From: an uncultured Eubacteriales bacterium
GTDB lineage: Bacteria; Bacillota; Clostridia; HGM11514
Direction of reading: 5' to 3'
NCBI GenBank assembly: GCA_902492655.1
Contig: CABUMF010000007.1
Location: 1,191 to 65,190 of the forward strand
DNA: 64,000 nucleotides
In this document: one piece after another, positions 1 to 64,000 of the stretch
Numbering within the stretch: position 1 is the stretch's first letter
Layout of the letters: every line of letters starts with the position of its first letter
Notes under the pieces: model-generated
The model's input: the letters and a program-made list of their open reading frames with translations, nothing else
What the model was told of the DNA's origin: nothing
Database searches by the model: none
Position numbers and translations under genes: made by a program

Positions 1-451
1 ACATAACGCAGTCAAAGGACGCCTCCGCACACGCCTTGAAATCCCCACGCTGAGCGTATGCGATGTACTGCATAACATTAAGCCCCTGGGTGCAAGCCTT
101 CGTGCAGGCGTTACAGCCCACACAGGCGTAAATTTCGGGGTAGAGCTGCATCATCACGCTGTCGGTGGGCTTGAGCTTTTCGATGTCGTAAGCCTCCTTC
201 ACAAGGGGAAAAAACGGAAGCGTTGCCACATACATATTGTTTTCCACCTTTGTCTGGCAGGCAAGACAGGTCTTAAGCCCCCTGTCCCCCTTTATGCGAT
301 ACACCGTAGCGCAAGCGCCGCAGAAGCCGTTTCGACAGCCACAGCCACGCACCAGGCGGTATCCCACATATTCCATAGCCCTCATAATCGTGAGGCTTTC
401 GGGAACGGAATATTTTTTTCCGAACAAATAAACATCCACGGTATTTTCCAT
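1..451 (-). CDS. Partial (N-terminal part; gene runs off window start) SdhB/FrdB-like iron-sulfur subunit: plant-type 2Fe-2S motif CRNGFCGAC...C followed by 4Fe-4S motif CVGCNACTKAC
   Basis: Manual reverse-complement translation from ATG at 451: MENTVDVYLFGKKYSVPESLTIMRAMEYVGYRLVRGCGCRNGFCGACATV...YACVGCNACTKACTQGL; not in ORF track because no stop inside window; GGAG-like RBS upstream. Confidence 0.5.
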   Translation of the reverse strand, partial: MENTVDVYLFGKKYSVPESLTIMRAMEYVGYRLVRGCGCRNGFCGACATVYRIKGDRGLKTCLACQTKVENNMYVATLPFFPLVKEAYDIEKLKPTDSVMMQLYPEIYACVGCNACTKACTQGLNVMQYIAYAQRGDFKACAEASFDCVM

Positions 452-499
452 ATGATAATCTCCATTCCGCCGCAAAATCGGCACAAAAGTAATTTGTAT

Positions 500-1330
500 T
501 CAGTATTCGTCGGGAAGCTCGGAAAGCTCGTCCATTCTGAAAACGGGGCCGTCCTTGCACACGAATTTCGAGCCGATGTTGCACCTTCCGCACTTTCCGA
601 TACCGCACTTCATTCTAAGCTCCATTGTGGTGTAGACCTTGTTTTTTTCAAAGCCCATATCAAGAAGTGCCGAGAGCGTAAACTTAATCATAACGGGAGG
701 GCCGCAAAGAACGGCAATCCTGTCGGGAGAAAACCCGAGCTCCCGCACAAAATCAGGCACAAAGCCCACATGGCAGAAGGCTTCGTCCCCCCTGTCGACC
801 GTCAGATGAACGCAAACGGAGTCATCCGCCGCCCATTCTTCTGTGATTTCCTTAAAATCCACGAGATCGTCCTTGGTTCTTGCGCCGTATACGATGTCGA
901 TTTTCCCGTAGCTGCCACGAAAATGCCTGCAATAGTTAATGACGGAGCGAAGCGGCGCAATGCCAATTCCCCCGGCGATAAAGAGCAGATTTTCGCCCTT
1001 AAAATCCTCATCCACGGGAAAGGGCCTTCCGTACGGGCCTCTTATCGTAATCATACTGCCCTTTTCCATTTGGTGGAGCTGCTCTGTAACACAGCCGCAC
1101 TTTTTAATGGAAAACTCCATAAAATCCTCGTTTGTGGGGGAAGAGGTGATAGAAAACATCGCCTCCCCAACCCCGGGGACAGACAGCATAGCGCATTGCC
1201 CGGGAGCGTGGGAGAAGGGCTTTTGCCCGTTTGGGGACAGCACACGGAAGGTTTTAACATCCGCAGTGTCCTGTCTTACATCGTCAATCACTGCTATTTT
1301 CGGAACCAACGCATTATTCACCGATCTCAC
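500..1330 (-). CDS. FAD/NAD(P)H-binding oxidoreductase of the PyrK/AsrB/NfnA/FlxA family with C-terminal 2Fe-2S motif (CGIGKCGRC)
   Basis: 276 aa; GGIGIAP nucleotide-binding motif; C-terminal CxGxGxCGxC cluster motif; sits in an hdr/mvhD cluster, so FlxA-like. Confidence 0.7.
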   Translation of the reverse strand: MRSVNNALVPKIAVIDDVRQDTADVKTFRVLSPNGQKPFSHAPGQCAMLSVPGVGEAMFSITSSPTNEDFMEFSIKKCGCVTEQLHQMEKGSMITIRGPYGRPFPVDEDFKGENLLFIAGGIGIAPLRSVINYCRHFRGSYGKIDIVYGARTKDDLVDFKEITEEWAADDSVCVHLTVDRGDEAFCHVGFVPDFVRELGFSPDRIAVLCGPPVMIKFTLSALLDMGFEKNKVYTTMELRMKCGIGKCGRCNIGSKFVCKDGPVFRMDELSELPDEY

Positions 1331-2330
1331 CCCCGATTTTTTTCATAGCCTTAACAATATTCATACCCACAGGGCATTTTTCAAGGCATCTTCCGCAGCC
1401 GACGCACGAAAACAAACCGTCGTTGTTTTTCGGAAAATACACAAGCTTGTGCATCATTCTTTGGCGAAGCCTTTCCTTTTGGGAAGTCCTCGGCTGACCG
1501 GCTGACATTTTTGTAAAATCGGAATACATACAGGAATCCCAGCATCGGAAACGCTTAATTTCGTGTCCCGTGTCCTTGTCCTTTATGTCGTAGCAATGGC
1601 AGGTCGGGCAGAAAAATGTACAGCTCCCGCAGGCAACGCAGGTCTTTGAAAGCTCGTCCCAAACGGGCAAATCGAAAAGCTCGTCGGTTTTGTCCGCCCC
1701 GAAAGATGCGGTCGAAACATTTTTAAGAGGAAGTCGGTCGAGCCTTTTTTTGATTTCCTCTTTGATTTTTGTAACCTCGCCCCCTTGGTAATCCTCCAAA
1801 TCCGAAAGCAAAGCCTCGCCCTTCTTCGTTTTTCCGCAAAGGTAGATGTAATCCTCCGAAAAAAAGCACTCAATGTCGCCCGAAGGCTCAAATGCTTTAA
1901 TACCAAAAGCTGTGCAAAAGCAGGTTTCGCAAGGCTTTTGGCAGGCTGTCGAAATAATAATTGCGTGTTTTCTGCGGTTTTGGTAGTATAAATCCACCGG
2001 CTCGGATAGGAAAACCCGATCCAAAATTTCAAAGCTTTTCACATCGCATCCACGGACGCCGAAAATAACGAAATCCTCACATTCCTCCGATAAATCAAGG
2101 ATTTGCAAGTCATCGCCCACCCTTTTGAACTCCATGAGATTTTCCACCTGCGGAAAGAAAAAGTCCTTCGGGGAGCGGTCGGTTTTACCCGAAAGGCAAA
2201 CCTCTGTCCCGTCCGAAAACGGCGCAAATTCCATGCCCGAATCCGACCTTTTAGGGACAAAGAGCCGTCTTTTTTCCGATATTTTTGTAAGAAAGCCGTT
2301 AAGCTCGCACCGCTTTATTCTTTTTATCAT
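1314..2330 (-). CDS. 4Fe-4S dicluster iron-sulfur protein, FlxB/AsrA-like
   Basis: 338 aa with CVACGSCTFFCPTCHC and CVGCGRCLEKCP motifs; size and context match FlxB of flx-hdr clusters. Confidence 0.6.
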   Translation of the reverse strand: MIKRIKRCELNGFLTKISEKRRLFVPKRSDSGMEFAPFSDGTEVCLSGKTDRSPKDFFFPQVENLMEFKRVGDDLQILDLSEECEDFVIFGVRGCDVKSFEILDRVFLSEPVDLYYQNRRKHAIIISTACQKPCETCFCTAFGIKAFEPSGDIECFFSEDYIYLCGKTKKGEALLSDLEDYQGGEVTKIKEEIKKRLDRLPLKNVSTASFGADKTDELFDLPVWDELSKTCVACGSCTFFCPTCHCYDIKDKDTGHEIKRFRCWDSCMYSDFTKMSAGQPRTSQKERLRQRMMHKLVYFPKNNDGLFSCVGCGRCLEKCPVGMNIVKAMKKIGGEIGE

Positions 2331-3286
2331 CAGCCCTCACCCCCGATGTCCTTATCGTCCACGGAAAAAGTAACCATGGGAGAAACAGCGTCCGCCGTCT
2401 CGCCCGGGGCAAATTCTCCGAAGTTTTCGTTAATGTCGCAAATAAGCTTGCGGTTGAGAAGATGAAGAGGAATATTTTCGGGGCAAGCCCTTGAGCATTC
2501 TCCGCAGTCGGTACACCGCCCGGCAACATGGAATGCCCTTATTATGTGGAACATTTTCTCCTCCGTTTCGTCCGCCGCCGCCTTGTTTTGAAGGGGGGAT
2601 TCGGGATTATCGAACACGCACCGCTCGCAGGTGCAGGCAGGACAAACATTTTTGCAGGCGTTACAGCGAATGCACCGTGAAAGCTCGCTTTGCCAAAATT
2701 CAAACCGCTCATGGGGGCTCATCGCCTCTATTTTTTTAACCTCTAAAAGGCGGTCTGCCGAAGGCTTTTTGTCCGCCTCGCCTAAAGCCTCGTCAGATAT
2801 GGCAAAGCCGTTTTGGTGACACGTTAAACACCTTTCCGATATTATGTCACCTTTTTCTACTTCAATATCCCCGTCAAAAAGGGTTTTAACTATGAATTTT
2901 CCGTCCTTTTCTAAAAGACCGCAAACCCCGTCGGAAATACTCTTAAGCTTTTTTATGTCAACCATTCCCTCACAGGGAACGGCGATTATGTAAACATTTT
3001 CACGGTCGATTTTATGCTCGCAAAGAAGCCCGTTTAAGCTTTTGCAGTCACAGGGCTTTAGGAAAAGGAGAACCCTTCCCTCCGCTTTTGTTGCGAATTT
3101 GGAGAGGTTCGCACCGCAAAAATCGTTCCATACAAAATTTTGAAGGTCATCGGCGGACTCGAAAAACGAAGGCGAAACATCATAGAAAAACTCGCCCTCT
3201 CTCCAGCCGAGAACCGAGGAAACCTCCCCCGAGGCAATAAGCTGACGGGCACGCTCAATTAAGACCTCACGCTTTATTTTTTGCAT
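2330..3286 (-). CDS. Iron-sulfur protein, FlxC/F420-hydrogenase-beta-like
   Basis: 318 aa; CIRCNACKNVCPACTC and CTDCGECSRACP 4Fe-4S motifs; 1-nt overlap with downstream gene. Confidence 0.6.
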   Translation of the reverse strand: MQKIKREVLIERARQLIASGEVSSVLGWREGEFFYDVSPSFFESADDLQNFVWNDFCGANLSKFATKAEGRVLLFLKPCDCKSLNGLLCEHKIDRENVYIIAVPCEGMVDIKKLKSISDGVCGLLEKDGKFIVKTLFDGDIEVEKGDIISERCLTCHQNGFAISDEALGEADKKPSADRLLEVKKIEAMSPHERFEFWQSELSRCIRCNACKNVCPACTCERCVFDNPESPLQNKAAADETEEKMFHIIRAFHVAGRCTDCGECSRACPENIPLHLLNRKLICDINENFGEFAPGETADAVSPMVTFSVDDKDIGGEG

Positions 3287-3708
3287 CTTAAATCCTCCGG
3301 TTTTTCAGATTTTCCCAAAGCGGCGACGGTTTTGACAAAATCGTTCATAGTTTCGGCAAACCTTGCGCCCTCCGCCGCGCTAATCCAGGTAAGACGGGTT
3401 CTTTCCTTTTCGATTCCGAGGTAATCGAGAAGCGAAAAAAGGAGCTTCATTCGTCTTCTTGTGTGGTAATTTCCCGAGGTATAGTGGCAGTCGCCAATGT
3501 GGCAACCGCAGATAATCACCCCGTCCGCACCCCTTTGGAAGGCACGAAGAATAAACATGGGGTTAACCCTACAGGAGCATGGAACTCTTATTATTTTAAC
3601 CTCCGCACCGTAGGAAAGCCTGTTGTTTCCGGCAAGGTCAGCACCTGCGTAGGAGCACCAGTTACAGCAAAAAGCCACGATTTTCGGTTTATATTCGGTC
3701 ATTTGCAT
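3274..3708 (-). CDS. mvhD: Methyl-viologen-reducing hydrogenase delta subunit homolog (MvhD/FlxD)
   Basis: 144 aa; cysteine pattern CCNWC...CSC...CGCHIGDCHY typical of MvhD; immediately downstream of hdrA with start/stop overlap. Confidence 0.8.
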   Translation of the reverse strand: MQMTEYKPKIVAFCCNWCSYAGADLAGNNRLSYGAEVKIIRVPCSCRVNPMFILRAFQRGADGVIICGCHIGDCHYTSGNYHTRRRMKLLFSLLDYLGIEKERTRLTWISAAEGARFAETMNDFVKTVAALGKSEKPEDLRCKK

Positions 3709-5690
3709 ATTGCGTCCACCTCCGCAGTAATTTGGTTGTTAGAAAATCCGCATAAGTCTATTGCGCCCGACATACAAGTAACCGTGCAAGCACCGCAGCC
3801 CCGGCACACCGCATCGTTCACGACGGCAACGGTTTTTGTAATTGTGCGCCCGAGGGTTCTGAACTCTTTGTCCTCGTAGGTAATTGCGCCGTAGGGGCAA
3901 ACATTGGCGCAAAGCCTGCATCCAGAGCACATTTCCCCGTCCGAGCGTGCAACGCATGGGTTACCAAGAAGCCTGTCCTTAGATAAAAGCCCTATTACCT
4001 TGGCGGCCGCCGCACCGGCTTGGGAAACGGTTTCGGGAATGTCCTTCGGGCCTTGGCACATACCCGATAAAAACACGCCTGCGGTGGGGCTTTCAACGGG
4101 CTTAAGCTTTGGGTGCGCCTCTGTAAAGAAGTCGTTTGTGTCCATGCTCGCCCTAAGAAGGGTTGCAAGGGATCTTGCAGAGTCGTCCGGCTCAACTGCG
4201 GTTGCCAAAACCACAAGGTCGGCGTCGATTGAAAGCTGTTTTCCGCCGAGAAGGTCGGATGCGGTAACCTTCAAAACCCTTCCTTCCGGGGAAACCTTGC
4301 CGACCGAGCCCTTTATGTAATGAACGCCGTATTCCTCTGCGGCACGGCGGTAGAACTCATCAAAATTCTTGCCCGGTGTTCTCACATCAATATAGAACAC
4401 AAAAACCTCGGTGTCCGGGTACTTGTCACGGGTGAGCATAGCGTGCTTTGCCGTGTACATACAGCAGATTTTGGAGCAATATTCCTTGCCCTTTTGTGCG
4501 CACGAGGAGCATCTTGAGCCGACGCACTGCACAAAAACGATTGTTTTCGGGTGCTCACCGTCAGAAGGTCTGAGGAGAACGCCGCCTGTCGGGCCTGCGG
4601 CATTGGTAAGCCTTTCAAACTCCAACGAGGTAATAACATCCTTTGATTTTGAGTAAGCGAACTCATCGTACCTTTCGGGGCTTATGGTGTTATAGCCCGT
4701 AGCCGCAACGATTGCGCCGTAATCTACGGAGAAAACCTCGTCCTTTTGGGAGTAGTCGATTGCGCCTGCGGAGCAGATTTTGGAGCAAACTCCGCATTTC
4801 CCCGATTTTTTCATGGTGCAGTTGTCCTCGTCAATCACAGCGATTTTCGGAACTGCCTGAGCAAATGGAATGTAAATTGCGCCCCTTTTGTCCATATTGA
4901 GGTTAAACTCGTTCGGGATATTTTTCTGTGGACATTTTTCGGTGCAAAGCCCGCACCCGGTACATTTGTTTTCGTCCACAAACCTTGCTTTTTTCCTTAT
5001 TGTAACGGTGAAATTTCCCACAAAGCCCTCAACGCTTTCAACCTCGGAATATGAAAAAATCCTTATTTTGTCGTTCTGAGCCGCCTCCACCATTTTTGGA
5101 GTGAGAATACAAGCGGCGCAGTCGAGGGTCGGGAAGGTCTTGTCAAGCTGAGCCATTTTACCGCCTATTGTGGGCTTTTTTTCCACGATGTCCACCGGAA
5201 ATCCGGCATCTGCGATGCAAAGTGCGGTTTCAATCCCGGCAATTCCGCCGCCGATTACAAGGGCTCGCTTAATGACGGGGGTTTCACCCGGGAAGAGGGG
5301 GCGGTTGAGGTTTACCTTGGCGATCGCCGCACGGGCAAGGGAAATAGCCTTTTTTGTAGCCTCCGCCTTGTCCTTATGAACCCATGAGCACTGCTCACGA
5401 ATGTTTGCAATTTCCACCATGTACGGGTTAAGTCCGGCACTCTCGGCGGCTTTTCGGAAGGTCGCCTCGTGCATACGGGGGGAGCAGGAGCAAACCACAA
5501 GCCCCGAAAGCCTGTGCTGCTTTATTGCATCTATGATTTTGCCTTGCCCTGTCTGGGAGCACATATATTCATAATCTGCGGCGAAAACGACGCCCGGCTC
5601 ACTCTTTACCGCCTCCGCAACGGAAGATACGGCAACGGTTGAAGCAATGTTCGTGCCGCAATGGCACACAAATACACCGATTCTCTGCAT
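3699..5690 (-). CDS. hdrA: Heterodisulfide reductase subunit A-like FAD/Fe-S flavoprotein
   Basis: 663 aa; N-terminal Cys cluster, GGGIAG FAD-binding motif, several CxxCxxCxxxCP ferredoxin motifs. Confidence 0.85.
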   Translation of the reverse strand: MQRIGVFVCHCGTNIASTVAVSSVAEAVKSEPGVVFAADYEYMCSQTGQGKIIDAIKQHRLSGLVVCSCSPRMHEATFRKAAESAGLNPYMVEIANIREQCSWVHKDKAEATKKAISLARAAIAKVNLNRPLFPGETPVIKRALVIGGGIAGIETALCIADAGFPVDIVEKKPTIGGKMAQLDKTFPTLDCAACILTPKMVEAAQNDKIRIFSYSEVESVEGFVGNFTVTIRKKARFVDENKCTGCGLCTEKCPQKNIPNEFNLNMDKRGAIYIPFAQAVPKIAVIDEDNCTMKKSGKCGVCSKICSAGAIDYSQKDEVFSVDYGAIVAATGYNTISPERYDEFAYSKSKDVITSLEFERLTNAAGPTGGVLLRPSDGEHPKTIVFVQCVGSRCSSCAQKGKEYCSKICCMYTAKHAMLTRDKYPDTEVFVFYIDVRTPGKNFDEFYRRAAEEYGVHYIKGSVGKVSPEGRVLKVTASDLLGGKQLSIDADLVVLATAVEPDDSARSLATLLRASMDTNDFFTEAHPKLKPVESPTAGVFLSGMCQGPKDIPETVSQAGAAAAKVIGLLSKDRLLGNPCVARSDGEMCSGCRLCANVCPYGAITYEDKEFRTLGRTITKTVAVVNDAVCRGCGACTVTCMSGAIDLCGFSNNQITAEVDAICK

Positions 5691-5704
5691 AGCTCTACCC
5701 CCTT

Positions 5705-6085
5705 CTACTTTGAATATTTCCGATATGCGCTGGTAAGTGCCTGTTGAGGCAAATCCTCGCTGAAAACATTATCCAAAAGCTCTTTTTTCATGTGATTTAC
5801 GCCCTTTTGCCGCAAAGCCGCAAGCCTAACCGCCTCGATGAGCCTTTGCGGCTCAACGCCTCTTGGGCAACGCTCCGAGCAGGCAAAGCAGGAAAGGCAC
5901 AAAAAGGACGCCTTCGACTTCAAAAGCGGCTCGATGTCCCCCGAAATTATCATGTCCGCGAACTGATGCGGATGATACTCCATTTTATGAAAGGAAGGGC
6001 AGGAAGCGGAGCATTTGCCGCACTTCATGCACTTTTCGGGGCTTGCGCCGCTGATTTTTATAAGCATATCCCTGTCAAATTGCAT
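5705..6085 (-). CDS. hdrC: Heterodisulfide reductase subunit C-like 4Fe-4S protein
   Basis: Two CxxCxxCxxxCP motifs (CGKCSASCP, CFACSERCP); start moved to internal ATG 6085 (MQFDRDML) which has GGAG RBS 8 nt upstream; track ORF starts at 6124. Confidence 0.7.
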   Translation of the reverse strand: MQFDRDMLIKISGASPEKCMKCGKCSASCPSFHKMEYHPHQFADMIISGDIEPLLKSKASFLCLSCFACSERCPRGVEPQRLIEAVRLAALRQKGVNHMKKELLDNVFSEDLPQQALTSAYRKYSK

Positions 6086-6161
6086 ATGTAAAACTCCAAT
6101 CCGCTCCGAAAAAGCCCGGAGCAAGGTAGCATGAGAAAATCCTTGTAAATTTTCGGGAAGG

Positions 6162-6950
6162 CTATACGCCCAAAGCCTCCGCCAGAATTTCGGTTATGTA
6201 GAAAACGGGCAAATCCGAGCCGCAATTTTCAAGATTGTACTTGCAAAGCGGGCAGGATGTCACAATGCAGTCCGCACCGGCTTTCTTTGCGCTTTCAATG
6301 ATTTTGCGGCTTCTTTCCGTAGCCAAATCACGGTTTTCAATCAAAATATAGCCGCCGCAGCACTCGTTTCGCATCGGAAAATAGACGGGACTTGCCCCGA
6401 GAGCGGACACAAAATCCTCCATAATCGAAGGGTTTTCCGGATCGTCCATCCCCAAAACGGCGGACGGGCGAAGGAGAAGACAGCCGTAAAACGGAGCAAT
6501 TTTCCTATCTTTTAAGGGCTTTACAACCTTTTTTGCGACATTTTCAAAGCCCACCTTGTCCCTAAGAACCTCGAGGTAGTTAAGAACCTCGCATTCACCG
6601 CCGTAATAAAAATCCTCCTGCTCGCCCTTCATGTAGGTGTTAACCTTTTGGCGAAAATCGTCATTTGACCTTATAAGGTAATTTGTCTGCTTAATCGTGT
6701 TGTGGCAAGCGGAGCAGACCGAAACCAACGGCTCGCCCCTATCAAATGCCGCCTTCAGCGCACGAACAGACGCAAGCTTTGAGGCAATTTCGTCCTCTGC
6801 TGTTATAAAAACGCCGCCGCAGCACTGCCAGTCGGGGATTTCCGATAGTGAAAACCCCAAAATCTCGCCGCATTTTCTTGCGTAAAAATCAAGATCTTTG
6901 GCCTTTGTCTTAAGTGTACAGCCCGGGAAATAACTGAAATTCATAGCCAA
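6162..6950 (-). CDS. hdrB: Heterodisulfide reductase subunit B-like (two CCG domains)
   Basis: 262 aa; two CCGG-containing Cys-rich CCG domains (DWQCCGGVF, NECCGGYIL). Confidence 0.8.
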   Translation of the reverse strand: MAMNFSYFPGCTLKTKAKDLDFYARKCGEILGFSLSEIPDWQCCGGVFITAEDEIASKLASVRALKAAFDRGEPLVSVCSACHNTIKQTNYLIRSNDDFRQKVNTYMKGEQEDFYYGGECEVLNYLEVLRDKVGFENVAKKVVKPLKDRKIAPFYGCLLLRPSAVLGMDDPENPSIMEDFVSALGASPVYFPMRNECCGGYILIENRDLATERSRKIIESAKKAGADCIVTSCPLCKYNLENCGSDLPVFYITEILAEALGV

Positions 6951-6974
6951 ACCTCCAAAAAAACTCTACCTTTT

Positions 6975-7003
6975 ATTATACAATAAAAAGCCTTTATTTG
7001 CAA
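6975..7003 (-). promoter_or_regulatory. Sigma-A-type promoter for hdr/flx operon: TTGCAA-17-TATAAT with TG extension
   Basis: Minus-strand read gives TTGCAAataaaggctttttattgTATAAT about 25 nt before GGAGG RBS of hdrB. Confidence 0.4.
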
Positions 7004-7035
7004 TAGCTTTCATAAAGAAAAGCCCGATTTTTTTG

Positions 7036-7066
7036 CATGAAAAAAGGCTCCCGTTTAAGAGAGCCT
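7036..7066 (-). terminator. Intrinsic terminator after 7075..7716 gene
   Basis: Hairpin aggctc..gagcct followed by U-run on minus strand. Confidence 0.4.
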
Positions 7067-7074
7067 AAATAACT

Positions 7075-7716
7075 TTACCTGCAAATGAAAATCCGTTCTG
7101 CGTCCTCCCCGGAAAGCTCGAAAATATCGGCAAAATCGTAGGAAACCGCAAACTGGCCGATAGCCCCGTCCTCACCGTAGGCGGTAACGGATGCGCAGGA
7201 AATGCCGTCAATTTCAACCGTGTCGCCGATTGAAAAAGCGATGTCCCCTTCCCAGCCCTTCATGCTCATGATGCTGCCGAAAACATCACGAATTGTCCAG
7301 GGAAGCTCGCCCCTTTCGATAACTACAGCCTTGCTTGCGTCATCGTAGGAAACAGAGCAGCCGATAGCCTCGGCAACCGCACGAATCGGCACGAAGGTTG
7401 TCCCGTTAATCACACGGACATGAGCACCGAGCTCTTTGACCTCGCCGTTGACGGTTATGTAATCGGTGTTATTTTTAAAAGTAACCTTTGTGGTGGAAAT
7501 CCATGCAACCACCGTCTGAGTGGAGCCGTACCAGTTGATTTCCGCACCGAACGCCTCTAAAATACTGCGAACGGGCACAAAAGCAACATCGTCCCAAATT
7601 TCGGAAGTAATATCAGTTTCAGTACCGTCAATTCTCACCGTCATGGCTGAAGCTGCTGTGAAAGCAGAAAAAACCAGAATGGCGGAAAGAACGAAAACCG
7701 CAATTTTCTTAAACAT
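7075..7716 (-). CDS. Secreted protein with copper amine oxidase N-terminal-like (stalk) domains
   Basis: Signal peptide MFKKIAVFVLSAILVFSAFTAASA; repeated VPIRAVAEAIG / VPVRSILEAFG motifs typical of Cu_amine_oxidN1 domain. Confidence 0.6.
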   Translation of the reverse strand: MFKKIAVFVLSAILVFSAFTAASAMTVRIDGTETDITSEIWDDVAFVPVRSILEAFGAEINWYGSTQTVVAWISTTKVTFKNNTDYITVNGEVKELGAHVRVINGTTFVPIRAVAEAIGCSVSYDDASKAVVIERGELPWTIRDVFGSIMSMKGWEGDIAFSIGDTVEIDGISCASVTAYGEDGAIGQFAVSYDFADIFELSGEDAERIFICR

Positions 7717-7772
7717 GTTACCCTCCTTTGGTATTTAACCAATTAATATAATACCAAAAAGCAAGGCAAAAA

Positions 7773-9005
7773 TCAACCTTTGTAACAGTTTTGTAATATC
7801 TTTTTTACACATTCGTCAATACTTCCGTTGTTTTCGACTGAAAAATCAGCAAATTGCACATATAAATCATGTCTTTTCTCATAAAGCTCAAAGACTGCCT
7901 CACGGCTTTTTGAAAGAGGTCTGCCGGAAAGGTCTAAGAGGTCGAGGTCACGGCTTATGTAAAAAATTCTGCCGTTTCGGTGGAGGCTTTTGTAGTTTTC
8001 GTGTTTTGTCACGATGCCGCCTCCGGTAGCTATAACCTTGCCCGAAAGCATACCGACAGTCCTTGCCACATCACCCTCAATCAGCCTGAAGCCCTCCTCG
8101 CCGAAGGCTTCAAAAAGCTTTGGAATTTCAGTGTTTTTCTGCTTTTCGATGTACTCGTCGGTGTCGATAAACTCCCTGCTAAGAAGCCTTGCCAGCTCCT
8201 GCCCTACAGTGGATTTTCCGCAGCCGGGCATACCGATAAGCACGATATTTTCCATTTCGGCATCGGTTTCGGATATGATTTTTTCAAAAAGCTCCTCCCC
8301 CGATTCCTTCCCGAAAAAGTGATCGTACGCATAAACGGCTTGAGCGGCGAGCATGGGAAGCCCCGACGTGCATTTGATCCCCAAAGCCTCCGCCTCCATA
8401 ATCAGCTCGGTTCTTACGGGGTTGTAAATCACATCAATCACGCCACTAAGCTTAGTAAACGGCTTAAGGGAAACGGGTGAATTTTCCACATTCGGGAACA
8501 TCCCCACAGGGGTTGTGTTAATTAAAACCTCGGCATCGTAGTGGCATTTTATGTTATCGTAATTCCATTCGCCGTGCCTTGAAACCGTCACAATTTCAGC
8601 ACTTTCGCTTAGCTCGCAGGCGGCACGGGCGGTGAGGCTTGTGCCTCCGCTCCCCAAAATCACGACCTTTTTGCCCGTAAGGGAGATGCCCGCACGCCTT
8701 GCCATGTAGAGAAAGCCTGCGATGTCGGTGTTGTAGCCGTAAAGCTTTCCGCCGAGGTTTACAACGGTGTTTACAGAGCCGATTTTTTCCGCCTCGGGTG
8801 AAATAAAGTCAAGAAACTCCATAGCGTCCTTTTTGTAAGGAATGGTAATGTTTATGCCCTTGAAATTCCGCTCCCCGAAGAACTGCGGCAGCCCTTCCCT
8901 TTCGATTTCGCAAAGCTCGTAGCTGTAATTTCCGATTTTTTTGTGTATAACTCCCGAGTAGCTGTGACCTAACTTTTCGCCGATAAGACCGTACTCCAAA
9001 ATCAC
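7773..9005 (-). CDS. aroE: Bifunctional shikimate dehydrogenase / shikimate kinase (AroE-AroK fusion)
   Basis: N-terminal AroE-like region (LIGEKLGHSYSGVIH...NVTIPYK) and C-terminal P-loop kinase IVLIGMPGCGKSTVGQELARLL. Confidence 0.8.
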   Translation of the reverse strand: MILEYGLIGEKLGHSYSGVIHKKIGNYSYELCEIEREGLPQFFGERNFKGINITIPYKKDAMEFLDFISPEAEKIGSVNTVVNLGGKLYGYNTDIAGFLYMARRAGISLTGKKVVILGSGGTSLTARAACELSESAEIVTVSRHGEWNYDNIKCHYDAEVLINTTPVGMFPNVENSPVSLKPFTKLSGVIDVIYNPVRTELIMEAEALGIKCTSGLPMLAAQAVYAYDHFFGKESGEELFEKIISETDAEMENIVLIGMPGCGKSTVGQELARLLSREFIDTDEYIEKQKNTEIPKLFEAFGEEGFRLIEGDVARTVGMLSGKVIATGGGIVTKHENYKSLHRNGRIFYISRDLDLLDLSGRPLSKSREAVFELYEKRHDLYVQFADFSVENNGSIDECVKKILQNCYKG

Positions 9006-10138
9006 ACCTCCGAATAGCTGCCGAGGTAAGAAAAGTCCATTTCCGCCTCAAGCTCCGAAAGAAGCCTGATAAGCTCGTCCGAGTAAACAGAAACATCCAT
9101 TTCGAGGTAGAACATGAACTCAAAATCCCTGTTTCTTATGGGGCGGCTTTCGATTTTTGTAAGGTTAATCCCGAGAGCCGCAAACTTTGACATAAGGTCG
9201 TAAAGAGAGCCGGGGCGGTGCGGAAGGCGCACGATTACGCTGATTTTGTCCGCTCCGGGGTAAATTTCGGGGTTCTTTGAAATGCAAATGAACTTGGTGT
9301 AGTTGTTGGAAAAGTCCTGAATATCCTCTGCGATAACCGACAGTGCGTAAAGCTCGGCGCAGATGCCCGAGGAGATTGCGGCGATGTCGCTTCTGTCGCT
9401 TTCCGCAACCATTTTTGCGGCGATAGCGGTGTTTTCGCAAACGGTGACCTTAATGTTTTTGTGCTCCGACAGGAATTTTTCGCACTGACCGATAGCCTGC
9501 TCGTGCGAGAAAACCTCCTTGATTTTTGAAATATCGGTTCCCTGTTTTGCAAGGAGGCAGTGGTTAATCTGAAGCCTGGAGCTTCTCACGATGCAGAATT
9601 TGTGGGAATCCATAAGGTCGTAAACCTCGCCCACACTGCCGTGAATGCTGTTTTCAACGGGCAGAATGCCGTATCTGCAAAGCCCGTGCTCCACCGCATC
9701 GAAAACGCTTCTGAAGGTATTCATGTACATAATCGTGGGGTTTTGGAACAGCTTGTCGCAGATTTGCTGAGAATACGCTCCTTCCGTACCCTGACAGGCA
9801 ACGGTTGCGGATGAGGGGAACATTTTATCGGTATTCTCGAGAGACTCTTTAATTCTTTTTGAGGTTTCGCTCTCGCCTCGAATTAAGCTACCCTGATAGG
9901 AGCGGCTGAGGTCAAAAAGCGTGTTGTAAAGCACTTTGAGATAGAGTGACATATCTTCGGGTTGCATAGCGGTAACACGAGCCACAACATCTCTTTCTCG
10001 GCTGCGGTTGAGTATCGGGAGATTGTTTTCCGCCTTGAATTTCGCCACCGAAGCGGCAAGCTCCATGCGCTTAACAAAGAGTGCGGAAAGCTCATCGTCG
10101 ACACTGTTAATCTGATTTCTGATTTCTTCAAGATTCAT
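9002..10138 (-). CDS. pheA: Chorismate mutase / prephenate dehydratase
   Basis: N-terminal CM domain (LEEIRNQINSVDDELSALFVKRMELA), PDT domain and C-terminal ACT domain; 4-nt overlap with aroE/K. Confidence 0.85.
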   Translation of the reverse strand: MNLEEIRNQINSVDDELSALFVKRMELAASVAKFKAENNLPILNRSRERDVVARVTAMQPEDMSLYLKVLYNTLFDLSRSYQGSLIRGESETSKRIKESLENTDKMFPSSATVACQGTEGAYSQQICDKLFQNPTIMYMNTFRSVFDAVEHGLCRYGILPVENSIHGSVGEVYDLMDSHKFCIVRSSRLQINHCLLAKQGTDISKIKEVFSHEQAIGQCEKFLSEHKNIKVTVCENTAIAAKMVAESDRSDIAAISSGICAELYALSVIAEDIQDFSNNYTKFICISKNPEIYPGADKISVIVRLPHRPGSLYDLMSKFAALGINLTKIESRPIRNRDFEFMFYLEMDVSVYSDELIRLLSELEAEMDFSYLGSYSEV

Positions 10139-11103
10139 TACAGTTCACATCCTTTAAGAATTGATATAGCCGCCGCCGATTCTATGGGCGGCAGTGCTCT
10201 GGGAACAATGCAGGGGTCATGGCGACCTCTGATTTCAAGCTCTGTGTTTTTCATAGCCTCGATGTCAACGGACATCTGTTTTTTTGCGATTGAAGGTGTA
10301 GGCTTAATCGCAACACGGAACACGATCGGCATACCGTCGGAAATTCCGCCCAGGATGCCGCCGCAGTTGTTGGTTCTGGTTAAAATTTTGCCGTCCGACA
10401 CGAAAAACTCATCGTTGTTTTCCGAGCCGTAGAGATTGCATGAAGCAAAGCCGGCGCCGAACTCAATACCCTTTACGGCAGGGATTCCGAAAACCTCTTT
10501 TGAAATAATGCTTTCAAGGCCGTCGGTGTACATACCGCCAAGCCCCGGGGGAACGCCGTCAATTCTGCACTCTGCGATACCGCCGACGGAATCGAGCTTT
10601 TGCCTTGCAAGGGTAATTTCGTCGAGCATATTCTCGCCGGAATTTCCGTGAATGGAAACGATTTTCGAGGAAACGGTAATCCCCCTTCTTTTAAGTATTT
10701 GAAGGGCGATGCCGCCTGCTATGCAGTACGGAGCGGTGAGCCTTCCGGAGAATGGACCGCCTCCGCTCATGTCGAGCTTTCCTCCGAATTTAACATACGC
10801 CGTGTAATCGGCGTGCCCGGGCCTCGGAACGATTTTGAGGTTTTGGTAGTCCTTAGACCGAACATTGGTGTTTTTGATAACCGCGCGAACCCTTCCGCAG
10901 ATTTTGCCGTCCTCGATTCCCTCCTCGAAAACCGGAAAATCCGCCTCCCGCCTCGGGGTTGAATATTGGCTGTTTCCGGGGGCACGGCGCTTTAGAAAAT
11001 CATAAAGCTCATCGAAATCCACGCTTTCCCCCGTCGGAAGTCCCTCGATAACACAGCCTATCTCCGGGCCGTGGGATGAGCCGAAAATTTTAATATTCAG
11101 CAT
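10138..11103 (-). CDS. aroC: Chorismate synthase
   Basis: MLNIKIFGSSHGPEIGCVIEGLPTGE start; start placed at ATG 11103 (GGAGGTG RBS 7 nt upstream) rather than track start 11229. Confidence 0.9.
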   Translation of the reverse strand: MLNIKIFGSSHGPEIGCVIEGLPTGESVDFDELYDFLKRRAPGNSQYSTPRREADFPVFEEGIEDGKICGRVRAVIKNTNVRSKDYQNLKIVPRPGHADYTAYVKFGGKLDMSGGGPFSGRLTAPYCIAGGIALQILKRRGITVSSKIVSIHGNSGENMLDEITLARQKLDSVGGIAECRIDGVPPGLGGMYTDGLESIISKEVFGIPAVKGIEFGAGFASCNLYGSENNDEFFVSDGKILTRTNNCGGILGGISDGMPIVFRVAIKPTPSIAKKQMSVDIEAMKNTELEIRGRHDPCIVPRALPPIESAAAISILKGCEL

Positions 11104-12283
11104 AAATTTCACCTCCGAGCGTTTTGAAATCGTCAAAAAATGAGGGGTAAGATTTGTCAGCCGCCTCAGCGCCGAGGATTTTAATTTCCCCGTCCGAAAT
11201 GACCGACGCAACGGCTGAAGCCATAACAATTCGGTGGTCGGAGTAGGAGTTTACAACTCCGCCAGAAAGCCTGCCGTTGCCGGTGATTTTCAAGGAATCA
11301 CCCAAAATTTCGGCTTTACCTCCGAGGGAGTTAATCATATCGGAAACCGAAACAAGCCTGTCGCTTTCCTTGAGCCTCAGCCTGCCTGCGTTTTTAAATA
11401 CCGTCACGCCCCGCTTTGAAGCCGCAACAACCGCAAGAGGCGGCACAAGGTCGGGGATTTCCGAAACATCGACCGTATCCTCCTTTGCGGCGGACAAAAA
11501 CGCCTTGTCGCCTTGGGTTGAGGCTATGTCAAGCCCCAAAACACGAACATCACAGCCACATTCGCAAGAAGCCAAAAAGAAAGCGGCATTAGACCAGTCC
11601 CCGTCACAGATTGTGCTTTTCGGGGACTTAAATTTCTGATTTCCGGGGATGAAATAGCCCGTATCCGTAAGCTTTATTTCGATACCGAAAAGGCGAAGGG
11701 TGTCTATCGTCATATCAACATACGCACCCGACTGTAGGGGCGAAAGAAGTGTAATTTTGCTGTCCTCACAGCAGGAGGGGAGTGCCATAAGAAGCCCCGA
11801 AATGTACTGGGAGCTTATATTTCCGTTAATTGAAAATTCTCCTCCCGTAAGCCTCCCCGAAACGCTCATGGGAAGGCTTTCGCTTGAAAACCGACAGCCG
11901 TGCTCCGCCATTTGGCGCACAAGGTCGGTAAAGGGCCTTGTGGGGAGCCTACCCTCGCCCGTCATTGTAAAGCCGTCTGAAAGGCAGGCGGCAACGGGGA
12001 GCAAAAACCTTGCTGTAGAGCCGCTTTCGCCGCAAAAAAGCTCGGGATTTTCGGGGGATTTCCCCATTTTTATCACAACCGAATCGGAATTTCTCAAAAC
12101 ATTTGCCCCCAAAGCGGAAACGCACCGCATGGTGGCTTCGATGTCCTTTGAAAAGCCATTTATGAAGATTTTCACAGGCTCCTCGCAAAGAGAAGCGCAA
12201 ATTATTTTTCGGTGGGCGTCGCTTTTTGAAGAAATTGCGCCTATCACGCCCGAAAGTTTTTTTGGTTTTACAGTCACATTCAT
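11090..12283 (-). CDS. aroA: 3-phosphoshikimate 1-carboxyvinyltransferase (EPSP synthase)
   Basis: 397 aa with typical EPSPS features (KSDAHRKII, GESGSTARFLLP). Confidence 0.9.
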   Translation of the reverse strand: MNVTVKPKKLSGVIGAISSKSDAHRKIICASLCEEPVKIFINGFSKDIEATMRCVSALGANVLRNSDSVVIKMGKSPENPELFCGESGSTARFLLPVAACLSDGFTMTGEGRLPTRPFTDLVRQMAEHGCRFSSESLPMSVSGRLTGGEFSINGNISSQYISGLLMALPSCCEDSKITLLSPLQSGAYVDMTIDTLRLFGIEIKLTDTGYFIPGNQKFKSPKSTICDGDWSNAAFFLASCECGCDVRVLGLDIASTQGDKAFLSAAKEDTVDVSEIPDLVPPLAVVAASKRGVTVFKNAGRLRLKESDRLVSVSDMINSLGGKAEILGDSLKITGNGRLSGGVVNSYSDHRIVMASAVASVISDGEIKILGAEAADKSYPSFFDDFKTLGGEIYAEY

Positions 12284-13311
12284 GCTTTCAGTCCTTTTGT
12301 CGTAAAGCTCAAAAGCCCGTCAACATTGATTTTTTTAAGCACGCACTTTCCGATTTTTTCGGGAACAACGAGGTTTATAAAATCCCCCTGCCTTTTTTTG
12401 TCGGACAGGGCTACACTGACAAGCTCCTCAGCCGAAAACTCGGTTGAAATTGGAAGACCGCAGGCAATGTTTGCATTGATAATTTTTTCTCTAGCCTCGC
12501 TGTTTTCGCCGGATGCAATCACCATGCCGATTGCAACTGCGTGCCCGTGAGTGATTTTGAAATCCGAAAGCTTTTCGATGGCGTGCCCCAATGTATGACC
12601 GAAATTAAGAAGCTGACGAAGCCCGGTGTCACGCTCGTCCTGCTCCACAACAAACGCCTTAAGCTCGATGCACCGCTTAACCACCGCTTCCGTGTCAAAC
12701 CTTCCTTTTGCAACGGTTTCAAAAAGCTCCTCATCGAAAATTGCGCCGTATTTGAGTGCCTCCGCAACGCCGTCGGCAAACACCTCTTTTGGAAGGGTTT
12801 TGAACGTGTCGCAGTCGCAGATACAAAGAATTGGCTGATAAAATGCGCCCATGAGGTTTTTTCCGGCATTGAGGTTGACAGCGGTTTTGCCGCCCACCGA
12901 GGAATCAATACCGGCAAGGAAGGTTGTGGGGATTTGAACAAAGTCGATACCCCGCAGGAAAAGTGCCGCCGCAAGCCCTGCCGTATCACCGCAAACTCCG
13001 CCGCCGAGGGCGATTGCGAGGTCGCTCCTTGTGATGTGCGCCTTCGCCATAGCCTCTAAGATTTCCGACAGCGTGGAAATATTTTTTGACTCCTCTCCGT
13101 TTTTGAAAACAAAGCTTTCCACCCGAAAGCCTGCGTCGGAGAAGGATTTTTCAACGGTTTTTCCGTAGAGCGGAAACACGATGTCATCGGAAATAATAAA
13201 CGCCTTGCAAGGCTTTTTTACGCTCTTTGTAAGCTCTCCCGCACGGCTCAGGAGTCCGTTTCCGATAACGCAGTCATATCCGCCTTGGACATTAACTCTG
13301 ACCTTTTGCAT
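12280..13311 (-). CDS. aroB: 3-dehydroquinate synthase
   Basis: 343 aa; GGGVCGDTAGLAAALFLRGIDFVQIPTT motif. Confidence 0.9.
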   Translation of the reverse strand: MQKVRVNVQGGYDCVIGNGLLSRAGELTKSVKKPCKAFIISDDIVFPLYGKTVEKSFSDAGFRVESFVFKNGEESKNISTLSEILEAMAKAHITRSDLAIALGGGVCGDTAGLAAALFLRGIDFVQIPTTFLAGIDSSVGGKTAVNLNAGKNLMGAFYQPILCICDCDTFKTLPKEVFADGVAEALKYGAIFDEELFETVAKGRFDTEAVVKRCIELKAFVVEQDERDTGLRQLLNFGHTLGHAIEKLSDFKITHGHAVAIGMVIASGENSEAREKIINANIACGLPISTEFSAEELVSVALSDKKRQGDFINLVVPEKIGKCVLKKINVDGLLSFTTKGLKA

Positions 13312-14140
13312 AACTTTTCTCCCCCTTCGAGATTTCCTCTTTTAAAATTCTGCCCTCAGCCAGAAGCCTAATAAGCTCCTCACGGTTTTCGCTTTGCAAG
13401 GCATCGGAATACTCCTTGAGGTGCGAAATAAGCAGGTCGATTTCATAGGTTAAGTTGTCGGCATTTTGCAAAAACAAATCCGCCCACATATTTTCGTTAA
13501 GCTTAGCAACCCTTGTTAAGTCCTTGAAGCTTCCTGCCGAAAAGCCGAAATGACGCTTGGCAGAAGGGGATTTCACAAACGCTCCCGATGCGATGTGGGC
13601 AAGCTGAGAGGTGTAGGCAATCATTTTGTCATGCTCCTCGGGGGTTGAAAACTGAAAATGCGAAAACCCAAGCTCCTTCATAAATGCCTCGTATTTATGA
13701 GGGATGGAGCTTCCCATAACAATAAGGGATGCGCCCTCAAAAAGACTGTCGGTTGAATATTCCGTGCCCCAGCATTCCTTGCCAGCCATGGGGTGTGCGC
13801 CAATAAATGTAAACCCGAATTTTTCGGCAAGCGGTGAGCAACAAGCACAAACCATGCGCTTTGTACCGCCGAAATCGGTAAAAATGGTGTTTTTCCCGAA
13901 CTTTGGGGCATACTTTTTTGCAAACTCCACCGTCAGATGCGGATAAAGGGCGGAAATAATTATGTCGCACCGACCGAAATTCCCTTCAAGCTCCCCCGAA
14001 ACAATACCCTTTTCGATACAGTCGGAGAGAACCTCGGGAAGATCGTAGCCCAGCACCTCATGACCGCATTTTGCGGCACGCTTAGCGGCAGATGCACCGA
14101 TAAGCCCGAGGCCTGCGATGCCGATAATCATAATCTGCAC
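13292..14140 (-). CDS. tyrA: Prephenate (or arogenate) dehydrogenase
   Basis: 282 aa; N-terminal Rossmann IGIAGLGLIGASAAKRA; TyrA fold. Confidence 0.8.
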   Translation of the reverse strand: MQIMIIGIAGLGLIGASAAKRAAKCGHEVLGYDLPEVLSDCIEKGIVSGELEGNFGRCDIIISALYPHLTVEFAKKYAPKFGKNTIFTDFGGTKRMVCACCSPLAEKFGFTFIGAHPMAGKECWGTEYSTDSLFEGASLIVMGSSIPHKYEAFMKELGFSHFQFSTPEEHDKMIAYTSQLAHIASGAFVKSPSAKRHFGFSAGSFKDLTRVAKLNENMWADLFLQNADNLTYEIDLLISHLKEYSDALQSENREELIRLLAEGRILKEEISKGEKSYAKGQS

Positions 14141-15135
14141 CTCAGGGGCAGAATTTTCTGAACCTTACCTGAAATTTCAGCGAACTGCTCGGGAGTAACC
14201 GACTGCGCACCGTCGCAAAGAGCGTGTGCAGGATCGTTGTGAACCTCGATGATAAGCCCGTCCGCACCGCAAGCAACCGACGCAAGAGCCATGGGAGCAA
14301 CAAGCTTGGCAACGCCTGTTGCGTGGCTCGGGTCAACGATAACCGGAAGGTGCGTCATGGTTCTGATGTAAGCAACGGAAGCCAAATCAAGAGTGTTTCT
14401 GGTAACTGTTTCAAAGGTTCTGATACCTCTTTCGCAGAGGATAACATTTTCGTTACCGCCTGCCATGATGTATTCTGCGCTCATAAGCCATTCCTGAACG
14501 GTGCTTGCAAGACCACGCTTTAAGAGGATAGGCTTATTGGTTTTGCCGAGCTCTTTGAGAAGCTCAAAGTTCTGCATATTTCTTGCGCCGACCTGTATAA
14601 TGTCCACATCGGAGAAAAGGTCGAGATGAGAAAGGTCCATAATTTCGGTAACAATGGGAAGTCCCGTTTCTTTCTTAGCCTCAAGAAGAAGCCTTATGCC
14701 CTCTCCACGAAGTCCCTGGAACGCATAGGGGGATGTTCTGGGCTTGAAAGCACCCCCACGGAGAGCCGATGCGCCTGCCGCCTTAACAGCCTTTGCGATG
14801 CCGATAATCTGCTCCTCGCTTTCAACGGAGCAAGGTCCTGCTATAATACCGAAGTTATCGCCGCCAAAAGATGCGCTGCCTGCGGAAACAACCGAATCGC
14901 CCGGGTGGAACTTTCTGTTTGCGTTTTTGTATGGCTCCTGAATTCTCTTGACATCATCGACAATATCGAGAGATTTGAGAAGATCCGCATCCAAATGGGA
15001 GGTATCGCCGATAAGTCCCATAATGGTTGTTTGAGCGCCCTCGCTTATGTGGATTTCCACATTGCTTTCCTTCAGCCAAGTCTTGAGGCTTTCAAGCTGG
15101 GCGGGATCGTAATCCTTTTTGAGCATTAAAATCAT
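14128..15135 (-). CDS. aroF: 3-deoxy-7-phosphoheptulonate (DAHP) synthase, type I-beta with N-terminal ferredoxin-like regulatory domain
   Basis: 335 aa; [11 protein letters not shown] and [16 protein letters not shown]-like core; about 80-aa N-terminal extension as in Thermotoga-type DAHPS. Confidence 0.85.
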
Positions 15136-15152
15136 ATTGTATCAAACTCCTT

Positions 15153-15189
15153 TGTAAAAAAATAAGAACCGCAATTATTTTGCGGTTCT
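15153..15189 (-). terminator. Attenuator terminator in aro operon leader (hairpin AGAACCGCA/TGCGGTTCT plus U7)
   Basis: 9-bp GC-rich stem, 6-nt loop, then UAUUUUUUU on the minus strand, only about 20 nt upstream of aroF RBS. Confidence 0.55.
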
Positions 15190-15219
15190 GTAAAAGCATG
15201 AATTAAAATAGTTATTATT

Positions 15220-15306
15220 TCATCTTTCAGCCATACCGCAATAAGCCTTACCGAAAAAGTAGGTAAAGCAATAAAAGTAGTATGTAGCTGAGTATGAATT
15301 GTTCAT
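15220..15306 (-). CDS. Candidate aro-operon leader peptide MNNSYSATYYFYCFTYFFGKAYCGMAER (6 Tyr + 4 Phe in 28 codons)
   Basis: Small ORF with GGAG RBS 7 nt upstream, between promoter and attenuator hairpin; not in ORF track (<60 aa). Confidence 0.45.
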   Translation of the reverse strand: MNNSYSATYYFYCFTYFFGKAYCGMAER

Positions 15307-15341
15307 AGCATTTCTCCGAAAATTAAAACTTAACTGTTTTT

Positions 15342-15370
15342 ATTTTAGCACAAAAAAATATGTTTGTCAA
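15342..15370 (-). promoter_or_regulatory. Promoter of aro operon leader: TTGACA-17-TAAAAT
   Basis: Minus strand TTGACAaacatatttttttgtgcTAAAAT. Confidence 0.45.
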
Positions 15371-15389
15371 CCCCCAAAATAAAAAAATA

Positions 15390-15430
15390 AGAGAACGCAA
15401 AAATTATTCTTTGCGTTCTCAAAACAGATA
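15390..15430 (-). terminator. Intrinsic terminator of the 879-aa surface protein gene
   Basis: Hairpin gagaacgcaaag..tttgcgttctc followed by U-run on minus strand right after stop at 15435. Confidence 0.5.
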
Positions 15431-15434
15431 AATA

Positions 15435-18017
15435 TTATTTTGTTACCATGAACGGTGTAAATGTGTATGTGCCTCTCTCTGTTATAGCGTCACCGAATAC
15501 TCTTACAGCAAAGCAGCCGTCTTGGGAAATGGTGTCAACGGGGAGCTCAATTGAATTTGTACCGTCGGATACCGTCACGCCTGCTTTTTCGAGCAATGCG
15601 GCATTGTAGTTGTCAATCTTCACATACTGGATGCAGTTGAATTCATTGTAGGTTGTGCCGTTCAGAATAAAGCTGTTGGAATTTTGTTTTTCGCCCAAAG
15701 AGATAGTAGGAGTTTTGGGAGTTACATCCTTAAAGGAAACCACCAAAGCCGCGTTTGCGTTAGGAGTAACCTTAATTACGCAAGCCTCGTCCACCTTAAC
15801 GGGAGTAACATCCTCGCCTGCGAAGGAAACAGCTTCAATTTCATAGCCCGAAGCCGGAGTAACTGCGATTTCGGCTTCAACGCCCTTTTCCAAAGTGATT
15901 GCATCGCCGTTTGCAACGTTTGCTCCGTCAACCTTAACCGAGCCGCCGTCTGAAATATTGGCGGAAACGGTAACCTCCTCGGAAAGGAATGTAATCTTAA
16001 CATCATCGAGGCAGATTTTAAGATTGCGAGCGTCAAGGAGTGCCTGAAGTCTTGTGGTAGCGGCAGCCTCATTCAAAACGCCGTCAACGGTATTTTCGTC
16101 GATAGCCTGTTTTGTGAGCTGATAGAGAACATGGCTTTCTTCCTTGCCCTGGTTCAGACCCTTAAACTCAAGCTGAAGATTTGCGACATCAATGGAAGAA
16201 ACGGACTCTGCACCGTCACGGGTTGTATGGATTTCAGTAGCCGTAAAGGTAGGCGCGGTAGCACTTCTCCAACCGTTCTCGCCCTCGTTTCCGGATGTAC
16301 TTACATAGAACTGAGTTCTCGGTGCACCAGCCGCTGCCCATGAACCCCAACCGGTATTAGCCCATTTATCAAGGCTTGCGCCGCTGAAGTTAAAGAAGGG
16401 CTGAGCCTGGCTTGCATTGCTCATATTTGTGCCGTTGTCCATGTACTTATACTTAAAGGAATATGTGTACTCTTTTCCTGCATTAACCTTAAATCCGGGA
16501 GCGCTTTTGGTAAATCTCGGATAGAAGTCAAAAACATCTTCCCTTACAACATTATTATTCACCTTTTTCCAAGCATTAATAAGAGTCTGTGCCTTAAAGT
16601 TCTTGATTACAATGTATGTGTTGCCGGTTTCATCGGTTTCAAAAGCACCTTCATAGCCGGAGGGGTTAATAACATTCCAGCCGTTAGTCAAGCTGCCTTC
16701 TTCATATGCATTAAAGTTATCGCTGAAAACAGTTACAGAACTCGGAACGGAAATATTAAGCGTACCGTCCGAAGTTATATCGGAGCCGGGGATAACAACC
16801 TTGTAAACGCCGTCTGAAAGTACAGGAGTAACGGCTGTGCCGTTGTATGTAACAGTCGGCTGATAAGCTGTGGTTATTTCGTATGTAGTGCCGAAGTAAT
16901 CGTTAACGGTAACCGTACCGCCGTTTGCCACGGCTGTAGATTCAGTGCACCCCGAGCCTGTGTTTGTGATAGCACGAACTGTAGCGTCGCCTTTAATTTT
17001 AACAGTGTCGGTATAATATGTGGTTTCTGCTGAGAAGGTGACATTATCTATACCGAAGCCGAAGTTTGCTTCTTCCATAACCTGTGCAAAAGCTGCGGAT
17101 CTCGTTGCGGATTTAAGAGCGGAGCAGTCCTCTCCGAGGCTCCATTCTCTGCAAAGCTGATCTTCTGTAAATGTACCGCCGTTAGCAACCAATCCTACCT
17201 CGTCGCCGTAGAGGTCACCGGGCTCGATAGTGAAGGTGTAACCTTCAAGAGGCTCCTCACCGCCTTTCCCATCTGCCTGGGTAAAGCCCGGTCCCACATA
17301 AGCCTTGTTGGCTATTAAAAGCTTAAGGAGGGCATCGTAAATACTAACCTCGAAGAAAAAGCTGTCGATAGTACCCACCGTACCGTTGGGAGCGGGAGTA
17401 GTATCTTTATCGGAAGTGGTCAGAAGATAGTTAAAGGGTTTTCCCGTATATCTTCTCCAACCGCTTGAAAGATTCTCCTGTGTCTGTTTTGCCCTATCAC
17501 CGGTATTGTTTTCGCCGGTGTAAGCTCCGAGCGATAAATAATACTGGTTAAAAGCGTTCCACTTATTACTTCTCCAACCGAGAATCTTGTTTGCGCCGGA
17601 CATACTATTGATACCCGAAGTACCTGCGTCCAAAGCGGAAACCGTACCTGCGGAAACCTTTGCAAGGTCCCAAGAAAGTGCGTATTTCTTTCCTGAGATG
17701 TAGGGTATTTTTTTACCCACTATGAGCCTGTAGGCAAGCACAACAAACGACCTTTTGTCTGCCGCGTCCGCTTTCGGGAGCGAAGCAAGCTCGTCCGGGT
17801 CGATTGACACGGCGCCGTACTTATTTCCGGTACCGTCGTCAAGAACGCTGTTAATCTTGCCGGCATCCGATGATTGCTTTACGCCGTCCTCAAAGTCTCT
17901 TAAAAAGACCGTGATTGTACCGGGAGTGCCTTCTGCGGAAACAGAAACCACGGAAAGGCTTGTAATGCAAGTCATAACCATGAGCATCGCCAGTACCAAG
18001 GATAAAGTTCTTTTCAT
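15435..18017 (-). CDS. Secreted multidomain protein (861 aa from ATG 18017) with the same unrecognised N-terminal domain A as the giant protein, Ig-like domains and an unrecognised C-terminal roughly 90-aa domain
   Basis: Signal peptide MKRTLSLVLAMLMVMTCITSLSVVSVSAEG; N-terminal roughly 400 aa similar to N-terminus of 18242..26971 protein; C-terminus similar to C-termini of 27269..28942 and 30071..31741 proteins. Confidence 0.7.
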   Translation of the reverse strand: MKRTLSLVLAMLMVMTCITSLSVVSVSAEGTPGTITVFLRDFEDGVKQSSDAGKINSVLDDGTGNKYGAVSIDPDELASLPKADAADKRSFVVLAYRLIVGKKIPYISGKKYALSWDLAKVSAGTVSALDAGTSGINSMSGANKILGWRSNKWNAFNQYYLSLGAYTGENNTGDRAKQTQENLSSGWRRYTGKPFNYLLTTSDKDTTPAPNGTVGTIDSFFFEVSIYDALLKLLIANKAYVGPGFTQADGKGGEEPLEGYTFTIEPGDLYGDEVGLVANGGTFTEDQLCREWSLGEDCSALKSATRSAAFAQVMEEANFGFGIDNVTFSAETTYYTDTVKIKGDATVRAITNTGSGCTESTAVANGGTVTVNDYFGTTYEITTAYQPTVTYNGTAVTPVLSDGVYKVVIPGSDITSDGTLNISVPSSVTVFSDNFNAYEEGSLTNGWNVINPSGYEGAFETDETGNTYIVIKNFKAQTLINAWKKVNNNVVREDVFDFYPRFTKSAPGFKVNAGKEYTYSFKYKYMDNGTNMSNASQAQPFFNFSGASLDKWANTGWGSWAAAGAPRTQFYVSTSGNEGENGWRSATAPTFTATEIHTTRDGAESVSSIDVANLQLEFKGLNQGKEESHVLYQLTKQAIDENTVDGVLNEAAATTRLQALLDARNLKICLDDVKITFLSEEVTVSANISDGGSVKVDGANVANGDAITLEKGVEAEIAVTPASGYEIEAVSFAGEDVTPVKVDEACVIKVTPNANAALVVSFKDVTPKTPTISLGEKQNSNSFILNGTTYNEFNCIQYVKIDNYNAALLEKAGVTVSDGTNSIELPVDTISQDGCFAVRVFGDAITERGTYTFTPFMVTK
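16880..18017. repeat. About 1.1 kb DNA repeat (copy 1) shared with 25862..26971
   Basis: Long stretches of near-identical nucleotide sequence (e.g. ggtagtatctttatcggaagtggtcagaagatagttaaagggttttcccgtatatcttctccaaccgcttgaaag vs ctgtagcggaagtggtcagaagatagttaaagggttttcccgtatatcttctccaaccgcttgaaag). Confidence 0.6.
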
Positions 18018-18178
18018 GAATATATCTCTCCATTTCAAAAAATTTGGCATCACACCATATTTAAATTTTAACATATTCTCCGCTTATTTTCAATATTTTC
18101 CCCAAAGAATTATTGCACAAATATTTCAATCATTTTTTGTGCATAACGACCAAGAAGGGCATAATAAAGATAAGAAGC

Positions 18179-18211
18179 GAACCGCCCGGGGGGGTTTCCC
18201 GGGGCGGTTCG
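18179..18211 (-). terminator. Terminator of giant surface protein gene
   Basis: GC-rich hairpin gaaccgcccgggggg..ccggggcggttc immediately after stop 18242. Confidence 0.4.
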
Positions 18212-18241
18212 CGAAAGAAGTTTTGAATACTAAAATTTTAA

Positions 18242-21200
18242 TTATTTAACCAATCTGTAGATAAGGCTTGCCGCCTGAGCACGGGTTGCGTTGGCGTTCG
18301 GTGCGAACGTACCGTCACCCATACCGGAGATAAGACCTACCGAGGAAGCCGTATCAACAGCCGCCTTAGCCCACTTTGCTATATCAGCCTTGTCGGAGAA
18401 TGCTTCGATACCGCCGTTAGCGCCTGCCTTACCAAGGTAAGAGTAAGCGTTCACGATGATAACAGCCATTTCCTGACGGGTGATGTTATCGTTCGGTCTG
18501 AAGTAGCCGTCAAAGCCTGTGATAATGCCTGCATCTGCGCAAGCGCCCACATAAGGAGCGAACCATTCGCCGTTTACATCCTTGAAGGAAGCTTCCTTAT
18601 CGGGGAGCTTGAGAGCTCTTGCGATAATAGCGGCAAATTCTGCTCTTGTGATGTTGCGGTCAGGTTCAAAGAGGTTGTCGGAAACGCCCGAAACAATACC
18701 TGCCTTGTTCATAGCCACAACCTCAGCCTTAGCCCAGTGGTTAACCATGTCGATAAACGGATTGTCGGCATTGGGGCTTGTGGTGCTTCCGGAGAAGAAG
18801 CCGTTGCTTCCCGTACCTGCACCGCCGCCGTTTACGGCAACTCCGCCGATTGCTCCTCCGGGGCCTTGACTTTCTTCATTGGAATTATTTACGCTTACCT
18901 GGAATATAACAAACTCCGTAATGAAGTTAGACCATATAACAAGGTCATCGCCGACATTAAGTTTCGCCGCACCTAAGCCTTCGCCTATAGCAGCCTGAGC
19001 CGAAGCTGCGGAATCCTCCTCAGCCTTTGTCTTAATCTCGACATACTTGCCCGTTTCATCCTTGTAGTAAATTCTCTTGCCCTTAGCGCCGGGGAATGAG
19101 AATCTTACAAGAGCGTCGGAAGTTATAAACTCATCGCCCGTCGAGTAAACACCCTCAACCGTTATAGCATTTGAAGGCAGAGCTCCGCTTGGTGATTCTA
19201 AGAAATGCGGAGGGGTGAAATATGAGAACAGTTCATTGCCGGTAAATTCAGCAGCTTCGGGTACATCCATTGTTGCCGGACCTTTCGGGGTATCAACTCG
19301 CGCTTTTATTCTTGGAAGAGGTTTGCCGTTTTCCATTTGGAGCGTAAGCTTAGCGTTGTTGCTTACCACAAATTCAGCATTTCTGATATCGTAGTTGATT
19401 TTATAAATCGTATCGCCGGTAACATCAGCGCTGCTGTTTGCGCTTTCCTTAGCTGCAGCAAGAGCCTGATTTATAACAAGCGTCTGTCTGTCAACCGCAA
19501 TCTGGGTTGTAAGCTCGTCGGCTGCAACTTCCTTACCGTCGGAAACAGCCTTATTGAGAGCTTCAATCTTATCTGCGGGATACTGACCGTAATCGCTTCC
19601 TATCTTAGCAAGTTTGAGGAATGCTTCAGCGCCTGCGATAGCCGTGTTAAGACCTTCATAATCCACAACAGCGGGAGAAATCACAACATTGATGTTGGAT
19701 GCCTCTTGCGTGTGGTTAGCAAAGCCGAGAGCACCTACCTTACCTAAGAGTGCAGTTCCGTAGGTCTCGTCATAAACGAGCACGCCGTCAACATAGATAA
19801 GAAGTCTTACGCCCTCTGTGGTATCAACCGCACCGAAAGCGATTTCGTAATCCTTACCGAATTCGGTAAAGAATGTGTTGTCAGCGGAATAGAACGGAGT
19901 TGTCTGTTCGGGCTTCCATTCCTGAGCCTCATATGTGTCGTTGTGGAACCACATAAGGAATCCGGAATTACCGTTAGCCCAAATCTGACCGTTATAGCCG
20001 TTGGATCTTACATATGTTGCAGCCTGGAGAATATGAGCCTCATCGCCGGGGATCTTGGTTACGCCGGAATCGTCGGTGAGTTCAAATCTCATTCTGAATG
20101 TGAATATCTTGTTAAGGTAAAGCTCATCGGTGTAAAGAACCTTTGTCTGAGCAGGGATTGTGAGAGTACCGTTTTCAAATACAGCCGCACCACCCTGTGC
20201 ATAGGTCCAGCCGTCTTTATCAGCCAGCATATCCTTAATGTTAAGGTATTCCAATGTTGAAATCTGCGCAAGCTTAAATGCGTCGATAGCATTCTTAAGA
20301 GCACGAACTGCGTTGTTCACTTCGTACTGATAAACGTTGTTATTAGCGAACACATCAGCGGCACTATTAAATTCAGTCTTGAATTTAGCGAGAGCCTCTG
20401 CGGGATACATACCGTCTCCCTCACCAACAACCGCGGACTTAATGAGAGCGTCAGCCGTTTCGAGAAGCTCGGAAAGCTCACTCTTGTCAACAGCGGAGGA
20501 ACCTGCGGAAATCTGAATAGGAGCAGATTCAATCATTTTGCCGTAGCGGTTATCCTTATCGTAAGGAATCATTGTGTACTTAACGAATTTACCTGCCTGG
20601 AGCTCAGAGAGGAGAATTTCGTTGTCGCCCTTGCCGAGGATTCTCGTATAAGGACCTTTCTCGCTTTCAGCCTCGTACCATACAAATACCGAGTGACCTT
20701 CGGGATCGCCGTCGGGATCGGAGTAAGAGTAAGAAGCCTTCAATATTCCGCCGACCGCAGGGTTACCGATAATCTTAGCGTCGGCAGCCTTGGGAGCGTA
20801 GCCTGTGCAGTAATCGTCATAACCTACGCCGATTGTGCTTGTGTCGATGTTTTCAAAGCCCGTTGCGGACTTTCTAACCTCTGCAAGACCTTCCTCTGTA
20901 AGAGAGAAGTCCTTACCGTAGTCCTTGAAGATAGACTTTCCGTTTACAACGTCGGTTGAGGAAGCGTAGTTATTTGAAACAACCTCGTTTCCGGTACGGG
21001 AAATACCCTCGGGTCTGTTCTTCAGGTTCTTGATATTTACGTTGTTATCGAATGTGTTTGACTGAGACGGAGCGAAGGTTTTAACATATTTAACCATTCC
21101 GTCATAGTCCTTAGCGTTTGCGAAAGCGAACATCTTTTCAGCTTTTTCCGAAGAGAAGTTACTGAAGAAGGGTTCCCAAATAGTTCCCTTGTAGTGTTCG

Positions 21201-24200
21201 ATCCAGGCTTCGTTTTCGCAGTAGTTCTTAATCTTGTTCCACTGAGAGCCGTTTACATTAAATGTCCAGTTGCCGGCAGAGCCCGAAGGCTTGCAGTCAT
21301 AGTTATAGGTAATGTACTGACCCTGCGTGGGAGAGTCGAAATTCGTTCCAACCCATGACTGGAAGTAGTTCGAGCAAGGATTGTCAACAAAAATGTTGTT
21401 GTGAACGTTGTAATACTGACCGCCGTTAGTCTTAATCGGGTAAGAGGAGGTGGAGCCGCCTCTGTCCTCGGTAAGAGTTGCGCGGTAGAAAATATTGTTG
21501 TAGATGTCGGCACCGAAGTTACCGTCATCGCCGAATATCGACTGGTTCCAGCCGCCGTTGTAGAGGTTACCGTTATCGTGGAAGTAGTTGTTCCTGATTA
21601 CGATACCAAGTACCGACGGGTCACGGCCCCAGTAGATAGCGCCCATATCGCCGTGTTCCTTAACGGAGTTGTAGATTTCGTTGTATTCCATAACATGATC
21701 GTTACCGCCGAAGGAAATAGCCTCATGCTGGTTGTTGTAGATGATGTTATGAGAAACCAAAACGCCTACGCCGTTCATGGCAACAGCGGGAGAATATGAA
21801 GTTTTGGTTCTTGCGTTATCCGAGAAAATGCTGTTGCTTACAACATTGTTGCTCTGTGTCAGTGTTTTTCTGTCGCCTCCGCCGATTGAAATACCGCCGT
21901 AGCCTGTATCGTAAACATGGCACTTGTCAACGGTGATGTTGTAACCGGAGAGGGATGCGGCATTTGAACCGCCGTGAGCCATAACGCTGTCACGGAAAGT
22001 AATGTGATTTCCGTTATTAACATTGATAAATCTTTCCCTTGAATTTCTGAAGTTGATGCCGTCAAATGTGATATAAGAAGCACCGTTCATAGAAATCATG
22101 GAGCCGGTGTATGTTGAAAGCTCAACATCCTCGGTACCATCTATGGGATTTGTGGGATAGAAGTAAGCAATCTTTCTTTCCCTGTCGATGAAGCTTTCGC
22201 CGGGCATATCAATTTCCTCAAGAATGTTGAAGAAATAGAGCGGTAAACCGCCTGCGGTCTGATAGGAAGTACCGTACTTTGTCATAAACGACTTGTCGGT
22301 TGCATCTATAGAGCCTATCTTATAAATATTTGAGTACCAATGGTAGGCAACATGGAGGTCAACCATACCGTCATCAACAACAGCCTGAGTATTCCAGAGA
22401 GCAGTTCTGTTTTCGGGATCGGGGTAGCCAACCTTTGAAGGCTGAGTCTTATCTGCGCAAACAACTCTTTCGGAATTAATCATAGCCGTGTCGGGCTCAT
22501 CGTTGGGCCATCTTGCGTCGATGAGGCGTTCGTTGTTGACAATAAGATCCATTGCACGCCAACTGTTTGTGAATATAGGCGAGCCGTTGCTGTTCCAGCC
22601 GTATTCGGGGATAGACGGAATTACGCCTTTGTATTCGGAGAGGTCAATCTTATAAAGATTAGCTCTTGCCTGGTCGTCAATGATTCTGTCGAGAATCTTG
22701 TTGCCGTACTTATCCTTATCATCCTCGGTAACCTTTGAAATCTTGTTAGCCGAGATTTTCTGTGAGCCTACAAAGTCAACCTCTTCGTTGTTGTAAGCCT
22801 TGTAAACGATAGTAGTGTTTTCGTTACCGGAATCAGAGGCTGTGAAGGTGATAGCCGAGGTAATGGGGTATCTTCCTTCTCTGAAGTAAACAGTTACCTC
22901 GCCTGCCGGAAGAGCCTGAGCGGCGATCATAGCCTTGATTTTTTCCTTAGCCGGTGTAATTGTAGCGAAAGGCTTACCCATTGAACCGTCGCCTGTTGAA
23001 TCGTTACCGTTTGGAGCAACGAAGAATGCAAGCTCGCCTACAAAGAAGGGAGTTGAAGGCACATTCTTCCAAATGTTTCCTGCCACACTCTTAGCTGTAA
23101 CAACCGCTCTTATGTTCTTGGCGTTGTCGGAAGCCTTTGTAACATAAGTCTTGCCGGTTGCGCCTTCGATGTCTTCCCAAACCTCGCCGTTAAGTACCTG
23201 CCATTTTATCGTGGAATCGTCAGCGTCCTTACAGGAATAATCATAGCTTACTGTAAGAGTAGAGCCGATTTCCTTATTTCCCGTAACCTTAACGTTTGAA
23301 ACAACGGGAGTAGCATCGGTAATTGTTTCGATGTCGATTACAAGCTCTTTTGCGGCGATTTTGTTTGCGGGGATTGTAAACTCAAGAACCGAAGGATCTT
23401 CAAGATTAATTTCCTCGCCGCCGAAGGTAATGGATTTAACGGAATCGTTTGCATCGCCCGTAAGCTTAATGGAAGCCTTAAGTCCGTAGTAATCGTTAGC
23501 CGAAACGGTGCCGTTTGCGGTAAGCTTAACAGTTTCGTTTGTATAAGTATTTGTTGTGAAAGTAACCTCAGCGTTTCCGTTAATTTTAACGGGGATGTTG
23601 TAGAATGCGGCATCAGCCTTCATTTCAACATCGTCCATCTGAAGCTCAAGCCCTGCATCCTCGAAAGCCTTGTTGATAGCGGCTTCACGCTTAGCGGATT
23701 TAAGAGGTGAGCAATCCATGCCGAAGTTCCATTCCTTGCAAAGCTCTGCTCTTGTAAATTTACCGCCGTTTTCCTTAAGACCTTCCTCGTCGCCGTAGAG
23801 GTCGGAATCGGTTATGGTGAACTTATAAGAGTCTGCATTTTTTAAGCCTTCGCCCATGTAAGCCTTGTTTTCAACCAAAAGCTTTGTGATTGCATTATAG
23901 AAGTTCGACTGCATAAACAAGCCGTTGATTGTAGCGGAAGGAATATCGCTTTCGCCGTCCCACAAGCCGTAGGAAATACCGCTGTAGCCTACAGTTTGCC
24001 AGCCCGTAGCGGAGTCATAAGCAGAAACGCTCTTAATAGTTGACGAGCCTTCCTGGGTGTTGTGCTGACCGTACCACTGACTTGTTTTAACGGGGGTAGA
24101 GCCGTTATAAGTCTTAAGGTAGCCGCCGCTCATAGCGTTAAAGCCGGAAGAACCCTTGACGATAGAGAAGTAATCGCCGTTGTTAACGCCTCTGTACTTC

Positions 24201-26971
24201 CAGGTAAAGGAGTAGCTCTTGCCGTTTATGTATTCTACTTTGTCCGAAATATTGAATCTGTACTGCCAAACCTCGGAGCCGGGGCGTTTGTCTGCGCCGG
24301 CAACCGTTGCGGCATCGGAGCCCGATATGTTTTTAAGGGTATAGTAGTGATTATCGCCTTCTGTTTCAATGCCTGTACCGCCCGAAACATTGGCTGCTCC
24401 GTCCTCGAAGTCCTCGGAGTAAACAATAACCGTGCCTTCCGTACCTGCCTCGCGGAAAGCAACCTCAATCAATGCATCGGCGGTAACGGCAAATACAACT
24501 GTGCCGCCGTCAGCGGAAATATCCGCTATCTTACCGTCAATCTTGAGGTAATCCACCTTGTAGCCGGAGTCGGGAGTAACCGTAATTGATACATCCGAGC
24601 CGTTTACAACCGAAGTTGCAGCTCCGTCGTCGGAAATTACCTTTCCGTTTACGGAAAGCTTACCGCCCACGCCTACATTGGCGGTTACGGTACGCATCTG
24701 AGCAGTCTTGGTTGAAACCTTGATTGTCGAAGCGTCCGTAAATTTATATTTTGTTTCAAAAGATGATGCATTTTCGGTAATTTCCTGTACCGCACCGTCA
24801 ATTTCAACAGAATTCAAAACATAGCCTTCCTTGGCGGTGATAGCAATACCCGACTCAAAGTTCATCGGAACCGCAATGCTTCCGCCGTTGGTGGCAGTCT
24901 TTTTGTTAACGGAAACGGTTGCACCGTCGTCAACTGTAACGGTAACATTCTTTGTTTCCGCAAGAGTTGTAACCGAAAGATTGTCAAAGCAGATTTTGAG
25001 GTCTTTCTCTTTAAGGAGAGTACCCAAAGCCGTAACTGCGGCATCTCTGTTAACTGTTCCGTCGGTTGTGTTTGCATCTATAGCCTGCTTTGTAAGCTGA
25101 TAGAGAATAGAGCTTGCATCCGTGCCGTTATTGAAGCCCTTGAACTCAAATTCGTTGTTAGAAAGACCTATTTCTGTCAAAGGCTCACCGTCAACACGCT
25201 TTGTAAATGCGCTGATAGCAGTAAATGCAGGAGCGGCAACGCTTCTCCAGCCGTCCTCACCGAGGGAGCCTGCATTACTGTTGTAGAACTGAGTATAGTT
25301 AGCGGTGTCATTGGGAACCCAAGAGTACCAGCCGTTCTTATCCCATTCGTTAACACTGCCGCCTGTGAAGTTAAAGAAAGTCTGAGCCGGCGAAACATTG
25401 GTTAACGAAGTGCCGTTTTGGGTGTACTTATAGCTGTAAGAAACAGTATAAGCTCTACCGATGTCAAACTTATATCCGGGATTTTTAATGCGGAATCTCG
25501 GATAAATGTCTTTGACGTTGCCCTTTGCGATATAAAGATCAACCAAAGCTTCGGGCTTGAAATTCTTTATTACAAGATAAACATTGCCGGTTGAATCAGC
25601 TTCAACAGCACCGTCATATCTAACAGAATCATGTATTTCCCAACCGCCGCTTAAAGCGCCGGGAGTAAAGTCTTGGAAATCCTCACCGTAGATTTCAACT
25701 TCCTTTTCGCCTGCCTTAACTCCGATTTTAATATTAGCACCTCCTGCGATTTCGGAGGGAGCGATAGTAGCTTTGAAAACATCGCCGTCCTGAACGACTT
25801 TAACATCCTTATCGTTGTATGTAACGGAAGGAACGCCGTCAGTTGAAATTTCTAATGTAAGACCGAAGTAATCGTTAGCGGTAAACGTACTGCCGCTTGG
25901 CACAATGTTAGATTCCTCGCAGCCAGAGCCCGTGTTTGTTATAGCACGAACTGTAGCGTCACCCTCAACATTAACAGTTTGATTGTAATATGTTGTTTCA
26001 GCCGAAATTCTAACGTTATCTATACCGAATCCGAAGTTTGCATCTTCCAAAGCCTTTGCAAAAGCTGCGGATCTCTTTGCTGATTTAAGAGCGGAGCAGT
26101 CCTCTCCGAGGCTCCATTCTTTGCAAAGCTGCTCGGCTGTAAATTCACCACCGTTAGCAACCAATCCTTCCTCGTCGCCGTAGAGGTCACCAGACTCGAT
26201 AGTGAAGGTGTGACCTGTAAGAGGAACACCAGCTGAAGCTTCAAAGCCGCCACCCACATAAGCCTTGTTGTCCTTTAAGAGCTTAAGGAGGGTATCTGAA
26301 ATACCAACCTCAAAGAAAAGGTTACCGATAGAGCCAACCGTTCCGTCGGGAGCGGGAGTAAGGTCTGTAGCGGAAGTGGTCAGAAGATAGTTAAAGGGTT
26401 TTCCCGTATATCTTCTCCAACCGCTTGAAAGATCCTCCTGTGTCTGAACAGCCTTATCGCCCGTGTTATTTTCCCCTGTGTAAGCATTAAGGGATAAATA
26501 ATACTGGTTGATAGCGTTCCACTTGTCACTTCTCCAACCGAGAATCTTGTTTGCGGTTGCCATACCTTCGATGCCCGAAGTACCTGCTCCCAAAGCGGAA
26601 ACCGTACTTCCGGAAACCTTAGCAAGGTCCCAAGAAAGTGCGTATTTCTTTCCTGAGATGTAGGGTATGTTTTTACCGACCCTAAGCCTGTAGCCAAGCT
26701 CAACACCCGGTCTTTTGTCGACTGATGTAGACTTAGGTGCCGAAGCAAGCTCGTCGGGGTCTATTGACACGGCACCGTACTTATTTCCGGTACCGTCATC
26801 GAGGACGCTGTTAATCTTGCCGGCATCCGAAGCCTGCAAAGTACCGTCCTCAAAGTCTCGTAAAAAGACTGTGATTGTACCGGGCGTGCCGCCTTCTGCC
26901 AAGACAGAAAATGCCGTAAGACACGACATAACCATGAGCATAGCCAGTACAAGGGTTACTACTCTCTTCAT
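18242..26971 (-). CDS. Giant (2909 aa) SLH-anchored cell-surface protein: signal peptide, two copies of unrecognised domain A, Ig-like domains, right-handed parallel beta-helix domain, ConA/LamG-like domain, three C-terminal SLH domains
   Basis: Signal MKRVVTLVLAMLMVMSCLTAFSVLA; beta-helix repeats (NNIIYNNQHEAISFGGNDHVMEYNEIYNS); three SLH repeats at C-terminus (FIDMVNHWAKAEVVAMNKAGIVSG..., FKDVNGEWFAPYVGACADAGIITG..., FSDKADIAKWAKAAVDTASSVGLISG...). Confidence 0.8.
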   Translation of the reverse strand: MKRVVTLVLAMLMVMSCLTAFSVLAEGGTPGTITVFLRDFEDGTLQASDAGKINSVLDDGTGNKYGAVSIDPDELASAPKSTSVDKRPGVELGYRLRVGKNIPYISGKKYALSWDLAKVSGSTVSALGAGTSGIEGMATANKILGWRSDKWNAINQYYLSLNAYTGENNTGDKAVQTQEDLSSGWRRYTGKPFNYLLTTSATDLTPAPDGTVGSIGNLFFEVGISDTLLKLLKDNKAYVGGGFEASAGVPLTGHTFTIESGDLYGDEEGLVANGGEFTAEQLCKEWSLGEDCSALKSAKRSAAFAKALEDANFGFGIDNVRISAETTYYNQTVNVEGDATVRAITNTGSGCEESNIVPSGSTFTANDYFGLTLEISTDGVPSVTYNDKDVKVVQDGDVFKATIAPSEIAGGANIKIGVKAGEKEVEIYGEDFQDFTPGALSGGWEIHDSVRYDGAVEADSTGNVYLVIKNFKPEALVDLYIAKGNVKDIYPRFRIKNPGYKFDIGRAYTVSYSYKYTQNGTSLTNVSPAQTFFNFTGGSVNEWDKNGWYSWVPNDTANYTQFYNSNAGSLGEDGWRSVAAPAFTAISAFTKRVDGEPLTEIGLSNNEFEFKGFNNGTDASSILYQLTKQAIDANTTDGTVNRDAAVTALGTLLKEKDLKICFDNLSVTTLAETKNVTVTVDDGATVSVNKKTATNGGSIAVPMNFESGIAITAKEGYVLNSVEIDGAVQEITENASSFETKYKFTDASTIKVSTKTAQMRTVTANVGVGGKLSVNGKVISDDGAATSVVNGSDVSITVTPDSGYKVDYLKIDGKIADISADGGTVVFAVTADALIEVAFREAGTEGTVIVYSEDFEDGAANVSGGTGIETEGDNHYYTLKNISGSDAATVAGADKRPGSEVWQYRFNISDKVEYINGKSYSFTWKYRGVNNGDYFSIVKGSSGFNAMSGGYLKTYNGSTPVKTSQWYGQHNTQEGSSTIKSVSAYDSATGWQTVGYSGISYGLWDGESDIPSATINGLFMQSNFYNAITKLLVENKAYMGEGLKNADSYKFTITDSDLYGDEEGLKENGGKFTRAELCKEWNFGMDCSPLKSAKREAAINKAFEDAGLELQMDDVEMKADAAFYNIPVKINGNAEVTFTTNTYTNETVKLTANGTVSANDYYGLKASIKLTGDANDSVKSITFGGEEINLEDPSVLEFTIPANKIAAKELVIDIETITDATPVVSNVKVTGNKEIGSTLTVSYDYSCKDADDSTIKWQVLNGEVWEDIEGATGKTYVTKASDNAKNIRAVVTAKSVAGNIWKNVPSTPFFVGELAFFVAPNGNDSTGDGSMGKPFATITPAKEKIKAMIAAQALPAGEVTVYFREGRYPITSAITFTASDSGNENTTIVYKAYNNEEVDFVGSQKISANKISKVTEDDKDKYGNKILDRIIDDQARANLYKIDLSEYKGVIPSIPEYGWNSNGSPIFTNSWRAMDLIVNNERLIDARWPNDEPDTAMINSERVVCADKTQPSKVGYPDPENRTALWNTQAVVDDGMVDLHVAYHWYSNIYKIGSIDATDKSFMTKYGTSYQTAGGLPLYFFNILEEIDMPGESFIDRERKIAYFYPTNPIDGTEDVELSTYTGSMISMNGASYITFDGINFRNSRERFINVNNGNHITFRDSVMAHGGSNAASLSGYNITVDKCHVYDTGYGGISIGGGDRKTLTQSNNVVSNSIFSDNARTKTSYSPAVAMNGVGVLVSHNIIYNNQHEAISFGGNDHVMEYNEIYNSVKEHGDMGAIYWGRDPSVLGIVIRNNYFHDNGNLYNGGWNQSIFGDDGNFGADIYNNIFYRATLTEDRGGSTSSYPIKTNGGQYYNVHNNIFVDNPCSNYFQSWVGTNFDSPTQGQYITYNYDCKPSGSAGNWTFNVNGSQWNKIKNYCENEAWIEHYKGTIWEPFFSNFSSEKAEKMFAFANAKDYDGMVKYVKTFAPSQSNTFDNNVNIKNLKNRPEGISRTGNEVVSNNYASSTDVVNGKSIFKDYGKDFSLTEEGLAEVRKSATGFENIDTSTIGVGYDDYCTGYAPKAADAKIIGNPAVGGILKASYSYSDPDGDPEGHSVFVWYEAESEKGPYTRILGKGDNEILLSELQAGKFVKYTMIPYDKDNRYGKMIESAPIQISAGSSAVDKSELSELLETADALIKSAVVGEGDGMYPAEALAKFKTEFNSAADVFANNNVYQYEVNNAVRALKNAIDAFKLAQISTLEYLNIKDMLADKDGWTYAQGGAAVFENGTLTIPAQTKVLYTDELYLNKIFTFRMRFELTDDSGVTKIPGDEAHILQAATYVRSNGYNGQIWANGNSGFLMWFHNDTYEAQEWKPEQTTPFYSADNTFFTEFGKDYEIAFGAVDTTEGVRLLIYVDGVLVYDETYGTALLGKVGALGFANHTQEASNINVVISPAVVDYEGLNTAIAGAEAFLKLAKIGSDYGQYPADKIEALNKAVSDGKEVAADELTTQIAVDRQTLVINQALAAAKESANSSADVTGDTIYKINYDIRNAEFVVSNNAKLTLQMENGKPLPRIKARVDTPKGPATMDVPEAAEFTGNELFSYFTPPHFLESPSGALPSNAITVEGVYSTGDEFITSDALVRFSFPGAKGKRIYYKDETGKYVEIKTKAEEDSAASAQAAIGEGLGAAKLNVGDDLVIWSNFITEFVIFQVSVNNSNEESQGPGGAIGGVAVNGGGAGTGSNGFFSGSTTSPNADNPFIDMVNHWAKAEVVAMNKAGIVSGVSDNLFEPDRNITRAEFAAIIARALKLPDKEASFKDVNGEWFAPYVGACADAGIITGFDGYFRPNDNITRQEMAVIIVNAYSYLGKAGANGGIEAFSDKADIAKWAKAAVDTASSVGLISGMGDGTFAPNANATRAQAASLIYRLVK
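25862..26971. repeat. About 1.1 kb DNA repeat (copy 2) of 16880..18017
   Basis: As above; direct orientation, both encode the 5' domain A of adjacent genes. Confidence 0.6.
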
Positions 26972-27016
26972 TTCATTACCTCTTTCCTTAATTATTTTAC
27001 CTTAAACGGCAAGCGG

Positions 27017-27030
27017 ATGACTTAAGTCAT
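27017..27030. promoter_or_regulatory. Perfect 14-bp palindrome ATGACTTAAGTCAT upstream of giant gene start
   Basis: Read directly; lies about 45 nt upstream of ATG 26971 in its promoter region. Confidence 0.25.
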
Positions 27031-27204
27031 TCACTTAAATTCATTATATCATATAAAATAACTTTTAGCAAGGACAAAGCGGTTCGCATATTGCACAAAT
27101 TCCGTTACACGTTTTTGTTGATTATAACCAAACAATGAAACAAAAAAGTACCTCTTTTGAAAAAAAGCTTCCTATTATATATATTAAAAAAACCCCTTGT
27201 TTTA

Positions 27205-27254
27205 TTTTCAAGGAGGAAAAGCAAAAAGAAAGCGAGAGCAGTCGCTCTCGCTTC
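27205..27254 (-). terminator. Terminator of 27269..28942 gene
   Basis: Hairpin gaaagcgagagc..gctctcgcttc followed by U-rich tract on minus strand. Confidence 0.45.
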
Positions 27255-27268
27255 CCAAATTCAAAGTA

Positions 27269-28942
27269 TTAATTTGCATTCATGTAAGGAGTAAATGTAT
27301 AAGTGCCGTCAGCTGTGATAGCATCACCGAACACTCTTATTGCAAATGAACCGTCTGCCGCAATGCTAACCGCAGGAAGTTCAAGAGAATTTGTACCGTC
27401 CGAAAGAACAATGCCGGCACCTGCAACATCCAAAGTGCTGTAGTTGTCAATCTTTGCATACTGGATATAGTTTACCTGGTTGTAAACCGTTTCGCCGATT
27501 GTAAAGCTGTCAGCCTTTTGGTTTGCACCCTTAACGAGTGCGGGAATTTTTGGCGGAATTACCTCAAATTCAACATTGAGAACCGCGTCAGAGGTAGGAG
27601 AAATTGTAATCTGGCTGGCAGCTTCACGGTCGGCAGGAGTGATGTCCTCGTTATTATAGGTAACGGAAGCTATCTGGTAACCGCTGTCGGGAACAATATC
27701 AAGCTTAACAGCTGTTCCGGATACAACGGGAAGGCTTTCGTTGTTTGCAAATGTATAGGGTTTAGCGGAATTTTCCACATCCCCTGCCTTAACGGAACCG
27801 TTTGCTCCAACCTTAACGATTGTGTCAACTGTGTTTGATTCAAGCTTCTGAATTTTCATATCAGTAAAATTAACCAGGAAATCGTCAGCTGTATTACCGA
27901 GTCTGAGCTGAAGATTTGTGGTTGAGTAGTCTGCCGTTGCGCTAAGATCCGAGGGAGCAAAATCAATATCGAAATGAGTTCTTGTCTTTGTAGTAGCGAA
28001 ACTATATTGTTTGTAATTGCTTGCATCTCCGTTGAAGAACATCAAATAGTTCGTTGCACTGCTTGCAGAAGCTGACGAATCAATCCAAGCGTCAAAGGAA
28101 AGTCTGTACTTGCCTGTTGCCTCAAATGTATATGCCTGATTAAGCTTTATTGAAGGATTTTTATAGTTTAACTTAAAGATTTTATCTCCGTCTGTATCGG
28201 TTAATTCTTCAAACGAAGGGCATACACCTTCTGTAGCATTAAAATGGAAGTCGTCTGCGCTGTCTCTTGAAATATAGGTATAATTCTTTGTTACATAGTC
28301 GCTTCCCTCGCTCTTGTTTGTAACGAGCTTCAAATCCTTAATGTAAGCTGTGATGTTTTGGGGCATACTCATGTGGAAACGAATCATACCGTAATAAGTC
28401 TTTTTTGGGGATGTGAAGTAAGACTGAGTTGTTAAAGGAGTCTGGAAATCAAGCTTGTAAGTCCATTCGGTGTAGCCTTCAGCATCGGTTTCACCCTTAA
28501 CAACGGAATCTCTCGAAATAGGGAAGTAATTACCGCCCCAAAGCTTCGAGCCTGATGTATAACTGGGATCATCGGTGTTAATACCGTAAGCTCCGATACC
28601 ACCGTAACCGTCCATCGCAACACCCTTAATCTTGTATTTAAGAGTATATGTAGCTGTTTCGTCAGCTTCCACCGGAAGTATGTACCAGTTTACCTGCAAT
28701 CTTCCGTTTCCTTCATACTTGCACGCATTTTCCGTTGCGTCCCAGGAAACGGATGCACCTTGACCACCCCAACCGTATGTGCTAACATCGGCTGCGGACG
28801 AAAGTGAAAGAATAGTTCTTTCGTAATTTTGAGTTTCTGCGGCAAAAGCAACAACACTGATGCATGAAAGAATCATACAAAGCGTCAAAGCAAGTGCCAA
28901 AAGTTTGGATAATTTTTTCATTTTGATAGTGCCACCTTTCAA
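27269..28942 (-). CDS. Secreted protein (557 aa), paralog of 30071..31741; beta-sandwich-like N-terminal region, Ig-like domain and unrecognised shared C-terminal roughly 90-aa domain
   Basis: Signal MKKLSKLLALALTLCMILSCISVVAFAAE; C-terminus IPPKIPALVKGANQKADSFTIGETVYNQVNYIQYAKIDNY...TYTFTPYM shared with two other proteins. Confidence 0.7.
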   Translation of the reverse strand: MKGGTIKMKKLSKLLALALTLCMILSCISVVAFAAETQNYERTILSLSSAADVSTYGWGGQGASVSWDATENACKYEGNGRLQVNWYILPVEADETATYTLKYKIKGVAMDGYGGIGAYGINTDDPSYTSGSKLWGGNYFPISRDSVVKGETDAEGYTEWTYKLDFQTPLTTQSYFTSPKKTYYGMIRFHMSMPQNITAYIKDLKLVTNKSEGSDYVTKNYTYISRDSADDFHFNATEGVCPSFEELTDTDGDKIFKLNYKNPSIKLNQAYTFEATGKYRLSFDAWIDSSASASSATNYLMFFNGDASNYKQYSFATTKTRTHFDIDFAPSDLSATADYSTTNLQLRLGNTADDFLVNFTDMKIQKLESNTVDTIVKVGANGSVKAGDVENSAKPYTFANNESLPVVSGTAVKLDIVPDSGYQIASVTYNNEDITPADREAASQITISPTSDAVLNVEFEVIPPKIPALVKGANQKADSFTIGETVYNQVNYIQYAKIDNYSTLDVAGAGIVLSDGTNSLELPAVSIAADGSFAIRVFGDAITADGTYTFTPYMNAN

Positions 28943-29082
28943 AATAATTTTTATATTTTAATTATAGCACGAAAAATATTGAAGATAATAGAAAAAAAGT
29001 ATTGCAAAATATCAAAATAGTATGGTATAATATAAAAAAAAGAAATTTTTTTCTTGCGCTATAATAAAAACTGTTAAAACAG

Positions 29083-29952
29083 GTGATAAAAATGGAATAT
29101 CTTACAGCCGAAAACATTGATTTTTCATTATTGGCAGCCGGAAAATACTCCACCGAGGGAAAGGTGAAAGATAAGGGTGCGGTGTCGAACAAGAAGCTTA
29201 TGGAGCTTTTCAGATTAAGCTGGAATTATTATGTAATAGATCTGATAACCGAAGGCAAGGCGATTATAACGACAAACGGTGTTAAAAGGGAATATAAGCC
29301 GGGGGAAATAAACCTAAGAAAGCCGGGGGAAATAACCCAGCAGGACCCTTATTGCGTTTACTCATGCGTATATGCGCATATACAGATAAAAAAGGCAGGT
29401 GTGTCAGGCGACAGCAAAACGGGATACTCCTGCATATTGGATTCCCTTCCCGAGAAGCCGAGCTCCAAGAATTTTGATCATCTTGTAAACCTTTGCATGA
29501 ATCTTCAGAGATATACCTCGGCAACGGGAGAATGTGCGGAGTATTTCAAAAAGCAGTTGGCGCTCAGGATAATTGCCGAGCTTTGCGAGGCGTATGCCGT
29601 CGACGGGCTTCCCAACAGCAAGAAGTACAACACCAGGATAAACCGAGCATTGGATTATATAGAAAACCAAATTTATTTTGAAAAAATAAGCATAGACGAA
29701 TTGGCAGAAATTTCGGGGCTCAGCACAAAGTATTTCCAAAGAGCGTTCAAGGAAGCAACCGGCGCAACCCCGGCAAAATATATGCTTAACAGAAAAATGG
29801 AGCTTTCAATGGAGTATGTTGTGGGGAACAGCTACACCATTACCGAAATTGCGGATATTTTCGGCTTTCAGAATGTATCGTACTTTATACGGAAGTTTAA
29901 GGAATACTACGGAATAACGCCGGCGCAGTACAGAAACGGCCGCAAAGAATAA
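29083..29952 (+). CDS. AraC-family transcriptional regulator
   Basis: C-terminal dual HTH (IDELAEISGLSTKYFQRAFKEATGATPAKYMLNRKMELSMEYV...ITEIADIFGFQNVSYFIRKFKEYYGITPAQYR); TTGCAA-18-TATAAT promoter upstream. Confidence 0.8.
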   Translation: MIKMEYLTAENIDFSLLAAGKYSTEGKVKDKGAVSNKKLMELFRLSWNYYVIDLITEGKAIITTNGVKREYKPGEINLRKPGEITQQDPYCVYSCVYAHIQIKKAGVSGDSKTGYSCILDSLPEKPSSKNFDHLVNLCMNLQRYTSATGECAEYFKKQLALRIIAELCEAYAVDGLPNSKKYNTRINRALDYIENQIYFEKISIDELAEISGLSTKYFQRAFKEATGATPAKYMLNRKMELSMEYVVGNSYTITEIADIFGFQNVSYFIRKFKEYYGITPAQYRNGRKE

Positions 29953-30020
29953 AAGGGCTTTCAGTCCTTTTATTTTTTTGACTTGTTGTGCCGAATTGCA
30001 AAAAAATTCAAATCCTCCGG

Positions 30021-30054
30021 CAAATAAAGAAAGCGAAGGCAACCCTTCGCTTTC
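30021..30054 (-). terminator. Terminator of 30071..31741 gene
   Basis: Hairpin gaaagcgaagg..ccttcgctttc plus U-tract on minus strand. Confidence 0.45.
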
Positions 30055-30070
30055 TAAAGCCGTTAAGCTA

Positions 30071-31741
30071 TTATTTTGTAACCATGTAAGGCGTGAATGT
30101 GTAAGTACCGTCAGCTGTGATAGCGTTACCGAATACTCTGATTGCAAATGAACCGTCTGCAGAAATGCTAACCGCAGGAAGGTCAAGAGAATTTGTACCG
30201 TCCGAAAGAGTAACGCCGGCACTTTCTACATCCAAAGCACTGTAGTTGTCAATCTTTGCATACTGGATGTAGTTTACATTGTTGTAAACCGTTTCGCCGA
30301 TTGTAAAGCTGTCAGCCTTTTGGTTTTCGCCCTTAACGAGTGCGGGAATTTTAGGCGGAATTACTTCAAACTTAACATCGAGAACAGCGTCAGATGTAGG
30401 AGTAATTGTAATCTGGCTTGCAGCTTCGCGATTTGCAGGGGTGATGTCCTCATTGTTGTAAGTAATGGAAGCTATCTGGTATCCGCTATTGGGAGCAACA
30501 TCGAGTGTTACCGGTGTTCCGGATACAACGGGGAGGCTATCGCCGTTTGAAAGCGTATAGTCAACATATGCGGTTGACTTTTTAACAGAACCGTCGCCGC
30601 TTACCTTAACTATTGTATCCACCGTGTTAGAAGCAAACTTCTGAAGTCTTATATCCGTGATATAGTAGATGAAATCTGCCGGATAATCATTTGCACCGAT
30701 TCTGAGCTGAAAGTTAAGGGTGGAGAAAGCAGCAGCTTCGCCAAGTGTTGCGGTATCAAAAACCAAGTCAAAATGCTTTCTTGTTTTGCCGAGTGTGAAA
30801 TCCACCTGTGTGTATTTTTTGGCTGCGGAATCAAACAAGATTCCTATGCTTGACTTACTTTCATATGAGCTCGGGCAGGACTCATCGAGCCAAGCGTCAA
30901 AGGAAAGTCTGTACTTTGTGTTAGCATCGAAGGTATATGCCTCAGCAAGCATAATTTTGTCTTTCATATTAAGCTTCCAAATCTTATCTCCGTCAGCGTC
31001 GGTTGATACAACGGGTTCCGTATGATAGTATGTACCGTATCTGAAAAGCGGAACTCCGTCTATCTTCCATTGATTAACAAACATATAATCGGAAGTTACA
31101 TAGGCTTCTCCTTGGCTCTTGTTTGCAACGAGCTTAAGATCCTTGACATAAGCTGTATATACTTCATTATTCGGCATGTTTACAAAGAAACGAACTACGC
31201 CGGAATAAGCCAATCTTTCTCCCGAGATTTTGTTGGATATAACCGAATCAAAGTCGAGGTCATAAGTCCATTCGGTGTAGCCGTTTTCATCGGTTGCGCC
31301 TTTTGTTTTCGTTGCCGCAACACTGGAATCCTTCCAGTAGCTGGTACCAGGGCCGAGGGATGCCGAATCATCTGAATTAACAACGAAAACACCGACATTT
31401 GAGGGTTCAATTCCCTTAACCTTAAGTGTGAGAGTGTACTTAGCGCCCTGCACCAGTCTGAAATAGTGATAATTCGTCTGGAATCTTGTTCCGGTCGAGG
31501 CTCCGTTAGATACAAACTTGAAAGCATTTTCCGTTGCATCCCATGTACCGGTTGCAGAATTTCCCGCCCAGGTGTAATTAGTAACATCATTAGCGGAATT
31601 GAGTGTAAAAATCGTATCCTCATAGGAATCCGTTTCTGCGGCAAAAGCAACAACACTGATGCATGAAAGAATCATACAAAGCGTCAGAGCAAGTGCCAAA
31701 AGTTTTGTCAGTTTTTTCATTTTGATTGTGCCACCTTTCAA
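30071..31741 (-). CDS. Secreted protein (556 aa), paralog of 27269..28942
   Basis: Identical signal peptide and near-identical C-terminal domain to 27269..28942 product; diverged central region. Confidence 0.7.
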   Translation of the reverse strand: MKGGTIKMKKLTKLLALALTLCMILSCISVVAFAAETDSYEDTIFTLNSANDVTNYTWAGNSATGTWDATENAFKFVSNGASTGTRFQTNYHYFRLVQGAKYTLTLKVKGIEPSNVGVFVVNSDDSASLGPGTSYWKDSSVAATKTKGATDENGYTEWTYDLDFDSVISNKISGERLAYSGVVRFFVNMPNNEVYTAYVKDLKLVANKSQGEAYVTSDYMFVNQWKIDGVPLFRYGTYYHTEPVVSTDADGDKIWKLNMKDKIMLAEAYTFDANTKYRLSFDAWLDESCPSSYESKSSIGILFDSAAKKYTQVDFTLGKTRKHFDLVFDTATLGEAAAFSTLNFQLRIGANDYPADFIYYITDIRLQKFASNTVDTIVKVSGDGSVKKSTAYVDYTLSNGDSLPVVSGTPVTLDVAPNSGYQIASITYNNEDITPANREAASQITITPTSDAVLDVKFEVIPPKIPALVKGENQKADSFTIGETVYNNVNYIQYAKIDNYSALDVESAGVTLSDGTNSLDLPAVSISADGSFAIRVFGNAITADGTYTFTPYMVTK

Positions 31742-31871
31742 AAATAATATATTTTATATTTTGATTATACCATATTATTATTTAGTTTACAAGAATAATT
31801 TTACAAACAATATGCACATATATTTATTTTTTCAAGTTAAATTTTTGTGAATTTTAACAAATGAGAGAATT

Positions 31872-33332
31872 TCAGGAAGACCTCTTGTTTTTATGTCTTA
31901 TAATCTTGTGCCATGTACCGGGATTGATAAGCACAAGCATGGGGAAAATTTCAAGTCTGCCGGCGATCATATCGAAGCAGAAAACATACTTTGACAAATC
32001 CGAAAATCCGGCAAAATTCCCCGTTGCGCCCACAGCGTCAAAGCCGGGGCCGATGTTGTTAATCGTAGCCGCCACCGCTGTGAAATTGGTGTTCATGCTG
32101 AAGTTGTCAAGCGAAATTACGAGAACCGACACGATGTACACCAGAATATACGAAATAATGAAGGTATTTACCGAGCGGATTGTTCCGTGCTCCACGAGCT
32201 TGCCTTCAAACCTGACCTTTTTGACGGTTCTGGGGTGGATAAGCCTTGAAAGCTCGTTGACGAAGGATTTCCAAAGAATAACAATTCTCGAAACCTTTAT
32301 GCCGCCGCCCGTACTTCCGGCGCAGGCACCGATGAACATAAGAAGCAGGATTATCTGCTTTGCAAAGGAGGGAAAATTGTTAAAATCCGTTGTTGAAAAG
32401 CCTGTGGTTGTCATAATCGAAGCGGTCTGGAAAAGAGCGTGGCGAAGCCCCTCCTCCGCCTCGAACATCTCGCCCGTTGAAAAGGCTATAAGAAGGGTTG
32501 CCGAAAGTGCAATCGCAATATACCAGCGAAGTTCCTCGTTTTTAAGTGCCTGCCTTATGCGGCGGGCAACAATAAGGAAATAAACCGAAAAATTGACGCC
32601 GAACAAAAGCATGAACACCGCCACAACATACTGTGCGCTTGCAGGATAGCTCACGAGGCTGTCGTTATAAATTGCGAAGCCCCCCGTACCTGCCGTTCCG
32701 AAGGATGTTGTGATTGCGTCAAAGGGTTCTCTGCCACAAAGGATAAGCGCAAAAAACTCCAAAAGGGTGAGAGCGGTATAAATAATGTAGAGAGCCTTTG
32801 AGGTGTCCTTCATTTTGGGCATGATTTTGCCCACCTGAGGGCCGGGGCTTTCCGCACGCATTATATGTATTGCGGCGCTGTCTATCGGGAAAAGAGTGAG
32901 CATGAAAACCAGAACTCCCATTCCGCCTATCCAATGTGAAAAGCTTCTCCAGAAAAGAGAACAGCGAGGGAGTGCCTCAATATCGGAAAGTATGCTCGAG
33001 CCGGTTGTTGTAAAGCCGGAAACTATTTCAAAAAAAGCGTCGGCAACCTTTGGAATATCGCCCGAAAGAAGGAACGGCAAGCACCCGAACGCACTCATTG
33101 CAAGCCAGCTAAGCGCAACCGAAACCAAGCCCTCCTTTGCGTAAAACGCAGTATCGGACGGCTTTTTGAAGGTCATCAAAAATCCCGCAACAAATGTGAT
33201 TGCGGCAACTATAAAAAAGTATTTCGCCTGCTCCTCCCCGTAGTAAATCCCCACGAACCCCGGAAGAAGCAAAAGACTGCCCTCTATCTTAAGAACATAA
33301 CCTACAATATACGCTAAAATTCCAAAATTCAT
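31872..33332 (-). CDS. trkH: Trk/Ktr-type potassium uptake membrane subunit
   Basis: 486 aa multi-TM protein with TrkH-like GFSTTG-type selectivity loops (SGFTTTGSSIL, TTTGFSTTDF). Confidence 0.85.
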   Translation of the reverse strand: MNFGILAYIVGYVLKIEGSLLLLPGFVGIYYGEEQAKYFFIVAAITFVAGFLMTFKKPSDTAFYAKEGLVSVALSWLAMSAFGCLPFLLSGDIPKVADAFFEIVSGFTTTGSSILSDIEALPRCSLFWRSFSHWIGGMGVLVFMLTLFPIDSAAIHIMRAESPGPQVGKIMPKMKDTSKALYIIYTALTLLEFFALILCGREPFDAITTSFGTAGTGGFAIYNDSLVSYPASAQYVVAVFMLLFGVNFSVYFLIVARRIRQALKNEELRWYIAIALSATLLIAFSTGEMFEAEEGLRHALFQTASIMTTTGFSTTDFNNFPSFAKQIILLLMFIGACAGSTGGGIKVSRIVILWKSFVNELSRLIHPRTVKKVRFEGKLVEHGTIRSVNTFIISYILVYIVSVLVISLDNFSMNTNFTAVAATINNIGPGFDAVGATGNFAGFSDLSKYVFCFDMIAGRLEIFPMLVLINPGTWHKIIRHKNKRSS

Positions 33333-34693
33333 TACTTGAAAATATCCTTAAAATCGTTAAATTGCTTATGGATTGTAGCAACAATAACCCTGTCGCCCGA
33401 CTTTATTATGTCATCTCCGTCAGGGAGGATAATGTGCTCCCTTCTGTTGATTGCGCAAATAATAAGGTCATCCTTAAGCTTAATGTCACGGAGGGGTATT
33501 CCGAGATTGGGAGCGTTGTCGCCCACCTTGAACTCCAGTGCCTCAAGCCTGCCGTCGCACAGCTTGTAGAGGGTTTCGATATTGTTCCCGAGGGCGTTCT
33601 GCTTTGCCCTTACATACTGCAAAATATTCTCTACGGTTATGTCGTGAGGATAGATTACGCTGTCAAGATTGAGCTTTGATATAAGCTCGTCAAAAATAAT
33701 CCTGTCGATTTTCGTTACCACCTTAACATCGGTAAGCTCGTTGGCGAAGAGGGATAAAACGACATTTTCCTCATCAAAGCCTGTGAGAGTAACGAAAGCG
33801 TCCGCCGACTCTATTCCCTCCTCCAAAAGAAGGTCACGATCGGACGCATCCCCGTGGATAATCATTGCGCCGGGGAGCAGATCCACAAGCTCAAGGCACC
33901 GCTTTTCGTCAATCTCTATAATTTTGACATTTATCTTTGAATCGAGAAGCTCCCTTGCAAGATAATAAGCCATTGTGCCGCCGCCGGCAATCATGACATC
34001 CCGTACACTGCTCACTCCGATGTTTATGTGCCTGAAAAACTTGACGGCGTCCTTGGGCTTTATTACAACCGACGCCTTATCCCCCGCCCTGAGAACAAAA
34101 TCACCCGAAGGGATAATAAATTCGTCCTCCCTCACAATTCCGCAGAAAATAATTCCCGATTCGATTTTTGAGCGGACATAGGTAAGGTCACGCCCCGCAA
34201 TGGGCGAATTTTCGGGGATCTTGAAGGTGAGCATTTCCACCTTGCCCTTTGAAAAGGTGTTGATTTCAATGGCAGAGGGCAGTCTTAAAATCCTCGCAAT
34301 TTCGGTTGCCGCCGTAAATTCGGGGTTGATTACCATGGAAAGCGCAACCTGCTCCTTGATATACGGAATTTCCGAAAGATACATTGGGTTATGAACCCTT
34401 GCGATGGTGGAGCAGCCTGCCGCCTTTTTGGCAAACAGACAGCAAAGAAGGTTCTTTTCGTCAGACCCCGTAACCGCTATCATAAGATCGGCGGCGGCAA
34501 TATTCGCCTCGGACAGTGCAGAGTAATTAAGCCCGTCCCCCACAATACCGAGGGCATCGTTTGAATCGCAAATCTCGCTGATTCTCTCGGCGTTGCTGTC
34601 AACCACCGTCACATCATGCCCTTCCGAAGTCAGGGAATTTGTGAGCCTTCTGCCTGCCTTTCCCGCACCGACAATAATAATCTTCATCAGCAT
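33332..34693 (-). CDS. trkA: Trk system NAD-binding regulatory subunit
   Basis: 453 aa with two RCK/Rossmann repeats (IIIVGAGKAGRRL..., IAGGGTMAYYLAREL...). Confidence 0.85.
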   Translation of the reverse strand: MLMKIIIVGAGKAGRRLTNSLTSEGHDVTVVDSNAERISEICDSNDALGIVGDGLNYSALSEANIAAADLMIAVTGSDEKNLLCCLFAKKAAGCSTIARVHNPMYLSEIPYIKEQVALSMVINPEFTAATEIARILRLPSAIEINTFSKGKVEMLTFKIPENSPIAGRDLTYVRSKIESGIIFCGIVREDEFIIPSGDFVLRAGDKASVVIKPKDAVKFFRHINIGVSSVRDVMIAGGGTMAYYLARELLDSKINVKIIEIDEKRCLELVDLLPGAMIIHGDASDRDLLLEEGIESADAFVTLTGFDEENVVLSLFANELTDVKVVTKIDRIIFDELISKLNLDSVIYPHDITVENILQYVRAKQNALGNNIETLYKLCDGRLEALEFKVGDNAPNLGIPLRDIKLKDDLIICAINRREHIILPDGDDIIKSGDRVIVATIHKQFNDFKDIFK

Positions 34694-34833
34694 TACCTCG
34701 TAGTAGATAAATTTTAGATACTATTCTAACATCAATTACAGGTTTTTGCAATGGGTAAAATACAAATTTTTTCAAATTCCTTTTAGGTTATGCTCTTGCA
34801 TTTACAAAATAATTATGGTAATATTAAATACGG

Positions 34834-35361
34834 GTGACAATTATGATACTTATTGGCAACGCACTTTCCTTTCTGGCGGCGATGTTTCTTTTTCTGAGCA
34901 GCATACTAAAAAAGAAGGATAAAATTTTCATATTTCAGTTTTTCGAGTGTGCAACGCTTGCGGTTGCGTCCTTCTTTTTCGGGGCATACGCAGGCATTTC
35001 CACGCTTCTTTTAAGTGCGGTCAGGAATGTGCTCATTGCAAAAAACAAGTTCGGAAAAACTCTCATGTACGTGTTTTTGATTTTGACCGTCACCCTCGGG
35101 ATTATCACAAACAACAAAGGAATAGTGGGACTCATGCCGGTAATCGCCACCGTTCAGATAACCGTCTGCGGCTGCGTGTTTCAAGGGATACTCGAAACAA
35201 AAATCAGCATAGCCGCAAACACCGTCATATGGGTTGTGTACTCCTTTATAATAAAGGACTTTTCAACGGGAATTATCGACTCGATAGTTTTTGTTGCGGC
35301 GGTTGCCTCAACGGTTAAATTCATAAAAGAATCCCGAAAACATACCCGAAACGCTTGTTGA
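34834..35361 (+). CDS. Small inner-membrane protein, YgjV-like
   Basis: 175 aa, predicted multi-TM hydrophobic protein. Confidence 0.45.
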   Translation: MTIMILIGNALSFLAAMFLFLSSILKKKDKIFIFQFFECATLAVASFFFGAYAGISTLLLSAVRNVLIAKNKFGKTLMYVFLILTVTLGIITNNKGIVGLMPVIATVQITVCGCVFQGILETKISIAANTVIWVVYSFIIKDFSTGIIDSIVFVAAVASTVKFIKESRKHTRNAC

Positions 35362-37204
35362 TTTTTGCCCTTCCCGGCTTAGCCGTTTCATCGTTTGTTG
35401 CAAGGATTTCCTTTATTTCGATGTCAAAATCCGCGCGGTCGGTAAATTCTCTTAATAAAATGACATAATTGTTGCTGTAGCCCTCTATTTTGAAGCCCGT
35501 ACACGAAAAACCGTCGGGCATATCGAAAATCGGGGTTACCGTGCCGAAATCATTTCTGTATTTTTTATATACGGAGATGATTTTTTTCAGCCTTTCTTTG
35601 TTTTCCTCGGAAAGCTCCGAAAGCTCCGCCCACAAAAGAGGATGAGAAACCATGACGGACGCAAAAAGATAGTCAATGTCATATTTTTCTGGGGACAAAA
35701 TGTCGTCCGTACCGTATTTTTCCATGGATTTTCCGTTGTCGGGAATTTCAAACTGGAACCTTTTCGAGGGAATGTATTTTGACAAAAGCCAAAGATTTCT
35801 AAGCGTTGCGTGGGGATGATAATTCCCTAAATGCACGTATCTGTTTTCCACAAAAAGCTGACCGAAATGCCTGTTAAGAAGGTATCCGAAACGCTTTCCG
35901 GCGGTGATGTCCATGTTGAATTTTATGCGGCTGAAGCTTTTTGACGCAATGTATTCAAGCATATCCGTCACATTTTTCTCCGCCGCCTTTGAGCGGATGT
36001 TTATTCCGTCAAGCTTAAAATAGCGTATTCCGTAGGAGGAAAACAGAGAAAGCATTGTTTCTGCGTCCGCCTTCCATGCGCTGTAATCGTTTTCACCGTC
36101 CGGAGAGAACCACAGCCCGAGCTCAACTCCCCTTTCCCTTGCATAGTCGGAAAGAGCGGAAAAACCCGAGGGGAACTTTTCTTCGTCCACCGCCCAGAAG
36201 TCGGCATCGGCGCTTCTGTAGCCTTCGCCCCAGGGCTTGTTTTCGGCGGAAAATGAGGAGTTTGCGCTTTTTCCCTTTTGCCAGCCGTCATCAATCTGAA
36301 CAATGTCAACCCCCAAATATGATGCGCTGTCGATTTCCTTCTTTATAAATTCCTCGCAAACACGGGAATCCTTGTTTCCGCCGCCCCAGGTGTTTGACAT
36401 GATGTAAGGGGTGGTTTCCTCAAGGCTTTCATTGTAGTAGAACTTGATAATATCCCTCTGCTCCCCCGGCTTGCAAAGAGCCATTGCCACGCTGTAGCCG
36501 AAGGTGTATTCCTCATCGTTTATTTTTTCGTAATCTATACCGCTTCCGGCAATGTGCATATCCTCAAGCGGCTCCGCGTAAAAATCGCTGTATTTTTTGT
36601 TTAAGTGGGAAGTTTTGCAGGGGGAATTTTTGATTATCACCAATTCCTCATCGTGAATTTTATCGTTAAGCATAAAAATATGCCCGTCGTACCTTGTGCT
36701 CCCCCAAAGACAGTAAAGCGGAACGGTGCTCTCTTGCATAACCACATCGGTTCTGTCGGTGTTGTCAAAAAACTCAAGCCTTGTTAAGTCAACCGTTTTT
36801 GAAAGCGTGCCGACGGACTCTGTAAACTCCCCGCACGCGTTCTCTCTTTCGGCTTCAATTCCGTCCGCATCCCTTTGGGAAATAAAATCCTGACTTACAG
36901 GGCTTCCCTTGACTGCGATCTGGGTTTCAAAAAACCTGTGGGAATCGGAAATTTTAAATAACCATTTTACATCGTGATTTTCGGTATGGAAAATAACGGA
37001 GTAGCCGAAGGTTTCAATGTCCGCACCCCGAAGGTCAATCCCCGGAAGGCTTATTACATCGGAATCCTTCCCCTCCCATATAAAACCCGTTTCCTTGTTT
37101 TTCATCATGGTTTTGTAGGGAACGCTGTCGCGAAAATAAATATTCCTTTCAAAATAGCTGTTTTCCAAATGAAGAACATCGTTTTCAAAGCTGAAATTAA
37201 TCAT
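35321..37204 (-). CDS. Glycoside hydrolase, alpha-galactosidase-like (GH36/GH27 clan)
   Basis: 627 aa; IDDGWQ motif and TIM-barrel-like catalytic region (KLDGIN... FKLDG). Confidence 0.55.
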   Translation of the reverse strand: MINFSFENDVLHLENSYFERNIYFRDSVPYKTMMKNKETGFIWEGKDSDVISLPGIDLRGADIETFGYSVIFHTENHDVKWLFKISDSHRFFETQIAVKGSPVSQDFISQRDADGIEAERENACGEFTESVGTLSKTVDLTRLEFFDNTDRTDVVMQESTVPLYCLWGSTRYDGHIFMLNDKIHDEELVIIKNSPCKTSHLNKKYSDFYAEPLEDMHIAGSGIDYEKINDEEYTFGYSVAMALCKPGEQRDIIKFYYNESLEETTPYIMSNTWGGGNKDSRVCEEFIKKEIDSASYLGVDIVQIDDGWQKGKSANSSFSAENKPWGEGYRSADADFWAVDEEKFPSGFSALSDYARERGVELGLWFSPDGENDYSAWKADAETMLSLFSSYGIRYFKLDGINIRSKAAEKNVTDMLEYIASKSFSRIKFNMDITAGKRFGYLLNRHFGQLFVENRYVHLGNYHPHATLRNLWLLSKYIPSKRFQFEIPDNGKSMEKYGTDDILSPEKYDIDYLFASVMVSHPLLWAELSELSEENKERLKKIISVYKKYRNDFGTVTPIFDMPDGFSCTGFKIEGYSNNYVILLREFTDRADFDIEIKEILATNDETAKPGRAKINKRFGYVFGILL

Positions 37205-37334
37205 AATAATTATTCCTTAATCTTTCATTATTCATTTTTCACTATTCATTGAGTTCATTTTTGATGAACTCATTATATCACATAACGCTCTGAAATACAA
37301 GAATTATTTGAGGTTCGTGGCAAAAAAAGAAAGG

Positions 37335-37372
37335 GTATAGCAAAATTTCAATAAATCATTTTGCTACACCCT
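37335..37372 (-). terminator. Terminator downstream of fucO
   Basis: 14-bp stem gggtatagcaaaat/attttgctacaccc; U-run on minus strand (and weaker on plus). Confidence 0.45.
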
Positions 37373-37497
37373 CTTTTAGGGCTGAAGAAAAATAGTGCAG
37401 AATGGACAAACTGAGGCAAAACAAGATTTTTGCTTGTTTTGCGTACCCGAAGCTGTATGAGATACTGCGAGAGGCGAAGTTTGTTCATAGCATAAAG
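37369..37497 (-). repeat. B-element copy (inverted relative to 57281..57399) lying in fucO 3' UTR
   Basis: About 125 nt with about 85% identity to reverse complement of 57281..57399, including the hairpin region with compensatory changes. Confidence 0.5.
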
Positions 37498-37558
37498 TAT
37501 ATAATTTTATTCAAAATTATTGTACTTTATGCGATCTGTGCATTTTTATGCAGTCCAA

Positions 37559-38716
37559 TTACATAAGCTTGAGATAAAGCTCCTTTATTTCTTCCACGCT
37601 TGTATCCCTTGGGTTTCCGGGACGGCAAGCATCGTCGAATGCGGACTGCGCAAGGAAGTCAACATCCTCTTTCTTCACGATTTCCTTAAGGTCGGCAGGT
37701 ATTCCAACATCGCTCGAAAGCTTCTTGACAGCATCGATTGCGGCTTTCCTTGCATCCTCAAGGCTCATATCGTCCACGCCGCAAACGCCCATAGCCTTTG
37801 CGATGTCCCTGTACTTTTCGCCCGTTGCGGGAGCATTGTATTCCATAACCGTAGGAAGAATTATAGCGTTTGCAATGCCGTGGGGGGTGTCATAAAGAGC
37901 TCCCAGGGGGTGAGCCATCGAATGAACAATGCCAAGGCCTACATTTGAAAAGCCCATTCCGGCAATGTACTGTCCGAGAGCCATGCCTTCCCTGCCCTCG
38001 GTTGTGTTTTCAACCGCTCCGCGAAGGTTCTTTGCGATTATCTCGATAGCCTTGATGTGGAACATATCGCTCATTTCCCATGCACCCTTTGTGATATAGC
38101 CCTCGATTGCGTGGGTTAAAGCGTCCATTCCGGTAGCGGCGGTAAGCCCTTTCGGCATTGTTGACATCATGTCGGGGTCGACAACCGCAACAACGGGAAT
38201 GTCATGAACATCAACGCAAACCATTTTGCGGTTCTTTTGCGCATCGGTGATAACATAGTTTATGGTTACCTCAGCCGCCGTACCTGCCGTTGTGGGGACA
38301 GCGATAATCGGTGTGCATTTGTTTTTTGTGGGAGCAACGCCTTCCAGAGAGCGCACATCGGCAAATTCGGGATTTTCAACAATTATGCCGATTGCCTTTG
38401 CGGTGTCCATTGAGGAACCGCCCCCGATTGCAACAATGCAGTCCGCACCGCTTGCCTTAAAGGCAGCAACACCCGACTGAACATTTTCGATTGTCGGATT
38501 TGCCTTGATTTCGCTGAAAAGCTCGTAAGGGATTTTAGCATTATCAAGAACATCGGTAACCTTTTTTGTAACATCGAACTTGATAAGGTCGGGGTCCGAG
38601 CATACGAACGCCTTTTTGAAAGCCCTTGCCTTAATTTCGGTTGCAATTTCGTTAATTGCGCCCTTGCCGTGATAGCTTGTTTCGTTGAGAACAAATCTGT
38701 TTGCCATAAATTTCAC
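37559..38716 (-). CDS. fucO: Lactaldehyde reductase / 1,2-propanediol oxidoreductase (Fe-dependent alcohol dehydrogenase)
   Basis: MANRFVLNETSYHGKGAI... very close to E. coli FucO (MANRMILNETAWFGRGAV...) along the full length as recalled from memory. Confidence 0.85.
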   Translation of the reverse strand: MKFMANRFVLNETSYHGKGAINEIATEIKARAFKKAFVCSDPDLIKFDVTKKVTDVLDNAKIPYELFSEIKANPTIENVQSGVAAFKASGADCIVAIGGGSSMDTAKAIGIIVENPEFADVRSLEGVAPTKNKCTPIIAVPTTAGTAAEVTINYVITDAQKNRKMVCVDVHDIPVVAVVDPDMMSTMPKGLTAATGMDALTHAIEGYITKGAWEMSDMFHIKAIEIIAKNLRGAVENTTEGREGMALGQYIAGMGFSNVGLGIVHSMAHPLGALYDTPHGIANAIILPTVMEYNAPATGEKYRDIAKAMGVCGVDDMSLEDARKAAIDAVKKLSSDVGIPADLKEIVKKEDVDFLAQSAFDDACRPGNPRDTSVEEIKELYLKLM

Positions 38717-38773
38717 TCCTTTTTTTGATTAAGTTAATGTAACTTAACTATATTTTACACCGAAAAACAAAGT

Positions 38774-38791
38774 TTGTCAATATTTTGACAA
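38774..38791. promoter_or_regulatory. Palindrome TTGTCAA-tatt-TTGACAA in fucO promoter region
   Basis: Read directly; about 60 nt upstream of fucO ATG; may simply contain the -35 element. Confidence 0.25.
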
Positions 38792-38989
38792 TATTTTGTT
38801 TCATTGTTTTTAAAATAAAATTTATCACGAAGGCCACACATTTATCATTTCCCAAAAACAAACAAATACTCATGAGCAATGAGCAAAAAATTATATTTTA
38901 CGCTGTTGGTTTTAATGAACGCAAAAAAACCGCAATTTCGTGAAAAACTGCGGTTTTCTTTATGGGAAATAACTCTAATTTTGATAAAA

Positions 38990-39041
38990 TGCACCCCCCT
39001 ATAAGGAGTTTTGCACCCCCTTATAGCAAAAGTGCACCCCC
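38990..39041. repeat. Three direct repeats of TGCACCCCC spaced 21-22 bp apart
   Basis: aaatgcacccccctataagg / ttgcacccccttatagc / gtgcacccccttgttta, just beyond the 3' end of the restriction endonuclease gene. Confidence 0.4.
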
Positions 39042-39045
39042 TTGT

Positions 39046-40125
39046 TTAATACTTGGGAGACATTCCAAATATACCTGTGAGCATTTTGTAGACATTATAA
39101 CTACCCATTTTTATATCAACAGTATTTGCAACAATTCTGCACCATTGTTCAATTCGATTTTCACATATATCTTTCGCTTTCCAGTATTCAAGAAGCGTTG
39201 ACAAATTTGCATTCATGATTGTTTCGGCAATTAATTCTTTATGAGTATTTATTCTCCCGAAAGCGGCAGGCATTTTTTCGAAACACCCATTGATTGTAAC
39301 GATATCAGTTTGTCCACCCGAAGAGAATTGGTCACGAATATGTGTGTCGACAACACTGCAGTTAGAAACTAACCATAATGCATATCGGTCATATTTTGAT
39401 GTTAAGACTTCTGGAAAAAGAGCATATCCGCGAGCACGATATTCATCTTTTAACTCTTTTGAGAGAGAACCCCATAATCTTATAGTAGGAGGAGCAACTA
39501 TATCATCAGGGTTTTCATCTGCTGCCCACCACAAGCTTTCGCCTTCTCTTAATTGATTTTTATAATATTTTGACACAGGAGCAACAGGGTTCTCTAACTT
39601 CCTGAGTTTATCATATGGTATTCCCATTTTATCAAAAATGGTTTCACCGGATTTGAGTTCCATGTCAATTTGATACCGAGGATAATGTGTTACTGATATA
39701 CCCGAAAGACATTCCTCGTAAGGACGACTTTTAAATGCAACAGGAGCTCCCAACTTTCCAAATGTGAGAAAAATCCTTTCAACATTTTGATCACGTGTTG
39801 ATTCTAATATACTGCTTCCTATTGATTTCCAATGATTCTTATTGGTGCTTTTTACCTCCACACCATAAAAACGATTTACAACTATATCAGGGAACGAAGC
39901 TCCTGAAACTAACTGTATTGTACCTTCAAATGGTGTGTTCATTGCGCATCTCGTTAATGCATCACACACATCTTCTTCTAATTGTGTTCCGTTACGTCCT
40001 TTATAGTATGCCTCTCGACCTTTTGCTTCTGTATTGAGTATAGCATCGGTTTTGACCATTAAAGCTCTAAAATCTGCTAAAGATGGTTTTCTATTTTCAG
40101 ATATTATCAATACATTCACCTCCAA
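39046..40125 (-). CDS. Putative type II restriction endonuclease (PD-(D/E)xK fold)
   Basis: 359 aa, overlaps and is co-directional with a C5-MTase gene; candidate catalytic motif SFPDIVV...GVEVKS; AT-rich. Confidence 0.5.
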   Translation of the reverse strand: MEVNVLIISENRKPSLADFRALMVKTDAILNTEAKGREAYYKGRNGTQLEEDVCDALTRCAMNTPFEGTIQLVSGASFPDIVVNRFYGVEVKSTNKNHWKSIGSSILESTRDQNVERIFLTFGKLGAPVAFKSRPYEECLSGISVTHYPRYQIDMELKSGETIFDKMGIPYDKLRKLENPVAPVSKYYKNQLREGESLWWAADENPDDIVAPPTIRLWGSLSKELKDEYRARGYALFPEVLTSKYDRYALWLVSNCSVVDTHIRDQFSSGGQTDIVTINGCFEKMPAAFGRINTHKELIAETIMNANLSTLLEYWKAKDICENRIEQWCRIVANTVDIKMGSYNVYKMLTGIFGMSPKY

Positions 40126-41551
40126 AATATGTTTCCCATAAAGCTTCTATACGTTTTGCAATATGGAATCCCAGTAATGGTGGAACTGCATTTCCAATTA
40201 ATTTGTATGCTTCTGAAGCGGATACAGAATTATTTGTTGAATTGTTTCTAAAAACAAATTCATAATCATCAGGGAAGGTTTGAATGCGAGCACATTCTCT
40301 AACCGTCAATCTTCGCTCTTTTTTCCCAGTAGTTAGTTCATCCATATACGTGCCGCCGTGTTCTGTGCTTAAACGGCGAAACTCTATATTTCCGTGATGT
40401 TCCGAACGAATTGTTGGACCAATGCCATCAAGTTTAATTTCATTTTGCCCTTGACAATGTTTTCCCATAAATTTTGCTTTTGAATATTTTTGTTGTGAGA
40501 CATCGGCGGAAGCTTCTGGCTCATCTAAACCGACGAAAGCTTGCCTTAATGTTACCGGGGGCAATAAAGTTTCTCCTGAATTATTGTAAGCATGCGTAAT
40601 TATTGGATAAGGATCGTAATCTTCAGGTATATGTGTTTTTGAAAGAGCTGAAAGCGCATTCTTTGTTAAAGCTGATTTTTTAAATCCAAAGAAAATAACC
40701 CTCTCTCTTGATTGTGGTACGCCGTAATCAGCGGCATGTAATACTCTTGCAGGAACAACAATATAACCATTCTCAGAAATTGTGCTAAAATCATGTTCAA
40801 TAATAGATTTTACATCTCCGAGATTTGCAAGACCTTTGACATTTTCGGCAATAAATACTTTAGGTTGTGTTATGGCAACAACTTCACGCATCCATATATA
40901 CAACTGTCCGCGGCTTTCTACACTTGGAGCATTAACATCTACTATCTTTTTTCCGGTATGGCTTTTGTCGGAATCAAAACCTTGTCGTTTTCCAGCTACC
41001 GAAAAATCTTGGCAAGGGAAGCCACCAGTTACAACATCAATATTTTCAGGGAATACCGGCGTTCCATTTTCCTTATGTAGTTTTACAAGATCAACAATGC
41101 TATCAAGGTAATATGTGGAAGTTGAAATTCCTCTTTTTTTAAAAAAATTTGTCCAAGCAATTTTAGCATCTTCCCTAATATCGTTAGCAAAAACTGTATG
41201 AAACCTATTTTTTGGGAGATGAACCCAATTTTCGTTGACAGCGCTAACATTCCAATTTTTGTTAATTTCAGAGTTCATCGACACTTTTAGAATGTCAAAA
41301 TCACCCTCAAAACCCAAATCCATACCACCACAACCTGAAAATAAGGATAAAACATTTATTGTAGATTTTCTTGTTTGGTTTTTTGAAAGTTTATTTTGCC
41401 GTGCAGGTTTTTGCGTAGTCGAAGGAATAAACCAAACACCACTTTTCTTTGTAGCGCCATCTATACGACCCTCGTTACACAAAATTTGTACTCTTCTAGG
41501 GCTAATATTCCATTTTTTAGCAACAGATTGAACTGTAATCATTTCATTCAT
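40097..41551 (-). CDS. DNA (cytosine-5)-methyltransferase with N-terminal helix-turn-helix domain
   Basis: Motif I LFSGCGG, motif IV GGFPCQDFS, motif VI ENVKGL, C-terminal TVRECARIQTFPDDYEF...GNAVPP; N-terminal 55 aa HTH-like (WNISPRRVQILCNEGRIDGA). Confidence 0.85.
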   Translation of the reverse strand: MNEMITVQSVAKKWNISPRRVQILCNEGRIDGATKKSGVWFIPSTTQKPARQNKLSKNQTRKSTINVLSLFSGCGGMDLGFEGDFDILKVSMNSEINKNWNVSAVNENWVHLPKNRFHTVFANDIREDAKIAWTNFFKKRGISTSTYYLDSIVDLVKLHKENGTPVFPENIDVVTGGFPCQDFSVAGKRQGFDSDKSHTGKKIVDVNAPSVESRGQLYIWMREVVAITQPKVFIAENVKGLANLGDVKSIIEHDFSTISENGYIVVPARVLHAADYGVPQSRERVIFFGFKKSALTKNALSALSKTHIPEDYDPYPIITHAYNNSGETLLPPVTLRQAFVGLDEPEASADVSQQKYSKAKFMGKHCQGQNEIKLDGIGPTIRSEHHGNIEFRRLSTEHGGTYMDELTTGKKERRLTVRECARIQTFPDDYEFVFRNNSTNNSVSASEAYKLIGNAVPPLLGFHIAKRIEALWETYFGGECIDNI

Positions 41552-41884
41552 ATGTACACTCCCTATAATTCCTTATGTATATTATATTCGTTTGTGCGAA
41601 TTTTTGCAATACAATAAATGAAATTGTAACAAAGATTTTAAATAAATTCAAATTAAAGAAACGAATAATAAAGTATAAATCGACATGAACCTTTATACCA
41701 TATGAACTCTATTTAAGCCATCTGAACCCCATTACTTTCACAAGAAGCATCTAAAAACACGGAAAACCGCTTCGAATTATCTTCGAAACGGTTTGTTTAT
41801 TGTTTCACAAGTGCTGAAAAGCCTTATTTAAAGCCAAAGAACAATAACCCCAACTTTTTATCAAAGTTAGGGTTATAATTTGAG

Positions 41885-41973
41885 CGGAGAGAAAGGGATT
41901 CGAACCCTTGAACGGGTATTAGCCGTTACACGATTTCCAGTCGTGCGCCTTAGACCAGCTCAGCCATCTCTCC
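41885..41973 (-). tRNA. tRNA-Ser (anticodon GGA), class II with long variable arm
   Basis: Minus-strand GGAGAGATGGCTGAGCTGGTCTAAGGCGCACGACTGGAAATCGTGTAACGGCTAATACCCGTTCAAGGGTTCGAATCCCTTTCTCTCCG; cloverleaf foldable by eye; no encoded CCA. Confidence 0.8.
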
Positions 41974-42085
41974 TCGCTGCACAACGATATTATTATAACA
42001 GATTGAGCGGAATTTGTCAAGCATTTTTTAACCATTATTACCTAAAGTCAATTTACGCAATAAAATGGTTAAGAAACGACAAGAA

Positions 42086-42115
42086 ATTGCAAATATTTTA
42101 TGCTATACTTATATT
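42086..42115 (+). promoter_or_regulatory. Promoter TTGCAA-17-TATATT upstream of kduI
   Basis: Read directly. Confidence 0.3.
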
Positions 42116-42203
42116 ATGAAGGGAGGTTTTTAAGATAGAGCTGAGAATAACAGATAAAAACGGCAATGAAAAATTCCGTATAAGCGGCGAGGAAATTGAT
42201 GCT

Positions 42204-43754
42204 GTGTACGAAGGCAAGCTTTTGCGAGGGGACATTTTTTCGGTAAGTGCGCCTGGGATTGAGTTTATGAAGGTTCAGCTTGATAAAACCATGAAGGAAA
42301 GCGTTATATACTGTCCTTCGGGGAGCTTTGAATTTTCGGTTCCGGAAGAAGGCGAGGCTGTGGGCTATGCTCCGGAGGCTTTTTCGGGCTTTTGCCACCG
42401 TATAAGGATTTCCGAAAGCGATGAAGCCTACGAAAAGCGGCTCATATCGCTAAATTCCCTGGACAGGCGAGGGCAGACGAGATATTTCCCACACGCCCGG
42501 GCAAACCTTGTAACACGGGACGCTCCCTGTTTTTTCGAGCGCAACGCAATAGACGGAGTGTGCAAAAATGACAGTCACGGCGATTATCCCTATCATTCCT
42601 GGGCAGGTGGCGCGAGGGAGGATCTTGAGTATTATATTGATTTCGGAGCGGAAGTTTTGGTTTCGGAGATTGTATTTTATTTAAGAGCCGATTTTCCCCA
42701 CGATACCTATTGGAAGAGCCTGGAAATCGAGTTTTCGGACAAAGAGAGGCTCACCGCAGAGTTTTTAAAAACAGCGGAGGGGCAGAAAACAGTTCTTGAA
42801 AATCCCAAAAAAACACGGACGGTTCATTTGACAAACTTTAAGCAGGCAGAGTATCCCCTTTCGTGGGCGGCGCTGTCGCAGATTGAAATTTACGGTAATT
42901 ATGTTAAGGAGGATTTAAGCAAAATGGAGATCAGAAACGCATCAAACCCAAAGGATGTAAAGCATTACACGACCGACAGGTTGAGAGAGGAATTTCACAT
43001 TTCAAAGCTGTTCACAAAGGACAACATAAGAATGGTTTACAGCCATATTGACAGGATAATCACGGCAGGTCTTATGCCGGTAAAACAGGATTTGAAGCTT
43101 GAGGGCGGCAAGGAGCTTGCGTCGGATTACTTTCTTGAAAGAAGGGAAATGGGCTGCATAAACATAGGCGGAAAGGGCATAATTTCGGTTGACGGCGAGG
43201 AATACGAAATGAACCCGAGGGACGGAATTTACATAGGCAGAGGAAACAAGGAAATCGTGTTCCGTTGCGTTGACACGGATAATCCGCCGAAATTTTATGT
43301 AAGCTCCTGCCCGGCACATAAGAGCTATCCAACGGTTAAAATTGATATAACAAAGGCGAAAAAGGTTCCCTGCGGAAGCGTTGAGGAATGTAATAAGAGG
43401 GTTATAAATCAGTACATTCATCCCGAGGTAATAAAGAGCTGTCAGCTTGCAATGGGGCTTACAAAGCTTGAGCCGGGCTCCAACTGGAACACAATGCCCT
43501 CCCATACCCACGACAGGAGAATGGAGGTTTACCTTTATCTCGATATGGGCGAAAACGATGCGGTGTTCCATATGATGGGAGAGCCTAACGAAACAAGGCA
43601 TATAGTAATGCACAACGAAGAAGCTGTTATCAGCCCGAGCTGGTCTATCCACAGCGGAGTGGGAACGAAGGCATACTCCTTTATTTGGGCGATGTGCGGT
43701 GAAAATCAGGAATTTGACGATATGGACTTTATAGAAACAAAGGATTTAAGATAG
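42204..43754 (+). CDS. kduI: 5-dehydro-4-deoxy-D-glucuronate isomerase (KduI) with unrecognised 240-aa N-terminal extension; GTG start (start uncertain)
   Basis: C-terminal 276 aa align closely with E. coli KduI (MVYSHIDRII...HMMGEPNETRHIVMHNEEAVISPSWSIHSGVGTKAYSFIW); internal AAGGAGG + ATG at 42924 exactly at KduI domain start. Confidence 0.8.
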   Translation: MYEGKLLRGDIFSVSAPGIEFMKVQLDKTMKESVIYCPSGSFEFSVPEEGEAVGYAPEAFSGFCHRIRISESDEAYEKRLISLNSLDRRGQTRYFPHARANLVTRDAPCFFERNAIDGVCKNDSHGDYPYHSWAGGAREDLEYYIDFGAEVLVSEIVFYLRADFPHDTYWKSLEIEFSDKERLTAEFLKTAEGQKTVLENPKKTRTVHLTNFKQAEYPLSWAALSQIEIYGNYVKEDLSKMEIRNASNPKDVKHYTTDRLREEFHISKLFTKDNIRMVYSHIDRIITAGLMPVKQDLKLEGGKELASDYFLERREMGCINIGGKGIISVDGEEYEMNPRDGIYIGRGNKEIVFRCVDTDNPPKFYVSSCPAHKSYPTVKIDITKAKKVPCGSVEECNKRVINQYIHPEVIKSCQLAMGLTKLEPGSNWNTMPSHTHDRRMEVYLYLDMGENDAVFHMMGEPNETRHIVMHNEEAVISPSWSIHSGVGTKAYSFIWAMCGENQEFDDMDFIETKDLR

Positions 43755-43767
43755 GAGGAAGCGGAAA

Positions 43768-44553
43768 ATGTTCAGTCTTGAAGGCAAGGTTGCGCTTGTA
43801 ACGGGAGCGTCCTACGGAATAGGGTATGCAATCGCAAAGGGCTTTGCCCATGCCGGAGCGAAAATCGTGTTTAACGATATAAATGCCGAGCTTGTGGAAA
43901 AGGGGCTTGCGTCCTACAGGGCGGACGGCATAGATGCAAAGGGTTTTGTGTGCGATGTAACGGACGAGGAAGCGGTTATAGAGCTTGTAAAAAAGATAGA
44001 GGAAGAAATCGGCGTTATTGATATTTTGGTAAATAACGCAGGAATTATCAAGAGAATACCCATGTGCGAGATGAGCGCGGAGGATTTCAGGCGGGTAATT
44101 GATGTTGACCTTAACGCTCCGTTTATAGTTTCAAAGGCGGTTATTCCTTCCATGATCAAAAAAGGTCACGGAAAAATCATCAATATCTGCTCCATGATGA
44201 GCGAGCTGGGACGGGAAACCGTTTCGGCGTACGCTGCGGCAAAGGGCGGACTTAAAATGCTCACAAGAAATATCTGCTCCGAGTACGGCGAGCACAATAT
44301 TCAGTGTAACGGAATAGGCCCGGGGTACATCGCAACCCCGCAGACCGCACCCCTTCGTGAGCGTCAGCCGGACGGAACTCGTCATCCCTTTGACAGCTTT
44401 ATAATTTCAAAAACCCCGGCGGCTCGTTGGGGCACACCGGAGGATCTTGTCGGTCCTGCCGTATTTCTGGCATCGGACGCATCAAACTTTGTAAACGGCC
44501 ATGTGCTGTATGTTGACGGCGGAATTTTGGCATATATCGGAAAACAGCCGTAA
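43768..44553 (+). CDS. kduD: 2-dehydro-3-deoxy-D-gluconate 5-dehydrogenase (SDR family, KduD/IdnO-like)
   Basis: 261 aa SDR with TGASYGIG, NNAG, YAAAK motifs; strong resemblance to gluconate-5-dehydrogenase/KduD; adjacent to kduI. Confidence 0.8.
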   Translation: MFSLEGKVALVTGASYGIGYAIAKGFAHAGAKIVFNDINAELVEKGLASYRADGIDAKGFVCDVTDEEAVIELVKKIEEEIGVIDILVNNAGIIKRIPMCEMSAEDFRRVIDVDLNAPFIVSKAVIPSMIKKGHGKIINICSMMSELGRETVSAYAAAKGGLKMLTRNICSEYGEHNIQCNGIGPGYIATPQTAPLRERQPDGTRHPFDSFIISKTPAARWGTPEDLVGPAVFLASDASNFVNGHVLYVDGGILAYIGKQP

Positions 44554-44565
44554 GGAGGATAAAGC

Positions 44566-45702
44566 ATGAACTATAACGAATGGCTTGAAAATCTGTGGCA
44601 AAAAACCAAATCAAAGCTTGAAAAGACGGCGGTTTCCTGCCGTGACATAATTCCCTACACAGCGGATGAAAACGGAAGATTTATAGATTATTACAAAATA
44701 TCCCCCAACTGGTGGACAAACGGCTTTTGGGGCGGACTCATGTGGCTTATGTACAACGAAACCGGTAACGAAGCCTTCAAGCAAACCGCGCGCCGCTCCG
44801 AGGAGCTTTTGGATACCGCACTTTCAAACTATGAACTGCTCCACCACGATGTGGGCTTTATGTTCCACCTGACCTTCGGAGCGGACTATCGCATAACGGG
44901 AGAAAAAACCGCACTTAATAAGGAGCTTTTTGCGGCGTCTACGCTGTTTTCACGCTTTAATGTTGACGGCAAATTCATTCGTGCCTGGAACCAGCCCGAG
45001 GCGGTGGGCTGGAGCATAGTGGATTGCCTCATGAACCTTCCACTGCTGTATTTTGCATCGGACAAGATCGGGGACGACCGCTTTACAAAGGTTGCAATGC
45101 ACCATGCGGACATGAGCATCCGTGACCATATAAGGCAGGACGGAAGCGTAAATCACATTGTGGAGCATGACCTTGAGACGGGCGAAGCAGTGAAATTCTA
45201 TGCGGGACAGGGTGCTTTTGAGGGCTCGTGCTGGTCAAGGGGACTTGCGTGGGCGCTGTACGGAATAACCCTTGCATACATTCATACGAAAAAGCCGGAA
45301 TATCTTGATGCGGCAATCCGGACCGCAAACTATTTCTGCACAAATGTTGCAAAATATGACTATAAAACACCGATTGATTTCCGTCAGCCGAAAAACCCCG
45401 AGTATTACGACAGCACAGCCGGAGTGTGCGCCGCTTGCGGACTTCTGGAGCTTTCAAAGCTTGTGTCCGAGGCGGAAGGTGAAGCTTATCGGGGCGTGGC
45501 GATAAATGTGCTCAAGGCGACTGAGGAGAATTTCTGCAATTTCACCGATGAAACCGATTACATAGTCGGCTACGGCTCGGGACGCTACCCTCGAAACGAA
45601 GAGGAAATAAAAACAGAGGTTCACCTTCCCATTATTTATGCAGACTTTTTCTTCACCGAAAGCCTCATAAAGCTGAAAGGAACGGATTTTCTTATATGGT
45701 AA
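44566..45702 (+). CDS. ugl: Unsaturated glucuronyl hydrolase (GH88)
   Basis: 378 aa; NWWTNGFWGGLMW, HHDVGFMF, IVDCLMNLPLL, CGLLE motifs match Bacillus GL1 UGL as recalled. Confidence 0.75.
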   Translation: MNYNEWLENLWQKTKSKLEKTAVSCRDIIPYTADENGRFIDYYKISPNWWTNGFWGGLMWLMYNETGNEAFKQTARRSEELLDTALSNYELLHHDVGFMFHLTFGADYRITGEKTALNKELFAASTLFSRFNVDGKFIRAWNQPEAVGWSIVDCLMNLPLLYFASDKIGDDRFTKVAMHHADMSIRDHIRQDGSVNHIVEHDLETGEAVKFYAGQGAFEGSCWSRGLAWALYGITLAYIHTKKPEYLDAAIRTANYFCTNVAKYDYKTPIDFRQPKNPEYYDSTAGVCAACGLLELSKLVSEAEGEAYRGVAINVLKATEENFCNFTDETDYIVGYGSGRYPRNEEEIKTEVHLPIIYADFFFTESLIKLKGTDFLIW

Positions 45703-45739
45703 AAAGCGGTCACCGCATTTCTGCGGTGACCGACATTTT

Positions 45740-48097
45740 TTATTTCAATTCCGCAATCATTGCAGACAGTTCATTTTCCGAAAATTCCGTTTCCGTGTCC
45801 GTTATTGCTATAAGCCCTCTTTCGTCCCATGTGACGGATTTTCCGAGAGCCTCAGCAATCGCGCGGAGCGGAACAAAGGTTCTCGACTCATATATCGCCG
45901 CCGGAACATCAATTTCCTTCTTTTCTCCGCCGACAGTGATGTTTTTGTCGCCTATGACTATGCTGATTTCGCTTCCCACCGACACGGTTTTTGTGTCGGC
46001 ATCCCACGAAACATCCTCGCCGAAGCTTTCCGAAATGCACCTTACCGGCACGAGGGTTCTGCCGTCAACAATCATCGGCTGAACATCATTTTCGCGTGTT
46101 TCTCCGTTAACACCGAACTTGTTCGAGCCGACAAGAAGCGTAACCGCACCTGTCATTTCCGGCTCATCTGTTCTCTTTACCTCATATCTTCCCACGGTGT
46201 CAAGGCTGAAAACCTTAAAATCGGGCAGTTTCTCTTTGATTGATGCTTCATCCAATTCAAGCTTATCGTTAACCAAATTTCTTTCTGCGAGTTCCGCAAT
46301 ATTCTCAAGCGTATTTTTGCTTTCAAAGCCGTCGCTTACAAAATCCCGATACTTATATTTCGCACGCTGTGCAATATTTTTAATCGTATTGCCCTCAGAA
46401 TAGCGCTCTTCGGTTATTTCTTCATCGCCTTCATATCGGATAAATTTATAACCTTCGCAAAGCAATATGTATTCCGAGAAAATAAGGTCATTGGTGATAT
46501 TGTTGTTGTTTGCGTTAAAGAATCCTACGCCGGCCGTTACACCTTTTATGTAATTATAGGTTATCTCGTTATTCTTTGTGCCGTAAAGCCCGACAGCATA
46601 ATCACGGCACCTTCTTCTGCCGTGTTTATACGGAATAATCTTATCTCTGCGGATACCTTCAAGAGTATATTTGTCGGTTCTAATATCGAAATTATCGTGG
46701 AAATAATTATTTGTAATCTTATTTGCTGACGTACCGTATGCAATCAGCAATACCGAACCGCCCGTTTGGTCAAGAGCACCGCTTATATCATTAAATTCAA
46801 CCGAGTTTTCATCGCCGTCCAGAACTATGGCCATATGAGCTGCGCCGTCAATTTTATTATGCGAAATTTTATTTTTGTTACCGATAATGTTTATAGGTTC
46901 ATGCTCTGTCCAGAAAAGACAGCCGATTTTTGAAAAACCGCAGTTGTCGACAGTGTTAAGGTTGCCGTCAATTAAAACCGCACCGCCGCCGAGATTATTG
47001 AAATCACAGTTATCAATTTTTGAATCATTGCATTTTTCAAGCTTTACGGCAGTATCTGATGTGTTTTCAAACTTGCAGTCCAAAATTTCTATATTCTCCG
47101 AGTTTTTTATATCAATTGCAGACCCTAAAGTATCCGAAAACTTTATTCCGCTGATTTTAATATTAGAAAGCTTATCGCCCGAAATATATGTTTTATCGTC
47201 CGCTATAAACTCAACATCCGCCGCATCGTCCTTAGGATAAATGAATACCGTGCCGCTTTCGCGATCCGCATACCATTCGCCTTTTTCGTCTATAAAAGCA
47301 ATATCGTTAACATAATACCCGGCATTCTGAGAAGAATAATACGGATCGTCCTCACTCTGCGGAATCGTATATGTAATTGTATTATCACCGTTAAATTTCA
47401 CCGGTACAAAACTTTCCTTGTTCCAAAATACGATATGGAAGTACACATCATTAAGTCCGGACAGATATTTGTCGTTAAATATAAACTTGTTTTTCTCCGA
47501 AACATCGCCTTCTCTTCTCCGCAGTTCGGTTTTTGTTCCGTCAGCGTTTTTTGTTGTATCAGCCAGCGGCATTCTTTCGGGATTTTTATCATAGGATGTA
47601 ATAATTATCGAAGTTGTATCGTATATATGTCCAAACAGAACCGGCTCTTCTTCCTCCTGCATTGCGGCAATCGGCAGATACTCGTTATTCTGAAGTGCAA
47701 CCGGATAAATACCGCCTTCCTTCATTTCACCGAGGTTTTTAATTCCTCTTACGGCTTTAACATTCTTTTTGCCGTCGGAAATCAAAATCTTATATTTTTC
47801 TTCCTTTGTTATATCTTCAAGCTTACCGGTTTCCGATGTTGAGAAAACAACATCAGCACCGTTTTCAGCCTTGATTGTTATGTTGCTTTTGTTGAGATTA
47901 ATGCTCTCGTTGTAACTGCCGCCGCGGAGCACTATAACAGAGCCGCTGTCAGCTGCGTCAATTGCCGCCTGAACCGACTCCCCCGGGGACACAAATACCG
48001 TCTTGCCCGCAGCCGAAACAGCTGTAAACGATGACGCTACCATTGCAGCACACGAAACATACGCAAGCAGTTTTTTGATTTTTTTCATAAGTTCCAC
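45740..48097 (-). CDS. Secreted right-handed beta-helix protein (candidate polysaccharide lyase/hydrolase) with two C-terminal Cu-amine-oxidase-N-like domains
   Basis: Signal peptide; PbH1-like repeats (NIKISGIKFSDTLGSAIDIKNSENIEILDCKFENT...); C-terminal VPVRCISESFG and VPLRAIAEALG repeats. Confidence 0.65.
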   Translation of the reverse strand: MELMKKIKKLLAYVSCAAMVASSFTAVSAAGKTVFVSPGESVQAAIDAADSGSVIVLRGGSYNESINLNKSNITIKAENGADVVFSTSETGKLEDITKEEKYKILISDGKKNVKAVRGIKNLGEMKEGGIYPVALQNNEYLPIAAMQEEEEPVLFGHIYDTTSIIITSYDKNPERMPLADTTKNADGTKTELRRREGDVSEKNKFIFNDKYLSGLNDVYFHIVFWNKESFVPVKFNGDNTITYTIPQSEDDPYYSSQNAGYYVNDIAFIDEKGEWYADRESGTVFIYPKDDAADVEFIADDKTYISGDKLSNIKISGIKFSDTLGSAIDIKNSENIEILDCKFENTSDTAVKLEKCNDSKIDNCDFNNLGGGAVLIDGNLNTVDNCGFSKIGCLFWTEHEPINIIGNKNKISHNKIDGAAHMAIVLDGDENSVEFNDISGALDQTGGSVLLIAYGTSANKITNNYFHDNFDIRTDKYTLEGIRRDKIIPYKHGRRRCRDYAVGLYGTKNNEITYNYIKGVTAGVGFFNANNNNITNDLIFSEYILLCEGYKFIRYEGDEEITEERYSEGNTIKNIAQRAKYKYRDFVSDGFESKNTLENIAELAERNLVNDKLELDEASIKEKLPDFKVFSLDTVGRYEVKRTDEPEMTGAVTLLVGSNKFGVNGETRENDVQPMIVDGRTLVPVRCISESFGEDVSWDADTKTVSVGSEISIVIGDKNITVGGEKKEIDVPAAIYESRTFVPLRAIAEALGKSVTWDERGLIAITDTETEFSENELSAMIAELK

Positions 48098-48200
48098 CCC
48101 TTAAACACATATGGTTTTTGTGACATTTATCAATAATGACAGTTATATTTTACCATAATTAGTTCAATTTGTCAAGGACGCAATAAATATTTTTACCCCC

Positions 48201-48229
48201 TTGATAAGGAGCCTAAAATAATGTATAAT
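48201..48229 (+). promoter_or_regulatory. Promoter TTGATA-17-TATAAT (with TG) driving decayed leader/oadB copy
   Basis: Same architecture as promoter at 54981..55009. Confidence 0.4.
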
Positions 48230-48236
48230 ATTTCAT

Positions 48237-48332
48237 GTAAAAGGGAGTAGCAGACGGCAGATGAGCCGTTTCTGGTGCGTCATTACGGCGGAATATCCGC
48301 CCGCTGCAGAATTAAATTGCGAGACTTTTGCC
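48237..48332 (+). ncRNA. Truncated copy of structured leader RNA (riboswitch-like), paralog of 55016..55137
   Basis: Single-stranded blocks identical to the 55 kb copy, two stems differ but retain pairing; terminator 3' half missing. Confidence 0.4.
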
Positions 48333-48335
48333 TAC

Positions 48336-48600
48336 AAATGATATGTGGGCGCAATCATAGTTGCGGCATATTCCTACATGGCTCTTGTGCCGGTTGTTCA
48401 GCCGCCGGTTATAAAGCTTCTGACGACCGAATCGGAGCGAAAAATCAGAATGGAATACAAACAGAAATCCGTTTCCAAGCTGACGAAAATACTCTTCCCG
48501 ATTATAATTACGGTAATCACCGGTATTGTTTCTCCCAAAAGCGTTGCCTCGTCGGATTTTTGATGTTCGGAAATCTTTTTGAATCAAAGCTTAACAATTT
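48336..48600 (+). pseudogene. Fragment of an oadB paralog (corresponds to roughly residues 157-235 of the 55167..56282 product, then frameshifted)
   Basis: Track ORF 48345..48563 MGAIIVAAYSYMALVPVVQPPVIKLLTTESERKIRMEYKQKSVSKLTKILFPIIITVITGIVSPKSV aligns to internal part of OadB; about 80% nt identity; homology continues out of frame. Confidence 0.55.
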
Positions 48601-48680
48601 CACCGACAATTTTCGCAATAGTTATATTGTTTGTATCAGTGTTCTCAGCCTGTATTTTGATCTGCAAATTTAAATGATAT

Positions 48681-49085
48681 TTAATATCCATGATCAATAT
48701 GTTGCCACTGTCCTCCGTTTGTTCTGACTAAAATCCAATTCCAATCACTGTACGTGCTATTCGGATTCAAGGACCCATCTCCACCGGATGAATCAACATC
48801 GAATGAAGATAATAAAACAATTACTTCATCTGCACCGTTCCGATCCGCCCAATCTTGATAAGCTTTTGAGCTGTCATCCCCTGCATAATAAATCTCTTTA
48901 AGAGTGCATCCGTTCCAGTCGCTCTTAAACTCTTTTTTAATAGTGTCAATTGCCGCTCTGATGTCCTCTTCGGAATATATTTCAGATTCTACATTATGCG
49001 TTTTTACTTCATTAACATTTCCGCCGCAAGCACTCAAGCTAAATACAAGCAGAATACACAGCATTGCACATTCAAGCTTTTTCAT
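48681..49085 (-). CDS. Lipoprotein of unknown function
   Basis: Lipobox LSACGG after signal peptide; 134 aa. Confidence 0.5.
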   Translation of the reverse strand: MKKLECAMLCILLVFSLSACGGNVNEVKTHNVESEIYSEEDIRAAIDTIKKEFKSDWNGCTLKEIYYAGDDSSKAYQDWADRNGADEVIVLLSSFDVDSSGGDGSLNPNSTYSDWNWILVRTNGGQWQHIDHGY

Positions 49086-49146
49086 AATCCACCCTACCTC
49101 CGCAAATTCTGAAATTTCTATCTTTTATTCCTTTGATAAAATTCTT

Positions 49147-49596
49147 TCAGATCAGCTTTTTTAATATACCGATACATCCCTCGTTTACATCGTTCCATGT
49201 TGCTTCAAAATCCCCTGTATACCAAGGATCGGCTACATCCCCGGGATGATTTGTAAAGTCCATTAAAAGCGAAACCTTGTTATCGGGATCGTTTCCTGCA
49301 AACCGTGTCATATTCCTGAGATTTAAGCGATCCATTGCTATTATATAATCGTAATACGCATAGTCTTCCTTTGTCATTTGGCGTGCTGTTTTGCCTTCGC
49401 AGGAAATTCCATGCTCCTTAAGCTTTCTTTTCGCCGGAGGATATACGGGATTTCCGATTTCCTCCGTACTGGTTGCGGCAGAAGAAATTTCAAATTGATC
49501 TGCCATGCCCTTTTTATTTACCAATTCTTTCATCACAAACTCCGCCATCGGACTTCTGCAAATATTGCCGTGGCAGACAAATAATATTCTAATCAT
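49147..49596 (-). CDS. Low-molecular-weight protein-tyrosine phosphatase
   Basis: CHGNICRSPMAE P-loop near N-terminus; start placed at ATG 49596 (MIRILFVCHGN) with AGGAGA RBS. Confidence 0.75.
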   Translation of the reverse strand: MIRILFVCHGNICRSPMAEFVMKELVNKKGMADQFEISSAATSTEEIGNPVYPPAKRKLKEHGISCEGKTARQMTKEDYAYYDYIIAMDRLNLRNMTRFAGNDPDNKVSLLMDFTNHPGDVADPWYTGDFEATWNDVNEGCIGILKKLI

Positions 49597-49957
49597 ACTC
49601 TCTCCTGTTATTTTAATGTCTTTAATCTTATAGTTTTGATAAATCATCCAACTCAATTTTTGGCATCATAATATTGTCATTTATTATAAACATCAGCATA
49701 TATATCGGATAATATGTTATTTTGCCAACAACCGAAACATTATAATTTGAAAGAACAAAGGCTTCTTTAACAGAATAATTTGAGATATTCAGCACATTGT
49801 TCAATGCAGAATGGCTGTTTTATTTTTTTATGGAGCATTTCACTCACCTACAGTCATTATCATACCAACATTTTGACATTTATGCAATAGATTTTTGAAA
49901 ATAAATGACATTTTTCAAATAGATTTATTTCAAATTAAGTCATTTTTCAAATCCGGT

Positions 49958-49994
49958 ATAAAAACAGAGCAGCTCCGATATGTGGGAGCTGCTC
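49958..49994 (-). terminator. Terminator of ABC transporter operon
   Basis: Hairpin gagcagctcc..ggagctgctc + U-run on minus strand after stop 50023. Confidence 0.5.
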
Positions 49995-50022
49995 CAAAAA
50001 ACATATTAATTATGGGATAAAA

Positions 50023-51078
50023 TTATCCTTCGTAAACGAGGTTATTCTTAACCATTTCGTCAACATTTTCGCTGTTCCACCAAGCACCTGCGATAGCAAC
50101 ATCCGGTGTAACTTCCTTACCCTCAGCCGCGAAAATTGCCTGTTCAACAGCCTGATAGCCGATCTGATAGGAGTCCTGAGCAACTGCGCCGATAAGCTTC
50201 GGACCGGTTGTCTTCTTCATCCATTCGATCTGCTTTGAGCCTGCGTCAAATCCGCAGAACTTAATGTCGTCATACTTTGAGCCTGCAGCGCCGATAGCGT
50301 CATAAACCTGCTTAACAACGCCTTCGTTACTCATAAAGATAGCCTTTGCGCCCTTTTCGTAAAGAGCCTCGAGAGCAGCCTTGTAAGCCTGGTCAGCATC
50401 GCCGGGCTTAACTTCCTTGGCGATTTCGTACTTGCCCTTTGTGGAAGCGTCAGCATCGGCAAGCTCTATGAACTTTTCTTCAAAGCCGCCTGCACGGTCG
50501 ATACCTGTCTGAGTTTCGTCGTGCTGAATGATACCTACAACATATGTGTCGGTAGAAGCTGCGATTTCGTCCTTGATTGCTTCAAAGAAGTTTTCGGCGT
50601 CAAGCCCTGCAGCAAGGCGGTTGCTTGTAGCAACGGAAGAAACGATAGGATTCGTTCCTGCCTTGTCAAGAGCGGCGATGTCGTTAGCCCAGATACCGCT
50701 GTCGAACTGAACAACGGGGATTTTCTCATTGAAAGCCTGAGTGAGGCTGTCAACAAAGCCTTCGCCGATAGTACCCAAAACCATAGCGGCAGGGCTGTTG
50801 TTAAGAGCTGTACTTACCATTTCCATCTGAGAGGGCAAATCCTTGGCGGATTCGCTTGCGGGGCCCTGGAAGGTTACATTGTAGCCGTATTTTTTACCTG
50901 CGTCAACTGCGCCTGCCTTAACCGACTGCCAGAAAGCGTGGGATTCGCCTTTTGCAACAACAGCGATTGTCTTACTGCCGCCGTCACTGCCTTCTTCTCC
51001 GCCGCCGCAGCCTGCAAGACACATGCAAGCGGTAACGATACAAAGAGCCAACAAGAGTACCTTTTTTAAGATTTTCAT
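50023..51078 (-). CDS. Sugar ABC transporter substrate-binding lipoprotein (PBP type I, ribose/galactose family)
   Basis: Lipobox LAGCGGG; periplasmic-binding-protein fold signature by composition. Confidence 0.75.
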   Translation of the reverse strand: MKILKKVLLLALCIVTACMCLAGCGGGEEGSDGGSKTIAVVAKGESHAFWQSVKAGAVDAGKKYGYNVTFQGPASESAKDLPSQMEMVSTALNNSPAAMVLGTIGEGFVDSLTQAFNEKIPVVQFDSGIWANDIAALDKAGTNPIVSSVATSNRLAAGLDAENFFEAIKDEIAASTDTYVVGIIQHDETQTGIDRAGGFEEKFIELADADASTKGKYEIAKEVKPGDADQAYKAALEALYEKGAKAIFMSNEGVVKQVYDAIGAAGSKYDDIKFCGFDAGSKQIEWMKKTTGPKLIGAVAQDSYQIGYQAVEQAIFAAEGKEVTPDVAIAGAWWNSENVDEMVKNNLVYEG

Positions 51079-51133
51079 TTTGGAATTCCTCCTAAATTTT
51101 TTTATTTCAGATTCTGTCAGAATCCGATTAACA

Positions 51134-52366
51134 TTATTTTATTTTTGCCTTTTCGGATATGAATGAATTTTTAAGCTGAAGCTTTTCTGAATTAAGAGCC
51201 TTAATTCTGTGCGCTCTTTCATGAGCCGGAACAGACTTGTCGGAGTATGCAATATCGAGCTTTTCCTCGATTGCGGCTTTGTTTTCCTTATATTCTCTGC
51301 GAAGCTTCTGAGCGGGAGTTTCAATCTTTACACGAGCGGCACGGTTGTTTTTAACGATGTCCATAAGCACAGCGGCAACAACGATGATACCCGTCAAAAC
51401 ATAGGTTACATAGGTTGCGTTGATGTTAACATTGAAGCGAGCGAGCACGAAGTTAAGACCGCTCCTGATAACAACAAGCATCACGCTTCCGATAACCGAG
51501 CCTGCAACGGAAGCAACACCGCCTGCGGCACTTGTACCGCCGATATAAACGCCTGCGATAGCGTCAAGCTCGTAGCCATTACCTGTTGCAGCGGCAACGG
51601 TTGTGAAGGAAGCCGACCAGAAAATAGCCGCAATACCTGCACCGATTCCGCTGAAAACATAGGCAAGCATTTTGTACTTATCCGTATTGATACCCGAAAG
51701 GCGTGTAGCCTCTTCATTTGAGCCGATTGCAAGGATATAGCGACCGGTTTTGTTTTTATACATAAGGTACATACAAATGAGCATAAAACCTACAACCCAT
51801 ATAAGCCCAACCGGGAATTTGTTGTAGTTTGAAAACAGCTTGTTGTACCAGCTTCCTGTGGGATAGAAGATGTTTGGAACCTTAACGATAATTGCGCTGA
51901 GGCCTCTTGAAAGCATCATCGTACCCAAGGTTGCGATGAATGCGGGAACCTTAAGCTTTGCAATGAGCAAGCCGTTTATAAGACCGAAAACACCGCCTAT
52001 TATAATCATAATCGGTATAACCGCCCAGAGGGGGACGATATTTAAGGTATAAAGATGACCTGCAACAACGGCGGAAGCGATACACACCGTACCGATAGAA
52101 AGGTCAATTCCGCCCGTAGCGATAACGAAGGTAACGCCGAGAGCCAAAATAGCGTAAGGAGCAAGGCTCTGCGCCATGCTGACGATGTTGTAAACCTTCA
52201 AGAAATTGGGATTTAAGATGTAGAATACCGCAATAAGAGCGATAAGGGCAAGAAGGATAATCATATTCTGTTTGCCCTTGGTGGTAACCGAATCCCAAAG
52301 CTTTGCGCCCGTCCTGCGCAGACGGCGCGCGGGGGTTAATTTGATATTTTTGTTTTCCATGTTCAT
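51134..52366 (-). CDS. Sugar ABC transporter permease (RbsC-like) with about 70-aa charged C-terminal extension
   Basis: 410 aa, about 10 TM helices, then KR/E-rich tail RVKIETPAQKLRREYKENKAAIEEK... Confidence 0.75.
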   Translation of the reverse strand: MNMENKNIKLTPARRLRRTGAKLWDSVTTKGKQNMIILLALIALIAVFYILNPNFLKVYNIVSMAQSLAPYAILALGVTFVIATGGIDLSIGTVCIASAVVAGHLYTLNIVPLWAVIPIMIIIGGVFGLINGLLIAKLKVPAFIATLGTMMLSRGLSAIIVKVPNIFYPTGSWYNKLFSNYNKFPVGLIWVVGFMLICMYLMYKNKTGRYILAIGSNEEATRLSGINTDKYKMLAYVFSGIGAGIAAIFWSASFTTVAAATGNGYELDAIAGVYIGGTSAAGGVASVAGSVIGSVMLVVIRSGLNFVLARFNVNINATYVTYVLTGIIVVAAVLMDIVKNNRAARVKIETPAQKLRREYKENKAAIEEKLDIAYSDKSVPAHERAHRIKALNSEKLQLKNSFISEKAKIK

Positions 52367-52381
52367 TTCCTCCTGATTTAT

Positions 52382-53896
52382 CTATGCAAGTTCACGCATT
52401 GTAGCGTACTTCATAATTTCTTCCTGAGTAAGCCCTTCGATAGGCAAATCCGCTGTAATTCTGCCCTCGCACATAACGATAACACGGTCGGACAGACGCT
52501 GAATTTCCGCAAGCTCGGAGGAAATCATGATAATCGACTTACCCTCCGAAGCGAGCTTTTCCATAAGCTCGTACATTTCGCTCTTTGCGCCGATGTCGAT
52601 GCCTCGGGTAGGCTCGTCGAATATGAAAATATCGGCATTTTTGAGGAGCCAGCGAGCGACGATAACCTTCTGCTGATTACCGCCCGAAAGATTTTTAACA
52701 GCCTGCTCCATTGAAGGAGTTTTGGTTCTGAGGCGTGCATTGACCTCGGCGGAAACCTTCGAAATTTCCGAATCCGAAATCCAGCCTGCGTGAATAAAAT
52801 CGTCCATGGAAGCGATTACGGTGTTTTCGGCAACGGATTTTATGAGCATAAGCCCGAACTGCTTTCTGTCCTCCGAAAGATAGCATATACCGTTTTTAAC
52901 CGCCGATTCGGGAGTTGTGATTTTAACCTTTTTGCCGCCTATGAAAATTTCTCCGGAATCGAACCTGTCAGCCCCGTAAATTGCACGGGCAAGCTCGGTT
53001 CTGCCTGCGCCCATAAGCCCTGCAAAGCCGAGAATTTCGCCTTTTTTAAGATTAAAGCTTACATTTTTAAGCGTGTTACCGGAGGAAAGATTTTTGACCT
53101 CAAGAGTAACGGGAGCGTCGCAGGGAACAAGGCTTTTTTCCTTTTGTTCGTTGTAGATAACCCTGCCCACCATCATTTTAACGAGCTCGTCCTTAGTGGT
53201 TTCCTTGGTGTTAATGGTGCCCACATACTCACCGTCACGCATTACTGTTATTCTGTCCGAAATCCTACCGATTTCATCCATACGGTGAGAAATATATATC
53301 ATGCCGATGCCCTTTTGCCTTAGATCGTTCATGATTGCAAACAATTCCTCAACCTCGGGCTGAGTCAAAGCGGCGGTAGGCTCATCTAAAATAAGAAGCT
53401 TTGAATCTCTTGAAATAGCCTTTGCGATTTCAACCATCTGCTGTTTTCCTACCGTAAGCGACCCGAGCCTTGCGGTGGGGTCAATCCTTATGCCTATGCG
53501 GTCAAAAAGAGCCTTGGCATCTTCAATCATTTTGCGGTCGTCGATAAACACACCGCCCACCTTCGGTTCCCTACCTATATAGATGTTTTGAGCAACCGTC
53601 AGATGCGCCATCATGTTAAGTTCCTGGTGAATCATGCTGATTCCGGCTTCCTGGGACTCGGCAATCGAGTTGAAATTAACGGACTTACCGAACAGCACCA
53701 CATCCCCGGCATCCCTGTGATGAATGCCGCAAAGAACCTTCATGAGCGTCGATTTTCCCGCGCCGTTTTCGCCCATAAGAGCATGAACCTCTCCGGCACG
53801 GAGATCGAAATTAACGGAACGCAGTGCATGAACACCCGAAAATCGTTTGTCAATTCCGGTCATTCTTAAAATTTCCTCATTCATCAGTTTTTTCAC
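52382..53896 (-). CDS. Sugar ABC transporter ATP-binding protein (duplicated ATPase domains, RbsA/MglA-like)
   Basis: 504 aa with two Walker A (GENGAGKST; second degenerate), signature LSGGNQQK and Walker B motifs. Confidence 0.85.
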   Translation of the reverse strand: MKKLMNEEILRMTGIDKRFSGVHALRSVNFDLRAGEVHALMGENGAGKSTLMKVLCGIHHRDAGDVVLFGKSVNFNSIAESQEAGISMIHQELNMMAHLTVAQNIYIGREPKVGGVFIDDRKMIEDAKALFDRIGIRIDPTARLGSLTVGKQQMVEIAKAISRDSKLLILDEPTAALTQPEVEELFAIMNDLRQKGIGMIYISHRMDEIGRISDRITVMRDGEYVGTINTKETTKDELVKMMVGRVIYNEQKEKSLVPCDAPVTLEVKNLSSGNTLKNVSFNLKKGEILGFAGLMGAGRTELARAIYGADRFDSGEIFIGGKKVKITTPESAVKNGICYLSEDRKQFGLMLIKSVAENTVIASMDDFIHAGWISDSEISKVSAEVNARLRTKTPSMEQAVKNLSGGNQQKVIVARWLLKNADIFIFDEPTRGIDIGAKSEMYELMEKLASEGKSIIMISSELAEIQRLSDRVIVMCEGRITADLPIEGLTQEEIMKYATMRELA

Positions 53897-54090
53897 TTCC
53901 CTTTGCGTTGAGTAATTTAACTAAAATTCTTGTCAAATCGTATACCCTTTATATCTATTTTAGCAAAAGAAACAGATAAATACAATAGATATTATTGCTT
54001 ATTTTACAGAGCAATAAAATCCTAAATTCTATTGACTTAAGGTATTATTTGTGATATTATGGTTATATAATATATAAAAAAGGTGATTGT

Positions 54091-54960
54091 ATGGCAGTTA
54101 CGCACCGCATAAACAATGAAGAACGACAGCATTATTTGCTTGAAAAGCACTATTCGCTAAAGCTCAAGCCGAATCTTATGTATGTGGGTTCACTGGAAAA
54201 AAACGTCGGCTGGAGAGAGGAGCCCCATTCCCACGATTATCTTGAGATGATTTTTATTGTTGACGGAAAAGGCACAATCACATATGGAGAAGCCGAGGAG
54301 CATGATGTATCGAGGGGAGATATTGTAATATACAACGCCGGGGTTAAGCACCATGAAAAATCCTGCGAGGATGACCCCATGGAAGCAAAATTCATAGCCT
54401 TTGACCACCTTAAAATCACCGATTTGCCGCCGAATTGGCTTTTGCCGCCGTCATACAGTCAGATATATCACACAGGCGATATGTACGATATATTCGACAG
54501 GTATTTGAATTTCATTCTCAAGGAGCTTAACAATAAGGAGCGGCTGTATGTGGAAATTTGCCAGAACATGGCAAGAACGCTTATCATGTATCTTTTCCGC
54601 CTTATAAACAAAACGGAGAAATCGGCGTGTCTTTTTGAAAACGGCAAAATGCTGGAGTCGGTTTCCGTCTACATTTCGGAGCATTATTCGGAAAATCTCA
54701 CTCTTGACGAAATTTCAAAGAACTGCCGTATAAGCAAGTATTATTTGTCCCATATTTTTTCAAAATCATACGGAAAAAGCCTTGGAAAATATATTCTCGA
54801 ATACAGGCTTGACAAAGCTCGGGATTTGCTTTCCGCAACGAAGCTTTCGGTAAGCGAAATCGCAAAGAGCGTTGGATATTCCGATGTCAGCTATTTTTGC
54901 AGATTATTCAAAAGGGAGGTCGGATTGACTCCCCTTGCCTTCCGCTCAAAAAACAGTTGA
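54091..54960 (+). CDS. AraC-family regulator with N-terminal cupin domain
   Basis: 289 aa; C-terminal AraC HTH (LTLDEISKNCRISKYYLSHIFSKSYGKSLGKYILEYRLDKARDLL...SVSEIAKSVGYSDVSYFCRLFKREVG). Confidence 0.8.
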   Translation: MAVTHRINNEERQHYLLEKHYSLKLKPNLMYVGSLEKNVGWREEPHSHDYLEMIFIVDGKGTITYGEAEEHDVSRGDIVIYNAGVKHHEKSCEDDPMEAKFIAFDHLKITDLPPNWLLPPSYSQIYHTGDMYDIFDRYLNFILKELNNKERLYVEICQNMARTLIMYLFRLINKTEKSACLFENGKMLESVSVYISEHYSENLTLDEISKNCRISKYYLSHIFSKSYGKSLGKYILEYRLDKARDLLSATKLSVSEIAKSVGYSDVSYFCRLFKREVGLTPLAFRSKNS

Positions 54961-54980
54961 AAAATCAATTGATTCGGTAC

Positions 54981-55009
54981 TTGACAGCACCGGAAAAATG
55001 ATGTATAAT
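54981..55009 (+). promoter_or_regulatory. Consensus promoter TTGACA-17-TATAAT with TG extension
   Basis: ttgacagcaccggaaaaatgatgtataat read directly. Confidence 0.5.
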
Positions 55010-55015
55010 AGCCTT

Positions 55016-55137
55016 GTAAAAGGGAGTAGCAAACGAATAATCGTTTCTGATGCGTCATTACGGCAAATTTTGCCCGCTACAGAATTAAATTGCGAGACTT
55101 TTGCTGTATTTATGCGGCAGAAGTCTCGTTTTTTAAT
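55016..55137 (+). ncRNA. Structured 5' leader (riboswitch-like) ending in intrinsic terminator, upstream of oadB
   Basis: Conserved box GUAAAAGGGAGUAGCA, two hairpins with compensatory substitutions relative to copy at 48237..48332, terminator cgagactt..aagtctcg + U6. Confidence 0.5.
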
Positions 55138-55166
55138 ATAAAAAATCATGAAAGGTGAATTTTTTA

Positions 55167-56282
55167 ATGTCTGAATTGTTTTCAAACGCAGTCAACATAC
55201 AATGGCAGCAGGTTGTAATGTGGCTTATAGGCGGTCTGTTGATTTATCTTGCAATCAAAAAGGATATGGAGCCTACGCTTCTTTTGCCCATGGGGTTCGG
55301 AGCGATTTTGGTTAACCTTCCTCTTTCGGGGGCGGTTACGCAGGGGAGCGAAAAGGGCGTAATTGATGTACTTTTTGATGCAGGCATCGCAAATGAGCTT
55401 TTTCCGCTTCTGCTTTTTATCGGAATAGGCGCGATGATTGACTTCGGCCCGCTTCTTTCAAACCCGAAGCTCATGATTTTCGGTGCTGCGGCGCAGTTCG
55501 GAATATTCTTTACATTGGGAGTTGCGTCCCTTTTGGGCTTTGAGCTTAAGGATGCGGCATCAATCGCAATCATCGGTGCGGCGGACGGTCCCACATCAAT
55601 CTTTGTTGCACAGCACTTTGCATCAAAATATGTCGGTGCAATTATGGTTGCGGCGTACTCGTACATGGCGCTTGTTCCTGTTGTTCAGCCGCCTGTAATC
55701 AGGCTTCTCACAACAAAGTCCGAAAGAAAAATCAAAATGGATTACAAGCAGAAGTCCGTTTCAAAGCTTGCAAAAATCCTTTTTCCGATTATTATTACAA
55801 TCATCACCGGAATTGTATCACCTAAAAGCGTAGCCCTGATCGGCTTTTTGATGTTCGGAAATCTCATAAGGGAATGCGGAGTGCTCGATTCGCTTTCCGA
55901 AACCGCACAGAAGGTTCTGGCAAACCTTGTAACCCTTTTCCTCGGAATAACGATAGCCACAAAAATGCAGGCGGAGCTTTTCCTCACAAAGGAAACCCTT
56001 ATGATTATAGGTCTGGGGCTTGTGGCATTTATATTTGACACCGCAGGCGGCGTTATTTTTGCGAAAGTCCTCAATCTGTTCCTCAAAAAGGGCAAGAAAA
56101 TCAACCCCATGATCGGTGCGGCGGGCATTTCGGCATTTCCTATGTCCGCAAGGGTTGTGCATAAGCTCGGGCTCGAGGAGGATAATCAGAATTTCCTTCT
56201 TATGCACTCAATCGGGGTTAATGTTTCGGGACAGATTGCGTCGGTTATCGCAGGCGGCATGATTCTTAATCTTATCAAATGA
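55167..56282 (+). CDS. oadB: Na+-translocating decarboxylase beta subunit (OadB/GcdB/MmdB family)
   Basis: MSELFSNAVNIQWQQVVMWLIGGLLIYLAIKKDMEPTLLLPMGFGAILVNLP resembles OadB N-terminus; start at ATG 55167 preferred over GTG 55155. Confidence 0.8.
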   Translation: MSELFSNAVNIQWQQVVMWLIGGLLIYLAIKKDMEPTLLLPMGFGAILVNLPLSGAVTQGSEKGVIDVLFDAGIANELFPLLLFIGIGAMIDFGPLLSNPKLMIFGAAAQFGIFFTLGVASLLGFELKDAASIAIIGAADGPTSIFVAQHFASKYVGAIMVAAYSYMALVPVVQPPVIRLLTTKSERKIKMDYKQKSVSKLAKILFPIIITIITGIVSPKSVALIGFLMFGNLIRECGVLDSLSETAQKVLANLVTLFLGITIATKMQAELFLTKETLMIIGLGLVAFIFDTAGGVIFAKVLNLFLKKGKKINPMIGAAGISAFPMSARVVHKLGLEEDNQNFLLMHSIGVNVSGQIASVIAGGMILNLIK

Positions 56283-56292
56283 GGTGATTGTT

Positions 56293-56427
56293 TTGAATAT
56301 ACAGGCATTTTTGGATACAATACCGATTATGCTCAAGGGCATGGCAGGCATATTTGTAGTTACGGTCATGATAATAATTGCAATGTATGTACTTGGCAAA
56401 ATCGGAAAAGATAAAGGAGAGAAGTAA
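56293..56427 (+). CDS. oadG: Small membrane protein, OadG-like gamma subunit (TTG start)
   Basis: 44 aa LNIQAFLDTIPIMLKGMAGIFVVTVMIIIAMYVLGKIGKDKGEK with GAGGTGA RBS 5 nt before TTG; not in ORF track. Confidence 0.5.
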   Translation: MNIQAFLDTIPIMLKGMAGIFVVTVMIIIAMYVLGKIGKDKGEK

Positions 56428-56428
56428 T

Positions 56429-57148
56429 ATGATAAGAGTTTTGGTATGGAACGAATTTCAACACGAAAAGACGCAGGAGGCAGTAAAAAAGATTTACCCT
56501 GACGGTATGCATACTGCCATAAAGGAATTTTTGGAATGTGAGGAGGACATCACCGTCAAAACCGCAACGCTGGATGACGAAAACTGCGGTATAACCGATG
56601 AAATTCTTGCACAAACCGATGTTCTTTTATGGTGGGGGCATTGCTACCACGATAAGGTTCCCGATGAGGTGGCATCAGCGGTTCAGAGGGCGGTTCTTAA
56701 GGGAATGGGCTTTATTCCGCTTCATTCGGCGCATCATTCAAAGCCCTTCAAGCTTCTTATGGGAACAACCTGCAACCTTTCCTGGCGTGAGGACGGGGAT
56801 TTTGAAAGAATTTGGATTTTGGATCACTCCCACCCCATTACAAAGGATTTGGGAAGATACATATATCTTGAGCATGAGGAAACCTATGCCGAGCCTTTTG
56901 GCATTCCCGAGCCCGACAAACTGCTTATGATAGGCAGCTATGAGGGCGGCGAGGTATTCCGTTCGGGGTGCGTGTATCGCCGCGGAAACGGAAGAATATT
57001 CTATTTCCAGCCCGGGCATGAATCCTTCCCCACATATTACAACAAGGATGTTCAGAAGGTAATCGTAAACGCAGTGAGATGGGTAGCGCCCGTAATGAGG
57101 GTTGACGATCTTCCCTGTCCGATGATAAAGAAGATAGAAGGTAAATAG
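56429..57148 (+). CDS. ThuA-like (type 1 glutamine amidotransferase-like) protein
   Basis: 239 aa from ATG 56429 (MIRVLVWNEFQHE...) with AAAGGAGAGAAG RBS; ThuA-like segments FIPLHSAHHS, FYFQPGHE. Confidence 0.65.
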   Translation: MIRVLVWNEFQHEKTQEAVKKIYPDGMHTAIKEFLECEEDITVKTATLDDENCGITDEILAQTDVLLWWGHCYHDKVPDEVASAVQRAVLKGMGFIPLHSAHHSKPFKLLMGTTCNLSWREDGDFERIWILDHSHPITKDLGRYIYLEHEETYAEPFGIPEPDKLLMIGSYEGGEVFRSGCVYRRGNGRIFYFQPGHESFPTYYNKDVQKVIVNAVRWVAPVMRVDDLPCPMIKKIEGK

Positions 57149-57157
57149 GGGCGTAAA

Positions 57158-57290
57158 TCAAAATGCGCACACCGCATAAAGCGCAAAAACCACGAAAAAA
57201 TTGCGGTTAACAGCGGTCAAAAGCACAAACTTTTCAGCATGAAAATCCGTAATACAATGATTTTCTAAAATCAAAACGCTTTATGCTATG
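57158..57290 (+). repeat. A-element copy 1 (about 135 nt) in thuA 3' UTR
   Basis: Tandem with 57414..57551 (about 80% identity). Confidence 0.5.
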
Positions 57291-57399
57291 AACAAACTTC
57301 GCCTCTCGCTGTATCACATACAGCTTCGGGTAACCAAAAGCAAGGTCTTGCCTTGCTTTTGCTCAGTTTGTCCATTCTGCACTATTTTTCTTCACCCCC
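57281..57399 (+). repeat. B-element (about 120 nt) with conserved hairpins; inverted copy at 37369..37497
   Basis: Contains palindrome gctgtatcacatacagc and 11-bp hairpin caaaagcaagg/ccttgcttttg. Confidence 0.5.
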
Positions 57400-57413
57400 A
57401 AGGTGACAAAATT

Positions 57414-57570
57414 AAAACGCACACACCGCATAAAGCACAAAAATCAAAAATAATTTACGGATAACAGCGGACAAAAGCATAAACTTGTCAGCATGAAAAT
57501 CCGTAATATGTTGTTTCCTAAAATCAAAACGCTTTATGCTATGCACTGTTTTTCTTCACCCCATTTAAAC
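57414..57570 (+). repeat. A-element copy 2 followed by truncated B-element tail
   Basis: A2 ends with tttatgctatg then cactgtttttcttcacccc (3' end of B). Confidence 0.5.
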
Positions 57571-57574
57571 CATG

Positions 57575-57610
57575 ATAACACAAAAAGCCGCGGATTTTTT
57601 CCGCGGCTTT
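57575..57610 (-). terminator. Terminator of rpsF-ssb-rpsR operon
   Basis: Hairpin aaagccgcgg..ccgcggcttt + U-run on minus strand. Confidence 0.55.
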
Positions 57611-57622
57611 GGTTAATTACAA

Positions 57623-57868
57623 TCAATCTGTTGTGAAAGGCAAAAGTGCGATGTGTCTTGCCCTCTTGATAGCTTCTGTAAGCTGTCTCTGATGCTGAGC
57701 GCAAGTACCTGTAATTCTGCGTGGCAGAATTTTAGCTCTATCGGAGATATATCTGCGAAGCTTAGCAACATCCTTATAATCAATGCTTTCAGCCTTTTCA
57801 ACACAAAAAGCACAAACCTTTTTCTTAGGCTTACGACCTCTCATGGGTTTCTGTTCTCTTTCAGCCAT
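57623..57868 (-). CDS. rpsR: 30S ribosomal protein S18
   Basis: 81 aa, typical S18 sequence (CAFCVEK...[21 protein letters not shown]). Confidence 0.9.
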
Positions 57869-57894
57869 TTGTAAATTCCTCCAATCCTTAATAA

Positions 57895-58344
57895 TTAAAA
57901 CGGAAGTTCTGCATCGTCAATCGGCATAAAATTATCGTCAAAATCCATGGTCTTATCGGGTTCGGAGGGCGCCGGAGCCGATTGAGCCGGCTGAGCAACA
58001 GGTGACGGAGCTGAATCTCTGTCCTTTTTGCTTTCGCCGAAATGCACCTCTTCAGCGACAACATCCATACCGTATTGAGTTTTGCCGTCCTTATCCTCCC
58101 ATCTTCTCGACTGGAGAGAGCCGACAACAACCATAAGCTGACCTTTTTTGAACCATTTGCCGATAAATTCAGCCGTTGAACGGAAAGCGACAATGTTGAT
58201 AAAATCGGTCTGTCTTTCCTCGCCCTGCTTCACATAGCTTCTCTGAACGGCGAGCGTAAACCTGACAACCGCAACACCTGCAGTGCTGAAACGCATTTCA
58301 GGGTCATTGGTCAATCTTCCCATTAACATAACTTTATTCAGCAT
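57895..58344 (-). CDS. ssb: Single-stranded DNA-binding protein
   Basis: [19 protein letters not shown]... OB-fold and acidic C-terminal tail DDAELPF; start at 58344 with GGGAGG RBS. Confidence 0.85.
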
Positions 58345-58389
58345 AAAATAACCTCCCGTTATGCGGAAAAACCGCACCTTCCAAGCGAA

Positions 58390-58680
58390 TTACTTCTTGA
58401 TAACAATACTTCTCAGAATACCGTCTGTGATCTTGTAAATACGTTCAAGCTCAGCCGGGAAATCGGGCTTAGAGCTGAAGTTAGCAAGAACATAGTAACC
58501 GTCTTCAAAGTCATTGATAGGATAAGCAAGTCTTCTTTTACCCCAAACATCAACGCTTTCGAGAGTACCTGCAGATTCGATCAATGATGAGAACTTGTCA
58601 ACAAGTGCCTGAGTTTCCTCCTCGGATAAAGAGGGATTTAAAACGAAAATCGTTTCGTACTTGTTAATAACTTCTACCAT
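58390..58680 (-). CDS. rpsF: 30S ribosomal protein S6
   Basis: 96 aa, YETIFVLNPSLSEEE typical of S6. Confidence 0.9.
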   Translation of the reverse strand: MVEVINKYETIFVLNPSLSEEETQALVDKFSSLIESAGTLESVDVWGKRRLAYPINDFEDGYYVLANFSSKPDFPAELERIYKITDGILRSIVIKK

Positions 58681-58772
58681 TTGCGTTCACCTCCTTTTGG
58701 ACTTTGGCCCCAAATTTTGGAGCAAGGATTAAATTACATACACACATATTATACTATATTTTAACCCATATG

Positions 58773-59546
58773 TCAACATTTTTTTATGCTTTCGAGCAAT
58801 TTTTTTGAAAGATTAACCATATCGGGGGTATTAAGGCTGTTTAGTATCTCGATATTTCCGCAAATTCCCTGTTCTTTTTTGATTCCGGCCTCTACGAGCC
58901 TTCGTTTTGTTTCCTTTGCGGTGCCGAGGCCGCCGTCAAAAATCTTAACGCCGTCCCCCATGATTTTTGCAATCTCGTCCTTTACAAAGGGATAATGTGT
59001 GCACCCGAGCACAACCGAGTCAACCTTCCCCACGAAAGGCGAAAGTATGTTTTTAAGGTAATTTACCGTTTTTTCGGAATGGATTTCCCCCTTTTCGATA
59101 AGACCGGCAAGCTCGTGACAGGGAAGCGGAATAACCCGAGCCTTCCCCGAAAAATGCGAAACAAGCTCGCAGAACTTCTCCTCATGAAGGGTAACGGCGG
59201 TTGCCATGCAAAGCACCACCGAATTGCTTTTATACATAATTGCAGGCTTAACGGCAGGCTCAATCCCGATAACGGGAATATCATATTCTTCTCTTAAAAT
59301 GCTTATTGCGGCGCTTGTTGCGGTGTTGCAGGCAATAACCACCGCCTTTGCCCCCGCATCCACCAGCATTTTAATATTTTTTAAGGTAAGCTCCCTTACC
59401 TCCTCCACAGACCTTTCTCCGTAGGGGGCGTTCTTCGAGTCACCGAAATATACATAGTCCTCCTCGGGCATATGGGAAATGAGCTCCGCAAGAACGCTTA
59501 TTCCCCCGACTCCCGAATCAAAAACAGCAATAAAACCGGGCTTCAT
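58773..59546 (-). CDS. murI: Glutamate racemase
   Basis: VFDSGVGGISVL and ACNTA motifs; start at ATG 59546 (MKPGFIAVFDSGVGG). Confidence 0.85.
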   Translation of the reverse strand: MKPGFIAVFDSGVGGISVLAELISHMPEEDYVYFGDSKNAPYGERSVEEVRELTLKNIKMLVDAGAKAVVIACNTATSAAISILREEYDIPVIGIEPAVKPAIMYKSNSVVLCMATAVTLHEEKFCELVSHFSGKARVIPLPCHELAGLIEKGEIHSEKTVNYLKNILSPFVGKVDSVVLGCTHYPFVKDEIAKIMGDGVKIFDGGLGTAKETKRRLVEAGIKKEQGICGNIEILNSLNTPDMVNLSKKLLESIKKC

Positions 59547-59674
59547 CACAATTACCTTCCAACAAAAACAATTTATATTAAACAGTATAACGCATTTTTG
59601 CGGATTTTTCAATAGGTTTTGCGGAATATTAACCGAAACTTAAAAATACAATCAAAAAAGAGGAGGTCGGGGCG

Positions 59675-60508
59675 ATGCAATATGTATTGTTTTTCATAGG
59701 GGTTGCGGTTTTTTCGGTGTGTCAATGTCTGTTTACCGCGGCGGTATGCGGACAAAAAAGATTTCGGATAACGCTGTGTTTATCGTACATTCTGCCTGTC
59801 ATTTTATTGATTTCTCTTTTTTCCGAAAGTAAAAGCCCGGATATTTCCTGCCTTCTCCCCATAAGCGCGGCAAGCTTTATACCGGGTTTTGTAGTCCCGC
59901 TTATCCTTATTTTTCGGGGAAACACTCCCTGCGATACAAAAAACACCTTCAAGCTTATCTGCCTTACGGCGAGCTCGGCATTTGTGTGGATTGCATCGTA
60001 CTTTAAGGTCAGCGTTTTCACGATGCTGTTTTGCGCATTGCTGTATGCGGCGTATCTTATTTTCACCGATGAAAATAAAACCTCGGAAATTTCCCGTCAG
60101 CCCTTCAGGGTATATTCGATATTGTTTTCCGTTCCGGGCATTGCCTTAGGGTGTGTCATGACCGTAAAATACAGTATTATTCTGACCTCCGGCACCGTAC
60201 CGGTTCGTTACGCCGTACTGCTTATCACAGCCCTTTGCGGAGGATTTTCGTTTATATATTTGAAGGATAGGCTTAATATGTCCCGACTTTTTGATATTTC
60301 CGCAGGGCTGATTTTACTGGGCTTTCCTTCTTGCAGGATACTCCGAAGCACGGCGGTTTTGATACCCGAAAGCATATTTCGAACCGAAATACCCTTCATG
60401 CTGATGCTGTATCTTCTGTTGACCTCCGCCGCAATAATCGGCAAAAAGCACACAAGAGTCCTGGGAATAATAATGCTGCTTCTTTTCCTCGTCAGAATTT
60501 GTTTATAA
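59675..60508 (+). CDS. Polytopic membrane protein of unknown function
   Basis: 277 aa, about 8 hydrophobic segments. Confidence 0.45.
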   Translation: MQYVLFFIGVAVFSVCQCLFTAAVCGQKRFRITLCLSYILPVILLISLFSESKSPDISCLLPISAASFIPGFVVPLILIFRGNTPCDTKNTFKLICLTASSAFVWIASYFKVSVFTMLFCALLYAAYLIFTDENKTSEISRQPFRVYSILFSVPGIALGCVMTVKYSIILTSGTVPVRYAVLLITALCGGFSFIYLKDRLNMSRLFDISAGLILLGFPSCRILRSTAVLIPESIFRTEIPFMLMLYLLLTSAAIIGKKHTRVLGIIMLLLFLVRICL

Positions 60509-61088
60509 GGCTCATGGCGGCATCGACTATTTTGAAGCGTATGATTACAGGGAGGTTGTCGTCTGTTATAAGCTTAAAATCGCTTTCGGAGAGGTTTTCC
60601 TTTAAGTATTCCAATGAAGCCTCATCGAGGGAGCCGCCCTTTGAAAGGCAAAGGGGCGGAAACATAACGCACCACCAGTTTTCGCCTTCCGCCTTCCCTA
60701 TTTTTATTCTGTAGGCGTCATAGCGTCCGGAGGGAAGGCGAATATTTCCGTAGCTTTTTTCGGGGAATGAAAATTTCCCGTATTCCACCTCTGTTTTGTA
60801 ATCATAACCCGAGCTTTTTATAACCCTGTCTGCGGTATTTTTAATTCTGTCGCGGTTTTCGGTGAGAATTTTTTCCGACTCCGCCTTTGAAAGCGAGCCC
60901 ACCGAAAGCTTTTCAACCTCGCAAAGCACGGCGTCTCTTACCTTGAGCTTTAACGCCTGATCCTCCTTTGAGTCGCTGTTTGCGACAACATGGAACCTTA
61001 TAATGCTCCCCGACAAGTCCTCGTTAACAAAAAATGCATATGCAAAAATCAAGGAAGCAACAATAATAACATACAAAATTTTTTTCAT
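60492..61088 (-). CDS. spoIIR: Stage II sporulation protein R
   Basis: Signal anchor then IRFHVVANSDSKEDQALKLKVRDAVL matching SpoIIR signature. Confidence 0.7.
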   Translation of the reverse strand: MKKILYVIIVASLIFAYAFFVNEDLSGSIIRFHVVANSDSKEDQALKLKVRDAVLCEVEKLSVGSLSKAESEKILTENRDRIKNTADRVIKSSGYDYKTEVEYGKFSFPEKSYGNIRLPSGRYDAYRIKIGKAEGENWWCVMFPPLCLSKGGSLDEASLEYLKENLSESDFKLITDDNLPVIIRFKIVDAAMSLINKF

Positions 61089-61205
61089 AATATCAACTCC
61101 GTTTTAAATGATTATTGCCTGCCGTACAAAAATTATACAAATCTGTTGAATTTTTCGGGGAAAAGGTGTATAATAGATGAAAGACAACCCGAACGGAGAA
61201 GAAAA

Positions 61206-62069
61206 ATGAAGGTTAAAAGCTATGCGAAAATAAATATATCCCTCGATGTGATAAACAAAAGAGAGGACGGATACCACAATCTCAGGATGATAATGCACTC
61301 GGTGGAGCTTTCGGACGATATTGAAATTAATATAAACGGGAGCAAAAGGATAAGCGTTTCCACAAACCTGCATTATTTGCCCGACAATAAAAAGAACCAC
61401 GCATATCGTGCGGCGGAGCTGTTTTTTGAACATACCGGGATAGAAAACCCGGGCATTCATATTGATATATTTAAAAGGATTCCCGTTAGTGCCGGGCTTG
61501 CCGGAGGAAGCTCCGATGCGGCGGCGGTTCTGCGGGCGCTGGACGAAATGTTTTCCGCGTCCCTTAGCCTTCCGGAGCTTGCAAAAATCGGGCTTTTGGT
61601 CGGGGCGGATGTGCCCTACTGCATACACGGCGGAACAATGCTCGCAGAAGGTGTGGGCGAAATTTTAACGCCCCTAAAAAAGATGCCAAAGGCGCCAATC
61701 GTTCTTTCAAAGCCGCCTATAGGGCTGTCAACCCCGAAGGTTTTCTCGGAAATATCGGCTGAAAAGATAAAGCTTCACCCCGATACGGACGGGATAATAA
61801 AAGCCCTTGATGCAGGCGATCTTAACGGCATATGCAAAAGGATGTTCAATGTGCTTGAGCCTGCGGCGCAGAGTGTTCTTTCAAAGTCGGGAAACGGCAA
61901 TGCGGTGGAGGAGCTTAAGGAGGTTTTCAGAAACCACAACGCCTGCGGCACGCTTATGAGCGGGAGCGGGCCTACGGTATTCGGGATATTCGAGGATATT
62001 AAAGATGCAAAATGCGCATATAATGCCGCAAAGCGTATTACAAGAGATACATTTCTTACAACAACATAA
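61206..62069 (+). CDS. ispE: 4-diphosphocytidyl-2-C-methyl-D-erythritol kinase
   Basis: MKVKSYAKINISLDV... GHMP kinase motif PVSAGLAGGSSDAAA; track ORF begins further upstream (60990) but RBS GGAG + ATG at 61206. Confidence 0.85.
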   Translation: MKVKSYAKINISLDVINKREDGYHNLRMIMHSVELSDDIEININGSKRISVSTNLHYLPDNKKNHAYRAAELFFEHTGIENPGIHIDIFKRIPVSAGLAGGSSDAAAVLRALDEMFSASLSLPELAKIGLLVGADVPYCIHGGTMLAEGVGEILTPLKKMPKAPIVLSKPPIGLSTPKVFSEISAEKIKLHPDTDGIIKALDAGDLNGICKRMFNVLEPAAQSVLSKSGNGNAVEELKEVFRNHNACGTLMSGSGPTVFGIFEDIKDAKCAYNAAKRITRDTFLTTT

Positions 62070-62320
62070 AAAGTGTGCACCCCGAAAGTCGATGATTTCG
62101 GAGTGCATTTTTTTGTGCCGATATTTTGCTTGTGAAACATATCTTGTTTTCATCGAAAAAAGCAGTATATTACAGAAACTTATAATATTTTTTTATAAAA
62201 TCACTGACAAAGCAAGAAAAAGGGTATATAATACATATAATACAGATAGGATTTATATGATTAGGTGTATTTCAATCCTTTCAAGATGATGTTTTCCTTT
62301 CGGAAAACTTTCATAATGTC

Positions 62321-62355
62321 AATTATTCATTATTCATTATTCATTATTCATTATT
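62321..62355. repeat. Five tandem copies of heptanucleotide (C)ATTATT
   Basis: aattattcattattcattattcattattcattatt read directly. Confidence 0.5.
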
Positions 62356-62366
62356 AATTACAAAAA

Positions 62367-62394
62367 ATCCTACCGCAAGGTAGGATTTTTGTTT
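62367..62394 (-). terminator. Terminator hairpin downstream of tRNA-Leu (bidirectional)
   Basis: aatcctacc-gcaa-ggtaggatt flanked by A/T runs on both sides. Confidence 0.5.
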
Positions 62395-62397
62395 TTC

Positions 62398-62725
62398 TGC
62401 CGCTGACCGGACTTGAACCGGTACGCCGTTGCCGGCGAGGGATTTTCTCACTACTCTATGTCACCATAGCCACGCAAAAATGCGTGTTGTAGTCCGGACT
62501 TGGTCTTTGCCATATCCTTTTTGGGACTTAGGCAGTCGGTGTAAGGTCTCTACACTCACCCCGCATGGGGTTAGCACGGCGTTCTGTTTGCGCCTTCGCC
62601 GTTTTAGCCGACTTCTGCACCGCAGATTTCTTTACGGGCACTCTCTGCGAAAAAACCGCAGACGCATGGATTTCATGCGTGCAAACATCAAAGTCCCTTG
62701 TGTCTGCCAATTCCACCACAGCGGC
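62398..62725 (-). tRNA. tRNA-Leu(UAA) gene interrupted by a 244-nt intron between U34 and A35; exons 62691..62725 (35 nt) and 62398..62446 (49 nt)
   Basis: Joined exons GCCGCUGUGGUGGAAUUGGCAGACACAAGGGACUU|AAAAUCCCUCGCCGGCAACGGCGUACCGGUUCAAGUCCGGUCAGCGGCA fold into class II cloverleaf nearly identical to E. coli tRNA-Leu(UAA). Confidence 0.8.
62447..62690 (-). ncRNA. Candidate group I (IC3-like) self-splicing intron, 244 nt, no ORF
   Basis: Inserted at the canonical U34/A35 site of tRNA-Leu(UAA); 5' exon ends in U, intron ends in G; internal hairpins; segments GUGUAGAGAC, CCUAAG, GCUAUGG resemble tRNA group I introns as recalled. Confidence 0.6.
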
Positions 62726-63039
62726 ATCTATTAAGCTTTATAAATTATGCGAAAACCGCAGAATACTGAAAAACCACCGTTTCACGCCTAATAATGATAC
62801 CACATTTAATAAAATTTGTCAATAGCTTTTCAAAAAAAAATAATCGGATCCGAAAATCCAATTATTAAAAAAATATTATAAAAAGGAGGGAAAATGAAAA
62901 AACTTATTACATTATTTATGATACCATGTTTTATAGAAAAAATCAAGTCTTAATTTTGTGGATAATTAACAAACCAAGGTATATATTTTTGTGCAAGTTG
63001 AACAAAAGAAGTCTTATTTTGCAATTTTGGCAAAAAAAA

Positions 63040-63066
63040 GAAAGTGCCCGAAAGCACTTTCCGTTT
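63040..63066 (-). terminator. Terminator of 63082.. gene
   Basis: Hairpin aaagtgc-ccgaa-gcacttt + U8 on minus strand. Confidence 0.45.
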
Positions 63067-63081
63067 GTCAAAAATGGAAAA

Positions 63082-64000
63082 TCATTCAAAAGAATTGATT
63101 CTGAAAACCGAAACCGAAATTCCGTCGTTTTCAATCAGGTCTACAAACTCAACCTTTTCAAGAGCCTTTGTGACAGGCTCCATGTTATCCGTGCAATAGG
63201 TAATAAAACAAATTTCGCTGTCCGATTCTTCCGCATCAATTTCGACCGCAAAGTCCTCAGTTGCGCCGGGCAAAAGGGTTTTTGTAACCAAACCGCTGTT
63301 TTTGGTCATCGTCTTATAGTCGCCGTCCTTTTTATATGTTGCGGCAACAAAAGCAATGGTTGCAGTATGCTCGCCCGTATTTTTAACAGAACCGCTGTAA
63401 ATATTTTTGCCGACGCCCGGATTATCCGCTTGAGCTCCGTCAACCGTAAGAGAAATCGGATTTGCAAACGCAATCTTTCCGGTAGGTCTTACAACCAAAG
63501 AGGGTTCGGAATAAACCGTAAGCCCCGTATCGCCGTTTGAATTTACGGGAGTAACGCCGAACTTTATGTACTTTCCGAGGTCTTCTTCCTTAAGTTTATA
63601 GCTGTTTCCTGCGGCAATCCTGGTATAAGTGCCGTTTTCGGAATCGCTGATGTAGAAGGCTTCATCGGATTCTCCCTCGGTGTACATCTTGCACGAAAAA
63701 TTATGTGAGCCAATCGCCATTTTCCCGAGAGTTGTATCCGAGATTTTCACATCGGTTGCGGTAGGATAAATAACGGGCATAGCCTTTTCAACCGCAATAT
63801 AACCGATATTAAGCTGAAGCCCCGTTCCGCCCGTGTTAGGATCTGCATTGTGATCGTCAACGGAAGTCTGATTCAGAACGCCCTCCGCAACAAACTTGTA
63901 TTTTCCGTAAGGAAGGTCAGTCGCAAATATAACACCGCAGCATCTGCCGGTATCTGTCTTCCAGTACATCGCAGATGTACCCGATTTAACGACAGCACCT
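63082..64000 (-). CDS. C-terminal part of a secreted protein with Ig-like beta-sandwich domains (gene continues beyond window end)
   Basis: Open frame continues to position 64000 without start; composition T/S/G/D-rich beta-strand protein. Confidence 0.55.
   Translation of the reverse strand, partial: GAVVKSGTSAMYWKTDTGRCCGVIFATDLPYGKYKFVAEGVLNQTSVDDHNADPNTGGTGLQLNIGYIAVEKAMPVIYPTATDVKISDTTLGKMAIGSHNFSCKMYTEGESDEAFYISDSENGTYTRIAAGNSYKLKEEDLGKYIKFGVTPVNSNGDTGLTVYSEPSLVVRPTGKIAFANPISLTVDGAQADNPGVGKNIYSGSVKNTGEHTATIAFVAATYKKDGDYKTMTKNSGLVTKTLLPGATEDFAVEIDAEESDSEICFITYCTDNMEPVTKALEKVEFVDLIENDGISVSVFRINSFE

Follow-up and report, generated by a model that had tools for sequence, protein, structure and literature searches.

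What kind of RNA precedes oadB in this Clostridia genome, and to which signal does it respond? The gene encodes a sodium ion-translocating decarboxylase beta subunit, and its leader lies within the window (the whole 64-kb stretch of DNA analyzed here). An earlier note, made from the letters of this DNA without database searches, had described a promoter, a structured leader, and an intrinsic terminator in front of "oadB-oadG"; it had proposed a transcription-terminating riboswitch, and it had mentioned both a Na+ (DUF1646-type) element, suggested by the gene context, and a likeness to the yybP-ykoY (Mn2+) family. The answer was sought in the architecture of the leader, in its homologues, in the genes that follow them, and in the coverage of the Rfam database.

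The oadB leader and its decaying second copy

The consensus promoter, leader, and terminator ~30 nt before oadB that the earlier note had described are all in place (Table 1), with the ATG of oadB at 55167, 30 nt past the terminator U-run. Blocks of sequence that had been taken for single strands are indeed conserved, but they are partly paired and form P1.1, P1.2, and P3.1. The second of the two hairpins is likewise real, but it consists of 5 bp with a 3-nt loop, and the flanking C pairs into P3.1. The 5' arm of the terminator (GCGAGACUUUUGCUG) is the same RNA as the 3' strand of P1.2, the 3' side of L1, and the 3' strand of P1.1. Closure of the aptamer and termination are therefore mutually exclusive, which makes read-through (ON) the predicted outcome of metal binding. 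Thus, the proposal of a transcription-terminating riboswitch stands for the structured leader and its intrinsic terminator but would have to be reversed in its logic; because the terminator arm is the 3' half of L1/P1, the ligand is expected to cause anti-termination and not termination.

Table 1. Features of the two leader copies and of the associated oadB sequences (positions in the window)
Feature	Position	Strand	Description
Promoter, copy A	54981..55009	+	-35 TTGACA 54981-54986, 17-nt spacer, -10 TATAAT 55004-55009; 12/12 consensus match, sigma-70-type
Predicted transcription start, copy A	~55016	+	From spacing; ~7 nt past the promoter
Aptamer, copy A	55016..55104	+	~90 nt, three-way-junction (3WJ) yybP-ykoY (Mn2+) fold
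P1.1, copy A	55016-55022 with 55098-55104	+	GUAAAAG/CUUUUGC
L1 5' side, copy A	55023-55028	+	GGAGUA; box GGGAGUAG spans 55022-55029
P1.2, copy A	55029-55031 with 55091-55093	+	GCA/UGC
P2 hairpin, copy A	55032-55045	+	
P3.1, copy A	55046-55054 with 55075-55083	+	CUGAUGCG/CGCUACAG
CGUCA, copy A	55053-55057	+	First C belongs to the C-G pair above L3; UCA opens L3
C-G pair above L3, copy A	C55053-G55076	+	
L3, copy A	55055-55061	+	UCAUUAC; metal-contacting C55056-A55057 (feature definition: PMC6649816)
P3.2 hairpin, copy A	55062-55074	+	5 bp, 3-nt loop
UNAAA junction, copy A	55085-55089	+	UUAAA, single-stranded, in place of P4
L1 3' side, copy A	55094-55097	+	GAGA; GAGAC at 55094-55098
Intrinsic terminator, copy A	55092..55134	+	17-bp stem 55092-55129, U-run 55129-55134
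Likely ribosome-binding site (RBS), copy A	55151..55157	+	AAAGGUG, predicted from sequence; 9 nt before the ATG, outside the terminator
oadB	55167..56282	+	371 aa, orphan sodium ion-translocating decarboxylase beta subunit; Pfam OAD_beta E 4.7e-155, TIGR01109 434 bits
Promoter, copy B	48201..48229	+	TTGATA, 17-nt spacer, TATAAT; 11/12 match
Aptamer, copy B	48237..48331	+	Core boxes all intact; without terminator
L1 box, copy B	48243-48250	+	GGGAGUAG
UNAAA junction, copy B	48312-48316	+	UUAAA
L1 3' side, copy B	48321-48325	+	GAGAC
oadB pseudogene remnant	48327..48576	+	Fused straight to aptamer B; blastn

The gene behind the leader is an orphan. No oadG, oadA, or biotin-carrier gene adjoins oadB in the window, and the "oadB-oadG" pair has to be given up: no family matches the 47-aa ORF that had been read as oadG, and on four syntenic contigs gene callers placed nothing between oadB and a ThuA-like gene. 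The identical OadB protein, in the same synteny, was found on four metagenome contigs. It keeps E40, D203, Y229, N373, G377, S382, R389, and N412; conservation against 6IVA holds for E40, D203, S382, and N412. A reading in which OadB had lost catalytic residues (Arg304 = Ser and Asn311 = Lys relative to StOadB) was rejected because both positions vary equally in riboswitch-free homologues and because alanine mutants merely weaken activity. The search for OadB homologues returned close relatives alone (85-95% identity) and was of no use for a comparison with canonical beta subunits.

The diverged second promoter and leader in front of a decayed oadB, also described in the earlier note, were recovered as copy B (48201-48331), followed by an OAD_beta fragment (ORF 48345-48563, covering Pfam profile positions 138-204). 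The two aptamers are 81% identical (blastn). Pairwise alignment showed the L1, L3, and junction boxes to be identical in both, and it bore out the observation that the hairpins differ in sequence while keeping their pairing: P3.2 carries two A-U to G-C double changes, and P2 carries one double change, one wobble, and one extra pair. The oadB remnant corresponds to 55617-55864 of copy A (codon ~150 onward; 80% identity by blastn), and a search for a terminator behind aptamer B found none; ~512 nt, comprising the 3' half of the terminator, the RBS, and 150 codons, are missing. Since aptamer B is fused to codon ~150 of oadB across this loss, copy B is, as far as can be judged from sequence, the decaying relic of an anciently diverged paralogous module that has kept its aptamer and lost its terminator and most of its gene. 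The compensatory differences between the copies reflect divergence while copy B was still functional. Another contig (L123, 905-1337) keeps ~260 nt more of the remnant, where a 182-aa ORF was called, and this variation in remnant length between strains indicates that decay is ongoing. An intact copy beside one without terminator and gene offers a natural example of the decay of a riboswitch module.

Two side observations concern the same region. At position 55050/55079 of P3.1, an A.A mismatch in copy A faces a G.G at the same position of copy B, a correlated change at a non-Watson-Crick pair that is Watson-Crick in most homologues. The interval between the copies (48681-54960) holds a gene for a low-molecular-weight phosphatase, a sugar-type ABC transporter operon (binding protein, permease, and ATPase; - strand), and, on the + strand, an AraC-family regulator whose end lies 21 nt ahead of promoter A.

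Covariation and class of the riboswitch

A degenerate three-box pattern matched the two copies alone within the 64-kb window and gave 0 matches in 100 shuffles. When species-representative genomes were scanned with it, at least 119 loci from several phyla were obtained. Two types could be distinguished among the matches listed: type 1 lacks P2 and has a P4 hairpin (Bacillaceae and others), and the reverse, P2 without P4, marks type 2, which occurs in streptococci, in Clostridia, and in both window copies. RNAalifold, run on 67 type-2 sequences that had simply been aligned with MAFFT, arrived independently at P1.1, P1.2, and portions of P2 and P3.2, and the junction read U/G-AAA in most type-2 members. 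A covariance model (R1) of the full 3WJ structure was built solely from window-type elements; it scored copy A at 75.0 bits (E about 5e-18) and copy B at 71.5 bits (E about 5e-17) and detected no third copy in the window. Pattern and model alike place the two copies well outside what chance would give.

In an alignment of 101 elements realigned with R1 (A3), 89.1% of cells were paired, compared to 65.6% in shuffles and 24-45% with slid partners. Double-sided changes were present at 21 of the 26 pairs, and the covariation score of 0.566 (vs. 0.173) was reached by 0 of 500 shuffles. The pair above L3 was CG in 98 of 99 sequences and the adjoining pair GC in 96 of 99. The comparative alignment of oadB leaders that the earlier note had suggested was obtained as an independent set of 33 sequences (A5), retrieved from metagenomes via the OadB protein and not via the RNA. 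It was 90.2% paired (vs. 72.7%), and 19 of its 26 pairs covaried. These included P1.2, a helix frozen by the three-box pattern, in which AGC/GCU alternated with AAG/CUU. GG-AGUA of L1 and A-AC on the 3' side of L1 (AAA in one member) were each at least 97% conserved in A5, and L3 relaxed to CGUCA-NN-AC. All five helices covary, with both the shuffle and the slide controls exceeded. In 52 of 53 oadB-linked elements the 3' strand of P1 also forms part of the terminator; copy B alone departs from this. The fold is thus established by covariation, the metal-site nucleotides are conserved, and the aptamer and terminator exclude each other; the view that covariation marks a functional RNA structure, first taken from two copies, holds across about 130 homologues.

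The class can be recognized from a characterized relative. The S. pneumoniae mgtA leader (SN44) is a yybP-ykoY riboswitch with a three-way junction (Martin et al. 2019, PMC6649816). In this RNA, P4 is replaced by an invariant UNAAA, an invariant AGA lies on the 3' side of L1, the metal site is made of G-G-A from L1 and C-A from L3, the C-G pair above L3 accepts an A-minor contact, and a terminator follows the aptamer (PMC6649816). The L1 G-G-A of the class both contacts the metal and makes the A-minor contact (PMC6649816); the invariant L3 C-A is C40-A41 of L. lactis. Every published defining feature of the 3WJ form is present in copy A, and all but the terminator in copy B. The oadB leader most likely belongs to the three-way-junction form of the yybP-ykoY (Mn2+) family, in which UNAAA takes the place of P4, and would act on transcription as an ON-riboswitch. 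The resemblance of AAAGGGAGUAGC to this family, pointed out in the earlier note, was correct, as the box is the L1 box of the Mn2+ riboswitch. R1 also found the RF00080 site of E. coli mntP, a validated riboswitch (22.5 bits, E about 1e-3), which ties window-type elements to the validated family, and the RF00080 consensus includes UUGGGGAGUAGCcg and GCGUCAACAUAC, the two boxes of the window element.

Copy A shares with the pneumococcal mgtA leader the succession P1.1/L1/P1.2, P2, and P3.1/L3/P3.2. In both RNAs, UNAAA stands where P4 would be, the 3' side of L1 carries AGA, L3 contains C-A, and the terminator overlaps with the aptamer on its 3' side; the ON-switch logic would also be common to both, for copy A by homology. 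They differ in the downstream gene (an orphan OAD_beta in copy A versus a PII-type Mn2+/Ca2+ ATPase), in the top pair of P1.1 (A-U versus G-C), in the pair adjoining L3 (G-C versus U.G), and in the host (an uncultured Clostridia bacterium versus a streptococcus). The four-way-junction members of the family (L. lactis yoaB, E. coli mntP/alx, and B. subtilis yybP/ykoY; RF00080) have the L1 and L3 boxes and the docking architecture in common with the window element and, if homology is a guide, Mn2+ ON regulation as well; TerC and P-type ATPase genes belong to their regulon, as they do to that of the window-type family. In contrast to copy A, their P3 is followed by a P4 hairpin and P2 is often absent, and L3 of E. 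coli is 2 nt longer than in the window element. The RF00080 model gives the window element no score. The riboswitch class is known, and its 3WJ subtype has already been characterized experimentally; the oadB leader is a further member, and its gene association is what is unexplained.

From this homology we infer Mn2+ as the ligand and ON as the direction of control, the former because the oadB-linked aptamers keep every metal-site nucleotide. In the proposed mechanism, transcription would start ~7 nt past the consensus promoter. At low levels of the cognate divalent cation, the P1/L1 3' half (GCGAGACUUUUGC) would pair downstream, the 17-bp terminator would form, and transcription would halt before oadB. 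At high levels, the cation would form a bridge from the L1 loop (GGGAGUAG/AGA) to the C-A of the L3 bulge; Mn2+ is the likeliest candidate, as it was shown for the mgtA riboswitch of S. pneumoniae, which belongs to this subtype. With P1 locked in this way, no terminator would form and oadB would be transcribed.

Genes behind the switch and the identity of the cation

Among the matches listed, OAD_beta was the gene downstream of the motif in 19 of 121 cases and the second commonest, after PII-type ATPases (30) and before TerC (16). PII-type ATPases and TerC are found downstream across the family and represent the classic Mn2+ regulon; the other downstream families were Na_Ca_ex, CitMHS-like, Na_Pi_cotrans, CNNM, and DedA. 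From the side of the protein, a metagenome search with OadB gave 80 loci, and ~69 of these had enough upstream sequence to be judged. In 33 of the 80 (33 of the ~69 judgeable) an R1 element immediately preceded oadB in the same orientation, so that about half of a large oadB clade has its stand-alone Na+-pump beta subunit headed by a Mn2+-type switch. The riboswitch-oadB unit was monocistronic across 18 other species, where no recurrent partner (alpha, gamma, or biotin carrier) was found beside the riboswitch-linked oadB. OAD_beta is not a recognized Mn2+ exporter, and no published link was found. A literature search for a Mn2+ riboswitch before a decarboxylase beta subunit returned none, although the gene tables of the founding papers could hold a prior mention. 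A Mn2+-type riboswitch on a stand-alone Na+-pump subunit gene is an unusual pairing, and it recurs in many gut Clostridia.

The genomic company of oadB extends beyond the monocistronic units. In one locus (L166; riboswitch 157-264, downstream to ~2445), the riboswitch is followed by a Na_Ca_ex-family gene (322 aa), a 23-nt gap, and oadB in an apparent operon, which would put a Na+-pump subunit and a Na+-coupled cation exchanger in physical linkage behind a single switch. Riboswitch-free oadB genes were found directly after CorC/CNNM (L193 and L195, gap 33) and directly after TerC (L191 and L185, gaps 42 and 32). Other neighbors were a P-type ATPase (L200) and a membrane pyrophosphatase (L128 and L178), and a biotin carrier adjoined oadB in L183 and L189 only. 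A search for a riboswitch before the terC-oadB and corC-oadB operons, with filters off and limited upstream sequence, found none, and neither Na+-I nor any other riboswitch was found upstream of 18 riboswitch-free oadB loci.

Elsewhere in the family, Oceanobacillus arenosus (L050) carries two Mn2+-riboswitch-like elements ~1.2 kb apart (6654-6750 and 7906-7998, - strand). In Clostridia and Chloroflexota, atypical genes follow the riboswitch: a Na+/Pi cotransporter with a PhoU domain, CitMHS/ArsB-like permeases, a Band_7/SPFH protein, and DedA/VTT proteins (L012, L017, L025, L043; L011, L042, L056, L062, L072, L103; L047; L024, L079).

The same fold and mechanism could serve another cation. If the oadB-linked subgroup answered in vivo to Ca2+, to another divalent metal, or (less plausibly) to Na+, the gene set would mirror that ion instead of Mn2+, and the downstream genes in Clostridia do include Na+/Ca2+ exchangers, Na+/Pi cotransporters, CorC/CNNM, and OadB. 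The family is not strictly specific for Mn2+: in vitro, the 3WJ aptamer of the pneumococcus has a higher affinity for Ca2+ than for Mn2+, and read-through at mgtA is activated in vitro by Mn2+ and more weakly by Ca2+, but in vivo that switch answered to Mn2+ alone (PMC6649816). The subgroup also has recurrent differences in its flanks, with A-U atop P1.1, G-C in place of U.G by L3, and CGUCA-NN-AC at L3. Against a shift in selectivity, however, the differences sit in helix pairs and not in loops, and the nucleotides known to contact the metal are all unchanged; oadB-linked aptamers differ from the ATPase- and TerC-linked ones in helix pair identities alone. In known structures the site is composed of phosphate oxygens and a purine N7 and would not fit a monovalent ion, which counts against Na+. 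Taken together, a response of the oadB-linked subgroup to a cation other than Mn2+ is considered unlikely, and Mn2+ is retained as the probable ligand.

Rfam coverage and implications

At gathering thresholds, the sole Rfam match in the whole window was a tRNA-Ser (anticodon GGA) at 41884-41973 (- strand). Of the families named in the earlier note, neither RF00080 (yybP-ykoY) nor the DUF1646 or nhaA-I models matched either copy even in permissive mode (E<=10), but a full-length, sub-threshold match to copy A was given by RF02617 (SSRC10; 55017-55132, 39.3 bits, E 2.9e-6, gathering 56). Copy B scored 19.3 bits with the same model, also below gathering. As a positive control for RF00080, the E. 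coli K-12 mntP leader (L120, 962-1058) scored 41.6 bits against a gathering threshold of 45, and the model was also silent on canonical-looking Bacillaceae TerC leaders (L009, L030, and L048). Because RF00080 leaves its own prototype below gathering and misses these TerC leaders, its silence on the window is uninformative and carries little weight against the assignment. Of the two outcomes that the earlier note had named as refuting, a lack of Rfam matches applies only in part, given the sub-threshold match to RF02617, and covariation is present in the wider alignments.

What RF02617 (Streptococcus sRNA 10; Tesorero et al. 2013, PMC3675131) describes is the mgtA leader RNA of S. pneumoniae itself, terminator included. 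The family is typed gene/sRNA by Rfam, its structure line lacks P1 and P3.1, and it is restricted to streptococci, where its loci score 68-80 bits and are also found by R1. The SSRC10 transcript of S. pyogenes ends at a terminator after ~113 nt and is encoded immediately ahead of a "putative calcium transporter" in the same orientation (PMC3675131). At the streptococcal loci L003, L005, and L007, SSRC10 coincides with the 3WJ Mn2+ riboswitch plus terminator of a PII-type ATPase (mgtA) leader. The Rfam label implies that the ~115-nt terminated transcript of the oadB leader might act mainly in trans as a small RNA; the homologous transcript is abundant on S. pyogenes Northern blots (PMC3675131), and copy B could still yield an aptamer-containing RNA. 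A trans-acting role is nonetheless very improbable, given that in about 150 cases the element immediately precedes a membrane transporter gene of the same orientation, that conservation is concentrated in the aptamer loops and the aptamer/terminator overlap and not in a seed-like single strand, and that cis action was demonstrated for the pneumococcal homologue (PMC6649816).

The Na+ reading, in the form of a Na+-I (DUF1646) or a Li+ (nhaA-I) riboswitch, was reasonable, in that OadB is a Na+-pump component and Na+-I elements, cation-sensing ON switches with a competing terminator as is proposed for the oadB leader, occur occasionally upstream of oxaloacetate decarboxylase genes, including in Clostridia (White et al. 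2022, PMC9337991), but it is wrong here and has next to no chance of surviving. In Na+-I, two extended hairpins (P1 and P2) stand in tandem, and the conserved nucleotides cluster at the P1 base and in the P2 loop (PMC9337991); this unrelated fold, with other conserved nucleotides and a monovalent ligand, does not match the covariation-supported 3WJ closed by P1. The differing architecture, together with the lack of a Rfam match at E<=10 for either copy (with the Na+-I and Li+ models run without a positive control), effectively refutes Na+-I.

The assignment of the oadB leader to the 3WJ form of the Mn2+ riboswitch has a consequence for annotation. A common form of this riboswitch is invisible to the current RF00080 and is partly filed as an sRNA (RF02617). 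Since RF00080 is blind to the 3WJ form, pipelines pass over the oadB leader and, in gut and rumen Clostridia, hundreds of others like it, and Bacillota Mn2+ riboswitches would go unannotated with this Rfam release.

For the biology of these organisms, the occurrence of oadB relatives in operons with Na+/Ca2+ exchangers, CorC/CNNM, and TerC points to a link between sodium energetics and the efflux of divalent metals, of which no description was found in the literature. Tentatively, the riboswitch-oadB module may mark an unrecognized arm of the response of anaerobic Bacillota to divalent-cation stress, in which an excess of Mn2+ or Ca2+ induces OAD_beta; in a weaker variant, the oadB-linked subgroup may have a shifted ligand selectivity. 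If such a response exists, the induced orphan OAD_beta would supply a Na+ gradient for Na+-coupled exporters (Na_Ca_ex and CorC/CNNM) or would move divalent cations itself.

Follow-up and report, generated by a model that had tools for sequence, protein, structure and literature searches.

What occupies the short spacer in which a ThuA-family gene, ending at 57148 on the plus strand, converges on rpsR, which ends at 57623 on the minus strand, and why does related sequence recur downstream of an iron-dependent alcohol dehydrogenase (FucO-like) gene on the minus strand? An earlier note on the 64,000-nt stretch of DNA analysed here (the window) had described two separate repeat elements, A and B, in the 3' UTRs of these genes. 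The matches on which that description was based are confirmed, with direct repeats at 57155-57254 versus 57409-57508 (100 nt, 86% identity) and 57261-57293 versus 57514-57546 (33 nt, 94%) and inverted copies at 37437-37497 versus 57279-57339 (61 nt, 93%) and 37376-37425 versus 57352-57401 (50 nt, 90%). Diagnostic 19-27-mers occur two or three times in the window against 0.00-0.06 expected from shuffles, and the repeats are far beyond chance. The two features ascribed to B, the palindrome GCTGTAT-CAC-ATACAGC (57308-57324) and a hairpin whose stem has changed in a compensated manner (57335-57361 versus 37416-37442), are likewise both present.

The division into A and B did not hold up. Unit boundaries became clear from the rpsR-thuA spacers of other assemblies, and A and B are domains of one modular, folded unit of ~170-265 nt in which the core, a hairpin within it (hp1) and the loop of a helix termed P1 are each optional. 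The sequence near fucO had been taken for a further inverted copy of B; an inverted B does lie there, but not B alone, as a short version of A is present at 37498-37549 (GCATAAAGTA...TACTTTATGC versus GCATAAAGCG...CGCTTTATGC) and, read on the minus strand, stands upstream of B (AAAATGCACAGATCGCATAAAGTA...TACTTTATGCTATG). Both loci therefore hold the same composite, and the fucO copy is a complete unit.

Read 5' to 3' antisense to thuA and fucO, a unit consists of P0, a three-way junction, the P2 core and P1. P0 is a closing helix of ~23 bp (GGGGcuuuAGAAAAAU-A-GUGCAGA / UCUGUGC-AUUUUu...CCCC), tandem G.U pairs included, which is formed by the complementary head and tail of the unit. P2 is the conserved core helix that carries the hairpins hp1 and hp2, and its purine-rich junction strands (GAG, nnUACCCGAA and GAGnGGCGA across copies) are near-invariant; the conserved blocks flanking the compensated hairpin, formerly described as single-stranded, are in part paired within this helix (GGACAAACT/AGTTTGTTC). 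P1 (GCAUAAAGnn/nnCUUUAUGC) has a variable loop that may contain a further hairpin, P3. In the rpsR direction the unit thus reads head GGGGTGAAGAAAAAYAGTG, optional core, CATAGCATAAAGCG, optional loop insert and finally CGCTTTATGCGGTGTGCGCATTTTkATTyAsCCCC. The core, hp1, the P1 loop or everything but P0 can be dispensed with, and conservation is lower at the unit ends (P0) than in the interior core. Hairpin P3 in the interior of A (AGAAAUUCG...CGAAUUUC and variants) is conserved and covarying, so the interior of A is part of the ancestral unit and not filler. Two subfamilies can be distinguished, type I (head GGGGCTTTAGAAAAATAGTG, P1 GCATAAAG, tail GTGCATTTTGCTACAGCCCC) and type II (head GGGGATAGGAAAAAAGAT, P1 GCAAGAAAA, tail GGGCTTTTTTTACATCCCC), which occur together on contig L020. 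Neither strand of the unit holds a conserved ORF, the frame leading to the conserved 3' block being spread 3/5/3 over the three frames. A small protein or type I toxin gene was rejected, as there is no conserved frame and a start codon is absent in several units.

An nhmmer profile built from 16 units recovers exactly three units in the window, at two loci in 64 kb, and one hairpin that consists of P0 only is found in addition. Unit 1 (57148-57399, minus strand), delimited by reading the sequence and matched by nhmmer at 57400-57149 (E=1.6e-56), is full length and comprises the former A1 and B: it has head GGGGGTGAAGAAAAATAGTG, a core, P1 with a long loop that holds P3, and tail GCGGTGTGCGCATTTTGATTTACGCCCC, the last G of which is shared with the thuA stop codon TAG (57146-57148). 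Its predicted fold contains the closing helix and the three-way junction. The core domain of this unit (57285-57379, minus strand), which is the former B, scores 105.7 bits with covariance model R1 (E=4.6e-24) and is made up of P2 arms at 57365-57375 and 57288-57298, hp1 at 57335-57361, hp2 at 57308-57324 and the conserved junction strands GAG, UACCCGAA and GAGAGGCGA. Unit 2 (57402-57562, minus strand) is core-less and runs from head GGGGTGAAGAAAAACAGTG through P1 with a P3-bearing loop to a tail ending in GTGTGCGTTTTAATTTTGTCACC; it corresponds to the former A2 together with what had been called a truncated B tail, which is in fact the head of this unit. Its nhmmer match (57546-57412, E=2.5e-10) is confined to the P1/tail half of the profile. 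Unit 3 (37379-37556, plus strand; nhmmer 37377-37557, E=1.2e-42), with head GGGCTGAAGAAAAATAGTG and tail GCGATCTGTGCATTTTTATGCAGTCC, combines a core with a short P1 loop and ends 2 nt from the fucO stop codon (37559-37561, minus strand). Its core domain (37398-37491, plus strand), the former inverted copy of B, scores 87.4 bits (R1, E=2.3e-19), and an identical copy of unit 3 is present at metagenome locus L042.

The window also contains repeats of other kinds. A 33-nt sequence, GCCCGCTGCAGAATTAAATTGCGAGACTTTTGC, is repeated with 97% identity at 48299-48331 and 55072-55104, one of the two copies separating an AraC-like gene from the gene preceding thuA, which encodes the beta subunit of oxaloacetate decarboxylase; next comes a 208-nt repeat (48341-48548 versus 55628-55835, 80%), and a shared operator or leader ahead of paralogous genes may be present here. 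Between ~15400 and 31800 there are many direct repeats (75-90% identity, 50-300 nt; families D1-D11) at spacings of ~2.8 kb and 9 kb, which look like tandem paralogous genes. Adjoining the fucO-like gene is a 359-aa ORF (39046-40125, minus strand) without a Pfam match.

Both window loci involve terminator hairpins. Units 1 and 2 sit between the thuA stop codon and the native bidirectional terminator hairpin of rpsR and thuA (57584-57610; GCCGCGGA...TCCGCGGC; terminator scan), which is outside the repeat family and is also found in the empty sites L003, L007 and L010. At fucO, the earlier placement of B between the stop codon and the terminator holds, but the hairpin concerned (37333-37371; GGGTATAGCAAAAT-(11 nt)-ATTTTGCTACACCC, flanked by an A-run and T-runs) is a predicted terminator for fucO (minus strand) and, judged from its sequence, itself a member of the family in which only the closing helix is left. 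With one mismatch, its 3' arm corresponds to the type I tail (TTTTGCTACAsCCC), and on the plus strand the hairpin is followed by TCTTTTA and then by the head of unit 3. Inspection by eye shows a 14-bp stem, behind which the fucO strand reads TTTCTTTTTTT and the opposite strand TCTTTT; the terminator scanner made no call here, the loop of 11 nt exceeding its maximum of 8. Apart from the P0 arms of the full units, this hairpin is the only terminator in the window that matches the tail motif, and the idea that all window terminators are family members was rejected on this ground.

Strains differ in the units that they carry at one locus. Other assemblies have the same rpsR-thuA flanks around a spacer of 58-475 nt with zero, one or two units that differ in their modules: L001 is identical to the window, L002, L004, L005 and L008 contain one or two units with different modules, and L003, L007 and L010 have the native terminator only, in a spacer of 58-59 nt. 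The C-terminus of ThuA is identical in filled and empty sites, and a change of the thuA frame by insertion was therefore rejected. In related species there are no units at rpsR-thuA, and the nhmmer profile found none in ~100 kb of their sequence. Contig L009 ends at 3390-3416 in an Illumina adapter (AGATCGGAAGAGCACACGTCTGAA) directly after rpsR, an assembly artefact at the point where repeats would begin.

Beyond this locus, the core 18-mer CAGAATGGACAAACTGAG led to 4 viral-contig loci and 47 metagenome loci. The whole architecture is present in 27 of the 47, the remainder being chance matches inside coding sequence, and an additional viral contig, L081, carries two copies without hp1, giving five viral-contig loci (three lineages) with the whole architecture at unrelated positions. 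Several gut Clostridia and three viral-contig lineages thus carry the family at unrelated loci, and the expectation that more copies would be found elsewhere was correct, with ~30 further copies in gut metagenome and viral contigs. Representative genomes, scanned with the P1 20-mer TAGCATAAAGCGTTTTRATT only, gave a single chance match inside a hydrogenase gene and no family member; viral scans with head and P1 patterns found nothing, a degenerate pattern covering the core's 3' side added no new viral lineages, and BLAST of the consensus unit against INPHARED phages and PLSDB plasmids returned no match. A protein look-up found no record of the exact ThuA sequence. A ribosomal protein S6 that shares a 90%-identity cluster with that of the window is annotated as coming from an uncultured Clostridia bacterium, which identifies the source organism as such. 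Some cores end within hp2 and join other repeat families. Such other intergenic families are present in the same human-gut organism (L025 4260-4740; also L024, L020, L053 and L057), one built on GAACAAGCGTGAGC and another being a 66-nt module with the hairpin GGGCGACC-ACATA-GGGTCGCCC; both are joined to cores truncated inside hp2, which produces mosaic spacers.

The secondary structure is supported by covariation throughout the unit. RNAalifold applied to 15 distinct cores returned P2 (AUGGACAAACU/AGUUUGUUCAU), hp1 and hp2, and folds of whole units lead from P0 through the three-way junction to P2 and P1. A covariance model made from five cores gave 32 matches, and in that alignment 93.1% of cells are in standard pairs versus 83.2% after shuffling, 19 pairs are changed on both sides versus 7.8, none of 500 shuffles attained the observed covariation values and slid partner columns are paired to at most 46%, figures that are somewhat favourable in that the alignment was fitted to the model and its 5' block was fixed by the search pattern. 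Free of this search selection are hp1, hp2, the 3' arm of P2, P1 and P0, each of which covaries independently: hp2 alternates between GCTGTAT/ATACAGC and GGCGTAC/GTACGCC, the top of P0 between GUGCAGA/UCUGUGC and CUUUGGA/UCCGGAG and the outer part of P2 between AUGG/UCAU, ACGG/UCGU and AUCG/CGAU, and P1 appears as GCATAAAGCG, GCAAGAAAA, GCAGTCTATGC and TCACAAAACAA, each with its own complement. The earlier proposal is borne out in that the small structured repeat elements form a family and their compensatory changes are real, and the covariance model that it envisaged from a larger copy set yields strong covariation.

Which strand folds can be judged from the wobble pairs. Among the variable pairs of intact cores we counted 13 G.U against 2 A.C on the head-to-tail strand, together with a conserved G.U in P2, and the corresponding counts are 5 against 0 in P1 and 28 against 3 at the top of P0. 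The same strand also has the lower folding energy in all 14 units compared (mean difference -12.9 kcal/mol), z-scores being similar on both strands. However, the favoured strand is rich in G+T (0.49-0.58) and shuffles trace part of the energy asymmetry to this richness; we therefore downgraded it as proof of the strand and relied on the wobble counts at paired positions. One hypothetical junction pair points the opposite way, being A.C in 18 sequences and better paired on the other strand. From these pairing patterns, the folded strand is most likely, and with fairly high confidence, the one antisense to thuA and fucO. As the wobble statistics favour the antisense strand, the copy in an mRNA-sense 3' UTR would be the less well-paired one. 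The better-pairing strand is often not the strand expected to be abundantly transcribed, and the abundant mRNA should bear the reverse complement at most loci.

The placement of units relative to hairpins and genes follows a pattern. Heads typically start 4-8 T-rich nt past a terminator-like hairpin or past the tail of a preceding unit, and in several genomes the preceding hairpin bears the local tail sequence or subtype and is thus a P0-only unit; hairpins of the P0-only type lie ahead of units in L023, L027, L029, L062, L051 and L033. In every convergent spacer with two known neighbours (7/7), the unit has its head towards the hairpin and its tail towards the stop codon, and at ~12 of the 17 loci with a known tail side the tail is 0-35 nt from the stop codon of a gene on the opposite strand, ahead of that gene's terminator. 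Spacers after tails are T-rich, with an actual T-run behind the tail in only ~7 of 17 full units, and no conserved promoter was found upstream of heads. The earlier statement that B is oriented with the transcription of the upstream gene is not general: next to co-directional neighbours ~7 units are antisense and 4 are sense, both L081 copies among the latter. These L081 copies lie on a phage-like contig among portal, scaffold and terminase-like genes (identified by eye), and the L015 unit directly follows, in antisense, a capsid-like gene. Two contigs with type II units carry arrays of short hairpins upstream of the unit (L055 1-250 and L028 1100-1340), each hairpin being followed by ACATATCGAG in L055 or ACATCATT in L028; the next gene in L055 encodes a phage replisome organiser (PF09681, E=2.6e-18), and the arrays may be a phage replication origin region. 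Contig L051 also holds a glycine riboswitch aptamer (130-237, plus strand; 47.7 bits) that has no relation to its unit.

We regard the units as a strand-specific, modular, structured intergenic repeat family whose members are non-autonomous mobile or duplicative elements with 3'-end roles for the host, a reading in which we place about even confidence; judged from the sequences, the family is probably mobile. Units would settle on the 3' side of stem-loops and, since P0 itself resembles a stem-loop, this would explain the head-to-tail arrays. Movement might depend on the fold of a single-stranded intermediate, either RNA or ssDNA, and might be assisted by a helper factor that recognises the conserved P2 core. 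In the host, units would act as 3'-end structures, P0-only copies working as bidirectional terminators, as at fucO, and full units blocking read-through or exonucleases between convergent genes. Against mobility, we found no transposase or other partner gene and could define neither a target-site duplication nor an exact insertion junction, the flanks of ~25 units having no duplicated bases in common (L012 alone has TA on each side) and the empty sites being too divergent. The model of the earlier note, in which the elements act in the sense mRNA of thuA and fucO as 3' UTR stabilisers or regulators through a fold of the mRNA strand, appears improbable to us. Its positional part stands, both for the two window loci and for most others: the tails that begin 0-35 nt past a stop codon and before the terminator (~12/17) make co-transcription as the reverse complement very likely, a phage copy directly follows a capsid gene, and the reverse strand is also strongly structured (z about -6). 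There is also a precedent, as REP elements of E. coli that lie no more than 15 nt from a stop codon have been reported to affect translation and mRNA decay. However, the wobble counts (13:2, 5:0 and 28:3) favour the opposite strand, the mRNA strand would have two adjacent A.C mismatches at the top of P0 and a conserved A.C in P2, orientation is mixed (7 antisense versus 4 sense, including both L081 copies) and the genes next to units have no function in common. A simple duplication in place, or a decaying pseudo-sequence without a family, could have been suspected from the two loci within the window, and is scarcely credible given ~30 further copies in unrelated contexts and samples and compensatory changes in every helix, which contradict it.

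Two further explanations take the fold itself as the functional entity. The full unit could be a multicopy structured non-coding RNA of ~250 nt (protein-binding, guide-like or a new ribozyme) whose transcription runs from head to tail and whose active or binding site is the conserved P2 junction, core-less and P0-only copies being decayed derivatives. The near-invariance of the P2 stem and junctions over two subfamilies, hosts of differing GC and phage contigs, with covarying stems, is what such a gene would show, as are the G.U pairs on the head-to-tail strand, the closing helix that brings the two ends together, in some copies with a U-run behind it, as is typical of stable small RNAs, and the sharing of contig L020 by both subfamilies. 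We nevertheless consider an RNA gene doubtful, as heads are not preceded by a conserved promoter and usually lie 4-8 nt past a terminator, many copies are without the core or hp1, strains differ in whether a housekeeping locus carries a copy, truncated cores continue into other repeat families, no known RNA class was matched and the junctions are, on inspection, unlike the hammerhead core. Alternatively, the fold would matter only in single-stranded DNA and have no RNA function, the mover being a hairpin-acting HUH/Y1 transposase (IS200/IS605 or REP-associated RAYT) or a comparable recombinase specific for hairpins of one strand, which inserts beside other hairpins. Strand-specific pairing with tolerated G.T, units directly 3' of hairpins and of each other, and presence or absence between strains agree with this, and snap-back copying of the tail could yield the perfect P0-only palindromes. 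We think it unlikely all the same: none of seven ORFs screened is a Y1/HUH gene, the left end has no constant tetra- or pentanucleotide, elements derived from IS200/IS605 have subterminal hairpins and not a closing helix that joins the ends, and the two window loci are opposite in orientation despite neighbours that are mostly on the minus strand, which leaves no consistent replication-strand bias (n=2).

Given the deep conservation of the P2 junction against variable ends, a real functional RNA is conceivable. A bolder version, which we put forward tentatively and consider rather unlikely, is that the full unit represents a new class of mobile structured RNA of ~250 nt with an ultraconserved three-way-junction core that is catalytic or recruits a protein, and that it homes in gut Clostridia and their phages to sites just 3' of intrinsic terminators; the element would then be selfish and RNA-based while also providing its hosts with terminators. 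If the preferred reading is correct, uncultured gut Clostridia and some phages have a previously uncatalogued structured repeat family, one that reshapes the 3' ends of genes and can supply bidirectional terminators. With its unusually clear covariation it is well suited to become a new Rfam family, and the many copies at contig ends suggest that it probably breaks short-read assemblies.

We conclude that this structured modular repeat beside terminator hairpins in uncultured gut Clostridia and some phage contigs is undescribed. Rfam, to which the earlier note had pointed, has no matching family: Rfam 15 found only a tRNA and the glycine riboswitch in the window and 13 loci, both outside units, the 89-nt tRNA gene (41885-41973, minus strand; 56.6 bits) being the sole match in the window, and permissive scans of 57000-57700 and four loci gave chance-level matches that fell well short of the gathering threshold of the respective family in every case (at most 33.9 bits against 50). 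A full-text literature search for conserved strings returned only unrelated human primer sequences, and a keyword search only general reviews on MITEs and REPs (PMC3184786, PMC10969869). Several known classes were considered and set aside. Integron attC sites do not apply, as unit ends have no GTTRRRY and the arrays lie beside housekeeping genes and are without ORFs; a hammerhead ribozyme needs CUGAUGA and GAAA strands, from which the junction strands of the core differ, and the Rfam scans, in which the hammerhead families are included, gave no match to them; the junction strands, on inspection, do not fit a kink-turn either.

The REP/MITE-like comparison drawn earlier was reasonable, within limits. 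With REP/BIME the units share mosaic arrays in convergent spacers and 3' UTRs, strain variation, strand-specific hairpin features and an association with mRNA 3' ends. However, a REP is a single hairpin of 20-40 nt marked by a GTAG or CGTC tag, and successive copies in an array face opposite ways, whereas the units described here are multi-helix structures of 170-265 nt, arranged head to tail, with heads that start with GGGG and, on inspection, no GTAG/CGTC tag; no RAYT gene was seen in the 64-kb window or the short contigs. MITEs such as the Correia elements of Neisseria are similarly shorter than 300 nt, non-coding and bounded by terminal inverted repeats (here P0), vary in presence between strains (here 0, 1 or 2 units at rpsR-thuA) and supply terminators. 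In contrast to a classical inverted-repeat MITE, the ends of our units are less conserved than the interior, and selection for pairing acts on one strand, a pattern that would not arise if inverted repeats were recognised in double-stranded DNA; a non-systematic look at the loci examined showed no ORF bounded by P0 ends that could represent a parent insertion sequence. The family fails the defining features of REP/BIME, attC and hammerhead and meets only some of those of MITEs. Insertion directly behind terminator stem-loops is known from class C group II introns and from some IS200-like elements, and our units likewise have their 5' end a few nt past a terminator-like hairpin and T-run on the same strand; the likeness is positional only, as the units are only ~250 nt long and show no intron domains such as domain V, no reverse transcriptase and no transposase.

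BOX (pneumococcal), ERIC/IRU (enterobacterial) and bcr1 (Bacillus cereus) are all structured modular intergenic repeats, and repeats of this type are not known to have a dedicated mobility enzyme. These families share with ours the length class (100-300 nt), an intergenic position close to the 3' ends of genes, imperfectly palindromic sequence with a predicted RNA fold that is stable, modules that may occur once, several times or not at all, a copy number that varies between strains, the lack of coding capacity and a mobility that is deduced. There is no sequence similarity, and our units differ in having a three-way junction, a core far better conserved than the ends and a distribution over several taxa and phage contigs, in lying directly behind terminator hairpins and in giving rise to P0-only derivatives that are predicted terminators. 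No described repeat class explains this combination of a conserved interior junction, variable ends, strand-specific pairing and placement after terminators, which, if it holds, would offer a practical starting point in the search for the enzyme or RNA activity by which such elements spread.

Follow-up and report, generated by a model that had tools for sequence, protein, structure and literature searches.

On the minus strand of the window, i.e., the whole 64,000-nt stretch of DNA from an uncultured Eubacteriales bacterium that was analyzed here, we found a split tRNA gene. We are highly confident that this is a stand-alone tRNA-Leu(UAA) gene from a gut bacterium resembling Ruminococcus, and that the 244 nt inserted between U34 and A35 are a group I intron belonging to the bacterial tRNA (IC3-like) lineage and would be removed by splicing. 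The covariation of helices P1 to P9, a covariance model (named R1) and a sequence-only profile together identify the insert as a group I intron of this lineage, and the two latter tools link it to introns recognized by the Rfam model RF00028. The group I, IC3-like assignment made in a first-pass annotation of the window is thus supported. In the fold of this intron, the usual P5 hairpin is replaced by a covarying pseudoknot.

The split tRNA-Leu(UAA) gene and its surroundings

The joined exons (62725..62691 and 62446..62398, minus strand; 35 + 49 nt) give a complete tRNA-Leu(UAA). Re-reading of the sequence returned exactly the coordinates, exon sequences and 244-nt spacing given in the first-pass annotation, as well as the U at the end of the 5' exon (62691) and the G at the end of the insert (62447). 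The 84-nt exon join was called tRNA-Leu(taa) by ARAGORN, with a cloverleaf, a long variable arm and the anticodon UAA. The intron-aware run of this program, which had been suggested as a check, was applied to the unspliced DNA and reported tRNA-Leu(taa) containing an intron of 244 nt, and the split between U34 and A35 is therefore supported in both ways. Default ARAGORN (no intron mode) and the Rfam tRNA model missed the split gene, and the sole tRNA reported by them in the window was a tRNA-Ser at 41884..41973.

The tRNA-Leu(UAA) gene stands alone and has its own promoter-like and terminator-like sites (Table 1). Its neighbors are housekeeping genes (ispE, spoIIR and a glutamate-racemase-like gene), and no phage genes flank the locus. 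No counterpart of ispE, spoIIR or the downstream 295-aa ORF was found beside the tRNA gene in any related locus, and murI matches were confined to unrelated loci, plus one weak match in the close relative L052 (31% identity). Synteny is uninformative on vertical inheritance here. The UUA codon is in use, accounting for 10 of the 126 Leu codons in five window genes, and a 99%-identical strain retains the intron. The tRNA gene is presumably essential.

Two further features of the locus were observed. The leader between the promoter and the tRNA 5' end (about 62 nt) contains a small hairpin, UGCGGUUUUCGCA, at 62748..62760 on the minus strand, which resembles the intron hairpin P1b (CUGCGGUUUUUUCGCAG). 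Just 3' of the tRNA terminator, a 7-nt tandem repeat, ATTATTC, is present in 5.6 copies (window 62322..62360). The window and the 99%-identical strain (L239) cease to align at this repeat, whose copy number is therefore probably strain-variable.

Table 1. Features of the split tRNA-Leu(UAA) gene, in minus-strand order (window positions; a caret marks the splice site)
Feature	Position	Strand	Remarks
Promoter-like site of the tRNA gene	62794..62822	-	-35 TTGACA, 17-nt spacer, extended -10 TGgTATCAT; 11/12 matches
5' exon, 35 nt	62691..62725	-	Ends in U34 (62691)
Group I intron, 244 nt	62447..62690	-	First nt U 62690; terminal (omega) G 62447
Pseudoknot 5' strand UGUUUGC	62681..62687	-	Intron nt 4-10; 100% paired in 13 relatives
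Two P1-loop hairpins	62645..62680	-	P1a 62680..62662, P1b 62661..62645; 9 pairs doubly changed
Internal guide sequence AGAGU	62640..62644	-	P1 with ACUU^U (62694..62690); G62643 wobbles with U34 (62691)
P2 hairpin CCGUAAA-GAAA-UCUGCGG	62620..62637	-	GAAA tetraloop 62630..62627; 7/7 pairs doubly changed
P3 5' strand AGUCGG	62608..62613	-	Pairs with CCGACU, 62539..62534
P4	62576..62602	-	ACGGCG 62602..62597 / CGCCGU 62581..62576; 99.8% paired (81-sequence alignment)
Pseudoknot 3' strand GCAAACA	62585..62591	-	In the P4-closed loop, where other introns carry the P5 hairpin
P6	62554..62575	-	GC-UAA-CCCC-AUGC-GGGG-UGA-GU; shape as in Rfam consensus
P7 5' strand G(A)GAC	62546..62550	-	Bulged A62549; G62548 pairs with C62497
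P8 hairpin	62509..62533	-	Carries the putative 11-nt tetraloop-receptor motif CCUAAG...UAUGG
P7 3' strand GUCC	62496..62499	-	Covariation model
P9 domain	62450..62493	-	Enclosing helix ACUAC/GUAGU, 62493..62489 with 62454..62450
P9 hairpin; P9a hairpin with GUGA loop	62485..62472; 62469..62456	-	Covariation
3' exon, 49 nt	62398..62446	-	Begins at A35; CCA unencoded
Terminator-like hairpin, then T run	62363..62390	-	Directly 3' of the tRNA; minus-strand reading ends TTTTTT

Fold, covariation and recognition of the intron

We drew up a P1-P9 model of the window copy manually, taking the Rfam structure line on cyanobacterial copies as a guide (Table 1). The P3-P7 pseudoknot, the P4-P6 stack and P8 follow in canonical order and covary, P5 being the one exception (replaced, see below). 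Inside P4 lie J4/5, the strand of the replacing pseudoknot and J5/4. The U.G wobble at the 5' splice site is present in all 13 Ruminococcus-type introns and in 75 of the 81 introns of an alignment spanning many phyla, both P7 G-C pairs are invariant in this larger set (81/81), and a terminal G closes the intron in all relatives. G62548-C62497 in P7 is predicted to be the guanosine-binding pair, a role that we assign from established knowledge of group I introns. The hairpin ACGCAUG-AAAUC-CAUGCGU, pointed out at first pass, is indeed present at 62680..62662 and covaries among the relatives. P2 of the window copy contains one A x C mismatch. From its sequence and established knowledge, we take CCUAAG...UAUGG in P8 to be the 11-nt tetraloop receptor and the presumed docking partner of the P2 GAAA loop, both motifs being conserved. 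No evident P10 pairing of the 3' exon with the guide sequence was seen. A receptor for L9 in the P5 hairpin, an IC3 trait, is absent from this intron, which has no local P5 and whose P9a loop is GUGA.

Three other assignments were considered and dropped. An initial P2, UCUGC-GGU-GCAGA, which also appears in the minimum-free-energy fold, gave way to CCGUAAA-GAAA-UCUGCGG because the latter covaries at 7/7 pairs. An extension of P1 by GGG/CCC was discarded since those C residues are part of P2. A circularly permuted core had been suggested by the position of GUGUAGAGAC before CCUAAG...UAUGG; according to the Rfam structure line and the covariation, the receptor sits in P8.

A MAFFT alignment of 13 Ruminococcus-type introns provided a structure test free of model-fitting bias. 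In this alignment, 96.8% of cells form standard pairs, and 31 of the 75 pairs are doubly changed, compared with 9.7 +/- 2.1 in shuffled alignments (0 of 500 shuffles reached the observed value). When the 3' partners were slid by 1-3 columns, pairing fell to 27-45%. In the 81-intron alignment spanning many phyla, pairing holds for 93.9% of cells, and double changes occur in 58 of 67 pairs; this alignment (A2) was fitted to the model structure, which biases its pair counts in favor of that structure. The covariance model R1, built from the MAFFT alignment, produced a single match in the window (62439..62698, 292 bits) and full-length matches in every other bacterial tRNA-Leu intron tested, cyanobacterial ones included (L009 and L107: 41.8 and 39.6 bits, E 9e-11 and 4e-10, full length). 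It also matched Rfam-recognized tRNA-Leu introns from cyanobacteria, acidobacteria and proteobacteria. A profile of the Ruminococcus type built on six sequences matched, by nhmmer, 45 further tRNA-Leu intron regions (E 1e-25 to 3e-3), including the Rfam-recognized L086, L111 and L046. Finally, the block GUGUAGAGAC, which had been linked to IC3 introns at first pass, is common to 65 other interrupted tRNA-Leu genes among the matches listed.

The Rfam search proposed in the first-pass annotation had a different outcome: RF00028 (Intron_gpI) gave no match at its gathering score, and none even at E<=10 on the 551 bases around the gene. Weak matches to other Rfam families at E<=10 correspond to the terminator hairpin and the AT-rich repeat, and no other family fits. 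Close relatives of the Ruminococcus type had no RF00028 match at E<=1, and the same was true of L073. As a positive control, the same Rfam library was applied to other interrupted tRNA-Leu genes (RF00028 gathering threshold, 50 bits). RF00028 scored 74.9 and 73.5 bits on the two cyanobacterial copies L009 and L107, 55 bits on a Gemmataceae copy, 51 bits on a Sulfotelmatobacter copy, 41.5 and 40 bits (below gathering) on the acidobacterial L046 and L119, and 31.8 and 28 bits (E 2e-4 and 2e-3) on the Clostridia intermediates L057 and L089. Of the loci submitted at the gathering score, only four passed: L009 and L107 and, from outside the cyanobacteria, L086 and L111; L017, L004, L020, L112 and L054 gave no match. 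This gradient (75, 55, 51, 41, 32, 28 bits, none) indicates that the sensitivity of RF00028 fades gradually toward the Ruminococcus-type subfamily. The miss is attributable to the limited reach of the model in this subfamily and is no argument against the intron. Williams 2020 (bioRxiv 10.1101/2020.01.27.920355) describes the Rfam seed as containing no bacterial intron.

Among the genome matches listed (L004-L119; Acidobacteriota, Binatia, Proteobacteria and others), most non-cyanobacterial tRNA-Leu(UAA) introns were below the 50 bits of Rfam. ARAGORN often labels the interrupted tRNA-Leu genes as Ser, Phe or Arg because of a boundary shifted by 1-3 nt.

It is hardly credible that the insert is something other than a group I intron, be it a repeat or small mobile element, a ribozyme of another class or an intron spliced by proteins. 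Such an element would account for the missing RF00028 match and for the several open frames overlapping the insert. However, the full set of group I helices covaries, the P3/P7 pseudoknot included, R1 recovers group I introns that are certified by Rfam and occupy this tRNA site, and no other Rfam family offers a fit. As for the open frames, the claim made at first pass that the insert has no ORF was correct only in part: the window does contain mechanically called ORFs (63-101 aa) that overlap the intron, but among 12 close relatives no open frame is conserved.

The cyanobacterial tRNA-Leu(UAA) intron (Nostoc/Anabaena PCC 7120; IC3) occupies the same site of the same host gene (CUU^AAAA, 34/35) and has the same core elements, namely GUGYAGAGAC (J6/7 and the P7 5' strand), P3', P8, P7' AGUCC, the U.G wobble and the terminal G. 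It differs in having a short simple P1 and a local P5, whereas the window intron has a two-hairpin P1 loop and a pseudoknot for P5; with RF00028, the cyanobacterial introns reach 74-75 bits and the window intron has no match. The P9a loop is GUGA or GUAA in Ruminococcus-type introns and GAAA in most non-Firmicute relatives. The Azoarcus tRNA-Ile(CAU) intron (IC3) is likewise a small bacterial tRNA intron containing the GUGUAGAGAC block, although its tRNA and insertion position are different. In the Azoarcus structure, the GAAA loop is on P2 and the receptor in P8, and the corresponding sequence motifs of the window intron are found in the same two helices. Azoarcus has a P5 with a receptor for L9 and a P1 extension formed with the guide sequence (PMC13168695); unlike in Azoarcus, the would-be P1-extension nucleotides of the window intron pair with the P5 position.

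Based on this anatomy, splicing would proceed as follows. A precursor would be transcribed from the gene's own promoter, and the intron would fold into P1-P2, P3-P8, P4-P6 and P7-P9. Free guanosine would bind in the P7 pocket (G62548-C62497, next to the bulged A62549) and attack the bond after U34, which would be wobble-paired (U.G) with the guide-sequence nucleotide G62643. The same P7 pocket would then accept the terminal G (62447), and the 5' exon would attack the 3' splice site, yielding mature tRNA-Leu(UAA) with the anticodon loop CUUAAAA. Two contacts would hold the fold: docking of the P2 GAAA loop in the 11-nt receptor of P8, as in Azoarcus, and a subfamily-specific 7-bp pseudoknot between intron nt 4-10 and the P5-replacing strand, which would take over the stacking position of P5 on P4 and link the splice-site helix P1 to the J4/5 docking site.

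Selection on every helix, the intact exons and expression signals, UUA use and retention in the 99%-identical strain speak indirectly for a functional intron. A decayed, splicing-dead relic in a tRNA pseudogene, with an intact tRNA-Leu(UAA) elsewhere doing the work, is very improbable. Compensatory changes in every helix across species indicate ongoing selection on the fold, the U.G wobble (75/81), the terminal G and the P7 pocket are conserved, and the exons fold into a perfect tRNA with intact promoter-like and terminator-like sites. A relic would explain why Rfam fails to recognize the intron and why P5 is missing and one P2 pair is mismatched, but a covarying pseudoknot takes the place of P5. 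The view comprises 64 kb of the genome, and an intron-less tRNA-Leu(UAA) could sit elsewhere.

A probable pseudoknot in the place of P5

Between the P4 strands of the window copy there are 15 nt, AAGGCGCAAACAGAA, and no P5 hairpin. These nucleotides include GCAAACA, the exact complement of UGUUUGC near the 5' end of the intron. The strand order (pseudoknot 5', P4 5', pseudoknot 3', P4 3') is that of an H-type pseudoknot. Pairing of this helix is complete (100%) throughout the 13 close relatives, and three of its pairs are doubly changed.

We then compared 73 parsed, non-redundant introns of bacterial, metagenomic and viral-contig origin. Of the 31 introns that have no local P5 stem, 28 form at least five Watson-Crick pairs to the P5 position, starting at intron nt 2-6, whereas such complementarity is present in 3 of the 42 introns with an ordinary 3-5 bp P5 hairpin (Fisher p 1.3e-13). 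Two of the three exceptions among the P5-less introns still pair through G.U, and in the third (L073), the pairing is made by a loop in the P1 extension (ACUAUAG/CUAUAGU). The distinct helix sequences observed in the same register number at least 12: UGUUUGC/GCAAACA, UGUUUGU/ACAAACA, UGUUCACA/UGUGAACA, UGUUAGC/GCUAACA, UCUUAGC/GCUAAGA, CCUAAC/GUUAGG, UGUGUUU/AAACACA, UGUGUUC/GAACACA, UCCUAUC/GAUAGGA, UCAACUA/UAGUUGA, CUUAGC/GCUAAG and UCUGG/CCAGA. In the pseudoknot-type copies, P1 is short (ACUU^U with AGAGU) and the usual P1 extension is absent.

The complementarity between nt 4-10 and the P5 position might instead be a chance or inherited feature, or an alternative, exclusive pairing (a folding trap, or a post-splicing conformation limiting circularization or reverse splicing) with no structural role as a P5 substitute. 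The members are related, so part of the shared sequence is inherited, and per-sequence shuffle tests of the pseudoknot are only moderately strong, with 7 to 400 of 5000 shuffles reaching the observed run. A post-splicing role is conceivable because Azoarcus re-uses its intron 5' end for circularization after splicing (PMC13168695). We nevertheless consider this explanation unlikely. The different helix sequences keep perfect pairing in one register, and the pairing and a local P5 hairpin almost never occur together. Together with the covariation in close relatives, these observations exclude chance; the role may be structural or regulatory.

In the structural reading, which we prefer, the pseudoknot could stack on P4 as P5 does, by analogy with solved group I structures. 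It is tentatively proposed, at a level of confidence well below that for the intron itself, that the subfamily may represent an undescribed group I core architecture. One pseudoknot (nt 4-10 with the P4-closed loop) would supplant both the P5 hairpin and the P1 extension, tethering P1 covalently to the J4/5 docking site, and this architecture would recur in tRNA-Leu(UAA) of Ruminococcus and of large gut/rumen phages, some apparently TAG-recoded, its would-be vectors. No description of a P5-replacing pseudoknot was found in the literature, the accessible parts of the texts of Williams 2020 and PMC13011429 included.

Relatives, phages and implications

Genomes were scanned, one per species, with GGCAGACNNNNNGGACTT N{229,259} AAAATCC, and at least 119 loci were obtained. 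The 119 matches listed include about 70 true split tRNA-Leu(UAA) genes, and among them the 34/35 site is occupied in Acidobacteriota, Binatia, Proteobacteria, Planctomycetota, Armatimonadota, Clostridia and two cyanobacteria; GUGYAGAGAC is common to 65 of the listed introns and AGUCCRGAC to 55. Six introns among the matches listed are 82-88% identical to the window intron. They come from Ruminococcus albus 8 (same type, 83% identity), two other Ruminococcus genomes and three Oscillospiraceae metagenome-assembled genomes. The introns of L089, L057 and L073 are 62-65% identical to it. A scan of metagenomes with the Firmicute-type core motif GTGTAGAGACNNTAYACC N{25,55} AGTCCRGAC also returned at least 119 loci, including at least 17 further unique tRNA-Leu(UAA) introns of 201-340 nt.

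An intron at tRNA-Leu 34/35 outside cyanobacteria is already known. Williams 2020 mapped 5292 split bacterial tRNA genes with tFind and treats Leu 34/35 as the classical type; a 2026 survey (PMC13011429) reports 333 tRNA group I introns from 18 phyla in 4934 complete genomes. The window intron resembles the class catalogued there as 'Leu.3Ug' (Williams 2020; PMC13011429), which is characterized by tRNA-Leu 34/35, U-1, a terminal G and occurrence in many phyla. Subgroup IC3 tRNA introns are listed in a 2014 review of group I introns in bacteria, which mentions no tRNA-Leu example from a Firmicute. Nothing relevant on Ruminococcus or Firmicutes tRNA-Leu introns was found in the literature covered, the per-phylum tables of the surveys lying outside this coverage. 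Considering the occurrence of 34/35 introns in many phyla, according to both surveys and scans, and in Ruminococcus albus 8 and Oscillospiraceae, the first-pass remark that such an intron is unusual in a Clostridia-like genome was overstated.

The intron core (GTGTAGAGAC..TAYACC...AGTCCRGAC) was also seen in other positions. In metagenome loci, it splits tRNA-Tyr(GUA) at 35/36 (CUGU^AAA), often right after tRNA-Met (L130, L141, L148 and about 23 others), and tRNA-Asn(GUU) at 35/36 (L143, L158, L162 and L205). Position 35/36 is described in PMC13011429 as occupied mainly by IA introns of Patescibacteria. In the metagenome locus L128 (minus strand), the core has no tRNA-like flanks; the surroundings, repeated AAC/GGC-rich codon-like text, look protein-coding, and the intron may have inserted into a coding sequence.

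Six metagenome relatives carry an HNH endonuclease ORF of about 150 aa in the P1 loop. These ORFs match Pfam HNH and HNH_3, as well as phrog_10822 at E 9e-38. HNH homing endonucleases are also reported for some of the bacterial tRNA group I introns catalogued in Williams 2020 and PMC13011429. The HNH ORFs of L171, L194, L217, L228 and L188 contain 1-3 in-frame stops each, all eight of which are TAG (no TGA or TAA), several at positions where homologues have Q (e.g., ENL[Q/TAG]LLCPNCH). In L217, the neighboring PIN-PhoH gene is split too. Judged by this pattern, these ORFs look like those of amber-to-glutamine recoded phage genomes rather than decayed genes.

In IMG/VR, 83 viral contigs, many with lengths of 100-230 kb, were found to contain the core motif, and at least 56 of the 83 have verified tRNA-Leu(UAA) exons. 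A BLAST search of the whole gene against annotated phage genomes gave no match. With the unassigned metagenome contigs L139 and L144 counted in the Ruminococcus-type group, the best R1 scores outside this group are viral (L310 and L317, 187 bits; L287, 177 bits), and these three copies have the P1-loop layout and the pseudoknot of the window intron. In two viral pseudoknot-type copies, the endonuclease gene is located in P6 instead of the P1 loop. The IMG/VR contig L251 (10.3 kb) contains a cluster of 20 tRNA genes with four intron copies by R1, and several different tRNAs are thus split by this intron family on one phage. L073 (GenBank CAAGJD010000133.1, binned as Acholeplasmatales) and L291 (IMG/VR UViG_3300045988_139151) are both 123,552 bp and 100% identical over the 3323 nt covered by both loci, and on the L073 contig about 10 tRNA genes lie clustered, one of them being the split tRNA-Leu. 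This 'bacterial' record is probably a phage genome.

The subfamily is thus common to Ruminococcus/Oscillospiraceae chromosomes and large gut/rumen phages, with an HNH homing endonuclease in some copies. Horizontal spread, as raised in the first-pass annotation, is plausible in view of the phage and HNH-bearing copies, and phages and homing endonucleases are its likely vehicles; nothing points to a cyanobacterial source.

Because default tRNA finders and Rfam are blind to the gene, Ruminococcus-type genomes and many phage genomes would appear to be without tRNA-Leu(UAA). R1 or an equivalent covariance model would close this annotation gap. The subfamily connects bacterial chromosomes and large phages via a tRNA gene, which makes phage intron transfer testable. 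A naturally occurring, widely conserved group I ribozyme that would build the P5 position from its own 5' end offers a compact test case for re-engineering P1 docking and the P4-P6 domain, and the pseudoknot may also alter the fate of the intron after splicing.
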